Positions 1 to 20,222 of a stretch of 20,222 bases of DNA are shown piece by piece. The stretch is from Planctomycetota bacterium. Lineage in GTDB: Bacteria; Planctomycetota; GCA-002687715; DRQF01. The number at the start of each line of letters is the position of its first letter. The first letter of the stretch is position 1. Where the stretch lies: the NCBI GenBank assembly GCA_036479435.1, contig JAZGFI010000295.1, positions 1 to 20,222 of the forward strand, read 5' to 3'. Below the pieces are notes generated by a model. It searched no databases and had not been told where the DNA came from. It saw only the letters and a list, made by a program, of their open reading frames with translations. A program made the translations under genes and the position numbers.

Positions 1-11
1 TAGTTTTGGAC

Positions 12-49
12 CGGGTCAAAGACTTGATGAGTCTCAAGTCTTCGACCCG
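12..49 (-). terminator. Long stem-loop just downstream of lat (putative terminator or mRNA-stabilising hairpin)
   Basis: 16-bp inverted repeat, 12-27 with 34-49, 6-nt loop. The single A/C mismatch becomes a G-U pair on the minus-strand (lat) transcript. It lies 15 nt after the lat stop; no clear U-tract is visible. Confidence 0.55.
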
Positions 50-64
50 ACACCAAACTCGAAA

Positions 65-1378
65 CTAGAGCGAGGCACTGATCTCAGCGAGGGCCCGCTC
101 GACCGCAGCTTGGTCCATGTCGAGGACCGGGCGCGTTCGCATGCTCAAGTTGCCAGAAGTGAGCATGAGGACTTTGCGTTCGTAAAGACGGGCGCTGAAG
201 GCGTCGCGATCTTTTTCGTTGTCAAAGTCGAAGGCGAGCATGACCCCGCGTCCGCGGACGTTTTTGATCTTAGCGGTTTCCGAGGCGATCTTTTCTAGAC
301 CTGCCTGAAAAATAGCACCGACTTTGTTGACGTTGTCGAGCAGGTTGTCCTCTTTGATGATGCGGATGCACTGCTCAGACCGCACCATGTCAACGAGGTT
401 GCCGCCCCAAGTTGAGTTGATGCGGCTCGAGACCTGAAACACCGATTCTACTTCGTCGAGTCGCTTGTTAGCGGCGATGCCGCAAACCTGCGCCTTTTTG
501 CCGAAGCAGAAGATGTCGGGCTCGACTCCCAACTGCTCAAAGGCCCACCAAGTTCCGGTAAGGCCCATGCCGCACTGGACTTCGTCGAAGATCAAAAGGA
601 TGTCTTCACGGTCGCAGATGTCCCGCAATTCGCGTAAGAACTCGGCGCGGAAGTGGTTATCGCCACCTTCGCCCTGGATGGTCTCGATGAGAATGCCGGC
701 GATCTTGTCGGGGCGTTCGGCGATCGCGGTCCGAATGGCCTCGAGGCTGACTTTCTCAGACGCTTCGATGCCGGCGACGTCTCCAACGCATGTCGGCGTA
801 GGCGCGCGGGGCCAGTCGAATTTCGGGAAGTACTGGTACTTGCGCGGGTCGTTGGTGTTCGTGACCGTCAGGGTGTAGCCGGTGCGGCCATGAAAGGCGT
901 TTTCGAAGTGGAGGATTTGTAGGTCCTCGGTATCGGTGCCGCCCTTTGCAACGTTCTTGCGGTACTTCCAATCAAAAGCGGCCTTCATCGCGTTTTCGAC
1001 CGCGAGGCCTCCGCCCTCAACGAAGAAAAGGTGATTGCGATGGCTAGCAGGAATGGTGACTTCGGCGAATGTTTCGACGAAGTCTGCCATGGCCTGAGTG
1101 TAGACGTCCGAGTTGGTCGGCTTGACCAGCGCGATCATGGCGAGCTTTTCAACGAAAGCCGGGTCGGTCATCTTGGGGTGATTGAACCCCAAGGGCTGGC
1201 TCGCGAAGAAGCTGAACAAGTCGAGGTAGGTCTCCCCGGTTCGCGAGTCATGAATGTTGACGCCTTGGCTCTTTTCGTAGTCAAAGACGAGCGAAAAACC
1301 GTCAGCCAGCATGTACTTGCCGAGTTTTTCGTGGACATCACCGGGGGCGGTGCGGAATGGGTTTTTGGTGGTTTGCAT
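65..1378 (-). CDS. lat: L-lysine 6-transaminase (class III PLP-dependent aminotransferase)
   Basis: Class III motifs FHGRTGY, IETIQGEGGD, IFDEVQCG and PLP lysine in FGKKAQ, plus the Lat-typical SSRINSTWGGNLVDMVR. Start placed at ATG 1378 (MQTTK), preceded by GAGG, rather than at the TTG at 1405. Confidence 0.9.
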   Translation of the reverse strand: MQTTKNPFRTAPGDVHEKLGKYMLADGFSLVFDYEKSQGVNIHDSRTGETYLDLFSFFASQPLGFNHPKMTDPAFVEKLAMIALVKPTNSDVYTQAMADFVETFAEVTIPASHRNHLFFVEGGGLAVENAMKAAFDWKYRKNVAKGGTDTEDLQILHFENAFHGRTGYTLTVTNTNDPRKYQYFPKFDWPRAPTPTCVGDVAGIEASEKVSLEAIRTAIAERPDKIAGILIETIQGEGGDNHFRAEFLRELRDICDREDILLIFDEVQCGMGLTGTWWAFEQLGVEPDIFCFGKKAQVCGIAANKRLDEVESVFQVSSRINSTWGGNLVDMVRSEQCIRIIKEDNLLDNVNKVGAIFQAGLEKIASETAKIKNVRGRGVMLAFDFDNEKDRDAFSARLYERKVLMLTSGNLSMRTRPVLDMDQAAVERALAEISASL

Positions 1379-1541
1379 GATTGACCTCGCAGTTGGGTTC
1401 TGCAATCGCCGGGTAGGTTCGAGCCTGAGCGCTTAGCTCAGGGGAATCGAATCGTGTGGCGGACGGGCCCGCTGCGGTGCGAATTGCGGCCGCGGCAGGC
1501 GGGGTCTGGGCCTCGCACGCGACGTCGAAGCAGCCAGCTGA

Positions 1542-1570
1542 AAGATAGCAATCTGTCCTAAGGCGAACAA
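1542..1570 (-). promoter_or_regulatory. Putative sigma70-type promoter for lat
   Basis: Minus strand reads TTGTTC-17 nt-TATCTT, with TG at the extended -10 position (TGcTATCTT). Confidence 0.4.
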
Positions 1571-1602
1571 GAACGGCTAATTAGGGGCGCTGCCACCATC
1601 GG

Positions 1603-1654
1603 CAAAGTCCGGGAACTCCTGGCGCCACCAAAGTCCGGGAACTCCTGGCGCCAC
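1603..1654. repeat. Exact 26-bp tandem duplication in the lat/serA intergenic region
   Basis: caaagtccgggaactcctggcgccac occurs at 1603-1628 and 1629-1654. The second copy runs into a 9-bp hairpin (aactcctgg 1640-1648 with ccaggagtt 1654-1662). Confidence 0.9.
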
Positions 1655-1883
1655 CAGGAGTTGGAAGCGCCCATAGTGACCTTATTCTCGTCAAGCCGTT
1701 CCGTTTCGTCCGACGCAATCTTTCGACAGCGGAGGTCCTGGTTATCCTGCGCACGAAGATTGGACCTCGATCGGGTCATTTTGCCGCGACGGCGCGCCTG
1801 CGGTTTGGTCGCATCACCCGATTGAGATGGAGTGGTTACGTCGTCGACGCCTGCGCGGAGACGGCCCAAATCGGGCAACAAAA

Positions 1884-3464
1884 GTGAAGATTCTTGTCGC
1901 TGACAAACTGGACATCAAACACTTCAAGGCCTTAGAAGGCAGCGGCGTGGAGCCGGTCGATCGCATCGGCATTACGCCTGAAGAGCTGCTGAATGAAATC
2001 GGCGACTATGATGCCTTGGTCGTTCGTTCGCGGACGAAAGTGACGCCCGAAGTTCTGGCCGCGGGCACCAAGCTCAAAGTCGTGGGCCGCGCCGGTTCCG
2101 GGATCGACAACATCAACCTTGAAGCTGCGACCGATCGCGGCATTTTGGTGATGAACACTCCTGGTGCCAACAGCAACTCCGCTGCCGAACATGCCATCGC
2201 GATGATGATGGCGATGTGCCGCAATGTTGCGGCCGCCGATGCTTCTTTGCGATCTGGAAAGTTCGAGAAGGCGAAGTTTACCGGTGTCGAAGTCAAAGGC
2301 CGTCGCCTCGCCGTGCTCGGCTTGGGTAAGATCGGTGGTCTTGTCGCCCAAAAGGCCATTGGCCTCGGGATGAAGGTCGCGGGATACGACCCGATGACCA
2401 CCGCGGCTGCGGCTTCGCAAATGGGCATTGAACTCGTCGAGCTCGAGGATGCGGTTGGCTTTGCCGACATCATCTCCTTGCATGTGCCCCTCACCAAACA
2501 AACCAAGCATCTCGTCAATGCCGAGCTGATGGAACGGATGAAGCCGGGAGTTCGCATTATCAACTGCGCGCGCGGCGGGATCATCGACGAAGATGCCCTG
2601 CATCAGGCTCTTGTCAAAGGACATGTGGCGGGCGCAGCGCTTGACGTCTTTGAAGTCGAGCCACCGGAAGGCTCGCCGCTTTTGGACTTGCCTCAAGTGG
2701 TGGTGACGCCTCACCTCGGTGCCTCCACCATCGAGGCTCAAGAAGCCGTAGCCCTCAGAGTCTTGGAACAGGTCCGCGATTTCCTCACCGGCAAAGCCAC
2801 AGTGGGTGCCATCAACGGTTTGGCCCTGGACGAAGGCACTCGCGACGACATCGCGCCCTTCTTGAAGCTCGCTGAACGCCTCGGCGTTATCTTGTCCGGC
2901 ATCCAACAGGGTCCCGGCAAGTTGACCGCCCGTTATTTTGGTCATATCCCCAGCAAAAACGTACGCGCCCTCACCTCGTATTCTTTGAAGGGCCTTCTGC
3001 GCCAATTTCTCGGCGACGAAGTCAACGAACTCAGCTCCTTCGAAAAAGCCCGCACCCGCGGCATCGAAGTCGAAGAGATCACGCGCGACGAGCACAAATC
3101 GTTCCAGGCTCTTATCGAGTTCAGCCTCGAAGCCGACGGGCGCAAGACCTCCGTCGCGGGCACCGTGTTCGGCAAAAACAACCTGCGCCTGGTCCGTATC
3201 GACAAGTTTAACCTCGACGCCATCCCCGAAGGCTATATGCTCTTTGTGTCCAACGACGATGTTCCCGGCGTCATTGGCCGCATCGGGACCGCTTTGGGTG
3301 ATACTAAGATCAACATCGCCAACTTGTCCTTGGGACGCGAAACGAGCGGCGGTCGTTCTTTGGCCGTCTTCAATCTCGACAGCGCCCCCAGTGCCGATAC
3401 GCTTAAGTCATTCGAAGAATTAGAAGGCGTGCACGTCGTGCGCCTCGTCAAAACCGAAGCCTAA
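1884..3464 (+). CDS. serA: D-3-phosphoglycerate dehydrogenase, long form with ASB and ACT domains
   Basis: VRSRTKVT, GRAGSGIDNI, NAD-binding GLGKIG, INCARGGIIDE and catalytic TPHLGAST; C-terminal ACT domain (NDDVPGVIGRIG...INIANLSL). Start at GTG 1884 gives the typical N-terminus MKILVAD. Confidence 0.95.
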   Translation: MKILVADKLDIKHFKALEGSGVEPVDRIGITPEELLNEIGDYDALVVRSRTKVTPEVLAAGTKLKVVGRAGSGIDNINLEAATDRGILVMNTPGANSNSAAEHAIAMMMAMCRNVAAADASLRSGKFEKAKFTGVEVKGRRLAVLGLGKIGGLVAQKAIGLGMKVAGYDPMTTAAAASQMGIELVELEDAVGFADIISLHVPLTKQTKHLVNAELMERMKPGVRIINCARGGIIDEDALHQALVKGHVAGAALDVFEVEPPEGSPLLDLPQVVVTPHLGASTIEAQEAVALRVLEQVRDFLTGKATVGAINGLALDEGTRDDIAPFLKLAERLGVILSGIQQGPGKLTARYFGHIPSKNVRALTSYSLKGLLRQFLGDEVNELSSFEKARTRGIEVEEITRDEHKSFQALIEFSLEADGRKTSVAGTVFGKNNLRLVRIDKFNLDAIPEGYMLFVSNDDVPGVIGRIGTALGDTKINIANLSLGRETSGGRSLAVFNLDSAPSADTLKSFEELEGVHVVRLVKTEA

Positions 3465-3479
3465 TCCGAGAGGTTCGCC

Positions 3480-4697
3480 GTGATTCATCCATTCCGCGGA
3501 TTGCGATACGATCTCGCCAAGACCGGCGGTGATCAAAGTAAGCTCGTCACTCAGCCCTACGACAAGATCTCGCCTGGCCTGAAAGCCGAATACTTGGCCG
3601 CCAATCCGCACAATGTCGTGCGCCTCATTCGCGGCGAGTCCGGCCCCGAAGACCAGAGTTGGCACGCTGCCGCGGGCAAGACCCTGCGCGCTTGGATCGC
3701 CGAGGATATCCTTCGGCCCGATGACCAACCGGCCTACTATGTCTACCGGCAGCACTTCACCCTGCCCGATGGCCGCAAGGTCACGCGCTCTGGCGTGACG
3801 GGTATCTTTGACCTGCGCAAAAAAGACGCCGTCCGGCACCATGAACGCACCCACTCGAGTGCTCGCGTCGACCGCCGTCACCTCCTCGACCATACCGCCG
3901 CGCACTTCGGCCAGATCTTTATCCTGCGTCACCAAGGCCCGCCCTTTGACAATGCACTGTTGGATCTCGCCCAAGACGCCGTCGATGTCACCGAGCCCGA
4001 CGGCACGCGCCACGAGTTCTCTCGCCTCACTGACCCCGCGGCCTGTGCCTCACTCCAAGCGATCTACGACCAATCTGGCTTCGTCATCGCCGATGGTCAT
4101 CATCGCTTCACCGTGGCCGGACAGTACGCCGACGACTCCTCTCATGAGGGCGCCAACTTCGCCATGGTCACTTGCGTCGACCTCGAAGATCCGGGCCTCG
4201 TTGTTCTGCCGACGCACCGTATCCTCCACGGCTTGACCGACGACAAAAAGTCCGAACTTGCGGCCTTCATCGAGTCCCAGTCGACCGAGTCCATCTCTCT
4301 CGACCAGGGCTCCGAGGCTTTTGTTCAAGCCGTCGCCCAAGCCGGTGCCGGCACCATCGGCGTCGTGACCGAAAAGGGAGCCTTACTGTGGCGCCCCGAC
4401 AAGAGCGCTGCCAAGTCCGAACTCGAAAAGCTCGACGCCTACATCCTCGATAACGACGTTATCGCCCCCGCAACCAAGGGCCTCAACGAAGACCAAGCCC
4501 TCACCTACCGCCGCTCTGCTACCGCCGCGGTCAAAGACGTCAAAGAAAAGGGCGCCGATGCCGCCTTTCTCCTCAACGCCGTCCCGCCCCGCGACGTCAC
4601 CGACATCGCCGAAGTGGGCGGCATCATGCCTCCCAAGAGCACCGACTTTTTCCCCAAGATGCTCACCGGCTTCGTCATCTACGACACCAAGGCCTAA
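3480..4697 (+). CDS. DUF1015-family protein (ParB/Srx-like catalytic motif)
   Basis: N-terminal IHPFRGLRY and PYDKIS, HHERT, IADGHHR, VLPTHR, C-terminal MPPKSTDFFPKMLTG. It starts 15 nt after the serA stop with a GAGG RBS, and this family commonly lies next to serA. Confidence 0.88.
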   Translation: MIHPFRGLRYDLAKTGGDQSKLVTQPYDKISPGLKAEYLAANPHNVVRLIRGESGPEDQSWHAAAGKTLRAWIAEDILRPDDQPAYYVYRQHFTLPDGRKVTRSGVTGIFDLRKKDAVRHHERTHSSARVDRRHLLDHTAAHFGQIFILRHQGPPFDNALLDLAQDAVDVTEPDGTRHEFSRLTDPAACASLQAIYDQSGFVIADGHHRFTVAGQYADDSSHEGANFAMVTCVDLEDPGLVVLPTHRILHGLTDDKKSELAAFIESQSTESISLDQGSEAFVQAVAQAGAGTIGVVTEKGALLWRPDKSAAKSELEKLDAYILDNDVIAPATKGLNEDQALTYRRSATAAVKDVKEKGADAAFLLNAVPPRDVTDIAEVGGIMPPKSTDFFPKMLTGFVIYDTKA

Positions 4698-4716
4698 GCC
4701 TCTCCGCCAACAAACG

Positions 4717-4752
4717 AAAACGCCTGGCTCACTGCTAAGAGTGAGCCGGGCG
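4717..4752. terminator. Probable bidirectional intrinsic terminator between the convergent DUF1015 and fic genes
   Basis: 13-bp stem, cgcctggctcact (4721-4733) with agtgagccgggcg (4740-4752), including one G-U pair on the plus strand. The preceding aaaa gives a U-rich tail on the minus strand. Confidence 0.65.
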
Positions 4753-4799
4753 CCCTCGTATTATTTGGTCAAGGCGCCGCACTTGATGAACTAAATTCG

Positions 4800-6281
4800 T
4801 CAAATCCGGTCGCCATATTCCTTTATTGAAATAGCGATGGATGTGTCGAGCCAGCGGTCGAATGAGTCCTCGACGTCTGCGACCTTTGTCTTCCACGTTA
4901 GGATAAAGGGCTCGACGGAACAGGGAACGAAGTCGCGTGAAGCCGATCGGGAATCTTCGTCTTCGTAGTATTCGATCTTTGAGAACGCAGTGGCCTCTAT
5001 GATACCGCAAAGTTCCCTGCCGACATGGTGGAAAGAGACGACGAAAACGAGCCTTTCAGACGCGAATTTGATGGTGCCTTTAACGAAGAGATGGTCTTCC
5101 GAAAAGTTAATGAACTTTCCGGATTTCTCCGCGGACTCGATGACATCTCGCCTGTACCAATGGGCGTTGTCTTTGTCTCGCCCACCGCTGCCGACCCACA
5201 CTTTTGGGCGGGGAGTTGCAGGCAGGGCGGCTGCGAGATTGTTCAGAGCTTGATGGACGGCCATTTGAGCGCGTTCTCGAAGTGTCCGTCCGATTACGTC
5301 GACTCGTCGCAGTTCCTCGTCTTTCTCTTCTTGCCTACGCCCAAACTTCGCTCTTAGATTCTCAATCACGGCAGCGGTTACTGTTTGATGCTGAGCCATA
5401 TCTGCATCTGTGTTGACGCTCAAGCCCTGCAAGATAGCGTCGCGTTCCAACTTTGCGAATAGCGAAACGAGCTCGGTAAGGTCGCCAGTATCGGCGCTCT
5501 CGAGCGCCTTGATGTACTCTGATCTCATGTCTCGGTCGATAACCAGGGGCAAGAGATTGGCCTTCAGTAGAACCAGAGTTGTCAACGCTCTGCCGACGCG
5601 ACCGTTTCCGTCTTGATAGGGATGAATCTGCGTGAAGCAGTGGTGCAGCCATGACGCGACAACTACCGGATCTTCCTTCGCGTAGCTCTCGTAGTAGGCG
5701 ATCAGCCGGTCGATTTCTGCGTCGACTTGGATGGGCGGGCAGTATTCGTGCTTTGTACCGTCTTTTGTTCTTGGGTTATTCGGGAGTTTTTTGAATTGGC
5801 CCTTGAGCAGTTTGATCTCTACTCGCTTGCCGGTGTTCTCCTCCTTGGCGATCGTTGTGTCTTGATTCCGCATCAATATCGCGTGTAGTTCGTGAATCAA
5901 ACCCTTTGAGAGCCTTCGATTGCCCGCAACGACGTCGAGAACAATCTGGATCGCAGCCTCCTGGTCCCGAAGGATGTCAATGAGGTGAGACGGTTCGATA
6001 TTTGTACTACTTCGTGCGACGAGGTCTTCAGCGAATCCACTGGCGACAAGCGCTTCTGTCGTCCCCCGATCCAACTCGTACGCATGCTCAAGGATGCCGG
6101 TTTCAATCGTGAGCCGCCTCACGAGGCGTTGCGTAAAATCTTCGAGCTGAGCTTTGCTTGACTTGGCGAGCCGCTCTTTCGCTGCCCACCAAGTTTCGTA
6201 AAGCGAGTGGATGGAAGCGAGGTCGATAGCCCGATCGGAGTCCGAAAGACCCCTGATTCGTTGCCATTTAAAATCAGCCAT
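4800..6281 (-). CDS. Fic-domain protein with an uncharacterised C-terminal extension
   Basis: Catalytic motif HPYQDGNGRVGR matches HPFxDGNGRxxR. N-terminal TGILEH resembles the (S/T)xxxE(G/N) inhibitory helix. GGAG RBS upstream of the ATG. Confidence 0.9.
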   Translation of the reverse strand: MADFKWQRIRGLSDSDRAIDLASIHSLYETWWAAKERLAKSSKAQLEDFTQRLVRRLTIETGILEHAYELDRGTTEALVASGFAEDLVARSSTNIEPSHLIDILRDQEAAIQIVLDVVAGNRRLSKGLIHELHAILMRNQDTTIAKEENTGKRVEIKLLKGQFKKLPNNPRTKDGTKHEYCPPIQVDAEIDRLIAYYESYAKEDPVVVASWLHHCFTQIHPYQDGNGRVGRALTTLVLLKANLLPLVIDRDMRSEYIKALESADTGDLTELVSLFAKLERDAILQGLSVNTDADMAQHQTVTAAVIENLRAKFGRRQEEKDEELRRVDVIGRTLRERAQMAVHQALNNLAAALPATPRPKVWVGSGGRDKDNAHWYRRDVIESAEKSGKFINFSEDHLFVKGTIKFASERLVFVVSFHHVGRELCGIIEATAFSKIEYYEDEDSRSASRDFVPCSVEPFILTWKTKVADVEDSFDRWLDTSIAISIKEYGDRI

Positions 6282-6576
6282 CTTTCTACTCCGCCGATTT
6301 GGTGCCCGATCGTTATAGGGCCTTGCTCGGCAGGATTCCAGAGACTTCGAAACCGCGAATTTGGCTGTGCCCTGCCGCTACGATAAATCTCAAAGGGCGA
6401 CTCTCTTCGAGCACGGGTACTCGAGTCGAGAAACGAACAATTCGACGCCGTAGGTTCGTGCCGCTCCGGGTGCCAGAGACGTGATCTTTCACCACCGAGG
6501 GATGCAGACTTTTTTCGGTGCGCTGCCCGAGAAACTCAGAGAATTCAGCTATCCGCTGACATTCGTGTCGTCTTGA

Positions 6577-7911
6577 CTACCGTGGTTGTACCGCCGCGGT
6601 TTCCTTGGCTATCCGGCGATAAAGCCAAACACCCGCAGTTCGAGATCCCGTCGGTTGGAAGGTGCGGCGTTCCGCCCACACCTTGCCCCATGCCTCACGG
6701 TTTTCGCGGTAGGGTTTTAGCGCCCTCAGGATCTCAAAGGCCTTTCGGCCTTCTTCTTTGCTCATGTCGGAGGTGTCGGCGGCATGTTTGGAGAGGATGA
6801 CGTTCATTTCTTTGCTGAGCGAACTGGTCTTGGCGACCAGCTCCTTGAGGCGGGCCTTTTCTTTGACGTCTAGGATGCGTTTCTTCGGAGCGACGGAGCA
6901 GTAGCCGCCGACGAGAAGGTCAAGGTCGCCGTCGCCGTCGTAATCCACGGGGTCGGCGTAACAACCGCTATTGGGAAAGCGCAGGTCCGAGGGCTGGCAG
7001 ACGCCCGGAGAAATCAGGGCCACGGGCTTGGCAAACTTCGGCGCCTTTTTCTCACCGACATTGCGATAAAAGTAGACGCCACCTTTGAAGCTGCCACAGA
7101 CCAAGTCCTTAAGGCCGTCCGCATCCCAGTCGACTAAGCGAGGGGCGGTCAAGCCGCCCGGGACATTGAAGTCTTCGCCACCCGCGCGCAGCAGCTGGTT
7201 CGTCGTGTCAAATTTGGGCGACCCCGGCTTACCGTGATTCATGCGCAGGTAAAGCCGGCCTTCTTTGGCCCCCAACAGAATGTCGAAGTCGCCGTCCGCA
7301 TCCCAATCCCAAACCATCGCTGAAACACAGTGGTCTTTGGGATTTGATTGGCCCTCGGGGCTGCGCTTAGCATTTTTGTAGGTGTCCTCTTCCATGTCGT
7401 AGTAAAGCGACAAGACGAGGTATTCGCCAGCGGCATCGATCAAGTGCTCCGGTTTTCCCCAGCCCTTATGGCTTCCTCGCGAGATGAACACCGTGCCTTC
7501 ATAGGTCGCGGTAATGATGTCGGTATGACCGTCTGCGTCGAAGTCCACAAACTGTGGACACATCCCGATGCATCACCAGTTGTTGAACTTGAGTTTTTCG
7601 CCTTCGGCCTGAAGGAGCACCTGTTTTTGCCACTTGAGGCCATCTGCACTCGCCGTGCAGGCTCGCACCGTGCCGAAGATCTCCCCGAGCACCAACTCGC
7701 GTTTCCCGTCCCCGTCAAGGTCGTGCAAAACGGGCGAGGGATACATGAGATTGCTGATGGCCTTGCCGCCAGCCGTCAGTTCCACCGGCGCTGCGAAACT
7801 CTGCCCCTGAAGGGCTCGGTCATTCTGCTTCGTGGCATCGCCTTGAGCCGATTGAGCACTCAGCGAAGCGGTCAAAGAAAAAAGTAAAACCAGGGTCGTC
7901 GAAACTCTCAT
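6577..7911 (-). CDS. Secreted FG-GAP/VCBS-repeat beta-propeller protein, probable selenoprotein (444 aa, in-frame TGA at codon 113)
   Basis: ORFs 7573..7911 and 6577..7563 are in the same frame, joined by TGG TGA TGC ATC GGG ATG. Signal peptide MRVSTTLVLLFSLTASLSA, GAGAGG RBS, five DxDxDG repeats, and a SECIS-like hairpin directly after the TGA. Confidence 0.75.
7534..7572 (-). promoter_or_regulatory. Putative bacterial SECIS element
   Basis: After the UGA the mRNA reads UGC A UCGGG AUGU GUCCACA GUU UGUGGAC UUCGA C GCA. The upper stem is a perfect 7 bp starting 13 nt after the UGA, the apical loop begins GU, and a lower stem forms from UGC/GCA and UCGGG/UUCGA. Confidence 0.65.
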
Positions 7912-8065
7912 CCGTCACCTCTCACGCGGCAATACACAAGGCAGTCTCGCCTCAAATTCAAGATTGTGGCCAGGAACCCGAATCCTATCACAGAACCCCA
8001 GCCGCTTGCCGCATGAACTCTGAGTCGACACCTCCGAGTCCTTTTCCGCGACGATCCCTCGCGGA

Positions 8066-8500
8066 CTAGCGGTTCAAGGCAACTCTCGCTCGCCAGGCCA
8101 TCAAGTTGAGAACGACAGCGAATGCCAAGAAAACAAAGATGGCAACAATGTTCTCCAGCAAGGGCTCACCACGGCGAAAACTCTTGATGATATCTTGTAG
8201 AAGGCGCATCGCGCAGAAGAACGAGCCGAAGTGAATAGTCCACGCGGCGATCCTCGAACCCAAATCCGCTTGTCGCTTCATGACGACCATCGCTGCCACC
8301 AAAACGAGCGCGCAGTGCCCGTACAGCAAACTAGCCTCGACATGTCGGTCATTGGAAAACGCCGACATCCCCGAAAGCAGCCTCACCCCAATCGCTATGA
8401 CGGGCAAGCCAAAGATCGTCGTCGCGACGATGTAGACCGCCCATGGAACCGCCTTGTTCAGTTGACTTTTTCGCATCGGAGTCCCGGTTGCCGTGGGCAC
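8066..8500 (-). CDS. Hypothetical integral membrane protein (about 4 TM helices)
   Basis: Four hydrophobic segments; co-oriented with and 48 nt downstream of the 8549..10801 gene. The start is uncertain (GTG 8500 or ATG 8476). Confidence 0.6.
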   Translation of the reverse strand: MPTATGTPMRKSQLNKAVPWAVYIVATTIFGLPVIAIGVRLLSGMSAFSNDRHVEASLLYGHCALVLVAAMVVMKRQADLGSRIAAWTIHFGSFFCAMRLLQDIIKSFRRGEPLLENIVAIFVFLAFAVVLNLMAWRARVALNR

Positions 8501-8548
8501 CTAGCTTTCAAAGATTGATCGGAGTCGGATACTGAGGAGCGATCAAGT

Positions 8549-10801
8549 TTACATTCCCAGCTCTTCCAACATCCAATCACGCGGCGGGGAGATGTGTTTG
8601 CCCCCAGGCGCAGGGTTTGACGACATCGACAAAATCAGTTGCCGCACTTTCTTTTTTCCCTTCGCTGTCTCCGATGCCTGTCGCGGTGTCTTTCCCGACA
8701 AAGCGGGCAGCGGGATGTCGATCCAGTTGCGGTAGTGTTCATCGATCGCCTGCTGCAAGATCTGGTTAACGACTTCGTCCGAAAGACCCTCATCAAGAGA
8801 TGGTAGGGCATCATCAAGCGGGACTTCATCCATGTCGATGGTCTTTGAATGCAAAAACCTCACTCCCGGCAAGCCGTCTAAGCAGTCTCGAATGGTGGCG
8901 CTGCGCTCAAGGGAATTGACTTCCACCAACCATTGGTCGCCGATGAACTCGATCTTGGCACCCGTTACCTTGCCATCGGGCCCCATGCTCTTCGCCTTGA
9001 GCAACCAATGTGCCATCTGATTGTCGTGGTCGTAGTCAATGTCGGCTCGCGCCGTCAAGGCTGCCGTGGCTGCCTTCGAATCCGTGACTTCATAGACCAA
9101 GCGGGTGGGGCAAAGGGGCTCGCCATGGAAGTTTTGAAGCTTCGGTGGGTGTGTCGCTTGGTAGCTCCGCTCCTCCTCAAGCCAATCCCAAGTTCTTCCC
9201 AGGCGCTCGGGGGCACTCGCCAAAACTTCTTCAAGGTCCTCATCTGAGAGTGTGAGACGATGCACGATGCTGTCGAGCATCATACCTCGGGTTGGAGGGC
9301 TCGCTACACAGATGAAGAAGTAGGGACCTGCCGAATAAATGCGGGCCGCAAATTGCATGTCGATTTCTGCCGCTAAAGAAAAGCTGCGGTCGTGCACGAG
9401 GTGGCGCTGGCCGTTGATGGTGTCGATCAATGTGATGGACTCGCCGGTTTCGACTTCCTCCACGCGATAAAAAGAATGGCCTGCCGTGCTGCGCGCTCGC
9501 AAGATGTCCATGGTGAACTTTGGAAAGGAGTCAGCTTTGCTCAGGACGACTTCGGCGATCGTCTTGGACTTCTTGGTTGGCCGAAATTGCATGAAGAGCC
9601 ATTCCCAAAACGCGATCAGTTCGAGGCTGATTTCGGTTGCATCTGCAATGCGCCCGCTGTTTCCAAAGTACTTACGTTCCGGTTTCTCAGTACTGCGTCG
9701 TGAGCGCCTTAGCTGTTCGAAGAGAAACTCGGTCACCATATTGTCGCGATCTCGCCACAGGTCGTAGTCGCTCAATCGCGGTTCCTTCGTCTCCATCTCT
9801 TCTGCAGTCGCCTCTGAGAGGCGAGCGATGGCTTCGATGACGACTTCGGTCAACGATTCCAACTTGGGGTCTGAAGGCGAAAACTCGGACTCGACTCCTC
9901 GTTCTTTGAGAACAGGGGCCATCAACGCAAAGGCCCTTTGGCTGGTAAACAAGATGCTTTTCGGCAAGCCTCGCCATCCGACGTCGTTCTCGCCATTCAT
10001 CACCGCAATGACGAAGTTGGCGATCTCCGCCGGTGCGTTGGGAGCAACTAGCCCCGTTTTTTTGGCCTCTTCACCGAAACGATCGGCGACCATGACACAG
10101 TAGCGGTGAGAGTCATCGTCTCCGATCGGGATCGGAATAGGGAGAGTGCCAGCGACCCACTGACCATCTTGCAGCGAAAGATCGTCCTCAATTTCATCAA
10201 GCTCCGTCTCAGGCTGGTCGCCATCAGAGGCCTCAGCCTGGGATACCACCCTGATCGACGGTTTTACGATCGGTTCGAAGGCGTTGCCCTCGAGTTTGAA
10301 ACTCAGGATGCGTCCGTCTCGAATATCAAAGGGCTTGAGCTGGCCTTTGTCGTCCGCCTCAAGTAGGCCGTTGATCGCAAATAACAAGGCCCGTTGATCA
10401 GCTCTTTTGGGGCCTCGTGACCATTTACCAGGCAGTTTAGAGACGAACCAAGGGGCTAAGGTTTCTCGCCGCCCCTTGAACCTAGCCTGATCCAAAATCG
10501 GCCGGCACTCTTTTGGAATCTCCGACAGCGCGCAAACCGAAAACCCTATCTGGTCGATCTCGTCGATGACGTCTTCGCCATCAATGAGGCGTATGAATAG
10601 CGAGGCGGCGTTGGGACCTCTGAAGAAAGTGAGACCGTACTCTTCGGCCCCTTGCCCCATGATCGATCCAATCATGAGATCCGAACCGTCTGGCAGCATC
10701 ACGCCCAGCATCTCTTCCGGTTCGATCCGCAGCCAAAGCCGCCGTCGATAAAACTCCATCGCTCGTTCAACCAGTGCTTCGCAAAGACGATCCCGTTTCA
10801 A
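8549..10801 (-). CDS. Uncharacterised 750-aa multidomain protein, paralogue 1; C-terminus resembles the Xre/MbcA/ParS toxin-binding (DUF2384-like) domain
   Basis: Long ORF with TTG start and AGGAG RBS; C-terminal HYRNWIDIPLPALSGKTPRQA...GKKKVRQLI; collinear over its full length with 11057..13318. Confidence 0.8.
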   Translation of the reverse strand: MKRDRLCEALVERAMEFYRRRLWLRIEPEEMLGVMLPDGSDLMIGSIMGQGAEEYGLTFFRGPNAASLFIRLIDGEDVIDEIDQIGFSVCALSEIPKECRPILDQARFKGRRETLAPWFVSKLPGKWSRGPKRADQRALLFAINGLLEADDKGQLKPFDIRDGRILSFKLEGNAFEPIVKPSIRVVSQAEASDGDQPETELDEIEDDLSLQDGQWVAGTLPIPIPIGDDDSHRYCVMVADRFGEEAKKTGLVAPNAPAEIANFVIAVMNGENDVGWRGLPKSILFTSQRAFALMAPVLKERGVESEFSPSDPKLESLTEVVIEAIARLSEATAEEMETKEPRLSDYDLWRDRDNMVTEFLFEQLRRSRRSTEKPERKYFGNSGRIADATEISLELIAFWEWLFMQFRPTKKSKTIAEVVLSKADSFPKFTMDILRARSTAGHSFYRVEEVETGESITLIDTINGQRHLVHDRSFSLAAEIDMQFAARIYSAGPYFFICVASPPTRGMMLDSIVHRLTLSDEDLEEVLASAPERLGRTWDWLEEERSYQATHPPKLQNFHGEPLCPTRLVYEVTDSKAATAALTARADIDYDHDNQMAHWLLKAKSMGPDGKVTGAKIEFIGDQWLVEVNSLERSATIRDCLDGLPGVRFLHSKTIDMDEVPLDDALPSLDEGLSDEVVNQILQQAIDEHYRNWIDIPLPALSGKTPRQASETAKGKKKVRQLILSMSSNPAPGGKHISPPRDWMLEELGM

Positions 10802-11056
10802 AGCAAACTCCTAATCCAAGTCCCAAGACTACCGTGGGTTCAGGATCTTACCCGATGACAAAGGAAAGCCCTTCCTCGCCGATCGAGAATCAGCGAATGA
10901 GACGAACGGATCTGTATTCGGGTCCTCCTGGTGGATTTGATCGCGGAATTTATTTCGAAGCCTGGACTCAGAGCCTCCGAATCAGGATGCACCACCGTCG
11001 ACGATGACCGCGACACTGCGTTTCACGGAATCGTGGTGTCCTAGGCGGGAGGAAGC

Positions 11057-13318
11057 TTAGATCCCCAGCTCTTCGAGCATCCATTCACGCGGCGGGGAGA
11101 TCTTTTGGCCTCCCGGCGCGGGCAGTGAGGATATGGACAAGATGAGCTGCCGAACTTTTCGTTGCCCATGCTGTGTACTCGCCGCTTGCCGTGGGGTCTT
11201 CCCCGCCAAGCCGGGCAGGGGGCAATCGATCCAACTGCGATAGTGCTCGTCCATGATCTTCTGCAAGAGTTCGGTAACTTCTGGGCCCTGAAGGTTCTCA
11301 CCAACAAATGGCAGGGAATCATCGAGGGGGCGTTCGTCCAAGTCTATGTTTATGTCAATGGTTTTGGAGTTTAGAAAGCTCAGGCCCGGCAGGTCGTCCA
11401 GCCATTCTCGGACGGCTAAGCCGCGCTCTATGGATGTGATTTTGACCAGCAACTCGTCGCCGATGAATTGGAGACTTGTGCCCAAGGCGTGGGCAATGGG
11501 GCCCCCATTCTCGGCGTCTCCTAAAAAAAGTGCCGTTTGACGTTCGGGATCGAACTCGATGTCAGGCCGTTCCGTCAAGGCCTCAATGGCCGTCTTGGCA
11601 TCCCTGACTTCGTAACTCAACAGAGTCGGGCAATAGGGCTCGCCATGAGAGTTAAGCATCGCGGGCGGGTGTGAAGCTTCATCAGCATGATCTTCGATGA
11701 GCCAATCGATGACTCTTCCGAGGCGCTCGGGAGTTTCCCTAAGCACATCCTCCAAGATTATGTTTGAAGGCACCAGGCGATCCACGATCTTGTGATGCTG
11801 CACGACGTCGACCGGGGGGCTCGCCAACCACAAAAATGTGTAAGGCCCCACGGAATAGACGCGTGCGGCGAACAGCATGTCGATATCCACTGTCAAGGAG
11901 AGGTTTCGATCGTGGACGACATGGTGTTTGCCATCAATCGTGTCGATCAAAGTGATGGTCTCACCAACTTCGACTTCGTCCACGCGATAAAACGAAAGGT
12001 CGGCGTCGATGCGTGCCTGCAAGATGTCCATCGTGAATTCAGATTCGAAGTTCGCCCGGTTCAAGGTGAGTTCTGCGATCGTTTTTGACTTTGCGTCGGG
12101 CCGATAGCTGAAAAAGACCCACTCCAAAAAAGCAGTCTCAGCGAGACTATGTTCCTCCCCGTCGGTTACCTGTCCCTTGGAACCGAAGTACTTTTTCTCC
12201 GCCTTCTTAAGGTCTCTCCGCGAGCGTTTCATCTGGTCGTAAAGAGCATCGCTAACGTCACGATCGCGATCACGCCACAACTCGCATTCGCTCAGTTCAG
12301 GCTCGGAGTCTTGGCTCTCAACTTCTGCGGTCAGGTCGATCTCTTCCAAGATGCTCTTGGACATCTTCTCCAACTTGGGGTCCGAGGGTGAAAACCTCGA
12401 CTTCACGCCCCGTTTCGTCAACAGAGACTCCAAAAGCGCAAAGGTCTTTTGGTTTGTGAACACAACGCTCTGCGGGAGACCTCGCCAGTTCCCCAGGTTT
12501 TCACCATTCATGGTCGCAATAACCAAGTTGGCGAATTTCACCGGGGCGTTACCGGGGATGAAGTCCACGTTGATGGCTTGGGCGCCCGAGCGATCGATGA
12601 TGACGGCTCCGTAGCAGGAAGTCCCATCTTTTCCGGCCGATAGGGGAGTGGGAAGCAAACCAACGACCCAGTCGCCGTCTCGGCGCGGCAGATCCGCCGC
12701 CAAACAATCAAGCTGTGCTTCAAAGTCGCTTAAACAAAAGGCCTCAACCTTCGGCAGCTTTCGAACCGCGGGCTTGAGGATCGGTTCCAACATGCTGCCT
12801 TCGAGTTCAAAACTCAGGATGCGCCCGTCTCGAACGCTGAAGGGCCGAAGCTGCCCCTTATCATCCGCTTCAAGAACCGCATTGAGGGCAAACAACAGCG
12901 TTTGTTGCTCGCTTTTTTTAAGGTCCCGCGGCCACTTACCCGGCTTTTTCACCATGAACCAGGGAGCTAGCGTCTCGCGCCTTCCCTTGAAACGGGCTCG
13001 GTCCAAAGTCTCTCGAAACTCCATCGGGATCTCGTTCAAGGCCCAAATCGAAAACACCAACTCATCGACCTCTTCGACGACATCCTCGCCATCGGTGACC
13101 TTCAGCATCAGCGATGCGGCGTCCTTGCCGCGATAAAAGGCCAAGCCATACTCATCGCTCTCGCTTCCCATGATCGAAGCGATCATCAACTCCGAGTCAG
13201 GTTTCCCCGGCAACAAGATGCCCACCGCCTCCTCCGCGCGAATGCGCAGCCAAAGCCGCCGCCGATAAAACTCCATCGCTCGCTCAAACAGCATTTCGCA
13301 AAGACGATCCCGTTTCAA
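11057..13318 (-). CDS. Uncharacterised 753-aa multidomain protein, paralogue 2
   Basis: TTG start with AGGAG RBS. Shares MKRDRLCE, ARFKGRRETLAPWF, WRGLP, SFYRV, PLPxLxGKTPRQA and SPPRxWMLEELG with paralogue 1. Confidence 0.8.
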   Translation of the reverse strand: MKRDRLCEMLFERAMEFYRRRLWLRIRAEEAVGILLPGKPDSELMIASIMGSESDEYGLAFYRGKDAASLMLKVTDGEDVVEEVDELVFSIWALNEIPMEFRETLDRARFKGRRETLAPWFMVKKPGKWPRDLKKSEQQTLLFALNAVLEADDKGQLRPFSVRDGRILSFELEGSMLEPILKPAVRKLPKVEAFCLSDFEAQLDCLAADLPRRDGDWVVGLLPTPLSAGKDGTSCYGAVIIDRSGAQAINVDFIPGNAPVKFANLVIATMNGENLGNWRGLPQSVVFTNQKTFALLESLLTKRGVKSRFSPSDPKLEKMSKSILEEIDLTAEVESQDSEPELSECELWRDRDRDVSDALYDQMKRSRRDLKKAEKKYFGSKGQVTDGEEHSLAETAFLEWVFFSYRPDAKSKTIAELTLNRANFESEFTMDILQARIDADLSFYRVDEVEVGETITLIDTIDGKHHVVHDRNLSLTVDIDMLFAARVYSVGPYTFLWLASPPVDVVQHHKIVDRLVPSNIILEDVLRETPERLGRVIDWLIEDHADEASHPPAMLNSHGEPYCPTLLSYEVRDAKTAIEALTERPDIEFDPERQTALFLGDAENGGPIAHALGTSLQFIGDELLVKITSIERGLAVREWLDDLPGLSFLNSKTIDINIDLDERPLDDSLPFVGENLQGPEVTELLQKIMDEHYRSWIDCPLPGLAGKTPRQAASTQHGQRKVRQLILSISSLPAPGGQKISPPREWMLEELGI

Positions 13319-13695
13319 ATCACGCTCCTAACGTCAGATTCGAAGCTGCCTCGAATCCGACACGCTGCCCAAATTGACAGCAAGGCAGGATTGGCTGAGG
13401 CAACTTGTCGTTTTGACTGCGGGCGATCCCTCGAACGGAGAGCCCTCAGCCCCTTAGACGTAGAGAAACACAAGCCGGTACTGTTCTGTTGCTTTTTTCT
13501 CGGTGGCCCACCCTAGTCCGCGAGCCTTCTTTGCATCCGCATGGCGGTTTGCTTATCCGATGTTGGGCCACGACAACTCCTTCCGTTGAGGGCGGAAGCC
13601 TCCACCTATTCGACGTGATAAGACGAATTTTCTGCGGCGCTCCATGTTCGTAAAGTGTCGATCTCAATTTCCGAATGAGAGCCCGCTTTGATTAA

Positions 13696-14823
13696 GGCGA
13701 TCGTCTTCGACTTCTTAGGGGGGTGCCGAAAGAAAAAGAACCATCTCCAAGGGTGCGATCACTTCGAAAGTTGTTCCTCGGCCGCCACTTAATCGTCCAA
13801 GCCTAGGTTTTCGGCTTCGGCGTTTTTTTCAGCATCACTTGAGCCCCTTGCAAGTACTTTGGCGATGGTCTCGGCCATGAAATCCAGTTTCGGATTGGTG
13901 GCCGCGTATTCGGAATCGACGTCTCGCTCGGCCAAGATGGCCTCCATGAGTTTCCATGCTCTGAGGCTTGTGAACAAAACGCTCTGCGGCAGACCCCGCC
14001 AGCCTTCGGCGTTGTTGCCATTCATGGTGGCGATGACGAAGTTGGCGATCTCAACCGGTGCATTGGCGGGGATAAGATTTGTATTGACGGCTCTCTTTTC
14101 ATGTCGAGCCGCTACCACGACGCAATAGCGCTCGCTCCCTTCTCCGCCGACGGGGAAGGGCATCGATAGTAACCCAACCACCCAATGACCATCTTGCAGC
14201 GGAAGGTCCTCATCCAACTAATAAAGTTCGGACGGGTCATCCTCGAACTCAAGGTCCTCAGCTTTCAGTACGCTCCGGATCGATGGCTTTACGATCGGTT
14301 CAAACGCGCTCCCTTCGAGTTCAAAACTCAAGATACGCCCGTCTCGAATATCGACCGGATTGAGCTGATCTTTGTCGTCCGCCAAAAGGATGCCATTGAG
14401 GGCAAACAAGAGCGCTCGTTGTTCCTTTCGGTTGGGTCCGCGTGACCGAATGCCGGGCTTTTTAGAGATAAACCAAGGCGCCAATGTTTCGCGCCGACCC
14501 TTGAAACGGGCTTGGTCCAAGACATGCCGATACTCTGGCGGTATCCTCGACAAGGGGCCAACAGAAAACCCCAATTGATCGACGACATCCTCCGTCTGGT
14601 CGCCATCGATGGCTCTAAAGATGATTGAGGCGGCGTTGACTCCCCTAAAAAAGGACAGTCCATGTTCGCGGCCTTGTCCCATGACCGAACCAATCATGAG
14701 CTCTGGACTATCCGGGGACACGATGCCGATGTTGTCTTCCGCGGCAATCCGAAGCCAAAACCGACGCCGATGAAACTCGAGGGCCCGGTCAACCAGTGCT
14801 TCGCATAGACGATTCCGTTTCAA
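13696..14823 (-). pseudogene. Decayed third paralogue of the ~750-aa family
   Basis: 14218..14823 and 13789..14217 are one frame split by TAG (ELY*LDEDL versus ELDEIEDDL in paralogue 1), ending at a TAA at 13789. Frameshifted homologous remnants continue beyond it (EVIAPLE/WFFFFRHPPKKSKTIA versus ELIAFWEWLFMQFRPTKKSKTIA) to about 13696. The C-terminal ~45% is missing. Confidence 0.85.
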
Positions 14824-15136
14824 ACTAGACCCTCCCTTATTTCAAGGTCAACGACAGTCCACACCCCGCATCTTCTGCTGACCGGAAGTCCAGTCTCCTA
14901 TCACCAACAATGATGTCTATGTTGGCCAGGAAGCCGATTTGAGCTGGGCCCCATCATGCCAAATCCTGAGGGCGCCAACCGGAGTTGCATCCCCAACCCG
15001 AATCTGGCTCGCAAAGGGGCTTTTGGAGCGCTGATTTTTCCTGAGTGTGGAAAACAAGACGGATTGCCATCGAGTCCTGCGACCGTCCCTGTGATTCGCT
15101 ACCCTTCCAGGCCCGACTCCCTTTTGGCAACTAATC

Positions 15137-18100
15137 ATGTCCCTCACCCAAAAGTACCGCCGCCATTTCAGCGTCTTAGACCAAAGGGAAGGCGAAGACT
15201 ACTTCCGTCAGGGCCGCGTTGAGTCCGTTCAGCGTGACAACGGAAACATCTGGGCGCAGGTTCGAGGCAAAAAGGAGAGCTACTCCGTTTTTTGGGAACA
15301 GCAGGGAGACTACTTTTGCACTTGCCGTACCTACTACCGCCTTCGCATTTGTAAGCACCTTTGGGCCTTACTGTGCCAAGCAGATGCCGACGACAAGTCT
15401 GGTCCAGATGCGAATTCGTCTTGGCGTTTTGCCTTGAAGCGACTCGGGTGGTCGGAAGAGACCGAATCAGAAGCCGATAGCGCAGAACACGCTATTTCCT
15501 ACGCATTGTCTTGGCCCGCGAACGCCCTGGAGGGCAATGTGTATCTTCAGGTCTTGACCAGAAAACGGCTGAAGAGCGGGCGCTGGGGCGCAACGAAGTT
15601 CGTACAAGCGGAGCGCCTGGAGTCCCTTGCCGAAGAAGACCTTGAGATCGTCTCCTGGCTCCAAGGAGCGCGGCGGCGCGAAGCATCAGACTTCATGGAC
15701 TACGGCCGCCATTACGACCGCTACTCCCCGGGCCTTGACCTCGTGCTGCCGGATCACGCCTTGGCCGCTTTACTTCCTGTGCTTTGCAAAACCGGGCGTT
15801 TCCATATCGGATCCAAAGAATTTATGGAAGACGAGGTCCTCAAGCTGGACGAGGATGGTGTTTGGATCGCGGAGCCAAAGTTGGAGGGGGAAAAGCGCCT
15901 GGTCTTGGACGTCGATTTCGTACGTGGCGACTCCATCATCAAGAGTTCCGAAATACTGGAAGTCTTAGCCGGAGGGTGGATTCTGACCGATCGCACCTTT
16001 CGCCGTTTCGGCCCCGAACAAGCGATGGATTGGCTTGCGTGGCTCGAGGAGCATCCGGTCATCATCGACAAAAAAGATGTCGATGAGTTTTTTGCTGCGG
16101 CCCAAGATTCCACGCTCGGCGCCGCACTTCAACCGCCAGAGGGATGGGAAACAGCAACTGTCGCGGCGAAGGACATCCAACCGGTCTTGGTGCTTTCGGC
16201 GGGTCGCGTCGGCCGGGTGATCGCTCGACTTGACTTTGACTACGGTGACCTGCGAGTTGCTGCAGATCAAGCGTCACAGTGGGCGGACCCCAAAGAGCGG
16301 CTCGTTTTTTCACGACAAGAAGACACAGAGGCACCCTTTAGAAGTCAGCTTCTCAAGGTGTTGAGTCCCGAGCCCAAGGCTCAACTTCCCTTTGAACTAT
16401 CGACCTCAGAAGTCTCATCGCTCGTCACCACGATGCGGGCAGAAGGCTGGGCTACCGAGGCGAACGGAAAACCGATTCGGACCTCAACGGGTAGCTCGGC
16501 TACAGTCCGTTCGACGATTGATTGGTTTGACCTCAAGGGCGGTATTCAGTTCGGCGACGAGTTCGTCAGTTTTCCTCGAATCCTCACAACCTTGCGGCGC
16601 GGCGAAAGCCAGATCGTCTTGGATGATGGCAGTCGCGGCATTTTGCCCGAAGAATGGATGCGCCGGCGGGGGCTTTTGGAATCTGCTGAAGTCGAAGGCG
16701 ACTCACTCCGGTTTCGCCAAAGCCAATGCTTGCTCTTGGACATGCTGCTTGAGTCCGAGCCTCAGCCCGATATCGACGCGCAGTTTCGGCGCATTCGAAA
16801 GGCCCTCAAGAATTTCAAGAGTCCCCAGCCGGTCACTGAGCCCCGTGGCTTCCAGGGCGAATTGCGCGCTTATCAGCGCGAAGGATTGGGCTGGATTAAG
16901 TTCTTGGAGAAGTTCGGGTTTGGCGGTTGTCTCGCGGACGACATGGGCCTCGGCAAGACCGTGCAGGTTTTGGCCTATCTCCAATCCAAAAAAGCTAAGC
17001 GAGGACCCAAGGCTGCGACCTTGGTGGTCGCGCCGCGATCAGTGGTTCCGAACTGGATCAACGAGGCCAACAAATTTGCGCCGAACCTTAAGGTCTTGGA
17101 CTACAGCGGCAGTGACCGCAAGAATCTCGTTGCTGAGTTTTCAAACCACGACCTGGTCATCACGACCTATGGTTTGATGCGCCGGGATATCGAAGTACTT
17201 AGAGAACAGGAATTCGGCTGCCTCATCCTCGACGAATCCCAGGCGATCAAAAACGCCAAATCTCAAACCGCCAAGGCCGCGCGCTTGCTTCGCGGCCGCC
17301 AAAAGCTTGCACTAAGCGGCACGCCGATCGAAAACCACATCGACGAGCTTTGGTCCTTGTTTGAGTTTCTCAACCCGGGAATGTTCGGGGCCACCAAGGT
17401 CTTGCAAGAGCTTGCCCAACAAGGCGAGGATGGTCGCCGTCAGTTAGCTGAAGCCTTGACGCCGTTCATCCTCAGGCGCAAAAAAGACGAAGTCGCCAAA
17501 GACCTCCCAACACGCAGCGAGCAGACTTTGATTTGCGTCCTGCCAAAGGACCAACGCAAGGTCTACGACGGTCTTTTGCAACACTACCGAGCGAGCTTGA
17601 GCAAAAAGATCGAAGCTGAGGGCTTGGGGCGTTCCAAGATGCATGTGTTGGAGGCCCTGACGCGTCTTCGACAAGCCGCCTGTCATCCCGCTTTGATTGA
17701 CGCCACTTCGAATGTGGCCTCAGCCAAAGTAGATCTGTTGATGGAACGTCTTGAAGAAGTCGTGGGCGAAGGCCACAAGGCCTTGGTCTTTTCGCAGTTC
17801 ACCAAGTTCTTGGCCATCGTGCGTAAGCGCTTAGACCAAGCCAATATCACTCACGAGTACCTCGACGGCAAAACTCGAAAGCGCGAACAAAAAGTCGAAC
17901 GTTTCCAAACCGACCCCGACTGCCCGCTATTTCTCATTTCTCTAAAAGCTGGCGGCACGGGCCTCAACCTCACGGCTGCGGACTATGTCTTCTTGTTGGA
18001 TCCTTGGTGGAACCCCGCCGTCGAGGCCCAAGCCATCGATCGCGCCCACCGCATCGGCCAAACTCGAAACGTCTTCGCCTATCGCCTCATCGCCAAGGAC

Positions 18101-18226
18101 ACGATCGAAGAGAAGATCCTCGCCCTTCAAGGCCAAAAACGAGACCTCGCCGAGTCCATCCTCAGCGGCGGCTCCAAGACCTTACGCGACCTGACTCGCG
18201 AGGATTTGGAGATGCTCTTAGCTTGA
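15137..18226 (+). CDS. SNF2/SWI2-family helicase/ATPase with an N-terminal SWIM zinc finger
   Basis: SWIM motif CTC-x8-CKH; helicase motifs LRAYQREG, LADDMGLGKT, ILDESQ, LSGTPIEN, LVFSQF, SLKAGGTGLNL, DPWWNP and QAIDRAHRIGQ. Confidence 0.95.
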   Translation: MSLTQKYRRHFSVLDQREGEDYFRQGRVESVQRDNGNIWAQVRGKKESYSVFWEQQGDYFCTCRTYYRLRICKHLWALLCQADADDKSGPDANSSWRFALKRLGWSEETESEADSAEHAISYALSWPANALEGNVYLQVLTRKRLKSGRWGATKFVQAERLESLAEEDLEIVSWLQGARRREASDFMDYGRHYDRYSPGLDLVLPDHALAALLPVLCKTGRFHIGSKEFMEDEVLKLDEDGVWIAEPKLEGEKRLVLDVDFVRGDSIIKSSEILEVLAGGWILTDRTFRRFGPEQAMDWLAWLEEHPVIIDKKDVDEFFAAAQDSTLGAALQPPEGWETATVAAKDIQPVLVLSAGRVGRVIARLDFDYGDLRVAADQASQWADPKERLVFSRQEDTEAPFRSQLLKVLSPEPKAQLPFELSTSEVSSLVTTMRAEGWATEANGKPIRTSTGSSATVRSTIDWFDLKGGIQFGDEFVSFPRILTTLRRGESQIVLDDGSRGILPEEWMRRRGLLESAEVEGDSLRFRQSQCLLLDMLLESEPQPDIDAQFRRIRKALKNFKSPQPVTEPRGFQGELRAYQREGLGWIKFLEKFGFGGCLADDMGLGKTVQVLAYLQSKKAKRGPKAATLVVAPRSVVPNWINEANKFAPNLKVLDYSGSDRKNLVAEFSNHDLVITTYGLMRRDIEVLREQEFGCLILDESQAIKNAKSQTAKAARLLRGRQKLALSGTPIENHIDELWSLFEFLNPGMFGATKVLQELAQQGEDGRRQLAEALTPFILRRKKDEVAKDLPTRSEQTLICVLPKDQRKVYDGLLQHYRASLSKKIEAEGLGRSKMHVLEALTRLRQAACHPALIDATSNVASAKVDLLMERLEEVVGEGHKALVFSQFTKFLAIVRKRLDQANITHEYLDGKTRKREQKVERFQTDPDCPLFLISLKAGGTGLNLTAADYVFLLDPWWNPAVEAQAIDRAHRIGQTRNVFAYRLIAKDTIEEKILALQGQKRDLAESILSGGSKTLRDLTREDLEMLLA

Positions 18227-18227
18227 A

Positions 18228-18249
18228 GTTTCGGCCCGCGGGCCGAAAC
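18228..18249. terminator. Perfect 22-bp palindrome directly after the SNF2 stop, between convergent genes
   Basis: gtttcggcccg followed by its reverse complement cgggccgaaac; no strong U-tract. Confidence 0.5.
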
Positions 18250-18326
18250 CGCCAAAGCCCCAAGATGCACGACGCCAGCCTTCACTAATCACCGACGTCG
18301 AGCCGGTTTTCGACGCGGGCTTTGAC

Positions 18327-18572
18327 TTAGAACACCAGCAAACCGTGAGACGAAGTCTCTTGGCCATTGGACACGGTGACTTGAGCTATACCCTTGAAAG
18401 ATGCTGGCAGACGAATGCAAAGCGCAGAGATTCCGCCCGGTTTGACCGTCCCCTTGACGCTGATGGTGGTGCCACCCAATTCAATCGTTGCAGTCACTGG
18501 ACGACCGGAGCCGCTGGCCGTTATCGAGAGTTTCGAGCCTCTCGGAGCAGATGATGTGAGTGTGACATTCAT
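18327..18572 (-). CDS. Small hypothetical beta-strand-rich protein (81 aa)
   Basis: Its ATG overlaps the upstream stop (TGATG), indicating translational coupling. Alternating hydrophobic/polar pattern suggests an Ig-like beta-sandwich. Confidence 0.6.
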   Translation of the reverse strand: MNVTLTSSAPRGSKLSITASGSGRPVTATIELGGTTISVKGTVKPGGISALCIRLPASFKGIAQVTVSNGQETSSHGLLVF

Positions 18573-19429
18573 CAGGCACTCTTCACTCGTTGCACGATGT
18601 CCCGTAGGTACAACTTCCAGTTTTGATCGGTCTCAAGTTGCTCAGCGGTCTCGATGGAACTCACATATGGCTTCAAATCCAAAGGAGCGACGTCGTCGCA
18701 AGACTTTCGAGCTTGAAACTTCACCTGCAGACGGTTGTCAAAAGTAGCCAAGGCCAAGATGTCGAAGTAGGCGGTTTGGTTGCGGTCGGCAATCCAACGA
18801 ACCAAAGTCGCCGCCTGTTTTCCCGAACCAGACCCAAACAAAGCCAGCACGGCCGGGCGACCTTGCGCTGACACCTTTCGGTCTATCTGCCGAAAACCCA
18901 TCTCCAGAGTTCTTTCGACGCCATGTTGAATGGGATCGGGTCCAGCCACCCGGGCATTGGACCCAAAATAAAACCCAACTCCGCCGATGGCCACCAGCCC
19001 AAGCGCAACAGCGGCGGTCTTCAGCATCCGCCGCCGTCCCGGTTTCTTGAAGTTAGCCGGTCTGGCAATATTAGCGCTCATCGGTAGCAGCGAAGTGCTT
19101 TCATCACTTTCGTCTTCGAGTTCTTTTGCAAATCGGACTTTCAGCTCTTCGAAATAGGCTTCCGCCTTCGGGTCCGCTGGCGGCGCCCATGGTGTTTTCG
19201 ACAGCGGAGCAAAGCCCCTCTCGGTCATTTTCTGCGTCTCAGCGAAATGCTGAGCCAAGTTGGCATCTTGTTCCTCAGTGGGCTTTAAAAAGTCGCCTTC
19301 ACCATGAATCATCGCACGGCAATATGGGCATTCATTGATGTGGCGGATGGCAGTGTTCGTGTGAGCACCTTCGGCCCAGGCCGCAATGAAGGTCTCACAC
19401 TCAAATCCGCCGGGGGCACCTGAATTCAT
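18572..19429 (-). CDS. Membrane-anchored zinc-binding anti-sigma factor-like protein (ZAS / zf-HC2 type), 285 aa
   Basis: Start re-placed at ATG 19429 behind GAGAGGA. N-terminal Cys followed by HINECPYC (HxxxCxxC), one TM helix (TAAVALGLVAIGGVGFYFG) after RRR, then a helical C-terminal domain. Confidence 0.65.
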   Translation of the reverse strand: MNSGAPGGFECETFIAAWAEGAHTNTAIRHINECPYCRAMIHGEGDFLKPTEEQDANLAQHFAETQKMTERGFAPLSKTPWAPPADPKAEAYFEELKVRFAKELEDESDESTSLLPMSANIARPANFKKPGRRRMLKTAAVALGLVAIGGVGFYFGSNARVAGPDPIQHGVERTLEMGFRQIDRKVSAQGRPAVLALFGSGSGKQAATLVRWIADRNQTAYFDILALATFDNRLQVKFQARKSCDDVAPLDLKPYVSSIETAEQLETDQNWKLYLRDIVQRVKSA

Positions 19430-19997
19430 GGCTATTCCTCTCTCGACTTGAAACGGCTTTGCCATGGTGGATGCGATTGGGAGTGCTGTCAACAAGATTT
19501 CCGTGGTGAATCGGCGGCCCCTGTGGGAGTCGCCTTGCACTTCAGGCTGAGGGGCGATGGCTTGCAAATAGTCGAATTCGCGTTTTTTGAGTTTTGGCGG
19601 CGTTGGTGAACTGCAGCTATTTAGAAGGCATGAAAGACCAAAATAGTCCAATTAGACTAATAGGGCCCAAAGGGTGATCATCGCGATCTGTGGGGCCTTA
19701 CGAAGCGCCGAAGATGTGTTTGCCGGTCACTGGTAGGACGCCCGTATCCTCGCGTCTCGCGTCGTAGCGGCGCTCCCTGCGCTGGTCTTACTAAACCCTG
19801 GGCGTCACGAGCTCATACTCGCCTACGCCATGAGGCTCAAAGTACTACGGCGCGTTGGTTTTCTCTCGAAGCATCGTCGAAGAAGCGAGTCGAGGATGAG
19901 CGGCAAGGCAGTGGAGCAACTGATCGAACGGGTCAACAAGCTTTGGAACAAAGAACAGCAGTCCTCCTTAGTTTTTTGCCTCGTGGGCGGCTCGGCT

Positions 19998-20222
19998 TCA
20001 GGGAAACCGCGGCCGAAGGGCGATCACTATAGATGCGGGTGGTGCGGCAGCGTCGATGTGGGCCTCTGCCTTGAGTTCGTAGGCCGGATCGTAGCCCGCG
20101 AGCTGGTAGAACCAAAAAGTGTAGCGGCCAGTGGTCGGCACCTCAAACTCGATACTGCCGTCAGCTTGGACCGCGTAGTCGTTGGAGGAGCTATCTCCCC
20201 ATGGGTAGGGATCGGTGACTCG
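19998..20222 (-). CDS. 3' end of a gene entering from beyond the window; beta-sandwich-like C-terminus (possibly carboxypeptidase-regulatory-like)
   Basis: Open frame from the window edge, ...YAVQADGSIEFEVPTTGRYTFWFYQLAGYDP...SIVIALRPRFP*, with host-like codon usage. It is absent from the ORF track because its start lies outside the window. Confidence 0.55.
   Translation of the reverse strand, partial: RVTDPYPWGDSSSNDYAVQADGSIEFEVPTTGRYTFWFYQLAGYDPAYELKAEAHIDAAAPPASIVIALRPRFP

Follow-up and report, generated by a model that had tools for sequence, protein, structure and literature searches.

Introduction

The fdhF gene of E. coli is the paradigm of selenoprotein genes that depend on SelB and a bSECIS element. 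Adjacent cysteine and selenocysteine (Sec) residues are found in mammalian thioredoxin reductase, a flavoprotein with a Gly-Cys-Sec-Gly redox centre at its extreme C-terminus, where the pair forms an eight-membered selenenylsulfide ring and shuttles electrons. The clients of the DsbD N-terminal domain, i.e. DsbC, DsbG and CcmG, have thioredoxin folds with a CxxC motif.

A recent catalogue (2026; PMC13188914, Table 1) lists 119 prokaryotic selenoprotein families and subfamilies. Adjacent CU or UC motifs occur there in GxUC (2Fe-2S)/CopZ-type proteins, MerB-like SaoL, HgcA, SaoC and MbdU; the CopZ-type family is the sole one with a UC motif, and FG-GAP, VCBS and propeller proteins are absent from the table. 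In the same source, a bSECIS element is described by an apical loop of 3-9 nt with G in the first two loop positions, an upper stem of 4-16 bp, a distance of 16-37 nt from the UGA and an MFE <= -7.5 kcal/mol.

Here, we analyse a gene (6577..7911, minus strand) within a window of 20,222 nucleotides, i.e. the whole stretch of planctomycetotal DNA under study. An earlier note had read this gene as a hidden selenoprotein, a secreted FG-GAP propeller with an in-frame UGA, and had placed FG-GAP proteins outside the classic selenoprotein families. The latter agrees with the catalogue; the former is supported by our results, and no refuting test named in the note that was run went against it. On the comparative evidence, the UGA at 7575-7573 is very probably read as Sec.

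Gene layout

The minus-strand segment 7911-6577 is one frame of 444 codons, counting the putative Sec113, and ends in the stop codon TAG 6579-6577. TGA 7575-7573 is its sole break. It parts ORF A (7911-7576, minus strand, 112 aa), which has a hydrophobic N-terminus, from ORF B (328 aa), which lies in the same frame and ends at the TAG. The codons after the TGA are TGC (7572-7570), ATC, GGG and ATG (7563-7561). This re-derived layout reproduces the earlier description of two ORFs in one frame, separated by TGA-TGC-ATC-GGG; that the feature lies on the minus strand is a detail absent from that description. The read-through product has 444 residues and carries U113-C114 within the motif W-U-C-I-G-M. 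Cys114 (7570..7572, minus strand), vicinal to Sec113, is an invariant column in the 63-sequence alignment A2.

Residues 1 to about 20-23 (7843..7911, minus strand), M-R-V-S-T-T-L-V-L-L-F-S-L-T-A-S-L-S-A-Q-S-A-Q, form a probable Sec-type signal peptide, as judged by inspection of the residues. A short hydrophobic stretch is present at the N-terminus of most of the 65 homologues described below and absent in 2 or 3, whose start codons were chosen by a script and are possibly wrong.

The genes around the window gene are unrelated to it and encode Fic, a membrane protein and DUF7309 proteins. Among 30 homologous loci, no neighbour is conserved within 1.5 kb, and the largest common neighbour cluster is shared by 3 of the 30.

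Conservation of the UGA codon

Two sets of homologues were compared. A sample of 401 genomes of Planctomycetota yielded 59 genomes with a match, which together contribute 65 loci. The second set consists of 80 loci and overlaps the first in part, at least six loci lying on identical contig ranges. The codon aligned with the Sec codon (codon 113; 7573..7575, minus strand) is TGA in 63 of the 65 loci of the first set and in all 80 of the second, an agreement well beyond chance. The remaining two loci of the first set read Cys-Cys (TGC in L070, TGT in L071), and P0003, the one full-length database protein, reads W-C-C-T-G-M, with Cys in place of Sec. None of the homologues has TAA, TAG or a codon for Trp, Arg or Gly there. 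The TGA loci have intact frames at 30-55% protein identity, and a single tblastn segment crosses the TGA in 30 of 30 loci. The earlier note had proposed to look for TGA or Cys at position 113 between flanks that are similar as well, and the homologues display this pattern.

One scan of species-representative genomes confirmed 394 loci of the propeller family. A word-index search with residues 36-135, which is a poor gauge of the number of Cys forms, gave two matches, a truncated relative and P0122. The latter lacks Cys-Cys at the site and belongs to the generic FG-GAP proteins with many repeats.

The stem-loop downstream of the UGA

A bSECIS-type stem-loop was found at 7538..7568 on the minus strand (fold -11.2 kcal/mol), which is in good agreement with the 3'-adjacent SECIS that the earlier note gives as a known feature of Sec codons. 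Its lower stem comprises 5 bp (7568-7564 with 7542-7538) and its upper stem 7 bp (7559-7553 with 7549-7543). The apical loop G-U-U (7552-7550), or A-G-U-U-Y, starts 20 nt after the UGA. All four bSECIS constraints of PMC13188914 (section 5) hold for this hairpin.

In the 63 sequences, the upper helix is paired in 93.7% of the cells and exhibits compensatory changes: pair 21-29 is AU in 48, GC in 12 and GU in 2 sequences, and pair 20-30 is CG in 58 and UA in 4. The covariation score of 0.207 is reached by none of 500 shuffles, a control that related sequences can exceed without any structure, while slid controls give 0.03-0.10. In the second set, 67 of the 80 loci form all six of six stem pairs, and the loop A-G-U-U-N occurs in 80 of 80. 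The consensus lower helix is paired in only 74.9% (63 sequences), and in single-sequence folding the stability of the hairpin does not differ significantly from that of shuffles (z -1.2 and -1.5). The hairpin region also encodes the conserved peptide P-Q-F-V-D, so that protein constraint accounts for some of the hairpin's conservation. Pair 21-29, however, joins a synonymous third position of Pro to the second position of a Val/Ala codon; protein constraint alone leaves the covariation of this pair unexplained.

Selenocysteine machinery

The earlier note had named selA, selB, selD and tRNA-Sec as genes to be sought, and all of them are present in the same genome. SelB, SelA and tRNA-Sec score 323, 526 and 67 bits, and all four, SelD included, lie over the curated cut-offs; ARAGORN calls a tRNA-SeC with anticodon TCA. 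SelD is itself Sec-bearing, in the motif G-G-U-A-A-K. In the sample of the phylum, 56 of the 57 genomes that carry the TGA form also have selA; in the other one, G063 (90% complete, 410 contigs), no selA was detected at E<=1e-40. G344, the sole complete genome with a Cys form (99% complete, 1 contig), has no selA, whereas the Cys-form genome G375 has one.

With respect to decoding, the locus thus resembles known SelB/bSECIS-dependent genes in its in-frame UGA, in a stem-loop within the coding region that presents a G-U apical loop 16-37 nt downstream, in a genome with selA, selB, selD and tRNA-Sec, and in the rarity of Cys orthologues. It differs from the known families in that it belongs to none of the 119 catalogued ones and in that Cys forms are very rare (2 of 65 loci).

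Predicted fold

The Pfam profiles FG-GAP_3 (PF13517; 76.3 bits, cut-off 26.9) and FG-GAP (PF01839; 33.6 bits, cut-off 22.1) match the read-through protein. Structure prediction had been suggested as a check, and the AF2 model of the read-through protein (pLDDT 91.5, pTM 0.87 across the junction) is a single confident domain that takes in both halves, with pLDDT 48-54 for residues 1-30. In structural comparison it comes closest to five-bladed propellers (Z 16-18, 246-271 aligned residues, rmsd 3.5-4.0), and the protein is predicted to be a five-bladed FG-GAP-type propeller rather than an integrin-type one with seven blades. On the predicted structure, a seven-bladed propeller of the integrin alpha type was rejected, as there are five repeats only and Foldseek gives TM 0.30-0.37 to integrins. 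The Foldseek search against the PDB returned nothing beyond low-TM matches to seven-bladed propellers.

Each of the five blades carries a D-x-D-x-D-G loop, all on the minus strand. In blade 1 (D64-G69, 7705..7722) the loop resembles a Ca2+ site; in the 63-sequence alignment D64 is invariant, and conservation is at least 90% for D68 and G69. The loop of blade 2 (D123-G128, 7528..7545) falls into the best FG-GAP stretch, 122-141. Blade 3 (D202-D208, 7288..7308) and blade 5 (D323-D329, 6925..6945) were assigned from sequence and alignment, and blade 4 (D261-G266, 7114..7131) is covered by the FG-GAP_3 match at 261-334. The earlier alignment of the repeats holds; the TGA precedes the inner strand of the second repeat by a few residues. 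According to DSSP of the model, residues 349-418 (6658..6867, minus strand) form a helical insertion of three helices. A short subfamily (about 354-390 aa) has no such insertion and ends soon after blade 5. The C-terminal strand, residues 423-431 with G-V-W-L-Y-R-R (6619..6645, minus strand), is modelled with pLDDT above 90 and contains W429, which is at least 90% conserved (63 sequences); it probably completes the last blade and would thereby close the ring.

Sec113 and Cys114 are the only invariant chemically reactive residues of the 63-sequence alignment. They lie in the loop just ahead of the innermost strand of blade 2, and the usual topology of propellers would place this loop at the mouth of the central funnel.

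The protein shares repeat profiles (PF01839, PF13517) and D-x-D-x-D-G loops with the FG-GAP/VCBS propellers of integrin alpha, CRTAC1 and ITFG2. The closest solved sequences, CRTAC1, ITFG2 and integrin alpha-IIb, are similar at the repeat level only, and it departs from these propellers in its five repeats, its matches to five-bladed folds and the added Sec-Cys pair. The overall fold is also like that of the five-bladed glycoside hydrolases GH62, GH43 and GH32 (Z 14-18, about 250-270 aligned residues), but sequence identity is 7-14% and the blades are built from FG-GAP repeats here. No glycoside hydrolase profile matched in the Pfam scan of the read-through protein, and the structural match of the model speaks for the fold only, not for family membership.

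Proposed mechanism and function

In the proposed mechanism, SelB and Sec-tRNA(UCA) would decode UGA 7575-7573, guided by the stem-loop 13 nt past the codon. The 444-residue product would be exported through its N-terminal signal peptide and would fold into a five-bladed propeller that bears five calcium-loop motifs and a helical insertion and is closed by a C-terminal strand. Sec113-Cys114 would cycle between the selenol/thiol state and a vicinal selenenylsulfide, reducing an extracytoplasmic substrate, and the oxidised pair would be re-reduced via a DsbD-type pathway. This last step is suggested because relatives fuse the propeller to DsbD_N and because the genome has a DsbD-like protein. As a whole, one exported Sec propeller is with high probability the best explanation of the locus, while for its redox and functional part the chances are about even.

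Because of the fusion to DsbD_N in relatives, we prefer to see the protein as a probable exported reductase whose redox centre would be the Sec-Cys pair. In P0096 (35.3 bits) and L077 (46.8 bits) the domain (PF11412) lies at the C-terminal end, in L148 (35.1 bits) at the N-terminal end; all three scores exceed the cut-off, and the fused domains carry a C-x4-C pair of their own. Such fusions are rare (2 of 145 loci and 1 of 120 database proteins). The window protein itself has no fused DsbD_N. Elsewhere in this genome (contig C271), a protein of 886 aa combines the domains DsbD_N and DsbD_TM. With the DsbD_N part of P0096 as query, the matches were P0096 itself and one unfused protein.

Both this protein and thioredoxin reductase have adjacent Cys and Sec residues. 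Here, the order is reversed (Sec-Cys), and the pair is internal (W-U-C-I-G, 112-116), in what would be a rigid propeller loop instead of a flexible tail; the fold is unrelated, the protein is presumably exported, and Pfam finds no flavoprotein domain. Like the DsbD clients, it appears to be an exported protein with a putative two-chalcogen redox centre; its relatives are fused to DsbD_N and its genome has a DsbD-like protein, but a propeller with adjacent U-C takes the place of a thioredoxin fold with CxxC. With the catalogued CU/UC selenoproteins it has the vicinal dipeptide in common; those are cytoplasmic or organometal-linked, of unrelated folds and contexts, and none is a propeller.

Alternative explanations

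The earlier note had left a choice between a selenenyl-sulfide and a metal-binding loop. If the latter applied, the Sec-Cys pair would be a binding site for a soft metal or metalloid (such as Hg, Cu(I), Cd or As) and the propeller an exported chelator, sensor or chaperone. The catalogued adjacent CU/UC motifs do occur mostly in metal or organometal proteins (PMC13188914, Table 1), and the 63-sequence alignment has no second conserved Cys or His that could resolve a redox intermediate. Against this, the DsbD_N fusions of three relatives, in both orders, are the pattern expected of an electron-transfer partner, and no metal-resistance or transport genes recur beside the gene in 30 loci. The selenenyl-sulfide half of the proposal is thus favoured by the fusions and its metal half less so; we regard a metal site as possible but rather improbable.

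The other alternatives concern the UGA itself. Termination at the codon would leave a secreted 112-aa peptide, and a restart at ATG 7563 a cytoplasmic 328-aa protein. That 119 of 120 database homologues start past the TGA fits such a pair of genes, though it is the outcome of gene calling, and some re-initiation is possible since Met117 (codon +4) is ATG in 43 of the 63 TGA loci. In 19 of the 63, however, codon +4 is a non-start codon while TGA and hairpin are still kept, so that a restart at Met117 is not conserved. Moreover, a signal peptide is lacking from the downstream part, which would start inside a blade, AF2 gives one closed propeller from both halves, and full-length Cys forms exist, which makes two genes very unlikely. 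Read-through without Sec, be it by near-cognate Trp or Cys or in a reassigned code, would likewise keep the frame open. We consider it highly improbable: among the first 30 homologous genes, 8 terminate in TGA, which is thus not reassigned, the SECIS-type hairpin covaries at the right distance, and selA accompanies the TGA form in nearly all of its genomes but is missing from the complete Cys-form genome G344. As the assembly is a draft in 299 contigs, the in-frame stop might also point to a pseudogene, or to a sequencing or assembly error. The positions 7400-7750 are identical in contigs of four runs from three studies, two of which possibly yielded this DNA, so that the read error considered in the earlier note is contradicted by contigs of three studies with the same TGA; among the data sets listed for the stretch there is none of RNA. 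Together with the TGA in 63 of 65 and 80 of 80 loci with intact frames, this renders decay or error scarcely conceivable. Decoding of the UGA as Sec remains the reading that we prefer.

Annotation and significance

Pipelines were expected to annotate two genes here, and the database entries that begin past the TGA bear this out. None of the NCBIfam selenoprotein models matches; the only hit is a sub-threshold one to FusH (23.6 bits against a cut-off of 999). Our literature search returned no paper that joins selenocysteine or selenoproteins to FG-GAP, VCBS or propellers in bacteria. The main text of the BSepDB paper contains no mention of FG-GAP, VCBS, propeller or Planctomyc, and that of PMC4807772, which deals with selenoprotein candidates of two planctomycetes, none of FG-GAP or VCBS. 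According to the deep-Sep paper, its filter demands Cys homologues among the top hits, which may be the reason why the family was missed. Families that use Sec almost exclusively may generally escape methods of this kind. A corrected gene model would mend hundreds of truncated database entries.

While the recoding mechanism is ordinary, the family is unusual. It is widespread, with 59 of the 401 sampled genomes of the phylum. It adds an exported family without thioredoxin fold that appears to use Sec almost exclusively. We tentatively suggest, at somewhat less than even odds, a new class of extracytoplasmic selenoenzymes: a five-bladed calcium propeller with a catalytic vicinal Sec-Cys selenenylsulfide at the funnel mouth, recharged by a DsbD-type electron pathway and nearly obligatory in its use of selenium. 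The DsbD_N fusions are a concrete and testable lead on its biochemistry, and with Saltatorellus ferox Poly30 (locus L153) at least one carrier is in culture, so that a direct test is possible. If the suggestion is true, a fold never previously tied to redox catalysis by Sec would serve this role, and many members of the phylum would invest selenium in some extracytoplasmic reduction.

The interrupted reading frame

The window gene is almost certainly a genuine selenoprotein gene, conserved among relatives and wrongly split by annotation, and its recoding follows the ordinary bacterial mechanism. On the minus strand, ORF A (7911-7576, 112 aa) runs into an in-frame TGA (codon 113, 7575-7573), which is followed by TGC, ATC, GGG and an ATG at 7563-7561; ORF B continues in the same frame and closes at a TAG (6579-6577). 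The two same-frame ORFs described in the earlier note are thereby borne out, and reading through the TGA yields 444 residues, with W-U-C-I-G-M at residues 112-117. Pfam assigns FG-GAP_3 (76.3 bits) and FG-GAP (33.6 bits) to this protein, both above the cut-offs, and an NCBIfam scan returned no specific model and only a sub-threshold match to FusH. The segment 7400-7750 is identical in contigs of four runs from three studies, two of the runs being possible sources of the window DNA. Since the same sequence recurs in contigs from three studies, the TGA is no artefact of a single assembly.

Conservation of the TGA

From a collection of 5.8 billion proteins, the 120 best matches were evaluated. 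Among these, 111 start at most six residues before Q-F-V-D, i.e., just past the TGA, and eight more start slightly further downstream; the sole full-length protein is P0003 (440 aa), which reads W-C-C-T-G-M. The suspicion that standard annotation produces split genes is thus confirmed for 119 of the best 120 homologues. When 401 genomes of the phylum were searched with stops read through, matches were found in 59 genomes (66 rows representing 65 loci, all of which were fetched). Where residue 113 aligns, 63 loci have a TGA codon, L070 (genome G344) has TGC and L071 (genome G375) has TGT; Cys follows directly in all 65. In a second set, obtained by scanning species-representative genomes (394 loci confirmed, 80 kept), all 80 loci carry the TGA and the W-U-C motif; the sets overlap and are not deduplicated, at least six of the 80 having the same contig ranges as first-set loci. 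Homologues thus have TGA or Cys at this position, as the earlier note had proposed to check. These organisms have kept TGA as a stop, since it terminates 8 of the 30 homologous genes examined first.

Nearly all named records of the second scan are Planctomycetota MAGs, with one cultured strain, Saltatorellus ferox Poly30. Two loci bear record titles from other groups (L097 and L116; a Paracoccaceae MAG and an uncultured Chitinophaga MAG), which could reflect mis-binning or genuine spread beyond the phylum. Locus L064 (G321:C64) gives two adjoining matches; its 368-aa frame lacks approximately the segment between blades 2 and 3 (E-Y-E-G-R-L-Y junction), perhaps through an internal deletion or faulty assembly.

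A SECIS-type hairpin

The UGA is followed by a hairpin on the minus strand with a 7-bp upper stem (7559-7553 with 7549-7543), a 5-bp lower stem and a G-U-U loop beginning 20 nt past the UGA (fold of -11.2 kcal/mol). The published bSECIS consensus has four elements: a loop of 3-9 nt; an upper stem of 4-16 bp; a G as first or second base of the loop, usually in the form N1-G-[G|U]-N-N2; and a spacing of 16-37 nt together with an MFE of at most -7.5 kcal/mol. The window hairpin agrees with it in all four (PMC13188914). In the 63 aligned TGA loci, 93.7% of the upper helix cells are paired; the consensus lower helix is weaker (74.9%), and single-sequence folding z-scores give no significance for the hairpin. 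Pair 20-30 of the alignment is CG in 58 loci, UA in 4 and UG in 1, and pair 21-29 is AU in 48, GC in 12, GU in 2 and unpaired in 1. The covariation score of 0.207 was reached by none of 500 shuffles, and slid controls lie at 0.03-0.10. Pair 21-29 joins the third, synonymous position of a Pro codon with the middle base of a Val/Ala codon, and this coupling of codon positions points to RNA-level selection on the hairpin, as judged from the aligned sequences. A SECIS-type hairpin of the kind expected beside a Sec codon is present, and it covaries over the 63 loci. The two Cys-form loci each retain only 4 of 6 upper-stem pairs (read by eye; weak evidence at n = 2).

Selenocysteine machinery

All four components looked for were found in the genome of the window (G000; 299 contigs, 92% complete), each above its curated cut-off: selB (323 bits), selA (526 bits), selD (372 bits) and tRNA-Sec (67 bits), the last called tRNA-SeC with anticodon TCA by ARAGORN. 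Its selD itself contains one in-frame TGA; read through, the site becomes G-G-U-A-A-K and corresponds to the UxxK site of the catalogue (PMC13188914). The genes selA, selD and tRNA-Sec are adjacent (C117:33648-36236, minus strand; L009, L010, L012), and selB lies on a different contig (C237). selA occurs in 290 of the 401 genomes and in 56 of the 57 that carry the TGA form, counts to which no statistic is attached because related genomes are not independent. It was not found in G063, which has the TGA form (90% complete, 410 contigs), nor in G344, which has the Cys form only (99% complete, one contig); the other Cys-form genome, G375, has selA.

Probably one protein, with a predicted propeller fold

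An AlphaFold2 model built from a 63-sequence alignment (pLDDT 91.5, pTM 0.87) has high confidence on either side of residue 113 and argues that the window protein is a single protein, not two. The earlier note had raised two separately translated proteins, the second starting at ATG 7563 behind a possible RBS. At codon +4 past the TGA, 43 of the 63 loci have ATG, 1 has GTG and the remaining 19 have no start codon, so a restart at Met117 is not a conserved feature. With Foldseek, nothing but weak matches to FG-GAP propellers of seven blades came up (TM 0.30-0.37). Exhaustive structural comparison placed five-bladed propellers on top (GH62, GH43, GH32; Z 14-18, about 250-270 aligned residues, rmsd 3.5-4), a blade number that matches the count of D-x-D-x-D-G motifs in the protein, which is five. 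The model further predicts a helical insertion (residues 349-418), followed by a strand (423-431). Homologues of a shorter subfamily of about 354-390 aa (L029, L032, L041, L042, L051, L053, L054, L056, L059, L061-L063, L065, L066) lack this 70-residue insertion and retain TGA, Cys and hairpin; the insertion is thus dispensable for the role of the Sec-Cys site. By sequence inspection, the N-terminus is hydrophobic and signal-peptide-like in most of the 65 homologues; two or three lack this at the scripted start codon, which is perhaps wrongly chosen.

Genomic context

No conserved gene neighbourhood was found among 30 loci compared, and the window gene's neighbours are unrelated genes. A Fic/DOC-domain protein directly downstream (4800-6281, minus strand, 493 aa, 65.9 bits) recurs in only one other of the 30 loci (L031). 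Three tandem DUF7309 paralogues of 750, 753 and 201 aa (8549-10801, 11057-13318 and 14218-14823, minus strand) adjoin a SNF2-family helicase of 1029 aa (15137-18226, plus strand); this stretch is possibly mobile or related to defence.

Proposed function of the Sec-Cys site

The invariant columns of the 63-sequence alignment comprise Sec113 and Cys114 together with prolines, glycines and the aspartates of the calcium loops; beyond these, the alignment shows no conserved Cys, His or acidic catalytic candidate. The FG-GAP propeller topology is established for integrin propellers. On this topology we take Sec113-Cys114 to end the loop entering the innermost strand of blade 2, which would place the pair close to the funnel and on the side facing away from the calcium loops.

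The only lead to a function comes from domain fusions. DsbD_N is fused C-terminally to the propeller in P0096 (35.3 bits) and L077 (G053:C125, 46.8 bits; cut-off 25), and in L148 it lies between signal peptide and propeller (35.1 bits). Each copy carries C-x4-C before P-P-Q, as Y-Q-A-C-x4-C-x-P-P-Q. Such fusions are rare (2 of 145 loci and one of the best 120 database proteins), but both domain orders are represented, and so is more than one subfamily. G000 encodes, on another contig, a protein of 886 aa that combines DsbD_N with DsbD_TM (L165, G000:C271:81000-84400, ORF 512-3172, minus strand); it is the only DsbD_N match in this genome and might supply the propeller with electrons.

The earlier note had left a selenenylsulfide and a metal-binding loop side by side. 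Given the fusions and the DsbD-like protein, we favour the former, at about an even chance: the Sec-Cys selenenylsulfide would be the redox centre of an exported propeller and would be re-reduced via a DsbD-type pathway. The main rival, a soft-metal site formed by the Sec-Cys pair, draws on the published catalogue, in which metal proteins with a CU motif are numerous (PMC13188914); the fusions speak for the redox centre, and we consider the metal site rather unlikely.

Relation to known selenoproteins

Among all 119 selenoprotein families and subfamilies given in Table 1 of the 2026 review, there is no FG-GAP, VCBS or propeller entry, which upholds the view that FG-GAP proteins stand outside the classic families (PMC13188914). 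Its only UC motif, comparable to the W-U-C of the window protein, belongs to the CopZ-type GxUC family (PMC13188914). Such propellers are likewise unmentioned in the searched text of this review, the 2022 review, the deep-Sep, GOS and Planctomycetes selenoproteome papers, and in the main text of the BSepDB paper, and a literature search found nothing relevant linking selenoproteins with FG-GAP, VCBS or propellers in bacteria. According to the deep-Sep paper, a candidate passes its filter when a Sec homologue is already known or when Cys homologues rank among the best matches; with Cys forms at only 2 of 65 loci, the present family would tend to fail it. The window gene belongs to an apparently new selenoprotein family, unusual in fold, location and motif, and the chemistry of this propeller family is now testable.
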